A stretch of 64,000 nt of DNA from a virus. Positions 1 through 64,000 of the stretch are shown here, piece after piece. The notes beneath the pieces are model-generated. The model saw nothing but the letters and a program-made list of their open reading frames with translations, ran no database searches and had not been told where the DNA came from. The stretch is from IMG/VR virus record IMGVR_UViG_3300025834_000005. One strand, given 5' to 3'. Each line of letters starts with the position of its first letter. The stretch's first letter is position 1. Both the position numbers and the translations under genes were made by a program.

Positions 1-48
1 CTTGGTTGAAATAGGTGTTGAGGTTAATGAAAAGTTCTCTTAATAATT

Positions 49-78
49 TGTAACCTTTTGAATTGATTTACGTATAAC
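49..78 (+). promoter_or_regulatory. phage-type promoter motif TGTAACC-N13-TACGTATAAC
   Basis: copy 1; upstream of 107..322. Confidence 0.6.
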
Positions 79-106
79 ATAGAAACAAACACTAAAAACA
101 TTTAAG

Positions 107-322
107 ATGGCAGTTACAAAAGTTCAAAGCAGATTCTTCGAAAATGAAATGGCTCACAATCCTTCGCTGTATGTTAACAGGAAATGTAATTCAGTTAACC
201 TGACAACATTGGCAGAAAGTTTTATCGACGAACATTCACCGTCGAATCAGGAACAGGTTTATGAGGGTGCTGTTGATTGGTACAAAAATTGGAGAGGTAA
301 AGTAGGTTACAACAACAATTAA
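107..322 (+). CDS. hypothetical protein, 71 aa
   Basis: track ORF; ATG downstream of promoter motif 49..78; hairpin terminator 373..410 follows. Confidence 0.6.
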   Translation: MAVTKVQSRFFENEMAHNPSLYVNRKCNSVNLTTLAESFIDEHSPSNQEQVYEGAVDWYKNWRGKVGYNNN

Positions 323-372
323 AATATTTTTTTCATTCCTTTTAGTTTTAAGTTTTATTAATTATTTGTTAG

Positions 373-410
373 GCATCGGAAGGTATCATGAACCCTTTCG
401 ATGCTTTTTT
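373..410 (+). terminator. intrinsic terminator
   Basis: GCATCGGAAGG / CCTTTCGATGC stem followed by T6. Confidence 0.7.
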
Positions 411-487
411 GCAATGTACTGGTTTTAATTAAAAATGCAATGTACAGAAGAAACTAATCTTAATTAAAAACACATTGTGCGATTCTT

Positions 488-517
488 TGTAACCTTTTTA
501 TTTAATTTACGTATAAC
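488..517 (+). promoter_or_regulatory. phage-type promoter motif
   Basis: copy 2; upstream of 533..994. Confidence 0.6.
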
Positions 518-532
518 ATAGAAACAAATACC

Positions 533-994
533 ATGAGATCAATAGAATATCTTGTTCAATTATTTCCTGATAAAACATGTAGAGAGATTCTGGCTATTCA
601 AACAGCAGATAAGCTCGAAGACGACATGAAGTATGAAAAGGTTAACAAAAAGAAGTTGAAGTTCATCGAAGATCATAATACCAATGGTGGATATTATTGT
701 GGTCGGTTCGGCAGTGACCAACGTTATTTCTATCGAGTTTTCAATATGAGAATGGAAGGCTCTGATATCTATATGGACGTTGAAACTTTGGTAGTCTTTA
801 TGAATCAGGAAGGCGTTAAACATCAGGTAACAAAAACTGGCGATGTTAGCGTGGAAAGGCGTACCAAAGTATGGCAGAAGGAAGACACTTACTGTTTGGA
901 AAACAGGGAACGAGTAACAAAAAAAGAATGGGATGCTATTAATGATTATGTTAATAATCTGGCAAAGTTCTGGGATCATATCAAAAAAGTGTAA
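533..994 (+). CDS. hypothetical protein, 153 aa
   Basis: promoter motif 488..517 upstream; TAA stop lies inside next promoter motif (TGTAACC). Confidence 0.65.
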   Translation: MRSIEYLVQLFPDKTCREILAIQTADKLEDDMKYEKVNKKKLKFIEDHNTNGGYYCGRFGSDQRYFYRVFNMRMEGSDIYMDVETLVVFMNQEGVKHQVTKTGDVSVERRTKVWQKEDTYCLENRERVTKKEWDAINDYVNNLAKFWDHIKKV

Positions 995-1019
995 CCTTTT
1001 TGATTCATTTACGTATAAC
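990..1019 (+). promoter_or_regulatory. phage-type promoter motif
   Basis: copy 3; upstream of 1035..1244. Confidence 0.6.
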
Positions 1020-1034
1020 ATAGAAACAAAAGCC

Positions 1035-1244
1035 ATGAGAGAAATAACATTCGAAGTAACATTGAGGTTCAGTTCAAAGGTAACAGCTGACGAGGAAATT
1101 CTTGAAGTTCAGCAAAACATATTGGATGCGATTGTTAGACAAGCTGAAAGTGCAATTCTCGCACCATTGGATAGTGATGCATTCACAACAAATATTAAAG
1201 TGTTTGAACCGTTAACACAGGTTGCAGTGTCACACACTTTTTAA
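1035..1244 (+). CDS. hypothetical protein, 69 aa
   Basis: internal ATG of track ORF 933..1244; the first 34 residues of the track ORF are just a translation of promoter motif 990..1019. Confidence 0.6.
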   Translation: MREITFEVTLRFSSKVTADEEILEVQQNILDAIVRQAESAILAPLDSDAFTTNIKVFEPLTQVAVSHTF

Positions 1245-1307
1245 TTAAAAATATAGTCTTGAGTTTGTTTTAGTTTTAAGTTTGTTTATGTATTTGCCCC
1301 GAAAAGT

Positions 1308-1337
1308 TGTAACCTTTTTGGGGCATTTGCGTATAAC
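1308..1337 (+). promoter_or_regulatory. phage-type promoter motif
   Basis: copy 4 (TTGCGTATAAC); TTGTAAC sits in the loop of the GCCCCGAAAAG/CTTTTTGGGGC hairpin. Confidence 0.6.
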
Positions 1338-1360
1338 ATAGAAACAAACACTTTAAAGAT

Positions 1361-1759
1361 ATGAGAAAAGTTTCAAGGGAATTAGCGATCAGTATGATTT
1401 TACAAGTTATCGTGGTTAATCTTCAAAGGAATAGCGGCACAGGCAAAGGAATTGAAGCTTTATGTAATCGTTTAGAAAAAGGATTCACAGGCTATCAGAG
1501 TTATTCAGACTCTGAATTAGAATCTGAATACGATTATTTGACTAATAAAATTGATCCATTTAAAATTGAAAAACCATCATTTCAATTAGAACGTGACATT
1601 ACACAGGTTAATCGTTACATGTTCACAGTCCATGCTGACACTATCGACCAAGCGTCTGATATATTAGACCAATGCCTTGAAGCTGGCGAAATGCCTTGCT
1701 TGTATCAACACACTGATGATGGTGTTATATCATGCTATGACCGAATCGCTGACTGTTAA
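1361..1759 (+). CDS. hypothetical protein, 132 aa
   Basis: promoter motif 1308..1337 upstream; long ORF in coding-dense + strand. Confidence 0.65.
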   Translation: MRKVSRELAISMILQVIVVNLQRNSGTGKGIEALCNRLEKGFTGYQSYSDSELESEYDYLTNKIDPFKIEKPSFQLERDITQVNRYMFTVHADTIDQASDILDQCLEAGEMPCLYQHTDDGVISCYDRIADC

Positions 1760-1779
1760 GATTTTAAATTAAAAACGAT

Positions 1780-2049
1780 ATGATGTACCCTAATAAGATT
1801 TTTACCTCAGAGGTTGTTATTGATAAAAACATATTCGGTGGAAAATCACATTTTGTGATTACCGTTGCTGCTCAAAATGCCATAGTCGCAAAACAATATG
1901 TTAAGGAAAAGATTGGTATTGATGTTGAACCTCAATGGATTATGAATGCAGCCTATCCAACAATATACAATCAAACAGGTAGCACACCGTTAGCTGTTCA
2001 AGCTAAAATAATAGGCAATAATACCTTTCATACTGATTTTAATGTGTAA
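1780..2049 (+). CDS. hypothetical protein, 89 aa
   Basis: A-rich junction (AAATTAAAAAC) before ATG; stop inside promoter motif 2045..2074. Confidence 0.6.
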   Translation: MMYPNKIFTSEVVIDKNIFGGKSHFVITVAAQNAIVAKQYVKEKIGIDVEPQWIMNAAYPTIYNQTGSTPLAVQAKIIGNNTFHTDFNV

Positions 2050-2074
2050 CCTTTTAATCTGATTTACGTATAAC
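2045..2074 (+). promoter_or_regulatory. phage-type promoter motif
   Basis: copy 5; upstream of 2097..2660. Confidence 0.6.
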
Positions 2075-2096
2075 ATAGAAACAAACAACAAACGCT

Positions 2097-2660
2097 ATGG
2101 GATGGACACAGTTTAGATTAAAAGAACCAGTTAAGAATTGGTTTAAGAATCGGTGGGAATCAACAGATGGTTACAAAGTATTGGATTCAGCATTGGTTCA
2201 GCGTACAACTTTGTATGCAGCTATACAGAAAATTGAAACAGGCGAAGTGTTTTGTGCCGTTTACTTAATCAGGTGGTCTAATGAGTATTTCAATTTCTGT
2301 TACAAAGATATGACTGAGTTTGCTGGGCCTTGTGAAGCAAAATGTCCTCAACGTATTTTCGATCTGTTAACTCCATTAAGTGACGACGAAGATAATAACT
2401 ATGCACGTGAATGGCGTAAAAGAGTTGAGTCGCTTTTAATTAAAAGGAAAGAACTCTCAGGTTGCGTTAAGATCATTAAACTTGAAAACCCTATCGGGTT
2501 TGGAAGAGGCTATCGTTTTCAATACTTCAAAAAGGTTGGAAGAGTGTTCTATGCAGGCACAATGGAAGAAACAGGCGTCTTTGACTCAACAACAAGAGTA
2601 TCAGGTTTTAATCCAACAGATTATAAATATGAATTGATTGACTGTATTGAATCAGTTTAA
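2097..2660 (+). CDS. hypothetical protein, 187 aa
   Basis: promoter motif 2045..2074 upstream; terminator hairpin 2665..2692 downstream. Confidence 0.7.
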   Translation: MGWTQFRLKEPVKNWFKNRWESTDGYKVLDSALVQRTTLYAAIQKIETGEVFCAVYLIRWSNEYFNFCYKDMTEFAGPCEAKCPQRIFDLLTPLSDDEDNNYAREWRKRVESLLIKRKELSGCVKIIKLENPIGFGRGYRFQYFKKVGRVFYAGTMEETGVFDSTTRVSGFNPTDYKYELIDCIESV

Positions 2661-2664
2661 ATAA

Positions 2665-2693
2665 AAAAGGTTACATTAGTTTGTAACCTTTTT
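2665..2693 (+). terminator. hairpin sharing its 3' arm with promoter motif 2682..2711
   Basis: AAAAGGTTACA-ttagtt-TGTAACCTTTT. Confidence 0.55.
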
Positions 2694-2711
2694 GATTCAT
2701 TTACGTATAAC
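2682..2711 (+). promoter_or_regulatory. phage-type promoter motif
   Basis: copy 6; upstream of 2733..3692. Confidence 0.6.
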
Positions 2712-2732
2712 ATAGAAACAAAAACATTTACT

Positions 2733-3692
2733 ATGAAAATTCCACAAAGTAATCTACCAACTGTTCAGGGTTTTTATTTCGTAAGAACGTCAGAGTCAGC
2801 CATGTGGCAACTTCTTCTTGAGGTTATCGGTATTGCTCCGTTCATGGGCGTTGCAACTATTCACGCTTTATTTAAAGAAAGTGATACAACGATTCTTGAG
2901 AATCTTACAGATTTATATTGGAGCGAAGTGATTGAATTGAAAGCCATTCAGGACGACGTTCACGTAGGATTTAAGATCACAAAAGACACGAAAGACACTA
3001 TCATTTTTCATTTGGGCAACGATGAAACAAAGGTAAATGACATTGTTGCAGAAGCCGAAGACTTTTTCAAAGCAAAGATTATAGAACACTTAGACAATGT
3101 ACCTGATGATGATGTTGAGGTTGCACTCGAAAACGGATTCATTGATAATGAAGACCTTGGCATTGCCATTTGCCTTTCATGGTCACAGGTTTTAATTAAC
3201 AACCCATTGTACAGAGTTAGGTGTGGTGAAACAATTTGTACGGTTGGCGAACTACGTTCAGCAATGGCTGACTGTGATGATAATGATTCAATGATCTTAG
3301 CACCGTGCGATGAAGAGGGCGACGAAACAGATCACTATCCTTTTTATGTTGATATTTATGACGGCTTAAAGGACGACAAAGGCAATGAGTTTAAAGAGGT
3401 TCGTTTGTGTCAGCAGAATCATGAGGCTTGGGATGCAAAAAAATCTTACGATGCTATCTTAACACCCGTTGTTGATTTTCCACCGTTCCAAAAATGTAAA
3501 CAAGTTGTTGTACGACCCGACATTTTAAAACGTGAAGAAGGCGTTCCAGTTGGCGATAAATATTATTATGCTTCAGAGCCGTTACTTTCACGTTGGCTAC
3601 ATGAGGATGAACCCAATGAAACATTTCAAGTTTACTTTGCGGACAAATGGCGTGACGCTGAATCAATTGATTGGAATGACTATGTAAAATAA
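2733..3692 (+). CDS. hypothetical acidic protein, 319 aa
   Basis: promoter motif 2682..2711 upstream; hairpin 3711..3742 downstream. Confidence 0.7.
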   Translation: MKIPQSNLPTVQGFYFVRTSESAMWQLLLEVIGIAPFMGVATIHALFKESDTTILENLTDLYWSEVIELKAIQDDVHVGFKITKDTKDTIIFHLGNDETKVNDIVAEAEDFFKAKIIEHLDNVPDDDVEVALENGFIDNEDLGIAICLSWSQVLINNPLYRVRCGETICTVGELRSAMADCDDNDSMILAPCDEEGDETDHYPFYVDIYDGLKDDKGNEFKEVRLCQQNHEAWDAKKSYDAILTPVVDFPPFQKCKQVVVRPDILKREEGVPVGDKYYYASEPLLSRWLHEDEPNETFQVYFADKWRDAESIDWNDYVK

Positions 3693-3710
3693 CCCAATAC
3701 GATTTTAATT

Positions 3711-3742
3711 AAAAAGGTTGCAATTAATTTTGTAACCTTTTT
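3711..3742 (+). terminator. hairpin sharing its 3' arm with promoter motif 3731..3760
   Basis: AAAAAGGTTGCA-N8-TGTAACCTTTTT. Confidence 0.55.
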
Positions 3743-3760
3743 TTATGGTTTACGTATAAC
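3731..3760 (+). promoter_or_regulatory. phage-type promoter motif
   Basis: copy 7; upstream of 3776..4039. Confidence 0.6.
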
Positions 3761-3775
3761 ATAGAAACAAACGCT

Positions 3776-4039
3776 ATGACACAGAAAGACTTTAAAGAGA
3801 CTTGCAATATCGCTGAATACGGCAAAGGAATTAATAAGCGTAATGCTATTTACTTTGACAGAAACACTCAAGGTTATAAGTACATGGTTAAATGTGGTGT
3901 GGATGTTATGAAACGTGCAGAGTTGCTTAAATTGGCTTATACATGGTTTACAGAGGGCGTTGTTCACATTCCTTATAATGTGAAATACAGGTTTGCCGAA
4001 TCAGATAATGATCGTTTCAAAGTTTCATTAATGGGTTAA
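3776..4039 (+). CDS. hypothetical protein, 87 aa
   Basis: promoter motif 3731..3760 upstream. Confidence 0.6.
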   Translation: MTQKDFKETCNIAEYGKGINKRNAIYFDRNTQGYKYMVKCGVDVMKRAELLKLAYTWFTEGVVHIPYNVKYRFAESDNDRFKVSLMG

Positions 4040-4057
4040 TCTTTTTAATTAAAAATC

Positions 4058-4369
4058 ATGAGAAAGCTAATTGAGAAAATGTATGGCGGTTTGATAAAAA
4101 CTAAAAGTGATATTATCACCATTAAAGATTATTCGAATGAGAATAAAATGCTTGAGTATGGCTTCAGTCCTTTCTCTCACTATAATAAGCCAAAAACATT
4201 ATTCTATTATTGGTGGGATATGCTTGAAATTCAATCACAGGTTGAAGATTTTGATTTAGATGTGTTTGAAGTTGAGCTATTAGCATTCTTCAATGTTCAT
4301 TATGGTAAGAGAGGCAAACGTGTTGAGGCTTATTATATTGGTACAAAGGAACGAGTTTCTGATTATTAA
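4058..4369 (+). CDS. hypothetical protein, 103 aa
   Basis: ATG directly after TTAATTAAAAA junction motif. Confidence 0.6.
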   Translation: MRKLIEKMYGGLIKTKSDIITIKDYSNENKMLEYGFSPFSHYNKPKTLFYYWWDMLEIQSQVEDFDLDVFEVELLAFFNVHYGKRGKRVEAYYIGTKERVSDY

Positions 4370-4370
4370 T

Positions 4371-4400
4371 TGTAACCTTTATTTTCCATTTACGTATAAC
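4371..4400 (+). promoter_or_regulatory. phage-type promoter motif
   Basis: copy 8; upstream of 4416..4730. Confidence 0.6.
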
Positions 4401-4415
4401 ATAGAAACAAACACT

Positions 4416-4730
4416 ATGAAAGTAACAGGATTTATTCACACGGAAACAAAACTTGATCTTCAACCTTTCGGAAATTTTAAATTTTCATGGGCAAAGAAAA
4501 AAGCAGTTTCGCCTAATGTTATTATGATAAGGGAGCTTGTTATGGGTGATCGTTGGAACGTGGGCGACGAAAGTTACAATGCTTTAATAAAGGAAATGAA
4601 GAAAACAAAAACCGATGTATTTGTTAATGTTGTGCACTCAAAAAATTATTATTACACAACAGTCGGGAAACCTTACATCATTTCAATTGATCATATAAAT
4701 CTTCGAAACCATGAATCAACCATACGTTAG
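4416..4730 (+). CDS. hypothetical protein, 104 aa
   Basis: internal ATG of track ORF 4293..4730, placed after promoter motif 4371..4400. Confidence 0.6.
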   Translation: MKVTGFIHTETKLDLQPFGNFKFSWAKKKAVSPNVIMIRELVMGDRWNVGDESYNALIKEMKKTKTDVFVNVVHSKNYYYTTVGKPYIISIDHINLRNHESTIR

Positions 4731-4938
4731 TTATAATACCCATCAATTTAAAAGCGATGGAAAATGTATTCAGACCTATAAAAAGGTTGTAAAGGAAATG
4801 GCGGTTTTAATTAAAAAGAGTTGGGACAATGAGGTTCATGTATTTCGCCAAAGACGTGGATGTTGGGGGGAATGGTTTGAGATATGGGGATTAGACGCAA
4901 ACGGCAAACCTAAAATAAATAAACAGGGTTGGCAATGA
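4711..4938 (+). CDS. hypothetical protein, 75 aa
   Basis: track ORF, 20-nt overlap with upstream gene. Confidence 0.5.
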   Translation: MNQPYVSYNTHQFKSDGKCIQTYKKVVKEMAVLIKKSWDNEVHVFRQRRGCWGEWFEIWGLDANGKPKINKQGWQ

Positions 4939-4941
4939 TCT

Positions 4942-4971
4942 TGTAACCTTTTGGATTCATTTACGTATAAC
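4942..4971 (+). promoter_or_regulatory. phage-type promoter motif
   Basis: copy 9; upstream of 4993..5229. Confidence 0.6.
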
Positions 4972-4992
4972 TTAGAAACAAATACTTATCCA

Positions 4993-5229
4993 ATGTTCTA
5001 CGAAATCAACGTTGCCAAAGACACAAAAAGCAATTACAGAAATGAGGTTAATTACAGGCATTTCTTCGCTACAGCACCCAGAAGCATCACAACTGATGAT
5101 GAATTAAAAACAGCACTCGAAATCTTTATGGTTGCATTTCCTGAACCAATGTATAACATAACGGTTACAAGAGACGACCAAAGGAGTGAGGGTGTTAACA
5201 TTGAGGACTTTTTAAATAAGAAGCGATGA
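4993..5229 (+). CDS. hypothetical protein, 78 aa
   Basis: internal ATG of track ORF 4951..5229, after promoter motif 4942..4971. Confidence 0.6.
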   Translation: MFYEINVAKDTKSNYRNEVNYRHFFATAPRSITTDDELKTALEIFMVAFPEPMYNITVTRDDQRSEGVNIEDFLNKKR

Positions 5230-5387
5230 AAAAGGAAAAGAAACATAGGTATTATGATATGAAGTATTGGGTTGGCTTCAATCTTATCGAAACAGAAAAT
5301 TGGTATAAGAGTCTGAATGATGCACATAAGTACTGCAACCGACTTGATTATAAAATTTTAAGCATAAAATATATCGGTTGGAAATAA
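5226..5387 (+). CDS. hypothetical protein, 53 aa (below ORF-track cutoff)
   Basis: hand-translated MKKEKKHRYYDMKYW...; ATGA start/stop overlap with 4993..5229. Confidence 0.45.
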   Translation: MKKEKKHRYYDMKYWVGFNLIETENWYKSLNDAHKYCNRLDYKILSIKYIGWK

Positions 5388-5400
5388 AAATAACAATCTT

Positions 5401-5430
5401 TGTAACCTTTTTAAAGTATTTACGTATAAC
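5401..5430 (+). promoter_or_regulatory. phage-type promoter motif
   Basis: copy 10; upstream of noncoding unit 5431..5925. Confidence 0.6.
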
Positions 5431-5925
5431 ATAGAAACAAAGCATAAACAATTAAAACTTTCATCATGAAAAAGAATTAATAAAAATATTCAGATAGGGC
5501 TTATCAATCTCAGGTAGGTAAAGCGGAATAAGGCTGAACATCTATATAAGAAAAGCGAAAGCAAACATCCGCACAGGTTTGCAATTAGCAGTGGACGCAT
5601 TAAAAGGAAGCGTACATGAAAAACATTGGAGGAAATATATAACAAGTACTTCAAATTCCTTTTCTTTAATCGTGACGTTTTTGAAAAGAGTGAGTAGTTT
5701 CGGATGCGGTTAGAGTAATAAGTTAAACGAAAGCGATGATCTTGAGGGAGCAAATAAAAAACTCCAAGTGATTAGTTCATAGCATGTTAACGTAATTTGT
5801 TTTGGGTTTATTCAGGTACGTTGACGCTCACTTAAGATCATTTACAATATTATATTACCTGTATGGGTAATAAACCCGATAAATAACCTGTATGGGTTTA
5901 TTTACCGATTAAAAATAAATCATTT
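5431..5925 (+). ncRNA. candidate large (about 500 nt) noncoding transcript
   Basis: promoter motif 5401..5430 is followed only by a 4-codon mini-ORF (5466..5480); purine-rich, GCGAAAGC-type loops, 12-bp hairpin 5866-5877/5894-5906. Confidence 0.3.
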
Positions 5926-5950
5926 GAATTTCAAGTTTGTTTGTTTGTTT

Positions 5951-5978
5951 AAAAGGTTACATTAATTTGTAACCTTTT
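5951..5978 (+). terminator. hairpin sharing its 3' arm with promoter motif 5968..5997
   Basis: AAAAGGTTACA-N6-TGTAACCTTTT followed by a T-run. Confidence 0.55.
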
Positions 5979-5997
5979 TTTTGTGTTTACGTATAAC
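5968..5997 (+). promoter_or_regulatory. phage-type promoter motif
   Basis: copy 11; upstream of 6013..6432. Confidence 0.6.
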
Positions 5998-6012
5998 AAA
6001 GAAACAAACGAT

Positions 6013-6432
6013 ATGAATACTAAACAGTGTTTAAATTGCGGTCACAACAATATCAATGGCGTTGTTAAAATTGATGACTTAGGTTCGCATATGATCTGCA
6101 AGAAATGTTGTTCATCCTTTGATACGATTGTTGAGGCGAATGACTCTTATACAATAGGTTATTCTTATTTAAAAAACAAATACGGCTACAAAGGTATTGT
6201 CTATACATCGGCATTCAGAGAGAAACTTCATAAGACTTATTCAGTTAAAGCTCGTAGGGAATTGGAAGCAAATGCAACCGAAAAGGATTATCACACTTTT
6301 TTAAAACCCATTGACAAAGATAACTTTGATGACAGATGCATCGAATTATTATTAGGTCAGTATTATTATGGCTATACGATTAGATTCGAATTGTTTGATA
6401 AGCTATGCAGTATGGGTATCATTAGTTTGTAA
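6013..6432 (+). CDS. Cys-rich (CxxC...CxxC) zinc-ribbon-like protein, 139 aa
   Basis: start after promoter motif 5968..5997; CLNCGHNN...CKKCC near N-terminus; stop in next promoter motif. Confidence 0.6.
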   Translation: MNTKQCLNCGHNNINGVVKIDDLGSHMICKKCCSSFDTIVEANDSYTIGYSYLKNKYGYKGIVYTSAFREKLHKTYSVKARRELEANATEKDYHTFLKPIDKDNFDDRCIELLLGQYYYGYTIRFELFDKLCSMGIISL

Positions 6433-6457
6433 CCTTTTCAATTCATTTACGTATAAC
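6428..6457 (+). promoter_or_regulatory. phage-type promoter motif
   Basis: copy 12; upstream of 6472..6714. Confidence 0.6.
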
Positions 6458-6471
6458 ATAGAAACAAGGAA

Positions 6472-6714
6472 ATGAATTTATATACATTAAAACAGAATGT
6501 TGAGGACTGGTTACGAAGAAAAGGAATTGAAAACTGTTCCGTTATAGGCTTAGGCAAAGGTTGTAGAGGCGTTGAGATATGGATGCGTAAAGGTAATGCA
6601 GAAAGCTTCATAGCAGAACATGGCAATACTCTTGAAACGGCACTGTATAAAGGATATTTTACGTCTTCTCATAATGGATATGCTGTTTATGTATCAATGG
6701 TACTGAATAAATAA
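6472..6714 (+). CDS. hypothetical protein, 80 aa
   Basis: promoter motif 6428..6457 upstream. Confidence 0.6.
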   Translation: MNLYTLKQNVEDWLRRKGIENCSVIGLGKGCRGVEIWMRKGNAESFIAEHGNTLETALYKGYFTSSHNGYAVYVSMVLNK

Positions 6715-6731
6715 CTCTTAATTAAAAACAG

Positions 6732-7112
6732 ATGAAAGACAAATGCGAAGAAAGTGGAACATTTAAATATAACTGTACAGTATATGAGTTTAAAAGTGGC
6801 TCAATAGGTTCATACTTTACTGAACGATACTACGGTGGCTCGAATGAAATATTCGTTTCAGTCGTTGTTCCCGAAGAGATATACGTTTTAATTAAAAACA
6901 TGAATGCTGACATGTTGGATTGGAGTAGCAATGATAATGTTATCGCATTTCATAAATGGTTGAATACCATTAGCTTAAGCCAGGTTTATGATGATATGCT
7001 TATCGAGGGTAAGCTACTTGAATACTTAGGCGACATGGAATGGAAATTTAAAACAACAGAAGAACTCATTGAACACGTGACAAAAAAGATCATAGAGTTT
7101 AAAGCTTTGTAA
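6732..7112 (+). CDS. hypothetical protein, 126 aa
   Basis: TTAATTAAAAAC junction before ATG; stop in promoter motif 7108..7137. Confidence 0.6.
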   Translation: MKDKCEESGTFKYNCTVYEFKSGSIGSYFTERYYGGSNEIFVSVVVPEEIYVLIKNMNADMLDWSSNDNVIAFHKWLNTISLSQVYDDMLIEGKLLEYLGDMEWKFKTTEELIEHVTKKIIEFKAL

Positions 7113-7137
7113 CCTTTTATTTTCATTTACGTATAAC
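7108..7137 (+). promoter_or_regulatory. phage-type promoter motif
   Basis: copy 13; upstream of 7153..7422. Confidence 0.6.
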
Positions 7138-7152
7138 ATAGAAACAAAGGAA

Positions 7153-7422
7153 ATGAAAACGAAACGATTCACAATAGTAGCATTCCATAATTCAGATATG
7201 GATAATCAACAGCACTTCTTTTCAACATCACATACCCAACAGCTTGAAGTTGATAAGTATAAATGGATTCCTGTTACATATGCGCTACCAATGCTTGTAA
7301 CGCCACGTATGGAATTGATTGATGGAATTGTAAGGAACAAAGCAGAGTGGACAGTTATCTTTGCAAAGGATTCAATTGAAGTTCCAAACCCTGATGAAAA
7401 TTTTAAAGTAACTGATTTTTAA
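7153..7422 (+). CDS. hypothetical protein, 89 aa
   Basis: promoter motif 7108..7137 upstream. Confidence 0.6.
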   Translation: MKTKRFTIVAFHNSDMDNQQHFFSTSHTQQLEVDKYKWIPVTYALPMLVTPRMELIDGIVRNKAEWTVIFAKDSIEVPNPDENFKVTDF

Positions 7423-7433
7423 TTAAAAACGCT

Positions 7434-7679
7434 ATGGAGAATAATATTATCGCATTGGTTGACAACTTCATTAAAACCTATGGAGTCAAAGTAAAAAACA
7501 AAGAAACAGATGCTTATGTTGAACTCATGATGGATGATCATGATTGTATTGAAAAAAGCAAGTACTATAAAAATGGCTCGGTTAAGGTAGAACAGTTCTA
7601 CATACCTCAGAACAATTCCTTTTACACTGATAACGACGACCTGTTAAGATTGATGATCGTTGCTCATTTCGGATTGTAA
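7434..7679 (+). CDS. hypothetical protein, 81 aa
   Basis: TTAATTAAAAAC junction; stop in promoter motif 7675..7704. Confidence 0.6.
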   Translation: MENNIIALVDNFIKTYGVKVKNKETDAYVELMMDDHDCIEKSKYYKNGSVKVEQFYIPQNNSFYTDNDDLLRLMIVAHFGL

Positions 7680-7704
7680 CCTTTTACTTTCATTTACGTA
7701 TAAC
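7675..7704 (+). promoter_or_regulatory. phage-type promoter motif
   Basis: copy 14; upstream of 7724..8584. Confidence 0.6.
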
Positions 7705-7723
7705 ATAGAAACAAACAAACATC

Positions 7724-8584
7724 ATGGGCAGACCAAAGAGAGTATTTCCGAAGAATTTACCACAGTTCAATTTACTGCATACCCGAAAGGTGAAAATGTA
7801 TTGCGGTACTGAATTAACAGCTTTACATATCGTAAAAGAAACTGAACAGTATTATATCAGTATCGACACTTGGTCAGGCTGTTGTGTTCCTTTCAAGTTA
7901 AAGAAAAAGAACGGCGACCTAAGCTATAACATTCCTGTTCTAAAGGATGAAAAAGCCATTAAGTTTTTAAATGAGAATGCTTGGCATGATTGGGTTGCAA
8001 AAGAATTAGCAACAACGCAAGTTAATATCTTTAGTAAGGACAAAGAACTTGTGCCTCACATACCTGATTCTGACACAGTTGAAACCCTTGCGTTTCTTGA
8101 CAGGTTGTTCCCCGATAAGAAAAAAGTTTTCTTTTACGAATTAACTTCAATAATATCATCCTTTTGTCATGGTGCATTCATAAGCTATGATAAGGAACAT
8201 AATATTGAAGAACCAACAAAGCATGATATTGAACAGCGTGGGTATTATACCTCAAAATATATTGGCAGATTCAATGGCGGTGCTGTTACTTATCCTGATA
8301 ATGTAAATGCTTTATATGCTATCTATGATAAAATTGAACGTAGCAAAGAGAATGAAAAAATTAAGCAAGCTGCTTATCATAATTATGCAATTGCACAGAA
8401 TGAGTTTTTGTTAGCTAATCATAATCTGACTGATACGTTCATTGCGTTAGGTGAAAATGCTGTTGTTTGTCCTTATGCTTATACTCACTGTTGCGTTAAG
8501 GGTTCTGCATATGAGAATGCAGGCGAGATTTATTTCATTGTCACTGATGATACAGTTTATTTTCAAGACGAAAGACATTTTTAA
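7724..8584 (+). CDS. hypothetical protein, 286 aa
   Basis: promoter motif 7675..7704 upstream; long ORF. Confidence 0.7.
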   Translation: MGRPKRVFPKNLPQFNLLHTRKVKMYCGTELTALHIVKETEQYYISIDTWSGCCVPFKLKKKNGDLSYNIPVLKDEKAIKFLNENAWHDWVAKELATTQVNIFSKDKELVPHIPDSDTVETLAFLDRLFPDKKKVFFYELTSIISSFCHGAFISYDKEHNIEEPTKHDIEQRGYYTSKYIGRFNGGAVTYPDNVNALYAIYDKIERSKENEKIKQAAYHNYAIAQNEFLLANHNLTDTFIALGENAVVCPYAYTHCCVKGSAYENAGEIYFIVTDDTVYFQDERHF

Positions 8585-8614
8585 TGTAACCTTTTAATTT
8601 CATTTACGTATAAC
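8585..8614 (+). promoter_or_regulatory. phage-type promoter motif
   Basis: copy 15; upstream of 8633..8983. Confidence 0.6.
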
Positions 8615-8632
8615 ATAGAAACAGTAACTATC

Positions 8633-8983
8633 ATGCAAAAGATTTTTTTCGTACCAGTATTATCCAAAGAAGAAATAATCATATTTAATATGACTGCTCG
8701 TGTTTATCGGGAATATGAAAATGCTGTCAGCGACTTTCCAAACAGAACCATTGCGGCTGTTGATATAACCCCAATGGGTGAAACATTCAGGGCTGAAATT
8801 ATGATCGTAGTTGATGATGACGATGATCGCACACCAACATTTTATGTTGATATCCCACCAACCAACGGCGACGAATGGACTAACATTGAATCATTCAAGT
8901 ATCGCCCTGATGCAATTGAATTTGCGAAAGAGAGATTTCATGCTGACGATAATGGCATGGTAAGTTTAGTTAGTCAATCTTAA
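8633..8983 (+). CDS. hypothetical protein, 116 aa
   Basis: promoter motif 8585..8614 upstream. Confidence 0.6.
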   Translation: MQKIFFVPVLSKEEIIIFNMTARVYREYENAVSDFPNRTIAAVDITPMGETFRAEIMIVVDDDDDRTPTFYVDIPPTNGDEWTNIESFKYRPDAIEFAKERFHADDNGMVSLVSQS

Positions 8984-8994
8984 TTAAAAACGCT

Positions 8995-9162
8995 ATGCAA
9001 AGACAAGAATTAATTGATGCTGTTATTCAGCAGTTAAAATCCGATATTGAAAGTAACGATGTTACTGTATTGAATGAGTTATTGCATGAGGTTGATACAA
9101 TGACTCTTATCCAATCATTACCTGAGTCTGAACATGAGAAATACATTAAAGAATTATTGTAA
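8995..9162 (+). CDS. hypothetical protein, 55 aa (below ORF-track cutoff)
   Basis: hand-translated MQRQELIDAVIQQLKSD...; TTAATTAAAAAC junction; stop in promoter motif 9158..9187. Confidence 0.45.
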   Translation: MQRQELIDAVIQQLKSDIESNDVTVLNELLHEVDTMTLIQSLPESEHEKYIKELL

Positions 9163-9187
9163 CCTTTTAAATTGATTTACGTATAAC
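9158..9187 (+). promoter_or_regulatory. phage-type promoter motif
   Basis: copy 16; upstream of 9206..9395. Confidence 0.6.
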
Positions 9188-9205
9188 ATAGAAACAATAT
9201 CTATC

Positions 9206-9395
9206 ATGACTGAAAAAGAAAGATCAATTGATTTTGCGAATTTCGCACAGAACTGCCTTAACAGGCAAAAGAAAAAAGGCATTGGTTTATCTATGGCCTA
9301 CGATTACTGACCGTTGGATATCGTTAACTGAACTGTATGAACAGTATATTGCAGACCCAAAGGTTACTGATGAAATTAAAAAAACCATATTTTAA
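9206..9395 (+). pseudogene. small gene interrupted by an apparent +1 frameshift
   Basis: ATG frame (after promoter 9158..9187) stops at 9308..9310; adjacent frame is open 9210..9395 without ATG and reads protein-like (..WPTITDRWISLTELYEQYIADPK..); A-run AAAAGAAAAAAGG lies in the overlap. Confidence 0.3.
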
Positions 9396-9405
9396 AATAT
9401 CTATC

Positions 9406-9633
9406 ATGAATAAAGCAAAGTTTGTAAGAGAGATCACTGTTAAAGACCCTGACACAAAGGGTGAAGTTTCCTTATCCGTTTATAAACACCCAAACGGCGG
9501 CATATTTGCCATTGACAGCTCATTTGTTGATCAGATGTTTGATGAAGATGAAAAAGTAATCATACTTGATCCTTTAGCTCAGACAGAATTTACACATAAA
9601 AAGAAAGTTCTAATTGAATTAGTTGAAGAATAA
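9406..9633 (+). CDS. hypothetical protein, 75 aa
   Basis: internal ATG (MNKAKFVREI) of track ORF 9337..9633; same ATATCTATCATG context as 9206. Confidence 0.55.
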   Translation: MNKAKFVREITVKDPDTKGEVSLSVYKHPNGGIFAIDSSFVDQMFDEDEKVIILDPLAQTEFTHKKKVLIELVEE

Positions 9634-9636
9634 TAT

Positions 9637-9672
9637 AAGTTTGTTTGTTTAGTTTTAAGTTTGTTTGTTTAG
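9637..9672 (+). repeat. 16-nt direct repeat AAGTTTGTTTGTTTAG x2
   Basis: copies at 9637-9652 and 9657-9672 separated by TTTT; related TAGTTTTAAGTTTGTTT at 1271-1287 and 343-359. Confidence 0.7.
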
Positions 9673-9683
9673 CCCTGAGAAGT

Positions 9684-9713
9684 TGTAACCTTCTTGGGGC
9701 TTTTACGTATAAC
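9684..9713 (+). promoter_or_regulatory. phage-type promoter motif
   Basis: copy 17; TTGTAAC in the loop of the GCCCTGAGAAG/CTTCTTGGGGC hairpin; ATG 9719 only 5 nt downstream. Confidence 0.55.
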
Positions 9714-9718
9714 ACAAT

Positions 9719-10120
9719 ATGGAAAAGAAAGACAAAATTGGAATGCAAATAAACCCTTTTATGATGATGGGTGTAGGCGAACCACCGATAGCTCATTTAT
9801 GCTATAATCACGCTGATATAACGTCTGCATTAGCTATGGAACGTGCTCACATCCATGAGCCTCATTTGCCCATTATATTCATGGGTGAACCGCAAGGTGG
9901 TATGGTTTTAATTAAAAAGTTTAATGATCTGTTCTATCCAATATCTGTTCTGGGTTTTAATTTAGAATATAGTGACAGCATTAAGGTTTTAATTAAAAAT
10001 GGTTTTAACAAATGGGAAACATTTCACGCTGAATACCTTTTAATTAAGAATAAGAAGTCAAAGCAAACAAGATCAGTGCGATTAGCCATTGAAAAAACAT
10101 ACGAAAAGATTTCAAAATAG
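9719..10120 (+). CDS. hypothetical protein, 133 aa
   Basis: promoter motif 9684..9713 upstream; contains three in-frame TTAATTAA (LIK) motifs. Confidence 0.65.
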   Translation: MEKKDKIGMQINPFMMMGVGEPPIAHLCYNHADITSALAMERAHIHEPHLPIIFMGEPQGGMVLIKKFNDLFYPISVLGFNLEYSDSIKVLIKNGFNKWETFHAEYLLIKNKKSKQTRSVRLAIEKTYEKISK

Positions 10121-10121
10121 T

Positions 10122-10151
10122 TGTAACCTTTTATTTTCATTTACGTATAAC
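10122..10151 (+). promoter_or_regulatory. phage-type promoter motif
   Basis: copy 18; upstream of candidate sRNA 10152..10230. Confidence 0.6.
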
Positions 10152-10230
10152 TAAATGGTTGACAACAGAGACGGCGTCGAGAGAGTGGACTCCACAGTGC
10201 CTTATAGTCTGGGTTTAGAACCATTCTTAA
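10152..10230 (+). ncRNA. candidate small RNA between two promoter motifs
   Basis: no ORF; closing stem AATGGTT (10154-10160) / AACCATT (10219-10225); internal GC-rich hairpins (GACggcGTC, GTGGactCCAC). Confidence 0.3.
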
Positions 10231-10242
10231 TAAGGAATGATC

Positions 10243-10272
10243 TGTAACCTTTGCAAACCATTTACGTATAAC
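10243..10272 (+). promoter_or_regulatory. phage-type promoter motif
   Basis: copy 19; upstream of 10304..11116. Confidence 0.6.
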
Positions 10273-10303
10273 TTAGAAACAAACACTTTAAAACTTTAGT
10301 ATT

Positions 10304-11116
10304 ATGGAATTTACGACAATCGGAAAAGCGAAAAAAGAAACAGGTTTATCTTATTTAGGTGGTATCAATATTTCTTCGAAATTGACCAAAAACATGAAAG
10401 TCAATGTAATGACTTACTGTATCTATCTTTCACCTGCACACACATCTGGCTATGATGTTTGTCCAGAATCTACTTATGAGTGCCGTTTGGGTTGCTTAGC
10501 TACATCAGGACGTGCTGCAATGGATATTATTTCAGGCAAAAATGTGATCGGCAAAGCTCGAATCAAAAAAACTGAACTGTTCTTTGAACATAATGAGTAC
10601 TTTATGAACTGGCTTGTTGCTGAAATGACAGCGGCGAAAAAGAAAGCCGACAAACAAGGTTTTGTGTTTTCTGCACGTTTGAACGGAACGTCGGATATTG
10701 ATTGGGCAAATACTATGTTAAACGGAAAAAACATCTTCCAAATTTTTGATACGACATTGTTTTACGATTACACAAAAATCGTATCAAAGTTTGACAATAT
10801 CGCACCGAATTACTCTTTAACATATTCTTATACAGGTCGCAATTGGGCTATGTGTGCGAAGTTAATGGACAAAGGTTTTAACGTTGCTATGATCTTCAAT
10901 GTAAAGGATGAAAAATACCTGCCTGCAATGTACAAAGGTTATAACGTTGTGAACGGCGATTTAAATGATTACCGTATTGCAGACGCAAAGGGTATCATTG
11001 TAGGTCTTAAATGGAAAAGAATACAAAACAAAGAAGCCGAAAAGAAAGTGCTTAATTCAGTGTTCGTTGTGAACGTTGAGGGTCTTTCGAAAGAGTTTAC
11101 CAATGTACCAAAGTAA
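10304..11116 (+). CDS. hypothetical protein with Cys cluster (CPESTYECRLGC), 270 aa
   Basis: promoter motif 10243..10272 upstream; strong terminator 11128..11168 downstream. Confidence 0.7.
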   Translation: MEFTTIGKAKKETGLSYLGGINISSKLTKNMKVNVMTYCIYLSPAHTSGYDVCPESTYECRLGCLATSGRAAMDIISGKNVIGKARIKKTELFFEHNEYFMNWLVAEMTAAKKKADKQGFVFSARLNGTSDIDWANTMLNGKNIFQIFDTTLFYDYTKIVSKFDNIAPNYSLTYSYTGRNWAMCAKLMDKGFNVAMIFNVKDEKYLPAMYKGYNVVNGDLNDYRIADAKGIIVGLKWKRIQNKEAEKKVLNSVFVVNVEGLSKEFTNVPK

Positions 11117-11127
11117 ACATAATCAAA

Positions 11128-11168
11128 ATGTTAACCTTAAGCTTAATGCTTAAGGTTAACATTTTTTT
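11128..11168 (+). terminator. intrinsic terminator
   Basis: perfect 15-bp stem ATGTTAACCTTAAGC / GCTTAAGGTTAACAT followed by T7. Confidence 0.8.
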
Positions 11169-11205
11169 GCAATGTACCATTAATCATTCTTAAATAAAAA
11201 TACAA

Positions 11206-11397
11206 ATGAAAGACCTTAGACAATACGTTATATTAAAATCGTTATCTTATCCGTTAATCGCTACGGATATTCAGGAACAATTTCAACTATGCTTGGATGA
11301 AATTGAACAGGGTGAAAGTGCCTCAAATGAAGTGGCGATATGTTATTCAGCCATTGATGAACTTATCGAAGACTTTAATAAAACGGTTATTAATTAA
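11206..11397 (+). CDS. hypothetical protein, 63 aa
   Basis: track ORF; A-rich leader. Confidence 0.55.
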   Translation: MKDLRQYVILKSLSYPLIATDIQEQFQLCLDEIEQGESASNEVAICYSAIDELIEDFNKTVIN

Positions 11398-11403
11398 AAA
11401 GCA

Positions 11404-11622
11404 ATGTACAGATATAGGATCGTTTCCAATTATGGCTTCGGGGATATCACATGGCTTGAGCGATATCTAACACAGAAACAGGTTGTTAAGTACTTTGTGT
11501 CGCATGAAATGTACCCAAAGAAAACCAAATTCAGTGATATACCTACAACCAGTGATCATATTTATTATTGTGAAATTGATAACATAGGCGATACACTTGA
11601 AAACACATTCAGCGAATCTTAA
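11404..11622 (+). CDS. hypothetical protein, 72 aa
   Basis: TTAATTAAAAAG junction before ATG. Confidence 0.55.
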   Translation: MYRYRIVSNYGFGDITWLERYLTQKQVVKYFVSHEMYPKKTKFSDIPTTSDHIYYCEIDNIGDTLENTFSES

Positions 11623-11633
11623 TTAAAAACAAT

Positions 11634-11822
11634 ATGGCAAAGTATAAAATTGATAAGTTTGTACGTACAGATAAGGAACCTGCAATGCATATGGTAATGT
11701 ACAATAAAATATCTGAGGGTATTGAAAGAGAATTAAAACGACAGAAAGCAGCTGGCAAAAAGTTTATCAGTGATGAAGAAATTGATAAACTTGTCGATGA
11801 TGCTATTAAAGAATGCATGTAA
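11634..11822 (+). CDS. hypothetical protein, 62 aa
   Basis: TTAATTAAAAAC junction; stop in promoter motif 11818..11847. Confidence 0.55.
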   Translation: MAKYKIDKFVRTDKEPAMHMVMYNKISEGIERELKRQKAAGKKFISDEEIDKLVDDAIKECM

Positions 11823-11847
11823 CCTTTTCAATTCATTTACGTATAAC
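11818..11847 (+). promoter_or_regulatory. phage-type promoter motif
   Basis: copy 20; upstream of 11863..12219. Confidence 0.6.
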
Positions 11848-11862
11848 ATATAAACATATATC

Positions 11863-12219
11863 ATGAAAGAGAATACAAACGTTGTTGGCAATGTACTGGA
11901 TTTAAAGACAGCTGTATGTCGGGAGTTTAACATTCCTGAGATTGTAACAGTTATCGCACGTAGCGGACTTATGAGGGCTGGTTCATGGGGTTTTACCAAT
12001 CCAATGATAACTGTTCCGAATAAAGCATTCAGATTCACAGTAACTGGTATGGTGTTTAAAGGTTGGGTACACATTGTACTTAATGGCTTAGACCTATTCG
12101 ATATCTATTATACCAACAAAAAGGATGTCATTAAAAAGGTTAGCAATGATGTTTACATCATGGATTTAATTGAAACGTTAGACGTTAACATTGAACGAAC
12201 CAAAAAGCACTTGAGATAA
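11863..12219 (+). CDS. hypothetical protein, 118 aa
   Basis: promoter motif 11818..11847 upstream. Confidence 0.65.
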   Translation: MKENTNVVGNVLDLKTAVCREFNIPEIVTVIARSGLMRAGSWGFTNPMITVPNKAFRFTVTGMVFKGWVHIVLNGLDLFDIYYTNKKDVIKKVSNDVYIMDLIETLDVNIERTKKHLR

Positions 12220-12278
12220 TGTACTTTTAATTAAAAATGGTTTGTACATCTTAATTAAAAAGAGATTGTACAATCCAT

Positions 12279-12308
12279 TGTAACCTTTTATATCATTGTA
12301 CGTATAAC
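12279..12308 (+). promoter_or_regulatory. phage-type promoter motif
   Basis: copy 21 (CATTGTACGTATAAC variant); upstream of 12325..12585. Confidence 0.55.
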
Positions 12309-12324
12309 AATAAAAATTTTAGAT

Positions 12325-12585
12325 ATGTATTTCACAGTAAACAAAAATGAAGGCTCGGTAGGAATTGATAATCATGTCTGCACCATATTAGCATATAACA
12401 CTGATGAACTTAAGGTAGCTTTGTTTAAAGGCTTATCAGAACATTTCGATGCAGCTATCACACTGCCAGAGATTGATATCGACTCTATGCTATATGGTCG
12501 TGAATTGGAAATCAATATTGTTGCAGCCAAAGACGAAGACAGTATTACATATCCTATTATCATAAATGAAACTTGGATGTATTAA
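12325..12585 (+). CDS. hypothetical protein, 86 aa
   Basis: promoter motif 12279..12308 upstream. Confidence 0.6.
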   Translation: MYFTVNKNEGSVGIDNHVCTILAYNTDELKVALFKGLSEHFDAAITLPEIDIDSMLYGRELEINIVAAKDEDSITYPIIINETWMY

Positions 12586-12603
12586 CTTTTAATTAAAAAC
12601 CAT

Positions 12604-12921
12604 ATGGAAATTTCTTACAGATCAAAATCGAATGAATACGGCATTGGTATTCAGATCAACTACCAGCCAGAAGAGGTTGACACATTGTCCCTTTTAATTA
12701 ACGAGCTTGAAGCTAATAACTTCAAGAAACGTTTATCTGGAATCCCAGACAGAGTTAAACAGAAATCACGCAAGGTATTCTTTTATCGTACAGGTAGCAG
12801 ACCTTTTGGTATATTCACTGGCGACGAGGTTGTATTCTTTGTTAACGAGTCTGAAAAGATTCTTAAACGTTACGATAAGAACTTTAACCTTAAAACATTG
12901 TTACCATACGATAACGACTAA
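12604..12921 (+). CDS. hypothetical protein, 105 aa
   Basis: TTAATTAAAAAC junction before ATG. Confidence 0.6.
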   Translation: MEISYRSKSNEYGIGIQINYQPEEVDTLSLLINELEANNFKKRLSGIPDRVKQKSRKVFFYRTGSRPFGIFTGDEVVFFVNESEKILKRYDKNFNLKTLLPYDND

Positions 12922-12925
12922 TCAT

Positions 12926-12955
12926 TGTAACCTTTTTTATCATTGTACGTATAAC
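12926..12955 (+). promoter_or_regulatory. phage-type promoter motif
   Basis: copy 22 (CATTGTACGTATAAC variant); upstream of 12982..13530. Confidence 0.55.
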
Positions 12956-12981
12956 ATAGAAACATTCTAAATAAGATATTT

Positions 12982-13530
12982 ATGACAGCACCAAAAGTTG
13001 AATTGAAAAACATTAAATTCCATGAAGGCATGGAGGGTCAAGGCTTTAATGCAGACCTATGGATTAACGGCGTTAACTGCATGCATGTGAGGGACAGCGG
13101 CGACGGCGGAGAACTGGACAGCCGTGACAATATCTATAAGAATCCTAAAGCTGACATTGTCCGTGAGAATATCAAACAGCTGAATGTACATATTGCCAGC
13201 CTACCTGATTACGTCTACCCAGCGAGAGACGGACAAAGAGAATTGAGAATCAAAATTGATCTGGCTATCTTTGTCGAAGAGCTTTTAAATAAGATGGCTA
13301 AAGAAAAAGAAGCTAAAAAGATTGCTAAGCTTCAACTGGATAATATTCTCTGGGGACAGCCAAATGGTTCGAGCTATATGAAAATGAAGCTTGTTGCACC
13401 AATCAAAGATACACCTGCTGATATGCTTAGTAAGACGGTTGCCCACATCAGGGCTATATACTTCAAAACTGGTGACGTCTTTCTGAATACCAACTTCGCT
13501 GAATTCCAATCGCCATCTACTCTTAATTAA
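12982..13530 (+). CDS. hypothetical protein, 182 aa
   Basis: promoter motif 12926..12955 upstream. Confidence 0.65.
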   Translation: MTAPKVELKNIKFHEGMEGQGFNADLWINGVNCMHVRDSGDGGELDSRDNIYKNPKADIVRENIKQLNVHIASLPDYVYPARDGQRELRIKIDLAIFVEELLNKMAKEKEAKKIAKLQLDNILWGQPNGSSYMKMKLVAPIKDTPADMLSKTVAHIRAIYFKTGDVFLNTNFAEFQSPSTLN

Positions 13531-13537
13531 AAACCAT

Positions 13538-13789
13538 ATGACTCATTTTTACGATATCAAGGTTCTGAGAAAAATCTTTTATGATCTTGTAGCTAAAGGT
13601 AACTACACTACAGACATAGCAAAAAGCATTGGGTGCACACCGCCGACTCTCACCAAGGTATTGAATAACCAATCGATCTTAAGAGCAAGCTGCTGTGAGC
13701 TTTTAATTAAAAACTATAATGTGAATCCTGATTATCTCTACAGAGGTATCGAACCAATGTACATCGAAACAATTGAACCAGTAAAATAA
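13538..13789 (+). CDS. putative helix-turn-helix protein, 83 aa
   Basis: TTAATTAAAAAC junction; segment IAKSIGCTPPTLTKVLNNQS looks like an HTH (by eye only). Confidence 0.5.
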   Translation: MTHFYDIKVLRKIFYDLVAKGNYTTDIAKSIGCTPPTLTKVLNNQSILRASCCELLIKNYNVNPDYLYRGIEPMYIETIEPVK

Positions 13790-13795
13790 ATTAGC

Positions 13796-14098
13796 ATGGC
13801 AACAGAAGAAGTATATAATATCACCAAGGAAGAATTACAAGACCTTATGGCTGGCTTACAAGCAGTACAAGATAATGACTTTGCAATACAAGCCGTTGTA
13901 TCAGGGTCTGCCTCTCAGATTACCCAAGGGTTTGTTATTGGGAGACAAACAGATGAAATGGACGAGACCATCCTTACCATGAGTAAGACGTTAAGCAATG
14001 TACGGAACAGAGGCTATAGGGTTGAGACAGTTAAACCAAAACCCAAAGGTAAAACCCTTCATGAGGTTTTGGGCTTAAAGGATGCAGCTAAGAAATAA
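13796..14098 (+). CDS. hypothetical protein, 100 aa
   Basis: track ORF; bidirectional terminator 14131..14166 downstream. Confidence 0.55.
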   Translation: MATEEVYNITKEELQDLMAGLQAVQDNDFAIQAVVSGSASQITQGFVIGRQTDEMDETILTMSKTLSNVRNRGYRVETVKPKPKGKTLHEVLGLKDAAKK

Positions 14099-14130
14099 GA
14101 TTGAAAGGCACACCTCCTTTTAATTAAAAA

Positions 14131-14166
14131 CCCTGAAAGCAATTAAGCTTTCAGGGTTTTCTTTTT
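14131..14166. terminator. bidirectional terminator between convergent genes
   Basis: CCCTGAAAGC / GCTTTCAGGG flanked by A-run and T-run. Confidence 0.75.
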
Positions 14167-14209
14167 ATATTAAACGGAATTATATATGGAGGTTGTTTCT
14201 AATTAAAAA

Positions 14210-14779
14210 TCAATTAACCCATACGAGCTTATCGATCTCTTCGTTGATGATCTTCTTAATATTGATTTGGTTTTCTAATAAATTAACACTACCTTTGTCG
14301 GCTCTGTATATGTTAAACACAATGTCCTCTGGCATATGCTTCTTAATTAAAAAGTATGCCTCAATGTCTTTACCCCTATCATCATATACATCAATAGCTT
14401 TTATGTTCCTCTCCCATCTAAGGAAATCATAAATCCTTTCACCCTTGTCAACATTATGATCATTCATAAAGATACCATCAACCTCAATGCCATTCTTATT
14501 TAAAACCTTTATAAGATCAGGTCTCAATGCTTCAATCCTACTGGTTAATATAATAACCATTGTATTAGGATTAGCACCTTCTTTGGCTAATATGTTAGCT
14601 ATATCATTGTACGGTTTAATATCAAACACATCAATGTCCAAGCTGGCTGGTGAACTCCACCAACCCTTATCAGGAAAATCTTTGCCAGTCCTTTCCTTAT
14701 ATAATACCATACCTTCCTCTGGTGATGGGGAATTCATAAGTGTTCCGTCAAAATCAAATGCTACCAATTTCGTTATCAT
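14210..14779 (-). CDS. HAD-superfamily phosphatase / nucleotidase-like protein
   Basis: MITKLVAFDFDGTL (DxDGT motif I), ILTSR (motif II), VYDDRGKD (motif III-like); start moved to the ATG just before the DxD motif. Confidence 0.7.
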   Translation of the reverse strand: MITKLVAFDFDGTLMNSPSPEEGMVLYKERTGKDFPDKGWWSSPASLDIDVFDIKPYNDIANILAKEGANPNTMVIILTSRIEALRPDLIKVLNKNGIEVDGIFMNDHNVDKGERIYDFLRWERNIKAIDVYDDRGKDIEAYFLIKKHMPEDIVFNIYRADKGSVNLLENQINIKKIINEEIDKLVWVN

Positions 14780-14962
14780 CAATGTACAGTTTAATCTAAA
14801 TACTATTTTAATTAAAAACCATTGTACGACCATCTGTACCATTGTACGAGAACCTTATCGACACCACAAAAGTAGTTATTATAAATGAATCCACCAAATA
14901 AAATGTGGGAATATTGTAAACTTTTATCGGAATAATGTAACTATTAGGCTTGTACATGATAT

Positions 14963-14970
14963 TATCTTTG
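14963..14970 (+). promoter_or_regulatory. TAnnTTTG (-7) box for 15007..15519
   Basis: TATCTTTG; no TTG at the canonical -33 distance. Confidence 0.3.
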
Positions 14971-15006
14971 TATCGGAAATAGTTCCAGAATATTAATATC
15001 TATCAT

Positions 15007-15519
15007 ATGGATCATTTAATAGATTTATCAAGATTTCAATGCAAATCAAGACATTTTAATTTAATAGAAGCTTTTAAGTCTGAGCCTAAACAACCAGCAA
15101 AAATTACATCCTTGAAGACTGCTGATACAATACCAGTAGTATCAGTAAAATATAAGACCGTTAAAATAAAACCAGTTAAAGCAAAAGCAATAGGCTTTAA
15201 AGTTACTAAGGCTAAGCCAGCTAAGGTAGTAAAAGCAAAACCATTAAAGATTAACTATAAAGCTGAAACAACTAAAGAGGTTAAACCCATAGGTTATACA
15301 GTTAAAAAAATACCAATAGTAGATCATATCATAATTAAACCAGTATTAAACTATGAACAAAGAAGTGGCTTACAAGCACTTAAGCAAGGTACACGGCTCG
15401 TTCATAATACTAACGTAATTACTAAATTAGCAAGTAAAGGATTCGCATCATATAATAACTCAATGTGGAATATTACTGATAAGGGATTGAACTATCTGAG
15501 GTATTCACCAATGATGTAA
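15007..15519 (+). CDS. lysine-rich KP/KA-repeat protein (histone H1-like, putative DNA-binding), 170 aa
   Basis: KTVKIKPVKAKAIGFKVTKAKPAKVVKAKPLKI repeats; TATCTTTG box 14963..14970 upstream. Confidence 0.55.
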   Translation: MDHLIDLSRFQCKSRHFNLIEAFKSEPKQPAKITSLKTADTIPVVSVKYKTVKIKPVKAKAIGFKVTKAKPAKVVKAKPLKINYKAETTKEVKPIGYTVKKIPIVDHIIIKPVLNYEQRSGLQALKQGTRLVHNTNVITKLASKGFASYNNSMWNITDKGLNYLRYSPMM

Positions 15520-15536
15520 AAATATATCCATCGACT

Positions 15537-15566
15537 TGTAACCTTTTTATTTCTTATACGTATAAC
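15537..15566 (+). promoter_or_regulatory. phage-type promoter motif
   Basis: copy 23; upstream of 15584..15922. Confidence 0.6.
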
Positions 15567-15583
15567 TAAGAAAACAATTAGTT

Positions 15584-15922
15584 ATGAAGAAATTAACAGC
15601 TTTAGATTACGAAGAGAAATTGAAACGAAACCAAGTCGATGGAGATATAAACCTTACATTCGCTACACTCGTATGTGCTGAACTCGAACTACACCTGCGT
15701 GAGGAAATGACAGCTATGGAACATGATCATATAGCCGACATTAAAAGACTGTCAGACGCTATAAGCGATTGTATGTCTGTTATCGATAAAACATCTGGGT
15801 CAATTCCTATCCCTCACGTAGTAGACGGTGACGGTGGCGAACTACCAGAGATATGCTTCTGGGGTCAACAAAGACTCTTGGGTGATGTTGAACATGCTGG
15901 ATATAATGCAGGTCAAAAATAA
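15584..15922 (+). CDS. hypothetical acidic protein, 112 aa
   Basis: promoter motif 15537..15566 upstream. Confidence 0.6.
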   Translation: MKKLTALDYEEKLKRNQVDGDINLTFATLVCAELELHLREEMTAMEHDHIADIKRLSDAISDCMSVIDKTSGSIPIPHVVDGDGGELPEICFWGQQRLLGDVEHAGYNAGQK

Positions 15923-15933
15923 ATAGCTTTTTT

Positions 15934-15963
15934 TGTAACCTTTTATAAATAATTACGTATAAC
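15934..15963 (+). promoter_or_regulatory. phage-type promoter motif
   Basis: copy 24; upstream of 15979..16920. Confidence 0.6.
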
Positions 15964-15978
15964 TAAGAAAATTAATAT

Positions 15979-16920
15979 ATGACGAATAAATACAACAATG
16001 ACGAATTAGCCAACAGCAAACATGCAGATGTTATCAGACTATTGGATATCAATAAGAAGATCGCTAAGCTATATCGTAAAGCAGGCAAACTCGAATTCCG
16101 TAATGGCTTCGTAGAAGAAGCTGGCAAGAACCTAATCAAGGCTGTCGAGCTTGACCCATCAACAAAACGTTCTTACAAATTCAATGGCGAGAAACTTTAC
16201 CTACAAAAGGTAGAAGAAGAAATTCCTGTGCCAAATGAATTCGATGAAATACTCGACCAGATTTTCGGAGAAAAGCTAAACGATCATTCTGAATTCCTTT
16301 CTACCCAATCAGATTTCCTTAACAATATAATGGAAAACAGTCGTAAGAGAACCGTACAGAAATTACAAGGCGAAGAACTTGCTAAGAAAGCCTATACAGC
16401 TAAAGATATCGACGTCCCTGAATACGCTACCCTTTTTGCTATGCCTGTTCAAACAGGTAGCCAAGAAGATATTATTGAATTCCAAATCGAAGACCTTCTT
16501 GGTGATATCGAAAACATTCTGGGTCTTTTAAATAAAAACGCTTCCGCAAAAACAGAACCTGTAAAGGCTTGGAATAAACTTCCTACTAACGACCCTTGGG
16601 CAGATTTTGTTAAACAGCTTAACGTTACAGGTAAACTGAATCACCCTGTAGCTCCTCTCACTTCAACTGGTGAGAAAATTATCGACGCTAAAGCCGACAG
16701 AACAGCTACCAAAAAACAAATCCAAGGTGTAGCCGATGCTATTAAAGCTAATTCAAATCGTTTTAATAAGCCACAAGCTGTTACCAAAGAAGTGATCGAC
16801 GCAATGCCTAATCAAAAGCTTGCATCACAACTCGATACCTATATGAAAATCAAAAATCGTAAAGGTAGCGACGAAGTTACCCTCGAAGATATCGTAAATC
16901 TTCTTACTGGTAAATACTAA
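15979..16920 (+). CDS. hypothetical protein, 313 aa
   Basis: promoter motif 15934..15963 upstream; hairpin 16929..16965 downstream. Confidence 0.65.
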   Translation: MTNKYNNDELANSKHADVIRLLDINKKIAKLYRKAGKLEFRNGFVEEAGKNLIKAVELDPSTKRSYKFNGEKLYLQKVEEEIPVPNEFDEILDQIFGEKLNDHSEFLSTQSDFLNNIMENSRKRTVQKLQGEELAKKAYTAKDIDVPEYATLFAMPVQTGSQEDIIEFQIEDLLGDIENILGLLNKNASAKTEPVKAWNKLPTNDPWADFVKQLNVTGKLNHPVAPLTSTGEKIIDAKADRTATKKQIQGVADAIKANSNRFNKPQAVTKEVIDAMPNQKLASQLDTYMKIKNRKGSDEVTLEDIVNLLTGKY

Positions 16921-17498
16921 TATGCAAAAATAATCATAGGGGTCAAACAGATCACTATGATTATTATGTTATTCTTATACAGCGTTTTACCTAAAACAGC
17001 CGTTAGCCAAACAGGTCATTAGTAGCCCAAATATCTTCTCCGTTCTGGTTGCAAAATCATAGATATTCATTAATGACCTGTTATTTAAGTTCTTAACATA
17101 TTGAAAAACTATGATAATCGAATTCTCTATAGGGGTCTGAGAGGCTATTTATCATATTACAATGTCCATAATTATAATTATTTATAAAAATGGTTTCTGA
17201 AAAAAAGCACATGGGTCGTCGCTCTTCGTGTCGGTACACAAAATGCTTAGTTTTTAATCAAAAACCCTACCCAATTAGACATTTAGACAAGCGTCTAATT
17301 AAAACCCCTATTATTCAGCGTCTAACTCCTTGATACTCAGCAAAACCTTTTTCAAATAAAAATGATCAGATTCTAACCATTTTAATTAAAATAGGGTAGT
17401 TATGGTACAAATAAAATAGCTTTTTTTATTTGATCATTTTCTGATCAAAATTACCCATATAAATGACGTAAAAATGATCAAAAATAGGTTATGTTTTT
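16921..17498. other. repeat-rich intergenic region (candidate replication origin or control region)
   Basis: no ORF; ATAGGGGTC x2 (16936, 17129); 12-bp inverted repeat 17010-17021/17071-17082; four TGATCA palindromes flanked by A/T tracts (17363, 17431, 17442, 17475); GCGTCTAA x2. Confidence 0.35.
16929..16965 (+). terminator. hairpin after 15979..16920
   Basis: AATAATCATAG / CTATGATTATT 11-bp stem. Confidence 0.5.
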
Positions 17499-17528
17499 TG
17501 TAACCTTTCAGGTTGTTTTACGTATAAC
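17499..17528 (+). promoter_or_regulatory. phage-type promoter motif
   Basis: copy 25; upstream of 17555..18061. Confidence 0.6.
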
Positions 17529-17554
17529 GAAGAAACAATTTAATATTTTAATCT

Positions 17555-18061
17555 ATGAAAAAGCTTTTATTATTTATGGTATTATTATTCTCTATGATGA
17601 TATCACAGGCACAGGTTGGTATTTTCTCAATAGGCGTAGGTGCATCGTCATTTAATGTTGAGACGGAAGGTTCATCAAATATCGGCTTAGGTATATCTTT
17701 ATCAGTCGGTAGAGTGTATTTTGATGTAGCCAGCAATTTGGCTCATGGTAAGGGTGAGCAATTAGATTTTAGTTCTGATTACACATATCCTACTAACAAG
17801 ATATCGGCAGGTGTTGTTAATATAGGATATATTATTCCTATTAAAAAAATACATATTATACCCACTATTGGATATGGTTTCAGTAACAGGATATATCAAG
17901 ACCCAATTGGGTGGGACACTTATTACAATGGAAAGAGTGATGGAGCAATTAATTTGGGTGTTATCGGTAGTATATCATTAACTGATAATATTAAACTATA
18001 TGCTGGGGCAGGGACATTTGAAAGGTTTAAGGCTGGTATTACATTTAGTACAGGATATTAA
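17555..18061 (+). CDS. putative outer-membrane beta-barrel protein, 168 aa
   Basis: signal peptide MKKLLLFMVLLFSMMISQAQ; alternating Gly/aromatic strands; C-terminal ...ITFSTGY; promoter motif 17499..17528. Confidence 0.55.
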   Translation: MKKLLLFMVLLFSMMISQAQVGIFSIGVGASSFNVETEGSSNIGLGISLSVGRVYFDVASNLAHGKGEQLDFSSDYTYPTNKISAGVVNIGYIIPIKKIHIIPTIGYGFSNRIYQDPIGWDTYYNGKSDGAINLGVIGSISLTDNIKLYAGAGTFERFKAGITFSTGY

Positions 18062-18077
18062 AATATTCGCTTAAAGT

Positions 18078-18107
18078 TGTAACCTTTTATATTTTTCCAC
18101 GTATAAG
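18078..18107 (+). promoter_or_regulatory. phage-type promoter motif
   Basis: copy 26 (CACGTATAAG variant); upstream of 18136..18936. Confidence 0.5.
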
Positions 18108-18135
18108 GAATAAAAATAACATTTAAATATTGGGT

Positions 18136-18936
18136 ATGGATAAACAGAGTAAAATTTTTGAAACTACGGATTACAGCAAGTTTAAAACTTTGGTTGGTAA
18201 TCGTGAAGTTAACAAATTGCATGTGAAAAAGCTTAAAGAATCCTTTGAGCGGCAATACATGAAAACGATTATCACCGTCAATGAATTCTTTGAGATTATT
18301 GATGGACAGCATAGATTAGCTGCTGCTATAGCTTTGAAGGCTGAAAAGGGTATCGTTCTTCCAATCTATTATATTATCATGGTTGGCTATGGTTTGAAGC
18401 AAGTTCAAGCCTTGAATAATGATAATAAGAACTGGAATAAGAAAGATTATTTGAAAACATTTTGTGATCAAGATATTGAGAGCTACAATATGTATAAGGA
18501 ATTTAAGGAATTATTTCCTATGTTTGGTGATGTTGTATGTGAAATGTTGTTAACTGATAAGCTTTCACATACCAAAAACAGTACTGATTCCACATTGATT
18601 TCGAAAACGAATAAAGATGGCTCATACACTACAAATGATTTTATCGAAGGTAATTTAGTAATACCTGACTATGCTAAGTCTATTGCTAATGCGAATAAGA
18701 TATTAACAATAAAACCTTATTATACCGATGGCTATATGAAACCTCAATTTGTTAGGGCTATGCTTGGTGTGATGAAAAACCCTGATTATTCTCATGATAG
18801 AATGCTTAATAGGTTAGCTGTTAAATCGACATCTTTGAGAAACTGTACAAAGGTATCTGAATACAGGGATTTGATCGATTATGTTTACAACTACGACATG
18901 AGGGCTTTTAACAAGCTTAATTTAAAATCATACTAA
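18136..18936 (+). CDS. ParB-like nuclease-domain protein
   Basis: IIDGQHRLAAA (DGxHR ParB/sulfiredoxin-type motif); ATG start chosen over the TTG at 18130; promoter motif 18078..18107. Confidence 0.6.
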   Translation: MDKQSKIFETTDYSKFKTLVGNREVNKLHVKKLKESFERQYMKTIITVNEFFEIIDGQHRLAAAIALKAEKGIVLPIYYIIMVGYGLKQVQALNNDNKNWNKKDYLKTFCDQDIESYNMYKEFKELFPMFGDVVCEMLLTDKLSHTKNSTDSTLISKTNKDGSYTTNDFIEGNLVIPDYAKSIANANKILTIKPYYTDGYMKPQFVRAMLGVMKNPDYSHDRMLNRLAVKSTSLRNCTKVSEYRDLIDYVYNYDMRAFNKLNLKSY

Positions 18937-18955
18937 TATTATTCATTAATATTTG

Positions 18956-18986
18956 AAAAGGTTATGGCTTAAAGTTGTAACCTTTT
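18956..18986 (+). terminator. hairpin sharing its 3' arm with promoter motif 18976..19005
   Basis: AAAAGGTTA-N13-TAACCTTTT. Confidence 0.45.
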
Positions 18987-19005
18987 TTATTTTATAACGT
19001 ATAAC
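18976..19005 (+). promoter_or_regulatory. phage-type promoter motif
   Basis: copy 27; identical over all 30 nt to copy 40. Confidence 0.6.
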
Positions 19006-19023
19006 GAAGAAACAATTTACTCT

Positions 19024-19311
19024 ATGTTCAATCCACATTTACCATCGGTTCTAAGTGATTCTTTAACGAAAGAACAAATGAAGTCTGCTTATGCTGATTT
19101 GCACTCCAACATGTATGATGCTTTATCTAATCTAAGCACTGGAACTATGTGGGAATCATACAGTATGAATTTTGAATTGCTTAATTTATATCGTATTCTC
19201 TATACTGCCAATGGCGATATTAAAAACCTGAAAGCAGTTGATGAATGTGATAGAAGATTAAAAGCTATTGAGATATTATTGGCTGAGATTAAAACTGGTC
19301 TTGGATTTTAA
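19024..19311 (+). CDS. hypothetical protein, 95 aa
   Basis: promoter motif 18976..19005 upstream. Confidence 0.6.
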   Translation: MFNPHLPSVLSDSLTKEQMKSAYADLHSNMYDALSNLSTGTMWESYSMNFELLNLYRILYTANGDIKNLKAVDECDRRLKAIEILLAEIKTGLGF

Positions 19312-19329
19312 TTAATTAAAATATATATC

Positions 19330-20004
19330 ATGTATAAAGATTGTAAGGTTTATTTGATCAACTCTGGTATTGATGCTGTTGTTGGTGATATTACATCCTA
19401 TCCTTTAGGATTGGCTATTGCTTTATTTCAGCCTAAGAATAATGAAAAGGCGTATAATCTTTATGTAACTGTTGAGGATAAGATTAATGTTGGTGATTGG
19501 TGTTTACATGCTATGGGTGATGTTGCTAATAACGATCATAAGTTGATACAGGCTACTGTTTCCAATGTTGAATCTATTCAGGAATGGTGGAATAAGGTTA
19601 TTGCTTCATCCGATAAGTCTCTTGGTTATCCTATACTCTCAGATGATTTTGTTGAGACATTTATTCGTTCTTATGTCAAGGATAATAATATTATATCCAT
19701 GAAGATTCAGTATGAGAGGTGGATTACCAATTTGGGTAGACCTTTTGTAGTTAGTGATGATTATCCTATTACTCAAAGAATATACGAAGAAGGTACTGGC
19801 TTAAGGGTTGTTGTCAATATTGATGGCACTGTTAATTTAAAAGAGGTTGATGATTATCTTTTATTGATTGAAGGTAAGATCATTAAAACAGGTGATAAGG
19901 CTGATATTCGTAGAGCTTATAATAAGGCTTTGTGTATGTATAATGATGGTAATTCGGATATGATGCCTATAATGGCTAAGATTATAAAAACACCTAATAA
20001 ATAA
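19330..20004 (+). CDS. hypothetical protein, 224 aa
   Basis: track ORF, tightly packed after 19024..19311. Confidence 0.65.
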   Translation: MYKDCKVYLINSGIDAVVGDITSYPLGLAIALFQPKNNEKAYNLYVTVEDKINVGDWCLHAMGDVANNDHKLIQATVSNVESIQEWWNKVIASSDKSLGYPILSDDFVETFIRSYVKDNNIISMKIQYERWITNLGRPFVVSDDYPITQRIYEEGTGLRVVVNIDGTVNLKEVDDYLLLIEGKIIKTGDKADIRRAYNKALCMYNDGNSDMMPIMAKIIKTPNK

Positions 20005-20011
20005 AACGCAT

Positions 20012-20305
20012 ATGAAGAATTATATTACATTTGAAAAAGCGGAATTAAAGTCTGTTATTACCACATTAGGTAATAATTTACAAACCATTGCAGATAGTAT
20101 TGCATATTTTCAACAATATGCTAAGCTAAAAGGTGTTCAGCATGATTATATGATATCGTCGGCATTAGTAAAAATCAATGAAAGTTTAGGTACTTTGAAA
20201 CATGAGTTTAATTTGCCAATTGAGCCAAATATATGTTTAGACCCTATTACCCAAATAACACTTGATAAAGTGATTGAAAGGGTTAACAAAGCACATGCTA
20301 AATAA
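20012..20305 (+). CDS. hypothetical protein, 97 aa
   Basis: track ORF. Confidence 0.6.
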   Translation: MKNYITFEKAELKSVITTLGNNLQTIADSIAYFQQYAKLKGVQHDYMISSALVKINESLGTLKHEFNLPIEPNICLDPITQITLDKVIERVNKAHAK

Positions 20306-20314
20306 AATTCTATC

Positions 20315-20692
20315 ATGAACACAAAAGAAGAGATTTTATCAGACATAATGATGTTAAGGGTTGACTGTCCCGATTGTCATGGTCTCTATGATGATGATCA
20401 GTATACATGCACTACATGTTGGTGTGAAGGTGGTAATGACACTATCAATGTTTTTAATTGGTTGAAGGATAACCCTGAGACTATGGGATTAATAGTTAAG
20501 CCGAAGGTTTTCAATCCTTATGAATTAGATGTAACCATTGATAATGTGGATTCACGCACAGGGTATTTTAAATTAAAAAACCAATATGTGAATGAGTTGT
20601 TCAATGGTTATATTACTACAACGGAGTATATGGAGAAAATGAATACTTTATATCAAAAGGAGTTCAGATATTTTGATAAAGATATGGAATAG
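20315..20692 (+). CDS. Cys-rich protein (CPDCHG...CTTCWC), 125 aa
   Basis: track ORF; paired CxxC motifs. Confidence 0.6.
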   Translation: MNTKEEILSDIMMLRVDCPDCHGLYDDDQYTCTTCWCEGGNDTINVFNWLKDNPETMGLIVKPKVFNPYELDVTIDNVDSRTGYFKLKNQYVNELFNGYITTTEYMEKMNTLYQKEFRYFDKDME

Positions 20693-20717
20693 GTTTTAAT
20701 TAAAAAGTAAATATATT

Positions 20718-20924
20718 ATGGCAGACATAAAAGATTTGGATAGTGGCGATTTCCCTGATAAGGGAAAGTCAACGAGATATAATTATGATGTTGACTGTAC
20801 GCCAGCAAATATGTGTATTCTCATACGAAAGCTAAATGAGTTAACATCACGTCTTAATTCAGTTCAAAGTAGATTAGAGGCTAAGATTTTGAATGATCGA
20901 GAAGGCGCATATAAATTCAGGTAA
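20718..20924 (+). CDS. hypothetical protein, 68 aa
   Basis: TTAATTAAAAAG junction upstream. Confidence 0.55.
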   Translation: MADIKDLDSGDFPDKGKSTRYNYDVDCTPANMCILIRKLNELTSRLNSVQSRLEAKILNDREGAYKFR

Positions 20925-20939
20925 GCTATGAATAATTCC

Positions 20940-20970
20940 TTGTGGTATTCGATAATTATATTTATCTTTG
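20940..20970 (+). promoter_or_regulatory. host-type (Bacteroidota sigmaA-like) promoter
   Basis: TTG-N20-TATCTTTG (TAnnTTTG), 17 nt before ATG 20988. Confidence 0.55.
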
Positions 20971-20987
20971 CATTAAAATAATTAATT

Positions 20988-21416
20988 ATGACAAAGTATT
21001 ATGACGTTAATACGAAGACGTTTTCAAAGTTTAATGAAGCCCAGAGGAATTTATTAAATGCTATTTATATTGACCCAACTGTTTACGAAGGTACGAAAGA
21101 TGCCGTTGTTTATCAATATCATGCTGTTCAGTTACATTTAAATGATTTTCTTTCAGAAGATGATGTTTTTCTTGTGTTGAGCGAAGTACGAAAACTAAAT
21201 GATTTTAAGGTTCTTTTGTATAATCCTGTTGCTGAAATTATAAGACTTGAAACTACATTGATTGTGGATAGAATTGAGTCATATGTTAATTTTGACAATT
21301 CACATAATGGTGGTGGCAACACTAAAATATTCACTGAACTTGCTATAAGCGAAGTATCTAACGAGATCAAAAATAGGATTCGCAAACTCATTCTGGACTT
21401 TTGCGAGGTTTTTTAA
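20988..21416 (+). CDS. hypothetical protein, 142 aa
   Basis: host-type promoter TTG-N20-TATCTTTG at 20940..20970. Confidence 0.6.
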   Translation: MTKYYDVNTKTFSKFNEAQRNLLNAIYIDPTVYEGTKDAVVYQYHAVQLHLNDFLSEDDVFLVLSEVRKLNDFKVLLYNPVAEIIRLETTLIVDRIESYVNFDNSHNGGGNTKIFTELAISEVSNEIKNRIRKLILDFCEVF

Positions 21417-21437
21417 TTAAAACCCATATAATATCTG

Positions 21438-21468
21438 AAAAGGTTATGACTTTAAGTTGTAACCTTTT
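21438..21468 (+). terminator. hairpin sharing its 3' arm with promoter motif 21458..21487
   Basis: AAAAGGTTA-N13-TAACCTTTT. Confidence 0.45.
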
Positions 21469-21487
21469 TTATTTGTTTACGTATAAC
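21458..21487 (+). promoter_or_regulatory. phage-type promoter motif
   Basis: copy 28; upstream of 21504..22034. Confidence 0.6.
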
Positions 21488-21503
21488 ATAGAAAATAGAG
21501 ATC

Positions 21504-22034
21504 ATGATTAAAGAATTTACCCATAATGATTTGTTGTTGAGAAGAGGTTGCTACAGTTTGAAGCAGGCTTGTGCATTTTGCACAGGCAGACCAAAGATTA
21601 TATCCATGAATGACATAATGAATTCTGATATTTCGATAAAGGATAAGACATGGTTTTTATTTAACGAAACAAGCTTAACTAAACGTGAGTCATTTGAATT
21701 AGTGTATAAGATCATGACGATTATTCTGCCTATATATGAGTCTGGCAATACTGACAATAAAAATCCAAGATTAGCTCTTGAAGATTTAAAGATATATATT
21801 GATTCTGATTATAGTAAAAGTCTTAATTTATATAAATATAGATTTAATGATACAACCGAGGGAAATTATGACTCTGCCTACGCTTCATTTAGTTATGCAT
21901 CGTTTGCTTTTAACGATTTAATGGCTGAAATGCATTATACGGCAATTTCTTGTGCTGTTGCAGCTGTTTGTATTGGTTATTATAATGAATATAAAAATGA
22001 AATGTTAAGGGTTTTGAATGAATTTACACTATAA
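21504..22034 (+). CDS. hypothetical protein, 176 aa
   Basis: promoter motif 21458..21487 upstream. Confidence 0.65.
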   Translation: MIKEFTHNDLLLRRGCYSLKQACAFCTGRPKIISMNDIMNSDISIKDKTWFLFNETSLTKRESFELVYKIMTIILPIYESGNTDNKNPRLALEDLKIYIDSDYSKSLNLYKYRFNDTTEGNYDSAYASFSYASFAFNDLMAEMHYTAISCAVAAVCIGYYNEYKNEMLRVLNEFTL

Positions 22035-22037
22035 GTT

Positions 22038-22397
22038 ATGAGACTATCTGAATTAAAGAAGGGTGATATTTTCAAGTTTGGTGATAAGGATTGGGATGCT
22101 AAACATAAGCTGCATTCACTTGTTATTAAACCAAATGGTAAGATAGTTATATTTTTCTTTTCGATTAATTTTCAGGGTAAGAATGAAGAAGCTAAGTCGG
22201 ATTCATTTACGTGGAGAGACACCGATGTTGAGGTATTCATACCCAAGTTTTATTTATCGGAGCAAAGAAGAACAAAAGGGTTGCCATGTATTCCTGTTAG
22301 CAATATGAGACATATCATAGGTGGTGAAGTTAATCCAATTAACATGTCAGATGTTTACTGCTGCCATGATAAATATTGGTATGATATTATTTATTAA
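22038..22397 (+). CDS. hypothetical protein, 119 aa
   Basis: track ORF, 3 nt after the previous stop. Confidence 0.6.
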   Translation: MRLSELKKGDIFKFGDKDWDAKHKLHSLVIKPNGKIVIFFFSINFQGKNEEAKSDSFTWRDTDVEVFIPKFYLSEQRRTKGLPCIPVSNMRHIIGGEVNPINMSDVYCCHDKYWYDIIY

Positions 22398-22402
22398 ATC
22401 AC

Positions 22403-22433
22403 TTGCCGTATTTAATAAATATATGTACTTTTG
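22403..22433 (+). promoter_or_regulatory. host-type (Bacteroidota sigmaA-like) promoter
   Basis: TTG-N20-TACTTTTG before ATG 22451. Confidence 0.55.
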
Positions 22434-22450
22434 CATTATTATAGCTCTGG

Positions 22451-22708
22451 ATGGGCTTTGTAAAATCTATTAATATTATGACAACAGTTAAAGCTAAATT
22501 TACATGTAGTTCCGTTATAGCTAATGCATACGGAAATTCAACAACGGCACATTTTCATGCTGTATATGGCAGCAACGGCGAAAACGCTGATTATGCGAAA
22601 GCAACTCCCTGCGGAAACATTTCGATTGTAATTGATAATGATGTACCTGCTTCGAAATTCTTTGAACAAGGCACAGACTATTATTTAACCTTCGAAGCCG
22701 TTAAATAA
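22451..22708 (+). CDS. hypothetical protein, 85 aa (alternative start 22478)
   Basis: host-type promoter TTG-N20-TACTTTTG at 22403..22433. Confidence 0.55.
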   Translation: MGFVKSINIMTTVKAKFTCSSVIANAYGNSTTAHFHAVYGSNGENADYAKATPCGNISIVIDNDVPASKFFEQGTDYYLTFEAVK

Positions 22709-22804
22709 ATATGTGTTTAAATTAATTTTCAGTAGTTTATAACACTATAATCGATTATTATTCGATTATCTGTGCAAATTATACTAAAAGGTTATGGATT
22801 ATTC

Positions 22805-22834
22805 TGTAACCTTTTTGTTTTGTTTACGTATAAG
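22805..22834 (+). promoter_or_regulatory. phage-type promoter motif
   Basis: copy 29 (TATAAG variant); upstream of 22849..23100. Confidence 0.5.
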
Positions 22835-22848
22835 TAATAAAAATAGTC

Positions 22849-23100
22849 ATGAATAGGAAATTACATAACACACCAGAAGATCGTTTATATTTGAGTGAAT
22901 TGATTGCAGATGGTAAATTACCATTGGCTACATTTGAGATAGGCGTTTTTACATCTATATTGGCTGATGGTTTTAAAGTCATCACTCATTTTGGTAAGGT
23001 TACTTCAATTGATCTTGAAGATGGCTATTGTGAATGGAGATCAGCAGGGAATGATATGCCATGTATTAATATCAATGTAATTACACTAATAAATCCGTAA
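22849..23100 (+). CDS. hypothetical protein, 83 aa
   Basis: promoter motif 22805..22834; stop in next promoter motif. Confidence 0.6.
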   Translation: MNRKLHNTPEDRLYLSELIADGKLPLATFEIGVFTSILADGFKVITHFGKVTSIDLEDGYCEWRSAGNDMPCININVITLINP

Positions 23101-23125
23101 CCTTTTTTGTTTGTTTACGTATAAC
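23096..23125 (+). promoter_or_regulatory. phage-type promoter motif
   Basis: copy 30 (CGTAACC); upstream of 23140..23256. Confidence 0.55.
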
Positions 23126-23139
23126 ATAGAAAATATAAC

Positions 23140-23256
23140 ATGAAAGAGAATTTAAAATCAATAGCATTAATCATTTTGATTGTAATAGCTATTGCTATGG
23201 TTATTAACAGTCGTAGAGCTGTTGATGTTTCAGTGCAAATGGAAAATAGAAAATAA
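23140..23256 (+). CDS. small single-pass membrane protein, 38 aa
   Basis: hand-translated MKENLKSIALIILIVIAIAMVINSRR...; directly after promoter motif 23096..23125. Confidence 0.4.
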   Translation: MKENLKSIALIILIVIAIAMVINSRRAVDVSVQMENRK

Positions 23257-23257
23257 T

Positions 23258-23545
23258 ATGGAAAAGATTTTCACACCTGAGTTTTTGAAAGAGATTGGCT
23301 TCACATTGGTTTATGAGAAGATCAGTGAGTTCAAACCTAATTTGCCTTATGGCTGTGCTAAAGACAGAATAGGTATGACACATATCTATTGGAATGAGGA
23401 TGGTCACCATGTTACTTACTTCGGTGAGCCATTAGAACCTAATATTGCCATGAGTATTCGTAAGGATGCTGATACCCGATATGCTTTCAATGGCTATGTT
23501 TTTAATCAAGATGACGTTCGTAGGTTATTAAAACTAAGTTATTAA
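23258..23545 (+). CDS. hypothetical protein, 95 aa
   Basis: internal ATG (MEKIFTPEF) of track ORF 23192..23545, 1 nt after the stop of 23140..23256. Confidence 0.55.
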   Translation: MEKIFTPEFLKEIGFTLVYEKISEFKPNLPYGCAKDRIGMTHIYWNEDGHHVTYFGEPLEPNIAMSIRKDADTRYAFNGYVFNQDDVRRLLKLSY

Positions 23546-23648
23546 TTATGAGATATTTATTGGGTTGTGGCACTTAACGGCATGGACACCATATGATCAT
23601 ACTCCTTGGGACACCTATCATAGGTGGATTGATTAAATATCATTTTTT

Positions 23649-23678
23649 TGTAACCTTTTGTTTTTAATTACGTATAAC
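23649..23678 (+). promoter_or_regulatory. phage-type promoter motif
   Basis: copy 31; upstream of 23695..24105. Confidence 0.6.
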
Positions 23679-23694
23679 ATAGAAAATATAGATC

Positions 23695-24105
23695 ATGGAA
23701 GAATTATTTGTACCATATGCGTTGGCTTTGAAATTGAATAAGTATTTTGATGAAAAGACTTTTAGGGTTTATGACCTTCAAGGATATTTCCAAGATGAAA
23801 CTGTTATGGAATCTATGGAATTGACGGCAGTTAAAGCTCCAACCTATGCACAGGTGATTGATTGGTTCAGATTAAAATATGACCAACATATCGTTATAGC
23901 ACCATATTACAATCCCCTTTTCACTGAGACGTTATACTATGATGTGGCTATAGCCAATAGGGATAATTCGTATGAGGGTTTGATAACCAATGCTATAGAC
24001 AGGATGGGCGAGAAATGGATTAAAAACCCAAATAAATATCATTTGTATGAGGATTATTATGTTGGGTTGAATGCTATTATTAACGAAGCTTTAGAGCTGA
24101 TTTAA
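23695..24105 (+). CDS. paralog family A member (N-term ..YALALKL.., C-term ..NEALELI)
   Basis: promoter motif 23649..23678; shares three blocks with six other ORFs in the window. Confidence 0.65.
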   Translation: MEELFVPYALALKLNKYFDEKTFRVYDLQGYFQDETVMESMELTAVKAPTYAQVIDWFRLKYDQHIVIAPYYNPLFTETLYYDVAIANRDNSYEGLITNAIDRMGEKWIKNPNKYHLYEDYYVGLNAIINEALELI

Positions 24106-24115
24106 ATTAAAAACG

Positions 24116-24523
24116 ATGGAAGTATTATTTATCAGCTATGCGTTGGCTAAGAAGCTTAAGGAAAAGGGATTTGATTTAAAATGCTTAGCTTATTACAGCG
24201 GAGTTAATTTAACATATTCTCCTGTTATAATGGGCAGAAGTTTTCCCACAAAGAAACTTGAAGACCATGAGTTTTTAGCTCCGTTGTACCAACAGGTTAC
24301 CGACTGGCTTAGGAATATACATGAGATTCATATTGAGATTGATTTAACTGACAATACAACTGAATATTATTATTCTTATTGCATTATTAATTCAAAGGTT
24401 AGAGAATATGACGATCAGGATATGGTTGATCAAGCCATGAGAGCATATAATTGGGATTACAAATCTCCTGACTATTATGCTGCTTTGAATACTGCTATCG
24501 AAGATGCTTTGAAACAAATTTAA
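24116..24523 (+). CDS. paralog family A member
   Basis: MEVLFISYALAKKLKEKGF..., YQQVTDWLRNIHEIHIEI, ...AIEDALKQI. Confidence 0.65.
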   Translation: MEVLFISYALAKKLKEKGFDLKCLAYYSGVNLTYSPVIMGRSFPTKKLEDHEFLAPLYQQVTDWLRNIHEIHIEIDLTDNTTEYYYSYCIINSKVREYDDQDMVDQAMRAYNWDYKSPDYYAALNTAIEDALKQI

Positions 24524-24533
24524 ATTAAAAACA

Positions 24534-24836
24534 ATGGAAGACAAATTAATATCATACGAGTTGGCTTTAAAGCTACAGCTAAAAGGGTTCTGTCCCAGAG
24601 CATTTTTAATGACAAATGTTTTATATAAGGACAGAGTGGCATATATTACTCAATCCATGTTACAGAAATGGTTTAGGGAAGTGCATCATATTGAACTGTC
24701 TGTGCTTTCTCATAAAATGGACGGTGTAAATACATATGTTGTTATCATCGGCGATGATAGATTAACATACACTGGGTTTAGCACATATGAAAGTGCTTTA
24801 GAGACTGGCTTATTGACTGCTTTAGCACGGATTTAA
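24534..24836 (+). CDS. paralog family A member (short)
   Basis: MEDKLISYELALKLQLKGF..., TQSMLQKWFREVHHIELSV, YESALETGLLTALARI. Confidence 0.6.
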   Translation: MEDKLISYELALKLQLKGFCPRAFLMTNVLYKDRVAYITQSMLQKWFREVHHIELSVLSHKMDGVNTYVVIIGDDRLTYTGFSTYESALETGLLTALARI

Positions 24837-24846
24837 ATTAAAAACG

Positions 24847-25064
24847 ATGAAATTTGTAGATTTAAAAAAGTGCGATAAAGATGCTATACATGATGCTCTT
24901 TCCAAGCTGATATCATAGGACTTAACGACGATGATCAGGTTGAGCGGTATTACAATAAGTTGCCATTAGAAATTAAGCAGAATGGCAAGTATTGGGGTTT
25001 TAGCGATTCAATAATAAGAGATCATATATATGTTTTCTTTGTAAATAATAAGCACAGCCTGTAA
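24847..25064 (+). pseudogene. small gene interrupted by an apparent -1 frameshift
   Basis: ATG frame stops at 24916..24918; the -1 frame is open 24894..25064 with no ATG, reads protein-like (..ADIIGLNDDDQVERYYNKLPLEIKQNGKYWGF..) and ends on the TAA of promoter motif 25060..25089. Confidence 0.3.
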
Positions 25065-25089
25065 CCTTTTCATTTGATTTACGTATAAC
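25060..25089 (+). promoter_or_regulatory. phage-type promoter motif
   Basis: copy 32; upstream of 25104..25499. Confidence 0.6.
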
Positions 25090-25103
25090 ATAGAAAATAA
25101 ATT

Positions 25104-25499
25104 ATGAGTGTAGATTTAAAATACCTTTTTATTTCATCTGAATTAACCACGAGGCTTATGGCAAAGGGCTTTAATGAATCTTGTGTTGCTACATGGTTTG
25201 CCGATGATACAAATGTTATTTATTATGGGCATCCTCATAATTTAAGGGATATTCCAGCACCTGTATATCAGCAGGTTGTTGATTGGTTTAGGATTAAACA
25301 TGGGTTAATTATCGCATATGATATGTGTGAAATGAAATGCACGTATAATCCAGCTGAGAAATACCATAAATTCAGCCTATTTAAAGTAATTAACTGTAAT
25401 AGCGTTAACGCTTTATCGTATAGTGCTGAGCATACATGCCATGATGAATATTATAAAGCATTTATATTTACAATTGAAGAAGCATTAAAACTTATTTAA
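25104..25499 (+). CDS. paralog family A member
   Basis: promoter motif 25060..25089; LFISSELTTRLMAKGF, YQQVVDWFRIKHGLII, ...IEEALKLI. Confidence 0.65.
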   Translation: MSVDLKYLFISSELTTRLMAKGFNESCVATWFADDTNVIYYGHPHNLRDIPAPVYQQVVDWFRIKHGLIIAYDMCEMKCTYNPAEKYHKFSLFKVINCNSVNALSYSAEHTCHDEYYKAFIFTIEEALKLI

Positions 25500-25500
25500 T

Positions 25501-26001
25501 ATGACAGCAAAAGAAGAAAAGACACTTGAAACAATGATGAAAATTGTTCAGGATTTAAGGACTGAAAATACTTTATTCCGTCAGGATATTAAGACTCAGG
25601 TTGAGGCTATTAAGGCTAAAACAGATAGAACATTTCTACCAGTTTCCTTGGAACAGGATATTTTAAAAACTGCTCAACGAGCTATTGGCGAAAGTATTTC
25701 GAAGGTAATGACAGGCTATGACAGTCCATTGGTTAAGTTGGTTAAGTCCGTAGTTGATGAAAATTCAAGTACATTAAGGGTAATCATATCTGATAGCTTC
25801 AAGCAAGTAATATCAACTGACGAGTTTAAGCAATCCATTGTGTCAGCATTTTCTCATAAGGTAGCCAGAACGATCATATCCAACAATGATGGATTATTCG
25901 ACAAGGTTAGCAATGAGTTGAAACAAGATTCTGTATTCAAAGCAAGAATGGCGATGGCTGTTTCAAATGTTGTTGAGGAATGTCTAAGAGATAGAGAGTA
26001 A
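25501..26001 (+). CDS. hypothetical protein, 166 aa
   Basis: track ORF, start 2 nt after the previous stop. Confidence 0.6.
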   Translation: MTAKEEKTLETMMKIVQDLRTENTLFRQDIKTQVEAIKAKTDRTFLPVSLEQDILKTAQRAIGESISKVMTGYDSPLVKLVKSVVDENSSTLRVIISDSFKQVISTDEFKQSIVSAFSHKVARTIISNNDGLFDKVSNELKQDSVFKARMAMAVSNVVEECLRDRE

Positions 26002-26014
26002 AAATATTCTTCTG

Positions 26015-26194
26015 CTGATAATAAACAATAGTGTAATCGGTGAGTTAACACCCACAAGGAATGGCGTACTATCCTAAGCTATAGTCCACTAAGGGACGCT
26101 GTTTGTTATCAGGTTTTAATTGAAATGACTTAAGTTTACACATCGTTGAGAAATCGGCGTATCTGGTGACGATTCCAGAGTTCTCATTTCAATT
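26015..26194 (+). ncRNA. two adjacent stem-closed noncoding domains
   Basis: CTGATAATAAACA (26015-26027) pairs with TGTTTGTTATCAG (26100-26112); AATTGAAATGA (26118-26128) pairs with TCATTTCAATT (26184-26194); no ORF. Confidence 0.25.
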
Positions 26195-26260
26195 CATATT
26201 ACACTTACTTAGAGGTGTTGAGAAGAACTGTTAAGGTTATGGAAGATACTTGTTATTTTC

Positions 26261-26290
26261 TGTAACCTTTTTCATTCATATACGTATAAC
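26261..26290 (+). promoter_or_regulatory. phage-type promoter motif
   Basis: copy 33; upstream of 26305..26487. Confidence 0.6.
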
Positions 26291-26304
26291 ATAGAAAATA
26301 TATC

Positions 26305-26487
26305 ATGACAATTGCTGAAATAATTATCGAACGCAGGTTAAAAGCTGGTATGACCCAAAAGGAATTAGCAAAAAAAATGGCAATTCCTAAATATAGACTT
26401 GTTGAGTATGAGAATGGCAAGCATGAGCCGAGCTTTTTAACGTATAAGAATTTAGTGAGAATCTGTAACAACATCTATAAAATATAA
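26305..26487 (+). CDS. XRE/Cro-type helix-turn-helix transcriptional regulator, 60 aa
   Basis: RRLKAGMTQKELAKKMAIPKYRLVEYENGKHEPS matches the XRE HTH pattern; promoter motif 26261..26290. Confidence 0.7.
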   Translation: MTIAEIIIERRLKAGMTQKELAKKMAIPKYRLVEYENGKHEPSFLTYKNLVRICNNIYKI

Positions 26488-26490
26488 ACC

Positions 26491-26688
26491 ATGAGCAACG
26501 AAATTAAAGCTAAGGATAAGGTGGTAGTCTTCATCATGGGCGATACGCATACTGTTGAGGTTTTCTCAACTGATTCAAAATACATTTACTTTACTGACCC
26601 ATCATATAAAGGCATTAAAGGTCTTGAACACAATCTATTCAGTAGATCGAAAACTACCGATCATATACTTCAAGTAAAAAAACTTTAA
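26491..26688 (+). CDS. hypothetical protein, 65 aa
   Basis: track ORF immediately after the HTH gene. Confidence 0.55.
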   Translation: MSNEIKAKDKVVVFIMGDTHTVEVFSTDSKYIYFTDPSYKGIKGLEHNLFSRSKTTDHILQVKKL

Positions 26689-26692
26689 CATA

Positions 26693-27274
26693 ATGAAAAA
26701 TATAATTATTATTTTACTCTCAATCTTATTTGTATCATGTTATGTAAAAAACGATGAACGTAGGATTAGCGAATATCTCGATGCAACCGAGTACGAGTGT
26801 GATATTGTGTATATTCGTCCAGACAGTGCATATGTTTTAAATGCGTTAGATGATTTTAATATGTTAAAGAATAAAACTGATCGATCATTAGATTCAATCG
26901 ATGCTTTGGAATTTCGTTTCTTTAAGACCGATGCATCTGTTCAGAGCTTAAGAGAATATGTCGATAAGGCAATGACCATTGCAAGGAACAACAATGCTTT
27001 ATATAGTGACTATGTGAAGCGGTTAAACTCTAAGCCAGAGGCTTGTTACAGAGTAAAGTATAGCGTAAAAATGGGAGCATCCAGAGAATATAAGGAAATG
27101 TTTTATGTCGTTAAACATATGTCAGATGGAAGCTTTTCAATGTGTTTCAGACCTGTTAATTCAGATTATTTCCTGATAGGCACTGACTACGTTTTTGATA
27201 GCTCCAAATGTTATATAGCTATTGGAGATTTTATAGATCGTAATTGGCTATATTCAGTATTTATATTAAATTGA
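26693..27274 (+). CDS. putative lipoprotein, 193 aa
   Basis: MKNIIIILLSILFVSC: signal peptide with a lipobox-like cysteine. Confidence 0.6.
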   Translation: MKNIIIILLSILFVSCYVKNDERRISEYLDATEYECDIVYIRPDSAYVLNALDDFNMLKNKTDRSLDSIDALEFRFFKTDASVQSLREYVDKAMTIARNNNALYSDYVKRLNSKPEACYRVKYSVKMGASREYKEMFYVVKHMSDGSFSMCFRPVNSDYFLIGTDYVFDSSKCYIAIGDFIDRNWLYSVFILN

Positions 27275-27278
27275 TTAC

Positions 27279-28172
27279 ATGGACATAATTAAAATCATTA
27301 ACGAGGAAATTGACGGACTATCCAAAGGATATATTTATCATGGAACTACAAAGGGTGCAGCTGTAAACATTCAGCGTACTGGTTACATGAAAATATATGA
27401 CACAGGCGATAAGTATTCTTCAATATCTTTCACTGGCAAAATAGATTATGCCAGATATTATGCCAAAGTCAAAGGTGGTCAGCGTGGACAAATCATCTTG
27501 CGTACTCCATTAACATCTGACTTTACTTTATCCGATAAGATCGCACGTAACTCAGGCTATGAGTATGTGACGTTTAAGGAAATTCCTATTGACAGGTTAG
27601 AGGTGTTAGTAAATGAAAAAGAGTGGAAACCTTTAAGTAGTTGGGATGTTATCTTCAATGAGCCAAAGGCTATGAATGAGAGTGTTGAGCGCAGAGACAT
27701 GACAATATCCTCAATGGGTTTGTTTGATCTGGAAGATACAATATTAAATAAGATTCCTAATGGCTGTCTATATCATGGAGCTAAAGATATCTCATGGCTT
27801 CATAACGTTTCAGATATCGACACAGTTAGCCATACGGTTAATGCGGAATCCAAATATTTCTTTCTCGCAGTTAAGAAAGACACTGCTTTTAATTACAGCA
27901 CATCACCAGACCCTAAAAATACCTTGCAGAAGATATTAACAAAGGATAGCGGAATCTCTGCTTTTAAATTAAAAGCAGGTTCTAAATTTAAAAAGCTTGG
28001 TTCTTCTGACTATGGAGCAGCTAAGGATTATAAGGAAATGGAGTCTGTTTTAGACGATTATAGAAACAAAGGGTACGATTATGTGATTAACACATGGGAT
28101 GCCAATAATCATGTTATACTGAACAACAGCATACTATCACTAAAGGGAGTTTATTTCAATACGCCTGTATAA
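27279..28172 (+). CDS. hypothetical protein with two YHG[TA] segments (possible ADP-ribosyltransferase/Tpt1-like fold)
   Basis: IYHGTTKGAAVNIQRTGY...SISFT...YEYVTFKE, and a second LYHGAKDISWLHNV; resemblance to the ART H-Y-E pattern judged by eye only. Confidence 0.5.
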   Translation: MDIIKIINEEIDGLSKGYIYHGTTKGAAVNIQRTGYMKIYDTGDKYSSISFTGKIDYARYYAKVKGGQRGQIILRTPLTSDFTLSDKIARNSGYEYVTFKEIPIDRLEVLVNEKEWKPLSSWDVIFNEPKAMNESVERRDMTISSMGLFDLEDTILNKIPNGCLYHGAKDISWLHNVSDIDTVSHTVNAESKYFFLAVKKDTAFNYSTSPDPKNTLQKILTKDSGISAFKLKAGSKFKKLGSSDYGAAKDYKEMESVLDDYRNKGYDYVINTWDANNHVILNNSILSLKGVYFNTPV

Positions 28173-28190
28173 GATATTCGTTTTTAATTA

Positions 28191-28233
28191 AAAAGGTTAC
28201 AAGAAAGATTTATGGTCTTTCTTGTAACCTTTT
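28191..28233 (+). terminator. 18-bp hairpin sharing its 3' arm with promoter motif 28223..28252
   Basis: AAAAGGTTACAAGAAAGA / TCTTTCTTGTAACCTTTT, perfect. Confidence 0.65.
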
Positions 28234-28252
28234 TGTTTTACATACGTATAAC
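28223..28252 (+). promoter_or_regulatory. phage-type promoter motif
   Basis: copy 34; upstream of 28270..28524. Confidence 0.6.
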
Positions 28253-28269
28253 AGAGAAAATAAAATTAT

Positions 28270-28524
28270 ATGAAAAATTCAGAGGTTGTCATTAAATTTA
28301 GTCCAGAATTTATTATCAGGGAAATTAACGGCGAAAAAACATGTACCGTTGATATTACGTTCGATGTAAGTCGCTGTGCAGCAGACAAGATTAAAGATTT
28401 TTGTGAAGTACTTGGAATGAACAGTATGTTCTATAATCTGAAACTTAATGGTAATGATGTGACAACATTTGTAACATCTTTTGATTTTATTAACTCACTA
28501 TTACGTGGACAGATTAGCTTATGA
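28270..28524 (+). CDS. hypothetical protein, 84 aa
   Basis: promoter motif 28223..28252 upstream. Confidence 0.6.
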   Translation: MKNSEVVIKFSPEFIIREINGEKTCTVDITFDVSRCAADKIKDFCEVLGMNSMFYNLKLNGNDVTTFVTSFDFINSLLRGQISL

Positions 28525-29135
28525 TTATAATAGACTCAAAAATATATAAAGGCAAAAAGTATTCCATTATCATTGATAAGGAAGATTATGAACGTGTCAT
28601 GGCTTTCGCTCCAAATGGGTGGGAAATCAAATACACTAAAGGTTCTAATAATCCTTATGTGATAACCAGAAAGACTGTTGTTATTGATGGTGTAAAGGTT
28701 CGTAAAAATTACTATTTACATAGATTCGTTATGAATGTATTACATGATTCGAGCATTCATATTGATCACATTCACACCCAAACATTGGATAATCGTAAGT
28801 CTGAATTAAGAGCAGCTACGAGGTCGCAGAACATGAGTAATCGCACATCAAAGAAAACAAGTGCGTGTAAATTTTTAGGCGTTTCTTATTGCACCAGTGT
28901 AAAAGGTTTGAAGAAATATCGTGCAAACATAAAAGCAGAGCATGTAAAGAGTAACATTCATCTTGGTTATTATGCCGATGAAGATAGTGCTGGACTTGCT
29001 TACAATCTGGCAGCGAGAGTTATACATGAAACATTTGCCAACTTAAACGATATTGATTACTCAAAGATCGTTGACAGAGTAAGCGTATCAAATTACATTA
29101 AAGGTGTGCTACAAAAATATCAATTCATAAATTAA
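28521..29135 (+). CDS. HNH homing endonuclease with AP2-like DNA-binding domain
   Basis: HIDHIHTQTLDNRKSELRAATRSQNMSN (HNH); FLGVSY..KYRANI..HLGYYADEDSAGLAYNLAA (AP2-like). Confidence 0.7.
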   Translation: MIIIDSKIYKGKKYSIIIDKEDYERVMAFAPNGWEIKYTKGSNNPYVITRKTVVIDGVKVRKNYYLHRFVMNVLHDSSIHIDHIHTQTLDNRKSELRAATRSQNMSNRTSKKTSACKFLGVSYCTSVKGLKKYRANIKAEHVKSNIHLGYYADEDSAGLAYNLAARVIHETFANLNDIDYSKIVDRVSVSNYIKGVLQKYQFIN

Positions 29136-29140
29136 ACATC

Positions 29141-29539
29141 ATGAAAGAAGTCTTAATTAATTTTGAAACAGCTAATTTAGCCAAAGAAAAAGGATTCACA
29201 TTAGATCGTTATATAGACTCTGCATGTTATTTGCTGAATAAAGAATTATTCCCTTCGGTCTTTAGCCTTCAAAATTATGATTGCGGTGTAGGGAGAGAAC
29301 TTACCAAATTTATCTATGCTCCAACTCAATCATTACTCCAAAAATGGCTTAGAGAGAAGTACGACACGCATGTTCAAATTGTGCTAACAGAGATTCAGGG
29401 TGAAGATATATATCCATACTATTTTTATTTAATGGGTATCACCAATAAAATACTTATCAGCAATCTTTCTAAGCAATTTCAAACATATGAAGAAGCTTTA
29501 GAGGCTGGCTTACAGGAAGCATTAAAACTTATACCATGA
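29141..29539 (+). CDS. paralog family A member
   Basis: MKEVLINFETANLAKEKGF, TQSLLQKWLREKYDTHVQI, YEEALEAGLQEALKLI. Confidence 0.65.
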   Translation: MKEVLINFETANLAKEKGFTLDRYIDSACYLLNKELFPSVFSLQNYDCGVGRELTKFIYAPTQSLLQKWLREKYDTHVQIVLTEIQGEDIYPYYFYLMGITNKILISNLSKQFQTYEEALEAGLQEALKLIP

Positions 29540-29913
29540 AAGACGTTTACATCAGCTTTGAAACAGCTAAATTAGCCAAAGAAAAAGGATTTACAGAAGT
29601 TAGTCAATACCCTTTATGGTTTCATGAAAATGGTAAAGAAGCAGGTATGTTTGAAGATTTGTGGAATATAAAAAAATCTGAATATCTTGAACATGAATGT
29701 ATAATAAGATCAACTCAATCATTACTCCAAAAATGGCTTAGAGAAATCAAAGACATTGATGTGTTTGCATACTCTGTTAGGTTCACAGGCTATCTCGAAA
29801 TAGGATATTACACATATTCGATCAGAGGTGAAAGCCCTGTAAAGAACTATAGATTCGATACTTATGAAGAGGCGTTAGAGTTTGGCTTGAAAGAAGCGTT
29901 AAAACTTATTTAA
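29536..29913 (+). CDS. paralog family A member
   Basis: MKDVYISFETAKLAKEKGF, TQSLLQKWLREIKDIDV, YEEALEFGLKEALKLI; 4-nt overlap with the previous gene. Confidence 0.65.
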   Translation: MKDVYISFETAKLAKEKGFTEVSQYPLWFHENGKEAGMFEDLWNIKKSEYLEHECIIRSTQSLLQKWLREIKDIDVFAYSVRFTGYLEIGYYTYSIRGESPVKNYRFDTYEEALEFGLKEALKLI

Positions 29914-29916
29914 AAC

Positions 29917-29946
29917 TGTAACCTTTTCATTCGATTTACGTATAAC
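29917..29946 (+). promoter_or_regulatory. phage-type promoter motif
   Basis: copy 35; upstream of 29961..30359. Confidence 0.6.
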
Positions 29947-29960
29947 GTAGAAAATAAGTC

Positions 29961-30359
29961 ATGAAGAAACATATTCCAACATCCGAAGAGATCGTCGCAA
30001 ATAATAAAATATTTGCCTTGTTTATGGGTATGATACCTGTAAAGACATGGACTGCATACTGCGAAAGATTCCATTTGGAATGCGAAGTTGTAAAATATTC
30101 GAATGGCTTATCCACTGATGATTTGGAATACCATAAGTCGTGGGATTGGTTAATGACGGTGTATGAAGCTATTAATCATAGAGCAAATGAAACATGGCGA
30201 TGTATGACTATTGGTCATGGTTGTTCGTTTGTTGACAATACCAAATTTAAAATGGATGAACAGTTTTATCATTGCACAGGCGATCTAAAACAAGACGTAT
30301 ATGACTCTTGTTTAGAGGCTGTTGATTACCTTAACAATCCCGATAATTACAAGTTTTAA
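29961..30359 (+). CDS. paralog family B member
   Basis: promoter motif 29917..29946; NNKIFALFMG and SWDWLMTVYEAI shared with 30369..30797. Confidence 0.6.
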   Translation: MKKHIPTSEEIVANNKIFALFMGMIPVKTWTAYCERFHLECEVVKYSNGLSTDDLEYHKSWDWLMTVYEAINHRANETWRCMTIGHGCSFVDNTKFKMDEQFYHCTGDLKQDVYDSCLEAVDYLNNPDNYKF

Positions 30360-30368
30360 TTAAAAGCT

Positions 30369-30797
30369 ATGACACATTTTTATGAGGATAAGATAATTGA
30401 GAATAATAAACTGATTGCCACCTTCGTGGGATTAATACTTACATGGGTTAGTACCAACAGTTATTTCGAACCAAATGATTGTGATTTAGATATTGTGTGC
30501 CCTGATGGGTTTGATCATGATACACAATTAATGTATTTGTATGATGAAGAACAGCCAGATCATTGCTATAAATTTAACACTGAATGGAATTGGCTAATGG
30601 TTGCCGTTGATAAGATTGAATCATTAGGCTATACATTCGATATATCCACAACAGGAGCAACATTTTTTGATAAGAAAGATATAGGCTCATGTAATGGATA
30701 TTTCAGCAAGGGCGATGGTACAAAAATAAATGCTGCTTATAGTGCAGTTGTTGCTTTCATTAAATGGTATAATAAGAAGTTTTCATTACCTAAGTAA
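30369..30797 (+). CDS. paralog family B member
   Basis: NNKLIATFVG and EWNWLMVAVDKI shared with 29961..30359. Confidence 0.6.
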   Translation: MTHFYEDKIIENNKLIATFVGLILTWVSTNSYFEPNDCDLDIVCPDGFDHDTQLMYLYDEEQPDHCYKFNTEWNWLMVAVDKIESLGYTFDISTTGATFFDKKDIGSCNGYFSKGDGTKINAAYSAVVAFIKWYNKKFSLPK

Positions 30798-30968
30798 ACG
30801 GATATTCTTGGAGATACCAATGGTGTCGTTGTCGTAAAACCCATCGATGATTGAGTTATTAATATCGTCTTTCAACGAAAATGTGTCGTGATAGACGAAT
30901 GGCTTTTGCTTATTAACAACGCAACTATTCATTGTAATTAAAAACATTAATACGATTAAAATTCTCAT
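30786..30968 (-). CDS. small lipoprotein, 60 aa
   Basis: MRILIVLMFLITMNSC signal/lipobox; start moved to the internal ATG of track ORF 30786..31013. Confidence 0.45.
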   Translation of the reverse strand: MRILIVLMFLITMNSCVVNKQKPFVYHDTFSLKDDINNSIIDGFYDNDTIGISKNIRLLR

Positions 30969-31058
30969 AATTCTTTTAATATAAATATTCGATAAAGAAT
31001 TAAAAGTCAGCAAATTATATTACAATTCAGTTAATAAAATATTACAAAAATATTACAC

Positions 31059-31238
31059 ATGATTAAGAAAACATCCTCAGAGTGGATTAAGGAAACCACT
31101 ATTATTGTATATGACCCTGATGGTTGGGACAGAGAGAATTACCAATTCTCATGGTTTGAGGAACTGATTACAAAAGAAGAGTTTGATAAACGTTTAATGG
31201 GTTCAACTGTCTTAAGCGGATTTAAAAAGAATTTGTAA
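31059..31238 (+). CDS. hypothetical protein, 59 aa (below ORF-track cutoff)
   Basis: hand-translated MIKKTSSEWIKETTIIVYDPDGWDRENYQFSWFEE...; stop in promoter motif 31234..31263. Confidence 0.45.
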   Translation: MIKKTSSEWIKETTIIVYDPDGWDRENYQFSWFEELITKEEFDKRLMGSTVLSGFKKNL

Positions 31239-31263
31239 CCTTTTCATTTTATTTACGTATAAC
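31234..31263 (+). promoter_or_regulatory. phage-type promoter motif
   Basis: copy 36; upstream of 31280..31519. Confidence 0.6.
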
Positions 31264-31279
31264 ATAGAAAATATAAAAC

Positions 31280-31519
31280 ATGATACAGTTAAAGATTAGT
31301 GACAAAAATTGGGTAAGTATTAAAGACGTTGAGTTCGAAATGTGTATTCCTTATTGGTGCAAAACCGAAAAGGGTGATATCGTTATGGCTGCTTTTTATT
31401 CAAACGATAGTTCTACAGGCATGGCTGAATGCTTTGTTGATGATGGTGGCTTGAAGATCAATGGAAATTCATTTTACATCCTGAAAAACGCTATGGTTCA
31501 ACCTGTTATATTCAAATAA
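31280..31519 (+). CDS. hypothetical protein, 79 aa
   Basis: promoter motif 31234..31263 upstream. Confidence 0.6.
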   Translation: MIQLKISDKNWVSIKDVEFEMCIPYWCKTEKGDIVMAAFYSNDSSTGMAECFVDDGGLKINGNSFYILKNAMVQPVIFK

Positions 31520-31521
31520 TT

Positions 31522-31707
31522 ATGATAGTAAGAGCAAATGCCTCAAAAGATACTCTCAGAAGTGAAGTTCGTCAGTTAAAACAACACGCACATTGGCTTT
31601 ATTTTGAGACTCGTAAGCACGAAAAGGAAATCGCAAAGCTAAATACAGAAGGCGTAAAAAATGCTAAAAGACTTGTGGAAATGGAAACACGTTTAAAACA
31701 AAAATAG
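31522..31707 (+). CDS. hypothetical coiled-coil-like basic protein, 61 aa
   Basis: track ORF. Confidence 0.5.
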   Translation: MIVRANASKDTLRSEVRQLKQHAHWLYFETRKHEKEIAKLNTEGVKNAKRLVEMETRLKQK

Positions 31708-31709
31708 TT

Positions 31710-31982
31710 ATGAATACAGATTCAAAATATTCAAACGACTACTATGATCACGTGATGGGTATAAAACCATCAACAGGCAATCTTGCGATTGTTTTTGATA
31801 TTATCAATGATATATCGAATAGACGTGGAATCGGCAATGAGTTCGATGAAATAGATGCCGATATTCAGGATGAAATTGTTGAAAAATGGTTAAAACTTAT
31901 TGAAAATCATGTGGGGAAACATTTAAACAAAGTAAGTGGTGGTTTTATATACCCATCATTTCTATCATATTTCTGCCTATAA
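31710..31982 (+). CDS. hypothetical protein, 90 aa
   Basis: track ORF. Confidence 0.55.
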   Translation: MNTDSKYSNDYYDHVMGIKPSTGNLAIVFDIINDISNRRGIGNEFDEIDADIQDEIVEKWLKLIENHVGKHLNKVSGGFIYPSFLSYFCL

Positions 31983-32109
31983 TGAGCGCATGGTGCTTCA
32001 AAGGCGAAACGTCTGCAAACTGTCAATGGCGAATAATTCTTGTGTAATTCATTGTAATAGTGATACATACCTTATCTATAAGCATAATACTTGCTAAATA
32101 TTTACAACC

Positions 32110-32325
32110 ATGAGATATTATATAATCCCTTTGATGGTCTTTTTATGTGGTTGGTGGACTGTTAGCTCTATAAAAAATATTTGGAGAAGTAGAAAGAATT
32201 ATAGCATTAGACTAACATATTTCACATGTTTGTGGATTGCTTTAATGATTTCTATTACAGCGGAAGCCTTTATATTATGCATATCCTATCCTAAATTTTG
32301 GGAATTTATAGCACGACACTGGTAA
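32110..32325 (+). CDS. small membrane protein (2 TM), 71 aa
   Basis: hydrophobic segments IIPLMVFLCGWWTV and CLWIALMISITAEAFILCI. Confidence 0.5.
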   Translation: MRYYIIPLMVFLCGWWTVSSIKNIWRSRKNYSIRLTYFTCLWIALMISITAEAFILCISYPKFWEFIARHW

Positions 32326-32340
32326 TTTTAATTAAAAACT

Positions 32341-32568
32341 ATGGAAATAGAAATTTGTAACCGTTGCGACGGTAAAGGAACTGCGAAATCAATGGACGGT
32401 TTAGGCGATTATACTTATGACACCTGTAAAAAATGTAATGGCACTGGAAGATTATTTACACGAACATATAAATATCAGGTGGCAATGGACTACAACATCA
32501 GTAAGTTACACACAGCTGACGCTGAAATTTGTAACATAATCAGAGCAATGGAAAATAACACGTATTAA
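32341..32568 (+). CDS. DnaJ-type CxxCxGxG zinc-finger protein, 75 aa
   Basis: CNRCDGKGT and CKKCNGTGR repeats. Confidence 0.55.
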   Translation: MEIEICNRCDGKGTAKSMDGLGDYTYDTCKKCNGTGRLFTRTYKYQVAMDYNISKLHTADAEICNIIRAMENNTY

Positions 32569-32571
32569 GTT

Positions 32572-32877
32572 ATGGAAAATTTTACACATGGGGTTATAGT
32601 GATTAATCCCTTATTAGCTAACGAAGAAGGCGTTCCAATTCTACATTTTGTAGGGTATTATGATGAACCAGATTCAGCGGATATCGAAGACTTAAAATTG
32701 GAGTTAGGTACTGACGAATCATTTGGCTTAGTCGAAATGCAAAATGCTGGCTTGCTTGAATATTATCCAGCAACACCAGAAATTCTTGAATACTATATAG
32801 AAATTTCTCAAAACATTCCAGATGGCGTAAATGTTAGAGAAGTTAAACATGATATTACAGACCCAAGTAATAATTAA
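32572..32877 (+). CDS. hypothetical acidic protein, 101 aa
   Basis: track ORF. Confidence 0.55.
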   Translation: MENFTHGVIVINPLLANEEGVPILHFVGYYDEPDSADIEDLKLELGTDESFGLVEMQNAGLLEYYPATPEILEYYIEISQNIPDGVNVREVKHDITDPSNN

Positions 32878-32880
32878 GTT

Positions 32881-33027
32881 ATGATAGTAATTATACTACC
32901 CGAAGCCGAATATTTGGTATCACATTATAATACCAAACAGTGGGAACAATCAGTTAAGATCACTAATTGGGAACATGACTTTGAGAAAAAGCAGTATACT
33001 ATAAAATATACTGAGAAGGAATCGTAA
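32881..33027 (+). CDS. hypothetical protein, 48 aa (below ORF-track cutoff)
   Basis: hand-translated MIVIILPEAEYLVSHYNTKQWEQ...; stop in promoter motif 33023..33052. Confidence 0.4.
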   Translation: MIVIILPEAEYLVSHYNTKQWEQSVKITNWEHDFEKKQYTIKYTEKES

Positions 33028-33052
33028 CCTTTTCAACTACTTTACGTATAAT
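33023..33052 (+). promoter_or_regulatory. phage-type promoter motif
   Basis: copy 37 (CGTAACC, TATAAT); upstream of 33070..33297. Confidence 0.55.
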
Positions 33053-33069
33053 ATAGAAAATAAATAATT

Positions 33070-33297
33070 ATGCCAGAAGCAAAATTTGAAACAATTGTAG
33101 TGCATTCTCGTAGTAAAGAAGCTTGGAATATTATAAGCACGAGATTAGGCGCAAAATATAAGGTAGCTATCATTCCATATGTCGTAGGCGATGACACTAA
33201 TGTCAACACACGTAATAGATTGGAAGCACTCGGACACGCTGAGTTTATTAGCGAATGTCTGAATCATTACGAAGAAGTTATGAACAAATTTCAATAA
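33070..33297 (+). CDS. hypothetical protein, 75 aa
   Basis: promoter motif 33023..33052 upstream. Confidence 0.6.
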   Translation: MPEAKFETIVVHSRSKEAWNIISTRLGAKYKVAIIPYVVGDDTNVNTRNRLEALGHAEFISECLNHYEEVMNKFQ

Positions 33298-33301
33298 AAT
33301 T

Positions 33302-33988
33302 ATGAAAAAACCAACATTTGCATTAAACTTTAGGATATCTGTTGATAGTTCACAGAACCAACGATTCACAAAGGATGAAGTTATTACCGAGCTTCGAAAC
33401 AGTGGCGTTAATATCGAAAGAGGATTAATCATCCGTAAACGTGATGGTGATGTTATGGGCGAAGTCTTAGATACTCCGACACTATTTGATCAGGTTATTC
33501 ATGATATCAAAAGAGTTAATAAACTCGACACTAAATCAATACCAGAGAAAGTATTGAAGTTTAATGAAGAGTTTGGCGAGTTCAGTACAGAATTGATTAA
33601 GCTATTAGGCATTACCTATAAACCATACGATGAAGAGCATTTTATCGAAGAATCGGCAGATGCTTTACAAGTCCAGCTATCTATTCAATTGGCAGCATGT
33701 GAGTTGAAGGGTATTGATTTCAACAGAGTATTGGAAGCACTTTTAATTAAAAACAAGAAGTGGGAAGCCATGAGTCCGAAATATACAAGAAATGAAAAAC
33801 CCGATATATGCGTTGCGGTGATTGGTTTAACACACGGCGAGGCAAGGGCATTAGCATTAAAAAATGGTCACATCCTCCGTATAACTCGTTCAGATAAAAA
33901 TGATTACATAATCACTTGTGATTTTAGAACTGATCGTGTTAGCGTTGAAATGGATAACGGCGTAGTGACTAAGGCAATCATATCATAA
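33302..33988 (+). CDS. MazG-like nucleotide pyrophosphohydrolase-domain protein, 228 aa
   Basis: central LKFNEEFGEFSTELIK and EESADALQVQLSIQLA resemble MazG EExxE/ExxD helices. Confidence 0.5.
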   Translation: MKKPTFALNFRISVDSSQNQRFTKDEVITELRNSGVNIERGLIIRKRDGDVMGEVLDTPTLFDQVIHDIKRVNKLDTKSIPEKVLKFNEEFGEFSTELIKLLGITYKPYDEEHFIEESADALQVQLSIQLAACELKGIDFNRVLEALLIKNKKWEAMSPKYTRNEKPDICVAVIGLTHGEARALALKNGHILRITRSDKNDYIITCDFRTDRVSVEMDNGVVTKAIIS

Positions 33989-34147
33989 ATGACTAAGAAA
34001 TCAAATGCCGCAAGACGGCGTCGAAATAACCGTGATAAAAGCGACAAGAAGGATTCAGAAGAAAGACGGAATTTCTGTGGAAAGTGCGGAACTGTCTGGT
34101 TTGGTGACGGTGCATGTCCTAACTGCTATATGCATAAGTGGAAATGA
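33989..34147 (+). CDS. basic zinc-ribbon mini-protein, 52 aa
   Basis: hand-translated MTKKSNAARRRRNNRDK...CGKCG...CPNC; hidden under antisense track ORF 34055..34330. Confidence 0.45.
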   Translation: MTKKSNAARRRRNNRDKSDKKDSEERRNFCGKCGTVWFGDGACPNCYMHKWK

Positions 34148-42687: not shown

Positions 42688-43190
42688 TGGACAAGCAAAT
42701 TACATTTGAGACTGCAAAACTGGCAGCAGAAAAGGGCATTACAAAGGCTTTCTTTCAACGTGATATGTTATCGTCGGATATGAGTCATATGTATCATCCT
42801 GATGGCATGTATGGTGCTTATAATGACTATCATGAGTGTTTCAGAGTCTATGACCCTAAGAATCCTAATCAGACTGTCATACCTATGAAATATTCAGAGC
42901 TAACGCAATCCATGACCCAGACGAGATTGCAAACAATATTGCGAAATTATTATGATATTAATGTTGCGGTGTCATTTAAACCAAATACAAAAAAATGGGA
43001 TTTTATCACATACTCTATGTCATTGAATGGTAAAGAGTATACCGAGTATTATTACCAATATTACACAACACGAAAAGGCAGAGAGTACGATTCATATGAA
43101 GATGCTTTAGAAGAAGCTTTAAAAGAGGGAATTTCTTTATCAAAGGATTGTAACCTTTTCAAACCTTTTACGTATAACATAGAAAATTAG
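42687..43190 (+). CDS. paralog family A member (long)
   Basis: MDKQITFETAKLAAEKGI, TQTRLQTILRNYYDINVAV, YEDALEEALKEGI; reading frame runs through promoter motif 43149..43178. Confidence 0.6.
   Translation: MDKQITFETAKLAAEKGITKAFFQRDMLSSDMSHMYHPDGMYGAYNDYHECFRVYDPKNPNQTVIPMKYSELTQSMTQTRLQTILRNYYDINVAVSFKPNTKKWDFITYSMSLNGKEYTEYYYQYYTTRKGREYDSYEDALEEALKEGISLSKDCNLFKPFTYNIEN
43149..43178 (+). promoter_or_regulatory. phage-type promoter motif
   Basis: copy 45; lies inside the 3' end of 42687..43190; upstream of 43194..43448. Confidence 0.6.
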
Positions 43191-43193
43191 ATC

Positions 43194-43448
43194 ATGTATA
43201 CACAAATTACTGAAAACGGAGATTTAATTAAGATGGATTACAATGGTATGATCTTTACAACCTACAATATAAAGGGAATGATCATACCTGTAAAATGTAA
43301 TCATTGTGGCAAAGCTTACGACCTCGCAACAGCACGTATTAATCATAGATTTGCTGACTGCGACCAATTTACAACACCATGTTGTGGCTATCAGTTTGCA
43401 GATACACGAGAATATAAATCATTTAAAGATTTTGAACGTTTAAATTAA
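43194..43448 (+). CDS. Cys-rich protein (CNHCGK...CDQFTTPCCG), 84 aa
   Basis: promoter motif 43149..43178 upstream. Confidence 0.6.
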   Translation: MYTQITENGDLIKMDYNGMIFTTYNIKGMIIPVKCNHCGKAYDLATARINHRFADCDQFTTPCCGYQFADTREYKSFKDFERLN

Positions 43449-43455
43449 AAATATC

Positions 43456-43758
43456 ATGGAAAAAATAAACATTTTAAATAAGCAGGGAATGCTTACAGAT
43501 GAAGATCGTTTAGAACCTTTCTTCCAAAGTTGTAGCTATTTTACTTTCGAAACCAACTTGGAGTTATCAATTCCTGTTAAGGTTACACCTCATGGCAATG
43601 GTGGAAAATATCCTTTGGATTGGTATTCACAAGACCTTGCAAGCTTTATTTGCTACTGGAAACATTTCGTAATGAAAGACTTGAATGGCTTCTCAGGATT
43701 CAGTCATGTGAAATTCGAATTAGTTAATTGTGAACTTGTTCAAACTACAAAGCCATGA
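43456..43758 (+). CDS. hypothetical protein, 100 aa
   Basis: track ORF. Confidence 0.6.
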   Translation: MEKINILNKQGMLTDEDRLEPFFQSCSYFTFETNLELSIPVKVTPHGNGGKYPLDWYSQDLASFICYWKHFVMKDLNGFSGFSHVKFELVNCELVQTTKP

Positions 43759-43955
43759 AAACAGAATACATAAAGCATCGCAAATCTATATACAATTCAA
43801 TTACTACTCTTAAGGGTATTGTAAAAGATATGGCTAATTCATCATTCTTATCAAAAGAAGAGAAACAAGCGGCATTAAAGGTTGTTGAAGCTTTTGAAGC
43901 TTTACGTGCAGAATATTGTAAAATTCATATAAATGAATTAAATGAAAACATTTGA
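43755..43955 (+). CDS. hypothetical protein, 66 aa
   Basis: ATGA overlap. Confidence 0.55.
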   Translation: MKTEYIKHRKSIYNSITTLKGIVKDMANSSFLSKEEKQAALKVVEAFEALRAEYCKIHINELNENI

Positions 43956-44379
43956 AGATACAAAGACTGAATTATTAGCTAAGGCTAAAGCTTGCGGAGC
44001 ATGTAAAAAGCAGTATAGCAGAGCTAAGAAAGTCACAACCATTCGTGGACTGGCAAAGGTTGTGACCGATAATTGGGGCTTTGCATGTAGTCATCAGTTA
44101 ATAACAGTGGAAATGCTTAATGCAATACCAACATCCAATGACCCAAGTACTTATAGGATATCGATATTACTTCAAAACATGCCAGAATTTATAGGTTATT
44201 ATGATTTAGTTGATTTGACTGGCGGTAATCTTGATTATATTATAAGTGCTCAGCCTCATCTTATTGAATATTTTAAGGATGATTTATACAAGCTCGATAA
44301 TTATGACATTCATAGTCTATTATTTGATCAGCCTCAACTTATCGCATATTTTCCCAATTATAAAAATCCATTATTCTGA
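43942..44379 (+). CDS. hypothetical protein, 145 aa
   Basis: track ORF. Confidence 0.6.
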   Translation: MKTFEDTKTELLAKAKACGACKKQYSRAKKVTTIRGLAKVVTDNWGFACSHQLITVEMLNAIPTSNDPSTYRISILLQNMPEFIGYYDLVDLTGGNLDYIISAQPHLIEYFKDDLYKLDNYDIHSLLFDQPQLIAYFPNYKNPLF

Positions 44380-44600
44380 TGAACGCAAAAGATTTAGAAA
44401 GCTTGACAAATGAGGAAATGAAAGACATCTTAAATAGAAGTGAGAAACCATTTCCTACAATCGTCCACGACTATGTTTATGGTAACGATAAGTTTATACA
44501 AAAAACATTTAATGCAGACTCTTACAGTAGACTAAACAGGGTTATTAGAGTTGTACAAGCTATGGTAATCGTAAGATTTCAACAAGGACTTATTAATTAA
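44379..44600 (+). CDS. hypothetical protein, 73 aa
   Basis: TGATG overlap. Confidence 0.55.
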   Translation: MNAKDLESLTNEEMKDILNRSEKPFPTIVHDYVYGNDKFIQKTFNADSYSRLNRVIRVVQAMVIVRFQQGLIN

Positions 44601-44605
44601 AAGCC

Positions 44606-45208
44606 ATGAAAACAATCGCACAGTTAAGAAACAACTTAAGGTTTCACCCAGAGGAAATTAACAGTTCAATCAAATACTTCAAAGAGTTAAAGATTGATTG
44701 GAACGTTTATCTACCATCAAAAGGTTTTAATTTACAACGAGATTTCGTATGGACTCTCGATCAGAAACGTGAGATCATATGGTCTATTCTAATGAAAAGG
44801 CTTATTCCACGTATGGCAGTCATTTGTAATCATGATATGGTATATCAGATCATTGACGGTAAACAAAGATTATCAGCTATGATCGACTTTGTTGATAACA
44901 AATATACTTTGCTGATTGATGGTAACGAGTACTATTTTTGTGACTTACCATTGGATTATCAACAGACTATCAGTAATTATTACTTTGCTTATTACATCGT
45001 GCATGAAGAATCATTAAGGTTTCCAATAACAGACGAAGATAAAATTGACTGGTTTAAGTTTATCAATTTTGCTGGCACTCCGCAAGAGTCTGAACATATG
45101 GATAAATTAACAGCTGTGAAAAAAGCGTGTGCTTACGGTGATCATTTTAACGCTGATAATGAGTGTCCTAAATTAATGAGTTGTTTTGATTGCGATAAAT
45201 TCAGATAA
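44606..45208 (+). CDS. DUF262-like (ParB-fold, DGxQR) protein, 200 aa
   Basis: IIDGKQRLSAMIDF and C-terminal FINFAGTPQ; paralog of 45846..46403. Confidence 0.6.
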   Translation: MKTIAQLRNNLRFHPEEINSSIKYFKELKIDWNVYLPSKGFNLQRDFVWTLDQKREIIWSILMKRLIPRMAVICNHDMVYQIIDGKQRLSAMIDFVDNKYTLLIDGNEYYFCDLPLDYQQTISNYYFAYYIVHEESLRFPITDEDKIDWFKFINFAGTPQESEHMDKLTAVKKACAYGDHFNADNECPKLMSCFDCDKFR

Positions 45209-45210
45209 GT

Positions 45211-45240
45211 TGTAACCTTTTCGATTCATTTACGTATAAT
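45211..45240 (+). promoter_or_regulatory. phage-type promoter motif
   Basis: copy 46 (TATAAT); upstream of 45259..45426. Confidence 0.6.
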
Positions 45241-45258
45241 GTAGAAACATTCGAAGAT

Positions 45259-45426
45259 ATGCTTGAACTTGATACCGATTTAATCTCTGTTGATAACGGA
45301 GAAATATTTGAAGGAACACGTGAACAGTTTGCAAACTGTTATTTCGACAATTCTACCAACGTCCAGATAGCCGACTGGTGCTATAGCAATGACTGGAAAT
45401 TAGTAATTAACGGTTCGTTGATTTAA
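45259..45426 (+). CDS. hypothetical protein, 55 aa (below ORF-track cutoff)
   Basis: hand-translated MLELDTDLISVDNGEIFEGTREQFANCYF...; promoter motif 45211..45240. Confidence 0.45.
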   Translation: MLELDTDLISVDNGEIFEGTREQFANCYFDNSTNVQIADWCYSNDWKLVINGSLI

Positions 45427-45427
45427 T

Positions 45428-45457
45428 TGTAACATTTTTTAATAAATTACGTATAAT
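45428..45457 (+). promoter_or_regulatory. phage-type promoter motif
   Basis: copy 47 (TGTAACA, TATAAT); upstream of 45475..45846. Confidence 0.55.
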
Positions 45458-45474
45458 AAATAAAATATAAAGCT

Positions 45475-45846
45475 ATGATAAAAAATTTCGAGGAAATTAC
45501 AGTTGGGTTGACAGCAAGGGAATTAAACATAATACCTATTTTTATTAAATTCATTTCGGATTACGATCAATCTAATCCGATTAAGGCATCTAAAATTGTT
45601 GCAGCACTGGACGAGATTTTAGAGGCTCAGGGGTTGGGAATTAAGATGAATGAGGTGAGAGTACGTAAATGCTCCAATCACATCAGAACCAATTCTCTGC
45701 TACCTTTAATCGCAACGTCTAAAGGATATTTTGTGTCTTATGATCAGGACGTTATTGCCATGCAAATTCAGAGTTTATATGAACGTGCCGAAGCTGTAAA
45801 TGCGTCGGCTGATGGATTATCACTATTTGTGAATAATAATAAATAA
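45475..45846 (+). CDS. hypothetical protein, 123 aa
   Basis: variant promoter motif 45428..45457. Confidence 0.6.
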   Translation: MIKNFEEITVGLTARELNIIPIFIKFISDYDQSNPIKASKIVAALDEILEAQGLGIKMNEVRVRKCSNHIRTNSLLPLIATSKGYFVSYDQDVIAMQIQSLYERAEAVNASADGLSLFVNNNK

Positions 45847-46403
45847 TGAATATTCTCAAACTATCACAGATTCGTAAGCCATTAAACTTTAAGGTTCAAA
45901 TGGGAATCAGCATGGATATACATGATATGATTGATGGTCATTATGGGGACGTTATGGATTTTGATGTTTATTTACCGACAAAAGGAATGAATCTACAACG
46001 TCCTTTGGTTTGGTCTGATGAACAGAAACAGGAATTTGTTATCTCAGTACTGAAAGGTATTGAGGTAGCATCTATTTCTGTCATAATTTATAGGGATGAT
46101 ACCTTGAATAGTAATCATACTCGTCTCATTAAAGTTATTGATGGTAAGCAGAGAATAACAACGCTTATGTCCTTCATTCAAAATGAGTTTCCATTAGTCA
46201 TTAATGGCGATAAGTATTTCTATAACGATATGGAAGATATAGCTAAGTCTGTTCTCAGATCATTTTGGTTTAGGAGTAACAGAGTTTATGAATACCCTGA
46301 CAAACTGATTTCAGATGATGATAAGATCGCTTGGTTTGAAATGATTAACTTTTCTGGAACACCACAAGATGTTGCTCACTTAAATAATTTGAAAAAAGTG
46401 TAA
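45846..46403 (+). CDS. DUF262-like (ParB-fold, DGxQR) protein, 185 aa
   Basis: VIDGKQRITTLMSF and MINFSGTPQ; stop in promoter motif 46399..46428. Confidence 0.6.
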   Translation: MNILKLSQIRKPLNFKVQMGISMDIHDMIDGHYGDVMDFDVYLPTKGMNLQRPLVWSDEQKQEFVISVLKGIEVASISVIIYRDDTLNSNHTRLIKVIDGKQRITTLMSFIQNEFPLVINGDKYFYNDMEDIAKSVLRSFWFRSNRVYEYPDKLISDDDKIAWFEMINFSGTPQDVAHLNNLKKV

Positions 46404-46428
46404 CCTTTTGAATCCATCTACGTATAGC
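46399..46428 (+). promoter_or_regulatory. phage-type promoter motif
   Basis: copy 48 (CTACGTATAGC); upstream of 46452..46721. Confidence 0.55.
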
Positions 46429-46451
46429 ATAGAAACATTAAATATATTCAT

Positions 46452-46721
46452 ATGAGAACGAACGGCGAAATTTTAAATGATGTAATTGACGCAGAAAGCA
46501 AGAGTATTCCAAAGGCTATGAGGTCTGACTTTCGGAGCAAAAGAGAATGCCCTGATCGGACGCTTGCGTTAAAAGCTATGATGGAACTTCGTGGAAAGAT
46601 TAATTTAATCGCAAATGTTTATTGCGGAAAGTTCGACCCATCAACATTGGCTAAGCTAAGTCGTGAAGAGATCATTGAGCATATTGACGAATTCCATGAT
46701 TGGCTCGGAAACTTTAATTAA
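46452..46721 (+). CDS. hypothetical protein, 89 aa
   Basis: promoter motif 46399..46428. Confidence 0.6.
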   Translation: MRTNGEILNDVIDAESKSIPKAMRSDFRSKRECPDRTLALKAMMELRGKINLIANVYCGKFDPSTLAKLSREEIIEHIDEFHDWLGNFN

Positions 46722-46732
46722 AAATTATAAAT

Positions 46733-47134
46733 ATGATTCCAAATTATTCAGATGTATTCAAACTTCCATTGAAGTTGTATTACTCAAAAGTATTCTCAGA
46801 TAATCGCATGGCATTTGATTTCGCCATGAAGATGTTATATAAGAATGCTGTTACATTGACACCCGAAATTCAAGAAACGATTGTATCAATTTTAAATAAA
46901 GAGGATGCTGTGGTAGCTAATTTCAACGTGCCGACAGTATTCGCATATGAAAACGGCATCATCTATGTTTTTGATAATGATGGTAATAAACGTGAATTTA
47001 TCATTCTACGTGGATGGGGAATGCTCACAGGCACTGGTGGCGATTTACATTTAAAACCAGAGGATGCTGCTAAGATTCAGGATGATTTTGCTGAATATAT
47101 TATGTCAACATTGAAAGCCTTTAAAAATAAATGA
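46733..47134 (+). CDS. hypothetical protein, 133 aa
   Basis: TTAATTAAAAAT junction. Confidence 0.6.
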   Translation: MIPNYSDVFKLPLKLYYSKVFSDNRMAFDFAMKMLYKNAVTLTPEIQETIVSILNKEDAVVANFNVPTVFAYENGIIYVFDNDGNKREFIILRGWGMLTGTGGDLHLKPEDAAKIQDDFAEYIMSTLKAFKNK

Positions 47135-47260
47135 AAGCAACCACAGTAATCGAAGAAGCATTGGCTTTTGCGTGTCAGACTTAACTTTTGTTGAAAAGAG
47201 ATACTATGGTTCAAGGCTATTAGTTGTAAAAACAATTTTAGAAACAAAATACAAATATTT

Positions 47261-47464
47261 ATGATAAAGATAGATTGTAAATACATAAAAGATACTGTTG
47301 AGAACAGAGAAATTATGACAGAGAAATTCGGAAAAATTACTCCCTTTAGTGATTTCTCATACATTGAATTCAATCATATAACAAAAATATGGCGCACATG
47401 TTTTATGATTGAATGGTTATACTGTGAACAGCCTGTTTTATCCAACATTAATGATTTAGTATAA
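47261..47464 (+). CDS. hypothetical protein, 67 aa
   Basis: track ORF. Confidence 0.5.
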   Translation: MIKIDCKYIKDTVENREIMTEKFGKITPFSDFSYIEFNHITKIWRTCFMIEWLYCEQPVLSNINDLV

Positions 47465-47763
47465 TGAGCTTTTTTAATTTATTTCCTTGGGATAACGGAG
47501 TTGATCCATACTTCGTTAATGATGAAGGTTTTGAGTGGTATATCGATAAGGATATTACCGATTGGGCAACTAAAGATACTGACACTGGTATTAAAGGACT
47601 TAAAGGCGTCATGTGCTTTTTCGTAAAAAAAGGCGACGATATCAACAGGGTTTTAATTAACGATCAACAGCAGATACTTGCAGATGATCGCAGCCTTGAA
47701 CAGATATGCGTAAAGATCGACTTAATGAAGATCGTAAAAAATTATGAATTACATGAAAAATAA
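47464..47763 (+). CDS. hypothetical protein, 99 aa
   Basis: TAATG overlap. Confidence 0.55.
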   Translation: MSFFNLFPWDNGVDPYFVNDEGFEWYIDKDITDWATKDTDTGIKGLKGVMCFFVKKGDDINRVLINDQQQILADDRSLEQICVKIDLMKIVKNYELHEK

Positions 47764-47766
47764 ATT

Positions 47767-48180
47767 ATGAAAGCATTTAAAGCATGGATTAATCATCTGG
47801 TATTAAAATATGTCGGAAGAATTGAATATGTCGTCACATCAGTTCATGTAAGTGGAAGCGTTGATGTCGGAAATTACAGCACATTAAAAGACGTTAATGC
47901 GTTTGTGAATGACATTAATACTGACAGGTATTGGGACGTCCAGAAAATAGAAAAGTTCAGAAGATATGATTTCAAATATCATAAGGAAGTTTTACATTCG
48001 CCAATGCACTTTCGTATTGAAAATGTGACTGAAATGGAAACACTCAACACTTATGCTTTTTGTTTTTTACTGAAACATAAAAGCTTAACAAACACTCGCC
48101 GTGTTAGTTCGAAGAATGCTATAGACGAAGAAACCTTCCTGAATAAAGATTTCAGCGAGGTTACCAACCAATTTTTGTAA
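47767..48180 (+). CDS. hypothetical protein, 137 aa
   Basis: stop in promoter motif 48176..48205. Confidence 0.6.
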   Translation: MKAFKAWINHLVLKYVGRIEYVVTSVHVSGSVDVGNYSTLKDVNAFVNDINTDRYWDVQKIEKFRRYDFKYHKEVLHSPMHFRIENVTEMETLNTYAFCFLLKHKSLTNTRRVSSKNAIDEETFLNKDFSEVTNQFL

Positions 48181-48205
48181 CCTTTTTATTTCATTTACGT
48201 ATAAC
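48176..48205 (+). promoter_or_regulatory. phage-type promoter motif
   Basis: copy 49; upstream of 48220..48516. Confidence 0.6.
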
Positions 48206-48219
48206 TAAGAAAATAATAT

Positions 48220-48516
48220 ATGAACCTGATCGACGAAATTAATAAAGCTGGAATCGAAAACTGTATGTTTTTAGTTCCAATGAAGCCTGTTCAAACTGTA
48301 TTCGGTTTGATATCGTATACAAGTAGTTCAGACCCTGACGTTATCGTACCTGCAAAAATTACTGAGGAACGATATAAGTTAAGGGAAAATTACAAAATAA
48401 CCCTGAAATCTATATATCTGCACTTCGGGAAACAACATTTTTATGTCTCCGATTTGAGAATGATGATCGAAAGTGGTACTATTGAGTTCTTTGTGAAACC
48501 AAACATAAGCGAATAG
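48220..48516 (+). CDS. hypothetical protein, 98 aa
   Basis: promoter motif 48176..48205. Confidence 0.6.
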   Translation: MNLIDEINKAGIENCMFLVPMKPVQTVFGLISYTSSSDPDVIVPAKITEERYKLRENYKITLKSIYLHFGKQHFYVSDLRMMIESGTIEFFVKPNISE

Positions 48517-48518
48517 CA

Positions 48519-48704
48519 ATGGCTGAGATTAACAACAAAGACGATTTCTCAAAAGAAGAAGCTAAATTCATGTATGATATGCTTCATAAAAATTATCATG
48601 AGGCTGAGCGTATGTTAAAAACATTAACATTCACCAACTCTGAGCGTGAGATTACAGAAGCACGAAAAGCAATGTCATTTATCTTAATGAATAAAGTTCG
48701 ATAG
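48519..48704 (+). CDS. hypothetical protein, 61 aa
   Basis: track ORF. Confidence 0.5.
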   Translation: MAEINNKDDFSKEEAKFMYDMLHKNYHEAERMLKTLTFTNSEREITEARKAMSFILMNKVR

Positions 48705-48705
48705 T

Positions 48706-49107
48706 ATGAAACTACAGGTATACGGCTACGATGGCTACGGTTATCTTTACAAAGGTATTCTTTACAAGGTTTGGAAAGTAGAGAAAAGTTACAATGCCAC
48801 TACATTCGAATGGTATATTAAATGTAATGATAATGACGGTACAGATGTTCTCGATGAAAGAGTTGGAAGTCATTCTTATACAAGCAGAGGTGCTGCTATT
48901 GATAATGCTAAGTATTATATTGATAAATACCTGACAAGGATTTCGCTTGTATATCCAAACCCTGTTGACTTTGGCTTCACTGACTATAATGATGCTATGG
49001 CTATTGACACCAGACTCAACAGTCTTGATAGACATGCCAGAAAGAATGCCTTTAGCTTGGCATTATTTAGATGGATGGAGCAAGAAATGAAAAAGAAGGA
49101 ATTATGA
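48706..49107 (+). CDS. hypothetical protein, 133 aa
   Basis: track ORF. Confidence 0.6.
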   Translation: MKLQVYGYDGYGYLYKGILYKVWKVEKSYNATTFEWYIKCNDNDGTDVLDERVGSHSYTSRGAAIDNAKYYIDKYLTRISLVYPNPVDFGFTDYNDAMAIDTRLNSLDRHARKNAFSLALFRWMEQEMKKKEL

Positions 49108-49277
49108 AGCCATACGGTAGAGAGAAAAAATTGCAAGGCTTTGGTAAATGGAAGACTGACGTTCACCCACCAAAGGGACTTGTTAACTGGTGGGAAAATA
49201 TATGTGAAGTTCTCTCTCGTGGGAGAATGAAGCAGATTACAAAAAAAGAAATTGATCGTGAAATAAACGACAAATAA
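49104..49277 (+). CDS. hypothetical basic protein, 57 aa
   Basis: internal ATG (MKPYGREKK) of track ORF 49071..49277; ATGA overlap. Confidence 0.5.
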   Translation: MKPYGREKKLQGFGKWKTDVHPPKGLVNWWENICEVLSRGRMKQITKKEIDREINDK

Positions 49278-49279
49278 GT

Positions 49280-49309
49280 TGTAACCTTATTTGTCGTTTT
49301 TCGTATAAC
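49280..49309 (+). promoter_or_regulatory. phage-type promoter motif
   Basis: copy 50 (TTCGTATAAC); upstream of 49326..49607. Confidence 0.55.
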
Positions 49310-49325
49310 TAAGAAAATATCATCA

Positions 49326-49607
49326 ATGAAAAATTCAAAGACAGTTGTTAAAGGCGATAAGACTTTTGTTTACACCTTAGTTAAAGGTGCTATAAAGGAA
49401 CATGACTTTGTGGTATCTAAACGTTACTTCGAACTGATGGATGAAAACGGAATGTTTTTAGCTCGAATCATAGACAGACTATGTCCCATTGAAATCATTG
49501 AGGTAAAAATGTATAACGGAGAATTAGCAGCTAATTGGTATATTGGAGAATCATTAACAAAACGATGTTCAATTGTGAACGTTGAAATATTGCACAATAA
49601 ACTGTAA
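49326..49607 (+). CDS. hypothetical protein, 93 aa
   Basis: promoter motif 49280..49309; stop in promoter motif 49603..49632. Confidence 0.6.
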   Translation: MKNSKTVVKGDKTFVYTLVKGAIKEHDFVVSKRYFELMDENGMFLARIIDRLCPIEIIEVKMYNGELAANWYIGESLTKRCSIVNVEILHNKL

Positions 49608-49632
49608 CCTTTATATTTCATTTACGTATAAC
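49603..49632 (+). promoter_or_regulatory. phage-type promoter motif
   Basis: copy 51; upstream of 49648..50103. Confidence 0.6.
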
Positions 49633-49647
49633 TCAAAAAATATTTAC

Positions 49648-50103
49648 ATGAAAGCATTTAACACTTGCGAAATGAGAAAAATTGAGGAAATTGAAGATAT
49701 TATAGAATCATTGCCGAAGCCATTAAAAAGGAAATTCTTAAGAGGTATCTCGACATTCTATCTCGCTACACGTGATCAATTAAAGAACATGATTGAAAAT
49801 GAAGCTTTTTACATTCGCTACGACGGCGATAGAATTGCCACAACTATTTTCATTTACGGCATATATGAAGCTTTAGGTATCAATGATAAGGAAATTGAAA
49901 AGCACTGGAAACATGTAAGGAAAGCACAAGCAGAACTACACTGGTCTTACTCAGCTATGGCTAAGAATCCACGACAGGATAATAAAGACAGTCTTAATCA
50001 TGGTAATGGTCAATGTAATGCTTATTCGCTTCGGCGTCCAAAACTATGTAGGAAAACTGCATGGAAACGATTTTACAAATTATTCCCACGTTTAAAAAAA
50101 TAA
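49648..50103 (+). CDS. hypothetical protein, 151 aa
   Basis: internal ATG (MKAFNTCEM) after promoter motif 49603..49632. Confidence 0.6.
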   Translation: MKAFNTCEMRKIEEIEDIIESLPKPLKRKFLRGISTFYLATRDQLKNMIENEAFYIRYDGDRIATTIFIYGIYEALGINDKEIEKHWKHVRKAQAELHWSYSAMAKNPRQDNKDSLNHGNGQCNAYSLRRPKLCRKTAWKRFYKLFPRLKK

Positions 50104-50105
50104 TT

Positions 50106-50384
50106 ATGAAAGCAAAATTATTAAAAATAGTCCGCAAGCGATACTCTATTAAGAAGATTGTCGAAGTTACCAATCCTGATTCGAATTATCGTTTTTGTAA
50201 AACATTTCCGTTTTGGGCAATTTACGAAGAAGGTAAACTTAGTTTCGATTGCTGGAATAAAGCATTAGTATTCGAGAGCTACGAATTTGCGTATAAAAAA
50301 TTGGTAACAGTTATCCATAATACATATTACACGAAGATAAAGGGCGATGACGATAAGATCGAAAAGGTCTGGTGGAATAAATAA
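50106..50384 (+). CDS. hypothetical protein, 92 aa
   Basis: internal ATG (MKAKLLKIV) of track ORF 50061..50384, 2 nt after the previous stop. Confidence 0.55.
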   Translation: MKAKLLKIVRKRYSIKKIVEVTNPDSNYRFCKTFPFWAIYEEGKLSFDCWNKALVFESYEFAYKKLVTVIHNTYYTKIKGDDDKIEKVWWNK

Positions 50385-50404
50385 TAACTTTTAATTAAAA
50401 ATAC

Positions 50405-50581
50405 ATGAAATCAATTCTTTTTATAATCTGGATGTTACTAACACTTGTGTTGGTAGCGAGTATCGTAGGCATGCTATTATTAGCACCTCAAACATTTTTA
50501 GCCGCTGATAATAAGCCATCAACATGGATGTTTATGGGCAGAGCATTATTAGCAAGTATCTTATCTGATGATTTAAAATAA
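50405..50581 (+). CDS. small membrane protein, 58 aa (below ORF-track cutoff)
   Basis: hand-translated MKSILFIIWMLLTLVLVASIVGMLLLAP...; TTAATTAAAAAT junction. Confidence 0.45.
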   Translation: MKSILFIIWMLLTLVLVASIVGMLLLAPQTFLAADNKPSTWMFMGRALLASILSDDLK

Positions 50582-50582
50582 T

Positions 50583-51095
50583 ATGAGCAATTTAACAAAA
50601 GAAGAATATATTGCCAGACAGGATATGATACACAATCCTATCATTGAGAAATATGGATTGATTATACATTATTTACTTGCTGATGTTTTTAACATATCAG
50701 CAATGGAAAAGATATGCGAAAATCTGGGATATACCACTGTAAGAGTGAAATATGAAATGGATAAGTTTAGCTTTTATTCTCAATTATATTTCGGTAAAAA
50801 GCTTATTGGTACGATTAGTAATCAGGGTTTGCCCTCTATAGAGTTATATAAACGTAACAAGAAGCATGCAGCCATAATATCCAAAGACGATAAGTTTATC
50901 ACGCCAATCAAAGGAATTCATCGAGTACTTGACTGGCATGAGGTTCAAGGCAAATACCATATTTTAGCCAATAACGAAATCGTTCTACATTTTTTGCCTG
51001 TTGTGATTGACGAAGAAATGATCACAGAGTTTTTAAATAAGACTGGCTTGTCTAAAGATGTTAAACATCTTAAATCTTTAGACAAGATGAAATAA
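50583..51095 (+). CDS. hypothetical protein, 170 aa
   Basis: track ORF. Confidence 0.6.
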   Translation: MSNLTKEEYIARQDMIHNPIIEKYGLIIHYLLADVFNISAMEKICENLGYTTVRVKYEMDKFSFYSQLYFGKKLIGTISNQGLPSIELYKRNKKHAAIISKDDKFITPIKGIHRVLDWHEVQGKYHILANNEIVLHFLPVVIDEEMITEFLNKTGLSKDVKHLKSLDKMK

Positions 51096-51097
51096 TT

Positions 51098-51127
51098 TGT
51101 AACCTTTTTATCTCATTTACGTATAAC
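51098..51127 (+). promoter_or_regulatory. phage-type promoter motif
   Basis: copy 52; upstream of 51146..51376. Confidence 0.6.
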
Positions 51128-51145
51128 ATAGAAACGATTGATATT

Positions 51146-51376
51146 ATGGAAAAATGCGAACATGGATGGCACACAGGTGAATGCTGTTGTAATTGTAAGA
51201 GTCAGATCACATTACACAAGCACCCTTGGAATAATGAGCCTATATTAAAAGGAGCAATTCTGGAAAAGACAGGCTTATTCGCATGCATTGTTGAGTATCA
51301 TGTTGATGGTAATCAATCGGGCTTCGTTCTTGAAAAAGAACATGGATTTTGTGAATTACACGTATATAAAAAATAA
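51146..51376 (+). CDS. Cys-rich protein (CEHGWHTGECCCNC), 76 aa
   Basis: promoter motif 51098..51127. Confidence 0.6.
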   Translation: MEKCEHGWHTGECCCNCKSQITLHKHPWNNEPILKGAILEKTGLFACIVEYHVDGNQSGFVLEKEHGFCELHVYKK

Positions 51377-51384
51377 TACAAGTT

Positions 51385-51600
51385 ATGGGAAAAGTTATCT
51401 TAACATTTAAGAACGGCAAGACAGAAAGCTTTAGATGTAAAAATCAGGAGAAAGCTGACGCCATCGCAAAAAAGAGACCTAATGTATCTTCTCATAAATT
51501 CTATGAGGAAAACGAATATATTCCAAAAGCAGCAAAGAAAATTGTTGTTAAACACGAATTGACTTTAGAAGAAATGGAACGCATGATAAAATTTATGTAA
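51385..51600 (+). CDS. hypothetical protein, 71 aa
   Basis: track ORF. Confidence 0.55.
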   Translation: MGKVILTFKNGKTESFRCKNQEKADAIAKKRPNVSSHKFYEENEYIPKAAKKIVVKHELTLEEMERMIKFM

Positions 51601-51929
51601 TGAAATCATTAAGAAACTTCGAATCAAAATATCTCACAGCCGAAATAATCGAATATATAAAAAGTGAAGGCTTCGAGCATCATGGAAATGATAGCTATTG
51701 TTTTAAGGAAACTGACTTAGAATGGGTTGATTTTTGTTATTTCAAACATATCGACGAATGCCAAACATTTTGCATAAATGTCTACATATTCGATAACATG
51801 ATCGGTGTTGATGTTGACTATAATTGTGGTGGAAATCTTGCCACATATACTTGGAAGTTTGTTCATTATGACTTCGAAAAAGCATATGATCATATGGTTG
51901 ATATTGTTAAAAGATATGTTAGCCAATGA
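51600..51929 (+). CDS. hypothetical protein, 109 aa
   Basis: TAATG overlap. Confidence 0.55.
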   Translation: MKSLRNFESKYLTAEIIEYIKSEGFEHHGNDSYCFKETDLEWVDFCYFKHIDECQTFCINVYIFDNMIGVDVDYNCGGNLATYTWKFVHYDFEKAYDHMVDIVKRYVSQ

Positions 51930-52600
51930 ATAATATGCTTGACGATGTTATCGAAATAAAAGATCACAGGCTGAACCCTTTGGATATCATAATACTGATT
52001 TTATCTATATATGTGCTTGGCGTTGTGGTTATTGACACATTATGGGTGTTACCAGCAGAAATATCGAGACTATTAAGTTATATCGACAACATAATATGCG
52101 TTGTGTTTTTTTATGACTTCGTAACAAACTTTCGTAAAGCGAAGAATAAATTAAAGTTTATGCGATTAGGTTGGATTGATCTACTATCGTGTATACCTAT
52201 GGTTGATTACTTACGTGCTGGTAGAATGCTTAGACTTATACGATTAATTCGTGTTGTGAGAGCATTTAAGACCACCAATCATTTAGTTAATCACATCTTT
52301 GCCAATAAATCAAAAGGTGCTCTAACGTCTGTCTTTGTCGTAGCAATGCTATTTGTATTATTCTCAGCGATAGCGATTCTTGAAGTTGAGAACGACCCTA
52401 ATAGTAACATAAAAACTGCCGAGGATGCTATTTGGTGGGCGTATGTTACTGTTACAACTGTTGGGTATGGTGATAAATTTCCAGTAACAACAGAGGGCAG
52501 AGTTATTGCAGCAGCTTTAATGACCGTAGGCGTAGGCTTATTCGGTACATTCACCGCATATATTTCATCATTATTTGTAACTAATAGTAAAAATCCGTAA
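51926..52600 (+). CDS. voltage-gated-type (6-TM) potassium channel
   Basis: selectivity filter TVTTVGYGD; S4-like RMLRLIRLIRVVRAFK with Arg at every third position; about six hydrophobic helices in 224 aa. Confidence 0.85.
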   Translation: MNNMLDDVIEIKDHRLNPLDIIILILSIYVLGVVVIDTLWVLPAEISRLLSYIDNIICVVFFYDFVTNFRKAKNKLKFMRLGWIDLLSCIPMVDYLRAGRMLRLIRLIRVVRAFKTTNHLVNHIFANKSKGALTSVFVVAMLFVLFSAIAILEVENDPNSNIKTAEDAIWWAYVTVTTVGYGDKFPVTTEGRVIAAALMTVGVGLFGTFTAYISSLFVTNSKNP

Positions 52601-52625
52601 CATTTTATAATTAGTTACGTATAAC
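52596..52625 (+). promoter_or_regulatory. phage-type promoter motif
   Basis: copy 53 (CGTAACA); upstream of 52641..52805. Confidence 0.55.
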
Positions 52626-52640
52626 ATAGAAAATTTAAGC

Positions 52641-52805
52641 ATGAAAAGACTTAATTTAGTATTAGGAGTTATTATTGGTATCGTTTTTACTTGCGGTGCA
52701 TCATTATTTTTAGTTGCCTTATGGCTACTTGGTGCGCCTGAACCATTCGAAAAATGGCAGGTTTTAATGGATAGCCTTGTTTTTTTTGACGATAAAAAGA
52801 AATAG
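52641..52805 (+). CDS. small membrane protein, 54 aa (below ORF-track cutoff)
   Basis: hand-translated MKRLNLVLGVIIGIVFTCGASLFLVALWLLG...; promoter motif 52596..52625. Confidence 0.45.
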   Translation: MKRLNLVLGVIIGIVFTCGASLFLVALWLLGAPEPFEKWQVLMDSLVFFDDKKK

Positions 52806-52807
52806 TC

Positions 52808-53068
52808 ATGTCACATTGGAATCATAGAATTTTAGCCGTAAGTAATGAAGTATATCCTGATGATATATATTTAGAAATGTATGAAGTCTATTATGACGAT
52901 AATGGCATTCCTAATGGGTATACAGCTAATCCGATCACTATTGGTAGCGAAGATATTAAAGGCATTCGTTGGTCTTTAAATCGAATGAAAGATGCCTTAA
53001 AAGAACCTATACTATGGAAAGGTAAAAGATTTCCAGAAGAATATAAACCCTTAATTAATAATCTATAA
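52808..53068 (+). CDS. hypothetical protein, 86 aa
   Basis: track ORF. Confidence 0.55.
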   Translation: MSHWNHRILAVSNEVYPDDIYLEMYEVYYDDNGIPNGYTANPITIGSEDIKGIRWSLNRMKDALKEPILWKGKRFPEEYKPLINNL

Positions 53069-53070
53069 AC

Positions 53071-53364
53071 ATGTACGACTATAAAGAACATGCCGATTTT
53101 TGTAAATATTATGACAACGGACAAAAAAGAAATTATTGGCTTTTGGGTTACTTCGGTGGCGGTGCTGTTTGCATTAGCGACGCATTCGAAATAGCTAAAG
53201 ACTATGCCAAAGAATATAACGTTGCTTTGGATTCCGTTAAAATCGACGAAATATTAAGCTCCCGACGTTACAAAGGATATAAATTCATTTTCTCAACAAC
53301 TGTGCAAGAACAGGACGAACAGGCAATATTTTATGACGATGTTCATAAAATATTAAGAGATTAA
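53071..53364 (+). CDS. hypothetical protein, 97 aa
   Basis: track ORF. Confidence 0.55.
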   Translation: MYDYKEHADFCKYYDNGQKRNYWLLGYFGGGAVCISDAFEIAKDYAKEYNVALDSVKIDEILSSRRYKGYKFIFSTTVQEQDEQAIFYDDVHKILRD

Positions 53365-53365
53365 T

Positions 53366-53395
53366 TGTAACCTTTCGACATTATTTACGTATAAC
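53366..53395 (+). promoter_or_regulatory. phage-type promoter motif
   Basis: copy 54; upstream of 53414..53722. Confidence 0.6.
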
Positions 53396-53413
53396 TTAAA
53401 AAAATTAATCATT

Positions 53414-53722
53414 ATGAATTACAGAAACATTCAATCAGGTCACATTATCAGCGAAAGCTACTGGCGCAAATTGCCTTTATGCAAACAACGCACATTCACA
53501 TCAACCTTCGCTGAACCAACACATACCATTTCCGAAAGCGGTGACGACGGAAGTTCTGATGGTATGGGTATATTCACAACACTGCTTATCGCTGATGCTT
53601 TAAGTGATTCTGGCAGCATGTTCGGAAGTTCCGACATGGGTTCAAGCGATTCGGGTTCGAGTTCATCTTTTGATTTCGGTGGTGGAGATTTCGGTGGCGG
53701 TGGTGCTGGTGGTGACTTTTAA
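53414..53722 (+). CDS. protein with a TM segment and Gly/Ser/Asp-rich tail, 102 aa
   Basis: GIFTTLLIADAL followed by GSSDMGSSDSGSSSSFDFGGGDFGGGGAGGDF; promoter motif 53366..53395. Confidence 0.55.
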   Translation: MNYRNIQSGHIISESYWRKLPLCKQRTFTSTFAEPTHTISESGDDGSSDGMGIFTTLLIADALSDSGSMFGSSDMGSSDSGSSSSFDFGGGDFGGGGAGGDF

Positions 53723-53728
53723 TTAAAA

Positions 53729-53986
53729 ATGAAAAAAGCATTATTTGTTTTGGCATTCCTTACAATATGTATTGGAATGCCTGTTTTTACCTCTTATGTA
53801 TCTGGCTCAGACACTTATAGAAAATTCGATATCCTTGAATATAAAGGATGTAAAGTAATGGGTAAGATTAAGGAAGGTAATGAAGATTGGGATTGGTACG
53901 TGCTAAAGAATAACACAACAGCTAAATTAGTGCAAGTGCCCTCATGGTTTGGTATGGTATATAATATAGGAGATAGTATAAAATAA
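53729..53986 (+). CDS. small secreted/membrane protein, 85 aa
   Basis: N-terminal MKKALFVLAFLTICIGMPVF. Confidence 0.55.
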   Translation: MKKALFVLAFLTICIGMPVFTSYVSGSDTYRKFDILEYKGCKVMGKIKEGNEDWDWYVLKNNTTAKLVQVPSWFGMVYNIGDSIK

Positions 53987-54001
53987 ACAAACATATAAAT
54001 A

Positions 54002-54529
54002 ATGTTTAAGAATCAACTAAATAAGTGTTATAAAACGGAAGACGGCGAGTTATGGCTATCACGAAGCGTTGCTGTTGTCGGCGTTATATTTGCTGTTACC
54101 GATAATTTCTCTATGAAAGTATTAACCTTAAAAAGGTCAGCAACAATGATCGATAAACCAAATCGTTGGTGTTTACCATGTGGCTATCTGGATTGGAATG
54201 AAACACTTGAAGAAGCTGTTGAGCGTGAGGTATATGAAGAAACAGGATTCTTAATGCGTGATCACAGTAAACAGTTACTCAGAGATATGCCTTATTTTCA
54301 TATTAATTCAGATCATACTAAATCCAATAGGCAGAATGTGTCTATCTCATTTGCGAAGGTGTATATGTTTGAAACACTTCCTGAACTTGTGTTAAATGAA
54401 GAAGTAAGCGAACTCGCATGGACACCTATCAATGAAGCAAGCTTAAAAGCATTGGATTTAACATTTGGTCATTATGACTTAGTTACTGCCGTTCAAAAAG
54501 AAATTAATCGTACAAACTTTACAAGATAA
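54002..54529 (+). CDS. NUDIX hydrolase
   Basis: Nudix box GYLDWNETLEEAVEREVYEETG (Gx5Ex7REUxEExGU). Confidence 0.8.
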   Translation: MFKNQLNKCYKTEDGELWLSRSVAVVGVIFAVTDNFSMKVLTLKRSATMIDKPNRWCLPCGYLDWNETLEEAVEREVYEETGFLMRDHSKQLLRDMPYFHINSDHTKSNRQNVSISFAKVYMFETLPELVLNEEVSELAWTPINEASLKALDLTFGHYDLVTAVQKEINRTNFTR

Positions 54530-54533
54530 TATT

Positions 54534-54770
54534 ATGTTTGAATCAAAAGAAGAATTATTAATGGCAATTCAAAGATGCTTGCCATATGCAGATCAGATTC
54601 AGAAACTTGACTTTTCAACGAGCAGCAATTCTATATCATTTGTGTGGCGATGTGAGCATTTCAAAATAGATTTAAGCGGACAAGTTGGAGTAATCGATGA
54701 TGGCTGCATTGTGTATTCAAGTATATGTATTATATTTAGAGAACTTTTAAGGCGAGAATGGCTGAAATAA
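54534..54770 (+). CDS. hypothetical protein, 78 aa
   Basis: track ORF. Confidence 0.55.
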   Translation: MFESKEELLMAIQRCLPYADQIQKLDFSTSSNSISFVWRCEHFKIDLSGQVGVIDDGCIVYSSICIIFRELLRREWLK

Positions 54771-54806
54771 TTTGTTTAAGGTATTTATAATAAAAAGTAA
54801 ATTATT

Positions 54807-55442
54807 ATGAATCTAACGAACATAATCGAAGGATGCCTTAATGAGATTTATCCTGTATCTTTCGATATGAAGGAGTTTAATAGCATTAAATCATTTGCAA
54901 AAAAAGCTAAGTATTGCGCAGAAAGATTACAAAGAATTTCATCAGGCTCTGGTAGGATTGTCTATAAGATTGACGACGAAAAGGTTATAAAACTTGCTAA
55001 AAACCTTAAAGGAATAGCACAGAATGAAACCGAATCAGATCAATACATTCAGACAAATTACAGCGAAGTGGTTGCCAAGTGCTATGATTGGGACGATGCC
55101 AATAATTTCTGGCTTGAAATGGAATTGGCTCGTAAGATGAATGCCAATGATTTTAAACGTATTGTAGGCTATCCACTTAACGGCGAGAACTCTATTGAAG
55201 CATGGTTAACCAAAGTGGTTGATAAAACATCAAGATATAGAATATCACCAGAAGTGATGGAAGTATTAAATGAATCAGAATTCACATATGCTTTACATGA
55301 TTTAGTCGGTAGTTATAGTATGCAAAAAGGTGACTTTTTTAAATTAAACTCGTGGGGTAAAGTATTAAGAGACGGTAAAGAAGCAGCGGTGTTAATTGAC
55401 TTTGGCTTAAGTGAGAATGTTTGGAAAGAATATTACTCATAA
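54807..55442 (+). CDS. protein-kinase-like protein (atypical Ser/Thr kinase fold)
   Basis: Gly-rich loop SSGSGRIVYKI, VIKLAK lysine, LHDL...N, and LIDFGLSE (DFG). Confidence 0.5.
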   Translation: MNLTNIIEGCLNEIYPVSFDMKEFNSIKSFAKKAKYCAERLQRISSGSGRIVYKIDDEKVIKLAKNLKGIAQNETESDQYIQTNYSEVVAKCYDWDDANNFWLEMELARKMNANDFKRIVGYPLNGENSIEAWLTKVVDKTSRYRISPEVMEVLNESEFTYALHDLVGSYSMQKGDFFKLNSWGKVLRDGKEAAVLIDFGLSENVWKEYYS

Positions 55443-55445
55443 ATC

Positions 55446-55475
55446 TGTAACCTTTATTTACTAATTACGTATTTA
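55446..55475 (+). promoter_or_regulatory. phage-type promoter motif (degenerate)
   Basis: copy 55: same geometry, but TACGTATTTA replaces TACGTATAAC. Confidence 0.4.
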
Positions 55476-55492
55476 TGTAAAAAAATATTGAC

Positions 55493-55957
55493 ATGAGAAC
55501 TGATAAAATACTGATCAAAGAAGATTATGAATCAAGATTACGTGATCTTGCTGGCGTATCAAATGCTATTAACGAAGACGTTGACAAAATTATGATCAAA
55601 GAAGATATTGACGAACCTGTTGAAACCGTACTTAATGGCATGAATAATCAGAAAGCCAGAACATATGTTGGAAACGTAGCAAGAAAAGCCTTTCACACAG
55701 GTATTTATAGAGACGATTCATGGCAACCAGTAGCAGCTATCTACAAAGCATTGGGTAATGCTGGTATTGATTACGATATGACAGGTTCTCAGTATTCGCC
55801 AGAGTTCCCAAACACATATAAAAAATGGGAACTTACCTTCAAGTTCACCAATGATAAAGGTAAACCAAGCGAACTACATGGTCAAATCATGGCAGCTGGC
55901 GCAGGTTCAGTAGAACAGCCATTAGATAGATACGATTTGAATTTCACGATCTATTAA
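55493..55957 (+). CDS. hypothetical protein, 154 aa
   Basis: degenerate promoter motif 55446..55475. Confidence 0.6.
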   Translation: MRTDKILIKEDYESRLRDLAGVSNAINEDVDKIMIKEDIDEPVETVLNGMNNQKARTYVGNVARKAFHTGIYRDDSWQPVAAIYKALGNAGIDYDMTGSQYSPEFPNTYKKWELTFKFTNDKGKPSELHGQIMAAGAGSVEQPLDRYDLNFTIY

Positions 55958-55994
55958 ATCCAAATAAAAATATTTAAAAAAGGTTGCATTAGTT

Positions 55995-56024
55995 TGTAAC
56001 TTTTTTTTTGTGCTTACGTATAAC
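55995..56024 (+). promoter_or_regulatory. phage-type promoter motif
   Basis: copy 56 (TGTAACT); upstream of 56039..56317. Confidence 0.55.
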
Positions 56025-56038
56025 ATAGAAACAATTAT

Positions 56039-56317
56039 ATGAAAGCATTAAAAATTATTTTAAAAGGTTTGTTATCGCCATTTTACATGGCATTTCTATT
56101 GGTATTGATACCAACATTCCTGTTGATGATTATGTTAAATCTTGCAGGCGTTCTATTGCTTGAGTTATTCGCCGTATTTTATTGCGTTTTTGTTCTTCCA
56201 TTTTACACAGTAACGTCAGCATTTCCTAAATATGTTTGGAAATGTTTGAAAAGAGGTTATATTTTCAAATCTCTTGTAGCTGATAAGGATGACGATTATA
56301 AAGGATTCGGAGCATGA
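56039..56317 (+). CDS. membrane protein (2 TM), 92 aa
   Basis: promoter motif 55995..56024; hydrophobic FYMAFLLVLIPTFLLMIMLNLAGVLLLELFAVFYCVFVLPF. Confidence 0.6.
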   Translation: MKALKIILKGLLSPFYMAFLLVLIPTFLLMIMLNLAGVLLLELFAVFYCVFVLPFYTVTSAFPKYVWKCLKRGYIFKSLVADKDDDYKGFGA

Positions 56318-56661
56318 AGGTAATAATTGCTGGCGGTAGAGACTTCAAAGATTACGAATATCTTTCGACGTGCTGTGATAAATATCTAAGCAAACAGACC
56401 GAAATTGAGATCGTAAGCGGTGCTGCTAATGGTGCTGATAAGCTCGGAGAGAGGTACGCCAAAGAAAAAGGCTACCCAATATCAAGTCACCAAGCTGATT
56501 GGGATAGGTACAAAAAGAGTGCTGGCTACATAAGGAATAAAGAAATGGCAGAATACGCCGATGCTTTAATCGCTTTCTGGGATGGTAAGAGTAAGGGTAC
56601 TAAGCATATGATTGATCTTGCCAGAGAATTAGGATTAAAAGTTCGAATAATTTCCTATTAA
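56314..56661 (+). CDS. SLOG/DUF2493-family protein
   Basis: MKVIIAGGRDF...VSGAANGADKLGERYAKEKG...ADWDRYKKSAGYIRNKEMAEYADALIAFWDGKSKGTKHMIDLA matches my memory of the DUF2493 pattern. Confidence 0.7.
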   Translation: MKVIIAGGRDFKDYEYLSTCCDKYLSKQTEIEIVSGAANGADKLGERYAKEKGYPISSHQADWDRYKKSAGYIRNKEMAEYADALIAFWDGKSKGTKHMIDLARELGLKVRIISY

Positions 56662-56663
56662 GT

Positions 56664-56693
56664 TGTAACCTTTTTATTTCATTTACGTATAAC
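56664..56693 (+). promoter_or_regulatory. phage-type promoter motif
   Basis: copy 57; upstream of 56708..57310. Confidence 0.6.
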
Positions 56694-56707
56694 ATAGAAA
56701 ATTAGAT

Positions 56708-57310
56708 ATGATCTCAGCAAATATTACAACATACATTGGTCAAGACTCTGATGCTCAGCACTATTACTGTAATTACTTTGACAGTCCTAATATATATGGA
56801 TTGCCTAAAGAACGTTATTCTGTGGGTAGAAATGAGGATATCGACTTAGATCGAATTATTACTGACCCACACGAAGTCTTAAGGATGAACGATAAACACG
56901 ATAGATGGTATATCGGTATGGAAACTGCCAGATACAATTCAGTCGAACAGATTCATGCTAAATTGTTGGAACTCTTTCCTAATGAGGATATGATCACATA
57001 TTATGAAGATAAGCTTTTCAAGGAAACTATATACATCAAGGACGGCATCAATTTAGGCGTCAAGGCATTTGGCGAAGTTTGGACATATGCCCCAAGCTCA
57101 TACTATAAAGATTTAATATCTGATGATGTTGTTGTGAAAATCAAATGTGATGATTGTGGGCATGAGTATACTCTCGATGAAGTAACCTATGAACAAGAAA
57201 CTATTGATCATGAGGGTAAAACGAGAGATTGGGTTCGTTTCACTAAAAAAAGAGACATGGATGAAGTATGTTGCAAACATTTTAATTTACTCTGGAACGT
57301 AATATTATGA
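56708..57310 (+). CDS. hypothetical protein, 200 aa
   Basis: promoter motif 56664..56693. Confidence 0.65.
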   Translation: MISANITTYIGQDSDAQHYYCNYFDSPNIYGLPKERYSVGRNEDIDLDRIITDPHEVLRMNDKHDRWYIGMETARYNSVEQIHAKLLELFPNEDMITYYEDKLFKETIYIKDGINLGVKAFGEVWTYAPSSYYKDLISDDVVVKIKCDDCGHEYTLDEVTYEQETIDHEGKTRDWVRFTKKRDMDEVCCKHFNLLWNVIL

Positions 57311-57786
57311 AAAACTATTTTTGGGTGAAGCCTAATTATTCATGGTGTAAAACTGACTATTTATTGGCTTATAAAAGTGACTCTGAATACATTTCAGTTG
57401 AAAATGGCGAACGTTATGGCGATATTCATTTATTCAATGTAATACCTATAAAAAAACCTGTGTTCGTACAAAAAACAAAAATTACGACAAAGGAAACTGG
57501 CGACATAATGAATGTCTTAAGAACTAAAGGCATTATTAATAATGGTGTGGCTTATGTAACAGGAAAATGGCTAAAGCCCTGTGCAAAGGGATATGGCTTA
57601 AATCCTAAAGACATTAAAGACGACGCATTTTACTATGTTTCTGATGGTAGGTGGGAATTTAAACCAAAAGAGGTTTCACCATTTTATGTATCAGAACATA
57701 TCATTCAATACTGTAATGAGAGCATTCTTGAGCATAATAATAAAACCGATACAGATTACGATTGCATGGAAGCTTGGAATCAATAA
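57307..57786 (+). CDS. hypothetical protein, 159 aa
   Basis: ATGA overlap. Confidence 0.6.
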   Translation: MKNYFWVKPNYSWCKTDYLLAYKSDSEYISVENGERYGDIHLFNVIPIKKPVFVQKTKITTKETGDIMNVLRTKGIINNGVAYVTGKWLKPCAKGYGLNPKDIKDDAFYYVSDGRWEFKPKEVSPFYVSEHIIQYCNESILEHNNKTDTDYDCMEAWNQ

Positions 57787-57950
57787 AATATTGCGGAACG
57801 CACGTCCCTATCAACGTGGCTAAAGTAAATGAATGGGGAATTATAGAGATTTCTACAGGTAACGCAGCCATCTCTTAATAGTGAAGTTGTTCTAACTCGT
57901 CGTTGAGGACAGCCTTTAATAATAAAGGGTTGGGCAAATAGTTATGGATA

Positions 57951-57980
57951 ATAAGCCTGTAGTGTTACTTACAGGCTTAT
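57951..57980. terminator. bidirectional terminator between convergent genes
   Basis: ATAAGCCTGTA / TACAGGCTTAT 11-bp stem, T-rich on the + side. Confidence 0.65.
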
Positions 57981-58477
57981 TTCTTTTTATATAATATACT
58001 GTTAGATATCTCGATCAAATCAGAAGTGTGAATCTTTGACATAACGTCTTTCCGATCACTACGCTGATATTTGTAATTGAATTCTGGCGTTGGTTTGAAT
58101 TCGTCAAATACTTTCTCTTTCATATATTTCTGTAAAGCATATTTACCAACAATGATAAATGAATCCTTTTGTTCGAATGCGAAAAAATCAGCCTTACCAT
58201 ATGCCCATCCTTCAAAGCCTCCAACATTTTTAAATTCAATATAGTGAATAGTTTCGTCAACATCTTCATCTGATCTTAAAGTTTTCTTCATACTTTTAAC
58301 ATCAAATAATAGTCTGCATTGTTGTGGCGTACCAAAATACAGATGCACGCCAACATCCCAATGCTCTTTCATGTCCTGATAAGGTGTTGATTTAAAAGCT
58401 GTTTTAAATAATTTAGCAAACTCAATTTCACATGGCGTTGCATTTGCAAAACATCTATCAATTTCGTCTTGTAGCAT
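57977..58477 (-). CDS. PD-(D/E)xK nuclease-like protein (putative), 166 aa
   Basis: LLFDVKS ... IEFKNV gives D-x22-ExK spacing; divergent from cas3; TATCTTTG box on the - strand at 58494..58501. Confidence 0.5.
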   Translation of the reverse strand: MLQDEIDRCFANATPCEIEFAKLFKTAFKSTPYQDMKEHWDVGVHLYFGTPQQCRLLFDVKSMKKTLRSDEDVDETIHYIEFKNVGGFEGWAYGKADFFAFEQKDSFIIVGKYALQKYMKEKVFDEFKPTPEFNYKYQRSDRKDVMSKIHTSDLIEISNSILYKKK

Positions 58478-58493
58478 AATTCTATATTTTATA

Positions 58494-58501
58494 CAAAGAT
58501 A
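58494..58501 (-). promoter_or_regulatory. TAnnTTTG (-7) box for 57977..58477
   Basis: - strand TATCTTTG 16 nt before the ATG; no clear -33 TTG. Confidence 0.35.
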
Positions 58502-58518
58502 TAAAATATATCACTATT

Positions 58519-58548
58519 TGTAACCTTTTTTAATCATTTACGTATAAT
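58519..58548 (+). promoter_or_regulatory. phage-type promoter motif
   Basis: copy 58 (TATAAT); 17 nt upstream of the cas3 ATG 58566. Confidence 0.6.
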
Positions 58549-58565
58549 AAAGAAAATATAAAAAT

Positions 58566-60842
58566 ATGTTGTTAGCAAAAAGCACTGGAAATATAACATT
58601 GTTAAGTCATTCCACGTTGGTTTCGCATATATGCGAGAAATTAATAAAAAAAGCCTTAAATGTAAAAGATGATGATCTGATTAAGTCAATTAAAATCGGC
58701 GGATTATTACATGACATAGCAAAAGCTTTGTCTATTTTTCAGAAAATGCTGAAAAAACAAAGGGATGAAGATAGTGCGAAAAATAAATTCAGGCATAATG
58801 AGATAGGTTGGGCATTTTTATACAGTTACTTAAATGTTAACGACAGTATACTGTCGTTGGTACTGGATATGATATACTGGCATCATGGGATATCAAATGA
58901 AATGGGTAAATACACATCAGATGAAATTCTCGATAGTATAGCAGATAAGGACGCTGAAATATTAATAATGAAAAATGTTTTAGTGGAATTACTTGGTGCT
59001 GAATATTTATTATCTGCACCACGAGAAGATATATATGGTAAAAAAACTCCCATATATTACACCCTTGACAATTTGAATGAATTTACAGAAAAATCAATAT
59101 TATGTCGCACGTGCTTAATTTCAGCTGATAGACTTGCATCGAAATTAGAAGAGTCTAAATACGCATATGACATTGATAATGAGATTAATTTAATCATTGC
59201 AAAGGAAACGCCATTCAAAATAACAACCTGTCCGAGTGAATATAATAAGAGCAGATTTGACGCTCAGTTGGAGATAGCAAAAAAATGCTCTAACACAACC
59301 ATTGTCAAAGGCCCTGGCGGTTTCGGTAAAACCTGCGTAGGCTTAATCTGGGCATCTTTAAGCAATAAAAAGGTTATATGGGCATGCCCCAGAAATGGCG
59401 TTGCTGAATCAGCATACATATCATTGAAGAATGAAATAGAGTCATTTGGACTGAATATAAAAATGGAATTATTTCTAACTGGCGAGATAAAAGAAGCTAA
59501 TTATGATATCCAAGAACCCTTTACATCTGATATCATAGTAACGAATATTGACAATTTTCTCAGTCCAACCGTTAGTATGCGTTCAGCTGACCGACTATTT
59601 TTAATTAATAATGCTGATGTTATATTTGACGAATATCATGAATTAACAACAGAAGCCGCATTATTCGCATGTTCCATAAATATCATGCGTCTACGCAACA
59701 TGTTTACAGATTCAAGAACATTATTTTTATCTGCAACACCGATAGCTGTGGAATTTTTATGGAATACTATATCCAGACCCACATTAGTATTACCAAATGC
59801 TGCAACACATTACAAAGCTGCTCATGATCGTAAAGCATTAATTCGAATTACTGATAACTTACCTAAGTTAGAGGAATCAAATACATTATATTTGACAAAC
59901 GCTATTTCAAATGCACAAGATTATAAGGACATGTTTGACTGTAATAGTTTAATACACAGCGGATTCACAGAAGAAGATAAGCATACGAAAATACTTGACC
60001 TATATACTGTATATGGTAAGTCAAGTATTAGAAATATAAAAAAGCCCAATGTTATGGGTACTCGCATCATACAAGCCAGTTTTGATATATCATTTCAAAA
60101 TGTTTCTGAATCAGTTTTATCGCCAGAGGCAACGATGCAAGCATTACCGAGAGGCGAAAGATGGGGCGATTATATCAAACAAGCAATATTTACGACATAT
60201 AACGTTCGTGGTTATGAATCTAAAGCCGAAAATAAAGTGCGTGACATACTATATGAGAAAGACCTTACAGATATATGGTTTGAATATTTGAGACAGTTTA
60301 ATGGTACTCAAATGTCATTTGACGAACTATACTGCGTATATAATGAATACAGTTCAATTCATAAAAAGGAAATTAAGGATTATATACTAAGGAAATATCG
60401 CACAAGCAGAACAATTCTCAGTACGATCTACCCAAAACATTTCAGAAATATTTCAAAAACAGCGATAAAAACAGCTGGAAGTAATAAATTAAGATCAGTC
60501 GGTAACGAAATATTCGTAACAATGCGATATTATAATTCAGATAAATATACCAATCCTATAAGCACAAGAATATATAAATCTATCGATATCGACTTTGATG
60601 AAACCTCAAAAACAAGGACTCAATTAATTCATGCGATGCAAGCAATATCAAAAAGCGGTGACGAAAGGTTTGAATATGAGGAACTTCTAAATAACAAGGA
60701 AAACATGACCTTAGACGCAATCCGAAAATACGGTTTAAAATCAAATACACCATATATAAGGTTTGACCAAGTATATCATCCTGACTACGGCGGTATAAAA
60801 CCAGCACGATTAGAAAATATTTTAAAAAGCTTAAAAAAGTAG
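58566..60842 (+). CDS. cas3: Cas3 HD nuclease / SF2 helicase
   Basis: HD motifs LLSHS, LLHDIAK, RHNEIGW, YWHHG, SADRLAS; helicase motifs GPGGFGKT (I), DEYH (II), SAT (III), IQASFD (V); promoter motif 58519..58548. Confidence 0.85.
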   Translation: MLLAKSTGNITLLSHSTLVSHICEKLIKKALNVKDDDLIKSIKIGGLLHDIAKALSIFQKMLKKQRDEDSAKNKFRHNEIGWAFLYSYLNVNDSILSLVLDMIYWHHGISNEMGKYTSDEILDSIADKDAEILIMKNVLVELLGAEYLLSAPREDIYGKKTPIYYTLDNLNEFTEKSILCRTCLISADRLASKLEESKYAYDIDNEINLIIAKETPFKITTCPSEYNKSRFDAQLEIAKKCSNTTIVKGPGGFGKTCVGLIWASLSNKKVIWACPRNGVAESAYISLKNEIESFGLNIKMELFLTGEIKEANYDIQEPFTSDIIVTNIDNFLSPTVSMRSADRLFLINNADVIFDEYHELTTEAALFACSINIMRLRNMFTDSRTLFLSATPIAVEFLWNTISRPTLVLPNAATHYKAAHDRKALIRITDNLPKLEESNTLYLTNAISNAQDYKDMFDCNSLIHSGFTEEDKHTKILDLYTVYGKSSIRNIKKPNVMGTRIIQASFDISFQNVSESVLSPEATMQALPRGERWGDYIKQAIFTTYNVRGYESKAENKVRDILYEKDLTDIWFEYLRQFNGTQMSFDELYCVYNEYSSIHKKEIKDYILRKYRTSRTILSTIYPKHFRNISKTAIKTAGSNKLRSVGNEIFVTMRYYNSDKYTNPISTRIYKSIDIDFDETSKTRTQLIHAMQAISKSGDERFEYEELLNNKENMTLDAIRKYGLKSNTPYIRFDQVYHPDYGGIKPARLENILKSLKK

Positions 60843-60872
60843 TTGTATATATAAAAATAAGTTTTACCTTTG
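60843..60872 (+). promoter_or_regulatory. host-type promoter in front of cas7-cas5-cas6
   Basis: TTG-N19-TACCTTTG, 37 nt before ATG 60910. Confidence 0.5.
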
Positions 60873-60909
60873 TCGCATAATAATAAATCAAATTTTAATA
60901 ATTTTAAAA

Positions 60910-61980
60910 ATGACAGTAAAAAACATTTTATTTAAAGTCGATCTAATCGGCAATGGTATCGTAAACATGGACTCGAATGAGCAGAAATGGGTTTTTAATG
61001 ATACCGACTCACACCTGAAATCCTTTTATAAAAACACTTCATATGCGAAGAAAAATTTCTACAAAGATGAAAACGGTAAATTGATTTACAAGATCAAGAT
61101 TTCATCTGATTGTCTTAAACACGACATGTATAAGACAGACGTGATCGCACAATCTCCAAAGATCGCTATTGAGGACACAGTGCTTTATGCTTTTATTGCG
61201 TCTCCCATGTCAATTGCCAGAGGCTACCTGTTCGCAAACAAAAAGGAAACGTTAAAGAGACGTGGTGCTCTATGCATTTGTGACGCTGAACAAACCTGTA
61301 ACGCTGTATCGACTATGGAATTCTTTTCCAAATCAGGCGAAAAAACCACAAACGATGGCGACACGGATAAAGCAGATACAACTATCTACAAAAAAGAAAC
61401 TGTTGGGGATATTAAGTATACTACAATCGGAGATATCGACCTATCAGCTTTGCAGTTCATCAGCACCGATCAGGTTTTCGATAGGTTCGCTTTTAATCCT
61501 GATAAATTTTCGATGTATAAATCATTCTTAAGCATGAGAATGAAAAACTTCAACTCTGAATTAGGTTACTACCAACTGAACGGTTCAGCTATTGATATTC
61601 CTGAGTACGGAATTAAGCTTTCAAATGAAAACGTTCTTGATCTTGTTAAAGACACCCTGAAAAAGCTGTTGGCTATTAACATAAAAAGAAAAGGCTCGTT
61701 CGCTAAAGTATCTTCTTTGAAAATTAAACTGGTTGAAAATCCGATTGAAGAATTTTTAACAGGTGACGATAACTGGATTGATTTAAAAAGCTTCGAAGAT
61801 ATCGATAAACTCGATTTTGTTGCTGACGACTTCTACGGCTATGTTGATCTTGCCGAAGCATTGAAACGCAGAGAAGCTATCGAAGAAGCCTTAAGAGCTG
61901 AAAAAGCTAAGGATAAAGCTGAAAAGCTTGATAAAGATTCTAAGAAAGCAGCATCAAAAAAAGCTAAAGATGCCGAGTGA
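60910..61980 (+). CDS. cas7: Cas7-like backbone subunit with Lys/Glu-rich C-terminal tail
   Basis: position in the operon; GNGIVNMDSNE and ISSDCLKHDMYK resemble the Cas7 (Csa2/DevR-type) N-terminal motifs; tail EEALRAEKAKDKAEKLDKDSKKAASKKAKDAE. Confidence 0.55.
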   Translation: MTVKNILFKVDLIGNGIVNMDSNEQKWVFNDTDSHLKSFYKNTSYAKKNFYKDENGKLIYKIKISSDCLKHDMYKTDVIAQSPKIAIEDTVLYAFIASPMSIARGYLFANKKETLKRRGALCICDAEQTCNAVSTMEFFSKSGEKTTNDGDTDKADTTIYKKETVGDIKYTTIGDIDLSALQFISTDQVFDRFAFNPDKFSMYKSFLSMRMKNFNSELGYYQLNGSAIDIPEYGIKLSNENVLDLVKDTLKKLLAINIKRKGSFAKVSSLKIKLVENPIEEFLTGDDNWIDLKSFEDIDKLDFVADDFYGYVDLAEALKRREAIEEALRAEKAKDKAEKLDKDSKKAASKKAKDAE

Positions 61981-62803
61981 GATTAAATGCTTAACTTTAA
62001 AGTTCCGAAACGCTAAACTGTTTCGGAACGATAAAAAATGCCCTGATTATGTATCAGATATCAACGGCATTAGAAAAAGAACCGATGAGCCTCAGTATGT
62101 TGAGCCTATAACTGCTTATCAGGTAGCCAACGTATTACGAACATTATTCGGCGAAAGACCTGTTCCATCATTAAGGAAAGTTTTATTCACTGGTGATAAA
62201 TATTATCATGATAAGGCAAACGAATCATTAATACGTATTGATGGCTATAAACGATTTAATAAAAATAAACAAGAATTTCAGTATGTAACTGAATTAATGT
62301 CAACAAAAAAAATCGTAAGCAATAGCTATAATTCGACGCCAGTTATAACATGGAATATTGTAAAAAGATATGTGGGTGATGAAAACATGGAATGGTTTAT
62401 CGCCGAGCTATCAAGACTTATGATCAATCCTTTGGATAAACCATTTGAAGAGGTTCGTGCTGTATTACTAAACAGCGATTACAATATTCTTGCTACTGGA
62501 CTTAAAGCCAGAATGCTTACAGGTTTAGTTGAGTATATAAAAAATGATAAGATGGCTTATCAGATGACAGCTAAAACAGAAACAGCCTTGATCTATAATA
62601 ATGGTATTGAGAATATTGTTGTTTTAAGCGGAGAGATATTAGTTCCTGTTAGCGATGAAGACCTTGAAAAACTCTCAAAATCAAAGGGTTGTTCAACAAT
62701 TCTCGATGGCGGCTTAGTTTGGATTGACTCGATCAAATCCTATAACTTTGTTTCTGATGATGGCTTTACCAAAGTATGCGACATTTCAACTGAAAAATAT
62801 TAA
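61970..62803 (+). CDS. cas5: Cas5-like subunit (277 aa from ATG 61970; track ORF starts at 61928)
   Basis: position between the cas7-like gene and cas6; N-terminus LTLKFRNAKLFRN...PITAYQVANVLRTLFGE resembles the Cas5 N-terminal strand-helix pattern; 11-nt overlap with the cas7-like gene. Confidence 0.45.
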   Translation: MPSEIKCLTLKFRNAKLFRNDKKCPDYVSDINGIRKRTDEPQYVEPITAYQVANVLRTLFGERPVPSLRKVLFTGDKYYHDKANESLIRIDGYKRFNKNKQEFQYVTELMSTKKIVSNSYNSTPVITWNIVKRYVGDENMEWFIAELSRLMINPLDKPFEEVRAVLLNSDYNILATGLKARMLTGLVEYIKNDKMAYQMTAKTETALIYNNGIENIVVLSGEILVPVSDEDLEKLSKSKGCSTILDGGLVWIDSIKSYNFVSDDGFTKVCDISTEKY

Positions 62804-62806
62804 ACA

Positions 62807-63541
62807 ATGAGATTAAAAGTAGAATTCAATTCGACAACAGAAAGCGTACCCAGCAATCTAAAGCATTTAAATAGCTTTATTCATAGGATTTTGGGCGAAA
62901 ATAACATATACCATAACAAAAGCGGAGACTACAGCATTTCGCATCTATGTGGCGGTAAACTAAGCAAAGATAGATTAACTGTTTCCTTTCCCAATGGTAG
63001 CCCATTTATTATCATAACCTCTGAGGATATGACATTTTTAAATAAGATTATCGTGGGGTTAATGGATGAAAAAAATAAGGATTATGGTTTTGGCGTGACA
63101 TTTAAAAACATGACCTTTATTAATGAGGAATTGTATAATGGATGGAATCACTTCTTTGTGCTATCGCCAATTTTAATTAAAGGACGTGAGGAAAATGACC
63201 CAAGATACATCAATATCCTATCTAAAGATGAATCTGGTAGACATACGGTTATTAATGAGAATTATAAAGACAGACTGCAAAAACAGATCATTCATAAATT
63301 CTCAACAATCGACCCTACCTTAGACTTCTCAGACTTTGAACTGGTTATCAGCGACAAGCTTAAACGTGTGTATAATATCATGGATAAAAATGTTATTAAT
63401 TCAGCCTCTGTGTTTCAATTCAGCGTCAAAACAAATAAAAAGGTTGCTACCATGCTCTACAATATCGGCGTAGGTCAATCAACTAATTCAGGCTTTGGCA
63501 CGATCTATAAAACCGAAAATTATGATCTTTTCAAATTTTAG
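62807..63541 (+). CDS. cas6: Cas6-like crRNA endoribonuclease
   Basis: MRLKVEF... start, C-terminal Gly-rich loop GVGQSTNSGFGTIYK, located immediately upstream of the array. Confidence 0.65.
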   Translation: MRLKVEFNSTTESVPSNLKHLNSFIHRILGENNIYHNKSGDYSISHLCGGKLSKDRLTVSFPNGSPFIIITSEDMTFLNKIIVGLMDEKNKDYGFGVTFKNMTFINEELYNGWNHFFVLSPILIKGREENDPRYINILSKDESGRHTVINENYKDRLQKQIIHKFSTIDPTLDFSDFELVISDKLKRVYNIMDKNVINSASVFQFSVKTNKKVATMLYNIGVGQSTNSGFGTIYKTENYDLFKF

Positions 63542-63550
63542 GAATAAGAA

Positions 63551-63591
63551 AATCATGACAAAAGAACCCCATAATAGCTTTTGTCATGATT
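63551..63591 (+). terminator. hairpin between cas6 and the CRISPR array
   Basis: AATCATGACAAAAG / CTTTTGTCATGATT 14-bp stem followed by TTTAT. Confidence 0.55.
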
Positions 63592-63648
63592 TTATGGATC
63601 AAAATGCGAATGTAACTAACTGTGATAGTCGCATTTGCTGCGAGGTAC

Positions 63649-64000
63649 AGTGGTATATAATTCGATTCTAAAGGGAATCACAACTAATTCATGTGCGGTA
63701 ATGCTGCAAACCAGAGTGGTATATAATTCGATTCTAAAGGGAATCACAACACTTATTGACGAGGCAGATGCAATTGCGACAGTGGTATATAATTCGATTC
63801 TAAAGGGAATCACAACTTCTCATGTATTTATTATCGAAGCCAGACAAGTGGTATATAATTCGATTCTAAAGGGAATCACAACGTGGCATGTAAGATTGCA
63901 GCAGGTAGCTTGAGTGGTATATAATTCGATTCTAAAGGGAATCACAAATAAGCTTCAAAAGTATGATAATGACATTATAGTGGTATATAGTTCAACACCA
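63649..64000 (+). CRISPR. CRISPR array: 36-nt repeat AGTGGTATATAATTCGATTCTAAAGGGAATCACAAC, 30-nt spacers
   Basis: repeats at 63649-63684, 63715-63750, 63781-63816, 63847-63882, 63913-63948 (last base C to A), and a degenerate sixth repeat from 63979 cut by the window end; five unique 30-nt spacers. Confidence 0.95.

Follow-up and report, generated by a model that had tools for sequence, protein, structure and literature searches.

Among described CRISPR systems, the type I-Fv (I-F2) system of Shewanella putrefaciens CN-32 is the nearest relative of the Cas proteins described here. In I-Fv, a helical insertion in Cas5fv replaces the large subunit, and 28-nt repeats are separated by spacers with a canonical length of 32 nt. 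The I-Fv backbone tolerates both shorter and longer spacers, which makes a guide of 30 nt plausible. For the array itself, the systems to be compared are the type II-C and VI-B arrays of Bacteroidota. In Flavobacterium columnare, a VI-B array that lacks cas1 gains spacers via the Cas1 of the II-C system, and the II-C and VI-B repeats have a leader-distal GTTGT in common, as their leaders have a poly(A) tract near -100 (PMC8092290).

The window, meaning the whole 64,000-nt stretch of DNA that was analysed, ends within a CRISPR array that stands directly behind four cas genes. The initial annotation, made from the sequence of the window, had called the geometry of this array, 36-nt repeats and 30-nt spacers (36/30), atypical for type I, and it does differ from that of the nearest Cas relatives.

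Cas genes

All four genes are on the + strand. The product of cas3 (58566-60842; 758 aa) was recognized from profile matches as an HD nuclease with an SF2 helicase and no Cas2 fusion. Its HD domain begins at residue 12, and it scored 62 bits with the NCBIfam model cas3_HD, above the cutoff, in addition to matching PADLOC Cas3fv (1.5e-51) and the Pfam families DEAD, ResIII and Cas3_HD. The backbone subunit (60910-61980; 356 aa) is Cas7fv-like according to both profile and PDB matches, namely PADLOC Cas7fv (1.3e-18), PDB 5o6u Cas7fv (3e-11), Pfam PF28157 (Cas7fv-like) on the gene call and NCBIfam Cas7fv (1.2e-22), the last at 81 bits and so below the 200-bit cutoff. The Cas7 family includes ~190 metagenomic sequence clusters, every one of which is annotated as hypothetical.

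The third gene (61970-62803; 277 aa) had no match in sequence searches of Pfam, NCBIfam, PADLOC or PDB and is designated cas5fv-like from its predicted fold, which has a helical insertion at approximately residues 128-200. For the AlphaFold2 model (pLDDT 91.8), the best PDB match was chain F of 5o6u, the I-Fv Cascade (probability 0.99, E 2e-3, TM only 0.40), and the next were Cas5/Cas7-type subunits from other CRISPR effector complexes. The cas6 gene (62807-63541; 244 aa) encodes an endoribonuclease of the generic or Cas6b-like kind, as seen in its profile matches to NCBIfam cas_cas6 (63 bits, above the cutoff), PADLOC Cas6b (2.5e-26) and Pfam Cas_Cas6_C; Cas6f models gave no match at E <= 0.01. 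The search for Cas6 homologues recovered members of the metagenomic family only, with none from a named cellular organism, and neither this Cas6 nor the accompanying repeat could be traced to a source.

A Cas8 large subunit and Cas11 are absent, and cas3, cas7, cas5 and cas6 abut without an intervening ORF. The locus is a Cas8-less, type I-Fv-like interference module made up of cas3 and genes for Cas7fv-like, Cas5fv-like and Cas6 proteins. This would make for a very small Cascade, with three subunits plus Cas3 and a 30-nt guide.

Genome context and probable host

The source contig is phage-like and ~328 kb long, and versions of 328,334, 328,374 and 328,453 bp were recovered from separate samples. 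Among the 97 ORFs in the window, 33 PHROG families were matched. Capsid and tail genes were not found in the stretch of the genome seen, and the genes flanking the module include those for an RNA ligase, Thg1 and HNH-type proteins.

The module had been described as interference-only, and as far as seen it is. No cas1, cas2 or cas4 is present among the 97 window ORFs or in the 10 kb beyond, including the region just downstream of the window in which the initial annotation had left room for cas1-cas2. In total, ~74 kb was examined for these three genes, or ~23% of the 328-kb genome, and none was found. The window also lacks cas9 and cas13b, and the latter is absent from the 10 kb downstream as well.

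Two observations bear on the host. A Por_Secre_tail domain, the sorting signal for type IX secretion, a system typical of Bacteroidota, was found in one of 117 flank ORFs from 15 family loci, and some of the related contigs have been binned as Bacteroidia or Bacteroidetes. The phage probably infects a member of the Bacteroidota. Neither the genome of a host nor a II-C locus or matching repeat from one was recovered.

Array, leader and repeat structure

Five 36-nt repeats (AGTGGTATATAATTCGATTCTAAAGGGAATCACAAC), all on the + strand, were found as previously reported, at 63649-63684 (repeat 1, leader-proximal), 63715-63750 (repeat 2), 63781-63816 (repeat 3), 63847-63882 (repeat 4) and 63913-63948 (repeat 5), and shuffles of the window contained no repeat matches. 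With a period of 66, the spacers are exactly 30 nt. Four lie between the five repeats, at 63685-63714, 63751-63780, 63817-63846 and 63883-63912, and the fifth (63949-63978) precedes repeat 6. The last base of repeat 5 is changed from C to A, and repeat 6, which starts at 63979 and is cut at 64000 by the window edge, differs at 6 positions in its full-length form on the source contig, so both had been correctly described as altered. However, the array does not end there, as had been thought. The source contig carries 11 repeats, the final six of which form an older variant that has decayed (..TATATAGTTCAACACCAAAGGGAATTACAAC) and extends ~500 bp past the window (L122, 11173-11516).

The exact repeat core had no match in IMG/VR. 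It had none in the JGI metagenome contigs either, a weak null in a collection that should include the source sample yet evidently lacks the source contig, and an Rfam scan of 57000-64000 found neither a CRISPR repeat nor any other RNA family to be significant. The hairpin noted earlier, GATTC(T)/(G)GAATC with ACAAC after it, was confirmed, with a folding energy of -5.4 kcal/mol. Pairing is confined to nt 16-31 of the repeat with a loop of AAAG/UAAAGG, and on its own the hairpin beats shuffled sequences modestly (z = -1.7), 13 of 200 shuffles folding equally well.

The leader had been placed on the cas6-proximal side, which the position of the decayed repeats, distal to cas6 in the family loci examined, supports, but the length given for it, 57 nt, has to be revised to 107 nt. 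It occupies the intergenic region 63542-63648 (+), with an A-rich stretch right after the cas6 stop codon, and does not vary among the five assemblies of this phage. A run of A5-8 lies ~100 nt before the first repeat in 10 of 14 family leaders. Folding predicts a terminator-like 16-bp hairpin at 63549-63593 (+) with a U-run in and after its 3' arm. Folded as a whole, the leader reaches -30.4 kcal/mol (z = -4.5 relative to shuffles), and inverted repeats are found in other family leaders too.

The initial annotation further proposed that every repeat starts with a promoter-like motif containing an extended -10 box. Conservation instead puts AG first, with TGGTATATAAT from repeat position 3, and the TG is 3 nt rather than 1 nt before TATAAT, while the TATATA that is properly spaced lacks the key final T. 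That each repeat bears its own promoter (TGGTATATAAT), the units being transcribed separately as in the II-C systems of Neisseria and Campylobacter, would be compatible with the other explanations discussed below, and we consider it improbable. In II-C arrays, promoters inside the repeats drive transcription toward the leader. A perfect TATAAT does occupy positions 8-13 of every intact repeat, and the strong terminator-like hairpin between cas6 and the array means that the array may need a promoter of its own. However, TATAAT is frequent by chance in DNA of 34% G+C, the AT-rich block is out of register or missing in relatives, and a promoter scan placed no site in repeats 1-5, with totals that match those of shuffles (10 versus 7.2 +/- 2.8). 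The main sigma factor of Bacteroidota prefers TAnnTTTG over TATAAT, and a start ~7 nt past TATAAT would land within the Cas6 hairpin. Spacing, register within the family and the scan leave the proposal unsupported.

A family of phage-borne relatives

Approximately 19 distinct relatives, mostly IMG/VR viral contigs of up to 597 kb, have the same gene set, the same 36/30 geometry and a cas6-proximal leader. All of their arrays are co-oriented with the cas genes, all 19 distinct family repeats end in AATCACAAC and 185 of the 214 unique family spacers are 30 nt long. As gene set and format recur together across these relatives, the 36/30 format is native to the phage-borne family, and the format, the repeat end and the position of the leader are fixed traits of the whole family. 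An array captured or borrowed from a II-C or VI-B system was considered and rejected because the format travels with cas3-cas7fv-cas5fv-cas6 in ~19 distinct relatives. Arrays of the same format also stand behind TnpB/Cas12f-like genes in other viral contigs, indicating that one format accompanies several effector types. The TnpB-like loci L042, L043 and L085 have a conserved 112-nt region.

No cas1, cas2 or cas4 was seen in three more loci of the family whose neighbours carry Pfam annotation or among the families listed for the 117 flank ORFs of 15 loci, and none of the family loci examined includes an integrase gene. In INPHARED, there was no DNA match for the 6.1-kb locus and no protein match for Cas7, which leaves the family unrepresented among deposited phage genomes. 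The literature searched, which stops short of the survey of CRISPR systems encoded by viruses that appeared in Cell in 2022, contains no description of this I-Fv-like family, and an earlier description is possible.

Resemblance to arrays of Bacteroidota

Read on the - strand, the leader-distal 20 nt of the phage repeat are GTTGTGATTCCCTTTAGAAT. In this sequence, in its spacer length of 30 nt and in its orientation to the leader, the phage array agrees with Bacteroidota arrays of types II-C and VI-B. Two likenesses that the initial annotation had pointed out, to Cas13b and to II-C repeats, were verified. The VI-B arrays of Bergeyella zoohelcum and other Bacteroidota end in GGTAATCACAAC and have the same 66-bp period, and the leader-distal 20 nt match the published II-C repeat of Bacteroides fragilis 638R at 16/20 positions, a score reached by only 1 of 200,000 shuffles. 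Across 185,579 species genomes, arrays combining this repeat end and period were found almost only in Bacteroidota, plus one contig binned as Synechococcus, and where large ORFs beside such arrays were tested, Cas13b was found in 5 of 5. The II-C array of B. uniformis has 30-nt spacers and adjoins cas2 and cas1.

Traits of both types are found in the phage array, since a leader-distal repeat start of GTTGTG with 30-nt spacers is as in Bacteroidota II-C, and 36-nt repeats with 30-nt spacers are as in VI-B. Neither assignment can be made. VI-B was ruled out as there is no 5'-GUUG end, poly-U loop, whole-repeat hairpin or nearby cas13b, and II-C as there is no tracrRNA anti-repeat, cas9 or cas1-cas2 in the stretch examined. 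The repeat does finish in CAAC-3', but its 5' end reads AGUGG, and only 4 of 19 family repeats start with GTTG. Neither strand of the window and the next 10 kb contains an anti-repeat or orphan repeat outside the array at the thresholds used (>=24/36, or 17/22 for the 3' half). Agreement with VI-B repeats amounts to 20-22 of 36 positions, ~12 of which are imposed by the search pattern. Ends of the GTTG...CAAC type are widespread, one archaeal Cas12f repeat ending in GGAATGCAAC, and part of the resemblance could be due to old common descent rather than current cross-talk.

Spacers, targets and turnover

Spacers 1 to 5 contain 13, 14, 10, 15 and 7 G+C in 30, the range of 7-15 reported previously. 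The spread had been read as meaning that not all spacers look phage-like, but it is within the binomial expectation at 34% G+C (P(>=15) = 0.05, P(<=7) = 0.15) and was rejected as a clue to spacer origin. Taken jointly, the four youngest spacers are somewhat G+C-rich (43%).

Protospacers were found neither for spacer 1 (no match in metagenomes, a weak null as the source contig is evidently missing there, or in IMG/VR) nor for spacers 2 and 4 in IMG/VR, and in INPHARED all 214 family spacers gave chance-level matches only (E >= 2). Local searches across 1.5 Mb of fetched loci yielded one true protospacer. Spacer 8 of L084 is a perfect match to cas7 of a rival phage, L010, and the cas7 of L084 itself is mismatched to it at spacer positions 2, 5 and 8. 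We count this case as suggestive of DNA targeting with a 5' seed. As it is a single protospacer, no PAM can be derived.

Lineages with the GATAGTAATC... repeat have trailer-end spacers in common, but next to cas6 one has spacers 1-2-3, another 26-27-28 and a third 36-28. Such differences between related lineages show that acquisition is ongoing and polarised, and that in nature the leader end of family arrays is subject to turnover. Within the source phage, the sole variation is the presence or absence of spacer 4, which is missing together with one repeat in three other assemblies. This change is internal and of the deletion type rather than a leader-end gain, and counts against the loading of spacers in trans.

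Proposed explanation and alternatives

The reading we prefer, with a probability of roughly 0.55, is that the window holds the leader-proximal part of an 11-repeat array that serves an adaptation-less I-Fv-like module on a ~328-kb phage and would be loaded in trans by the host. As best we can infer, new spacers would be inserted by host II-C Cas1-Cas2. By analogy with type I systems, the array would be transcribed in the direction of the cas genes, and Cas6 would cleave every repeat at its small 3' hairpin or within it, such that the 8-9 invariant nt at the repeat end (AAUCACAAC) would stay as the crRNA 5' handle. Cas5fv, about five Cas7fv and Cas6 may then assemble on a crRNA with a 30-nt guide, and Cas3 would destroy matching DNA, most plausibly that of competing phages. 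A point against trans loading is that a type I complex needs a PAM directly beside the protospacer, whereas Bacteroidota II-C adaptation picks a motif several bases off it (NNNNNTAAA in F. columnare; PMC8092290).

Alternatively, the format could be native to the phage I-Fv-like lineage and have been inherited with a dedicated integrase that is encoded far off or was recently lost, in which case the likeness to host arrays would reflect old common ancestry and no present cross-talk. The repeat co-varies with the family Cas6 and retains a small hairpin of its own (78% pairing in the hairpin register, with changes on both sides at positions 19-27), its middle and 5' half are unlike VI-B and II-C repeats, and the inspected share of the genome, 23%, is in keeping with a distant integrase. 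We nevertheless judge this unlikely, since no cas1, cas2 or cas4 lies by the module in ~20 loci (flanks up to 10 kb; 58 kb upstream here) and close lineages still differ in leader-end spacers. The 16/20 match to Bacteroides II-C also goes well beyond the GTTG/CAAC ends, and repeat end and period are nearly confined to one phylum in cellular genomes. Phages with host-like repeats are known for which the use of host Cas proteins was proposed (PMC7162821; PMC11656645), and the crRNAs of the present phage might likewise be meant for a host effector, Cas13b for the + strand or Cas9 with host tracrRNA for the - strand, redirecting or jamming host immunity. Repeat length, a spacer length of 30 nt and the terminal CAAC-3' are in common with VI-B, as GTTGTGATT is with Bacteroides II-C repeats. 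In every family member, however, the array immediately follows a full effector set that includes a Cas6 and a Cas3 of its own. The missing 5'-GUUG, poly-U loop and whole-repeat hairpin are three hallmarks of VI-B, much of the 20-22/36 agreement comes from the ~12 positions set by the search pattern, and the window and next 10 kb have nothing resembling a tracrRNA, all of which makes a host effector very improbable.

Loading by host II-C Cas1-Cas2, our preferred reading, can be extended, tentatively and with less than even odds, to a single Bacteroidota format defined by a 30-nt spacer, a leader-distal GTTGTGATT..CTTT, a leader of ~105-110 nt and an A-run near -100. This format would have a single writer, II-C Cas1-Cas2, and at least four unrelated readers, namely Cas9, Cas13b, the phage Cas8-less Cascade with Cas3 and a phage TnpB/Cas12f-like nuclease. 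On this view, giant phages would bring just the reading half of CRISPR immunity and leave each infected host to write their memory, across class 1 and class 2. If the host integrase writes phage arrays, a virus would gain heritable sequence-specific weapons against rivals during infection while encoding no adaptation genes, and array format, not effector type, would mark the elements that share one memory-writing machine. Host writing would also pose the puzzle of how a type I complex uses spacers selected by a Cas9-linked PAM rule.

Comparison with known systems

Trans adaptation from II-C to VI-B in F. columnare, and that of plasmid-borne type IV-A3, resemble the situation proposed here in that a locus lacking cas1-cas2 gains spacers and the recipient has repeat and leader motifs in common with the donor system. 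In those cases, a single cell lineage or a resident plasmid carries the loci and transfer has been shown in experiments, whereas here a class 1 array of an infecting phage is considered from its sequence. VI-B arrays of Bacteroidota, such as that of Bergeyella zoohelcum, share with the phage array the 36/30 format, the 3' end ..AGG(G/T)AATCACAAC, a leader on the GTTG side with transcription from the leader, and the lack of their own adaptation genes, which for the phage refers to the ~74 kb examined. They differ in folding, as the phage 3' hairpin is small (-5.4 kcal/mol) and VI-B repeats form a whole-repeat hairpin (-4 to -11 kcal/mol). The II-C arrays of B. fragilis 638R and B. uniformis CECT 7771 have the same 30-nt spacers and orientation of the matching end to the leader, but their repeats are 47 nt and lie beside cas9-cas1-cas2 with a tracrRNA.

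In its effector genes, the module is most like I-Fv, which also has a minimal Cascade (Cas7fv, Cas5fv and Cas6), neither large nor small subunits and a Cas3 HD nuclease; Cas7 is alike by sequence, and the Cas5 candidate may be by predicted fold. Unlike I-Fv, which has Cas1 and a Cas2-3 fusion, the phage has a standalone Cas3 and no Cas1 in the window or the 10 kb beyond. Its Cas6 is of the generic/Cas6b kind and not Cas6f, its repeats and spacers are 36 and 30 nt rather than the I-Fv lengths, and it is carried by giant phages and not by a bacterial chromosome. The adaptation-less CRISPR systems of huge phages include a type I variant that is I-C-like, lacks Cas6 and has a helicase in place of Cas3, and in this differs from the present module. 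What they share with it is a phage of >200 kb, a compact array, the absence of Cas1, Cas2 and Cas4 (here from the ~74 kb examined), spacers against other phages and, in some, host-like repeats (Al-Shayeb et al. 2020).

The CRISPR array and its leader

The window closes with a CRISPR array consisting of five copies of AGTGGTATATAATTCGATTCTAAAGGGAATCACAAC, which start at 63649, 63715, 63781, 63847 and 63913, and a divergent sixth repeat that starts at 63979 and is truncated by the window end. At a period of 66 bp, the spacers are exactly 30 nt (a 36/30 array). Repeat 5 has a terminal A in place of C, and the repeat had zero matches in the shuffled window. A search of public assemblies for the exact Cas6 protein traced the window to a contig of ~328 kb that was assembled independently from different samples (328,334, 328,374 and 328,453 bp). 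The full array on this contig has 11 repeats, namely five identical young repeats on the leader side and six older, decayed ones. The six older repeats are a different variant (..TATATAGTTCAACACCAAAGGGAATTACAAC) that lacks the hairpin (L122 10843-11516 compared with L121, L123 and L124, all assemblies of the window's phage), which points to a replacement or heavy mutation of the leader-proximal repeat ahead of the last four acquisitions. Three of the assemblies are without spacer 4 and one repeat, an internal difference of 66 bp.

The initial annotation placed a leader of 57 nt on the cas6-proximal side. The side was correct, but the leader is longer and takes up all 107 nt between the cas6 stop codon and repeat 1 (63542-63648). 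Directly after cas6, it includes a hairpin (63549-63593) with a perfect 16-bp stem (AAAAUCAUGACAAAAG / CUUUUGUCAUGAUUUU), a 13-nt loop and a U-run, and folding of the leader gave z = -4.5. In other family leaders, the stretch from cas6 to the first repeat likewise contains inverted repeats, though unrelated ones. The hairpin could be a terminator, or a bending or binding site for integration. With a strong terminator-like hairpin between cas6 and the array, the array may have a promoter of its own. The promoters proposed to lie within each repeat were not supported, as the spacing of TG does not suit an extended -10 box, the AT-rich block is out of register in relatives and a promoter scan remained at background level.

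The window repeat can form a 6-bp hairpin (nt 16-31, -5.4 kcal/mol), which alone is only modestly better than shuffles. Most relatives have a hairpin of 3-5 bp in the same place, with the register shifted by 1-2 nt, and 78% of cells pair in the commonest register. In three sequences both partners of pair 19-27 are exchanged (C-G to A-U), a result equalled by 8-11 of 500 shuffles. The combination of a small 3' hairpin and an invariant tail behind it is compatible with Cas6 processing at a putative cut site that leaves a fixed 5' handle.

The cas genes

Four co-oriented cas genes are found directly upstream of the array. The cas3 product (58566-60842) has an HD nuclease, which scored above the NCBIfam cutoff, and a helicase, and matches PADLOC Cas3fv (1.5e-51). 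The cas7 product (60910-61980) matches Cas7fv in NCBIfam, PADLOC and the type I-Fv Cascade structure (PDB 5o6u). The cas6 product (62807-63541) belongs with generic Cas6 and Cas6b proteins and had no Cas6f match. The remaining gene (61970-62803) encodes a 277-aa protein without a sequence match to any family. An alignment of 50 relatives gave a structure prediction with pLDDT 91.8, and the best PDB match of the model was chain F of 5o6u (probability 0.99, E 2e-3, TM 0.40), followed by Cas5/Cas7-type subunits of other CRISPR effector complexes. With moderate confidence, the predicted fold suggests a Cas5fv-like subunit.

A family of phage-borne modules

When IMG/VR was scanned for two AATCACAAC ends ~66 bp apart, many arrays were recovered, and tblastn with the four Cas proteins showed that the same module adjoins them. 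The 19 distinct repeats are from IMG/VR contigs of 15-597 kb, the window's phage and L135, a contig binned as 'Bacteroidetes bacterium'; another three loci of the family (L163-L165) are known through annotated genes only. The arrays are co-oriented with the cas genes, usually directly after cas6, and at the loci examined decayed repeats are found at the cas6-distal end. Family repeats are 36 nt with the last 9 nt invariant, and 30 nt is the modal spacer length, seen in 185 of 214 unique spacers. As protein identity to the window ranges from ~25 to 56%, the 36/30 format has long been a stable property of the module. The Cas7 family includes ~190 metagenome clusters, all annotated as hypothetical, on contigs of up to 364 kb, and is absent from deposited phage genomes.

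Most family leaders begin, right after the cas6 stop, with TAG GA(A/T)T..A5-8, often then ATG, ~100 nt before the first repeat (63542-63557 in the window; the first ~15 nt in L014, L025, L044, L051, L072, L115 and L135). The A5-8 run ~100 nt before the first repeat is present in 10 of 14 family leaders.

Several module-bearing phage contigs have, at a distance of tens to hundreds of kb, another array in this format, and its repeat is in some cases slightly different (3300008345_000012, L104 and L026; 3300045988_163575, L032 and L031; 3300020045_008999, L035 and L052).

Spacer turnover and targets

Contigs from different samples with the repeat GATAGTAATC... form three lineages (L008 and L024, L048 and L114, and L118), which have old trailer-end spacers in common and differ in their cas6-proximal spacers. 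Several internal spacer blocks are found in one lineage only. The comparison of these sequences indicates natural, polarised acquisition at the leader end after the lineages split, together with internal losses, and at the family level the arrays are alive.

Spacer 8 of one family locus, L084, matches cas7 of a related phage (L010, 937-966) at 30 of 30 positions, while L084's own cas7 (5529-5558) is mismatched at spacer positions 2, 5 and 8. The alignment fits DNA targeting of a rival with the seed at the crRNA 5' side, though this is one case only and yields no PAM. The target has ..CTTGTTG as its 5' flank. Here one phage seems to direct its CRISPR system against that of a rival. The spread of 7 to 15 G+C per spacer, previously considered informative, is the chance range for DNA of 34% G+C (family spacer mean, 33.6%).

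Adaptation genes and phage context

The module had been described as "INTERFERENCE-only", and this holds, with no cas1, cas2 or cas4, for the ~74 of 328 kb inspected, a scope that limits the claim. A Pfam scan of the other 97 window ORFs did not find Cas1, Cas2 or Cas4, and the 10 kb past the window contains no cas genes, only small unknown ORFs, an RNA ligase and Thg1. No adaptation gene adjoins the module at three more loci with Pfam-annotated neighbours, or is among the 25 most frequent of 35 families in 117 flank ORFs from 15 loci.

The window ORFs match 33 PHROG families, its genes are nearly all on one strand and it has no tRNAs. The rest of the window (1-58000) is an accessory-gene region where most ORFs belong to no family; those that could be assigned include three with a GmrSD N-terminal domain, an ion-channel protein, NUDIX, an ATP-dependent DNA ligase, an RNA ligase, a glucosaminidase/endolysin and a YspA-like SLOG protein. 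The family-locus flanks (alignment A4) encode anti-CBASS Acb1 and Acb3, a PARP-domain protein, DNA methylases and gp32, and the family phages stack counter-defence genes around the CRISPR module. One flank ORF has a Por_Secre_tail sorting domain, a hint that the host may belong to the Bacteroidota.

Arrays of the same format with other effectors

The repeat end at a 66-bp period was scanned in 185,579 species, using one genome each. True arrays were found almost only in Bacteroidota (Bergeyella, Capnocytophaga, Chryseobacterium, Sphingobacterium, and Flavobacteriales and Bacteroidales MAGs), with one exception on a Synechococcus-binned contig, and all five large array-adjoining ORFs tested were Cas13b (E down to 1e-266). 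The likeness to VI-B arrays noted in the initial annotation is therefore real. For type II-C, the published B. fragilis 638R repeat is GTTGTGATTTGCTTTCAAATT..., and B. uniformis has a close variant in an array with 30-nt spacers that adjoins cas2 and cas1. The - strand of the window repeat matches 16 of the first 20 nt of the B. fragilis repeat, a level reached by 1 of 200,000 shuffles.

The phage array itself belongs to neither type. VI-B is ruled out by the AGUGG 5' end and by the lack of a poly-U loop, a whole-repeat hairpin and a nearby cas13b, and II-C by the lack of cas9 among the window ORFs and of an anti-repeat in the window and the next 10 kb. Cellular arrays with VI-B-like repeats were also seen in L127 (Bernardetiaceae MAG) and L145 (Flavobacteriales UBA7612), where the large neighbouring ORFs (913, 770, 465 and 437 aa) had no PADLOC match and no Cas13b was found within 5-8 kb. 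Possible explanations are orphan arrays or a more distant effector.

On other IMG/VR contigs (52-187 kb), the same 36/30 arrays (e.g. ATTGTGAATCATCCTTAAATGAAAGGTAATCACAAC) lie ~112 nt after small TnpB/Cas12f-like genes, all on the - strand with the array just downstream (L042 856-1788, L099 3834-4766, L043 9655-10635 and L085 1511-2755). The proteins (311-415 aa, 52-75% mutual identity) have OrfB_IS605 and Cas12f1-like TNB domains, and Cas1 is absent from the flanks. The 112-nt gap is conserved, begins with TAGGAAACAAAAAC, which is similar to the family leader start, and contains ACCTTTCA. As ACCTTTCA is complementary to TGAAAGGT of the repeat, the gap may be a tracrRNA- or omega-RNA-like scaffold.

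Proposed mechanism

The module has a complete type I-Fv-like reading apparatus, its 36/30 format with a cas6-proximal leader is family-wide, and spacers turn over at the leader end. No integrase gene is present in any stretch seen, and the repeat end, spacer length and leader layout match the II-C/VI-B arrays of one phylum. In F. columnare, the II-C Cas1 supplies a cas1-less VI-B array with its spacers (Hoikkala et al. 2021, PMC8092290). Most likely, the phage array is written in trans by the Cas1-Cas2 of a host II-C system, a reading drawn from ~74 of 328 kb with no host locus recovered. It gains some weight from the arrays behind TnpB/Cas12f-like genes, because one format then goes with several unrelated effectors. 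However, a type I complex reads a target-adjacent PAM, and spacers acquired in this way would follow the II-C rule. After writing by the host II-C machinery, the pre-crRNA would be cut by Cas6, the crRNA with its 30-nt guide would be held by Cas5fv, Cas7fv and Cas6, and matching DNA would be destroyed by Cas3.

Comparison with known systems

Both adaptation-less CRISPR systems in huge phages and adaptation in trans between CRISPR types are already known. In the literature searched, which did not include the 2022 survey of virus-encoded systems, a Cas8-less I-Fv-like family with a non-Cas6f Cas6 and a standalone Cas3 appears to be undescribed, as does the consistent association of such a family with the II-C/VI-B array format of Bacteroidota. 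As genes for the large and small subunits are absent, the module is related to the minimal type I-Fv (I-F2) system, from which it departs in that its Cas3 is standalone, its Cas6 is not Cas6f and it is without Cas1 or Cas2. Bacteroidota II-C and VI-B repeats have their leader-distal end (GTTGT) in common, and their leaders have common poly(A)/poly(T) tracts within ~100 bp of the junction (PMC8092290). The GTTGTG end of the phage array is also leader-distal, and the A-run ~100 nt out in the family leaders is comparable to the poly(A) near -100 in Flavobacterium II-C/VI-B leaders.
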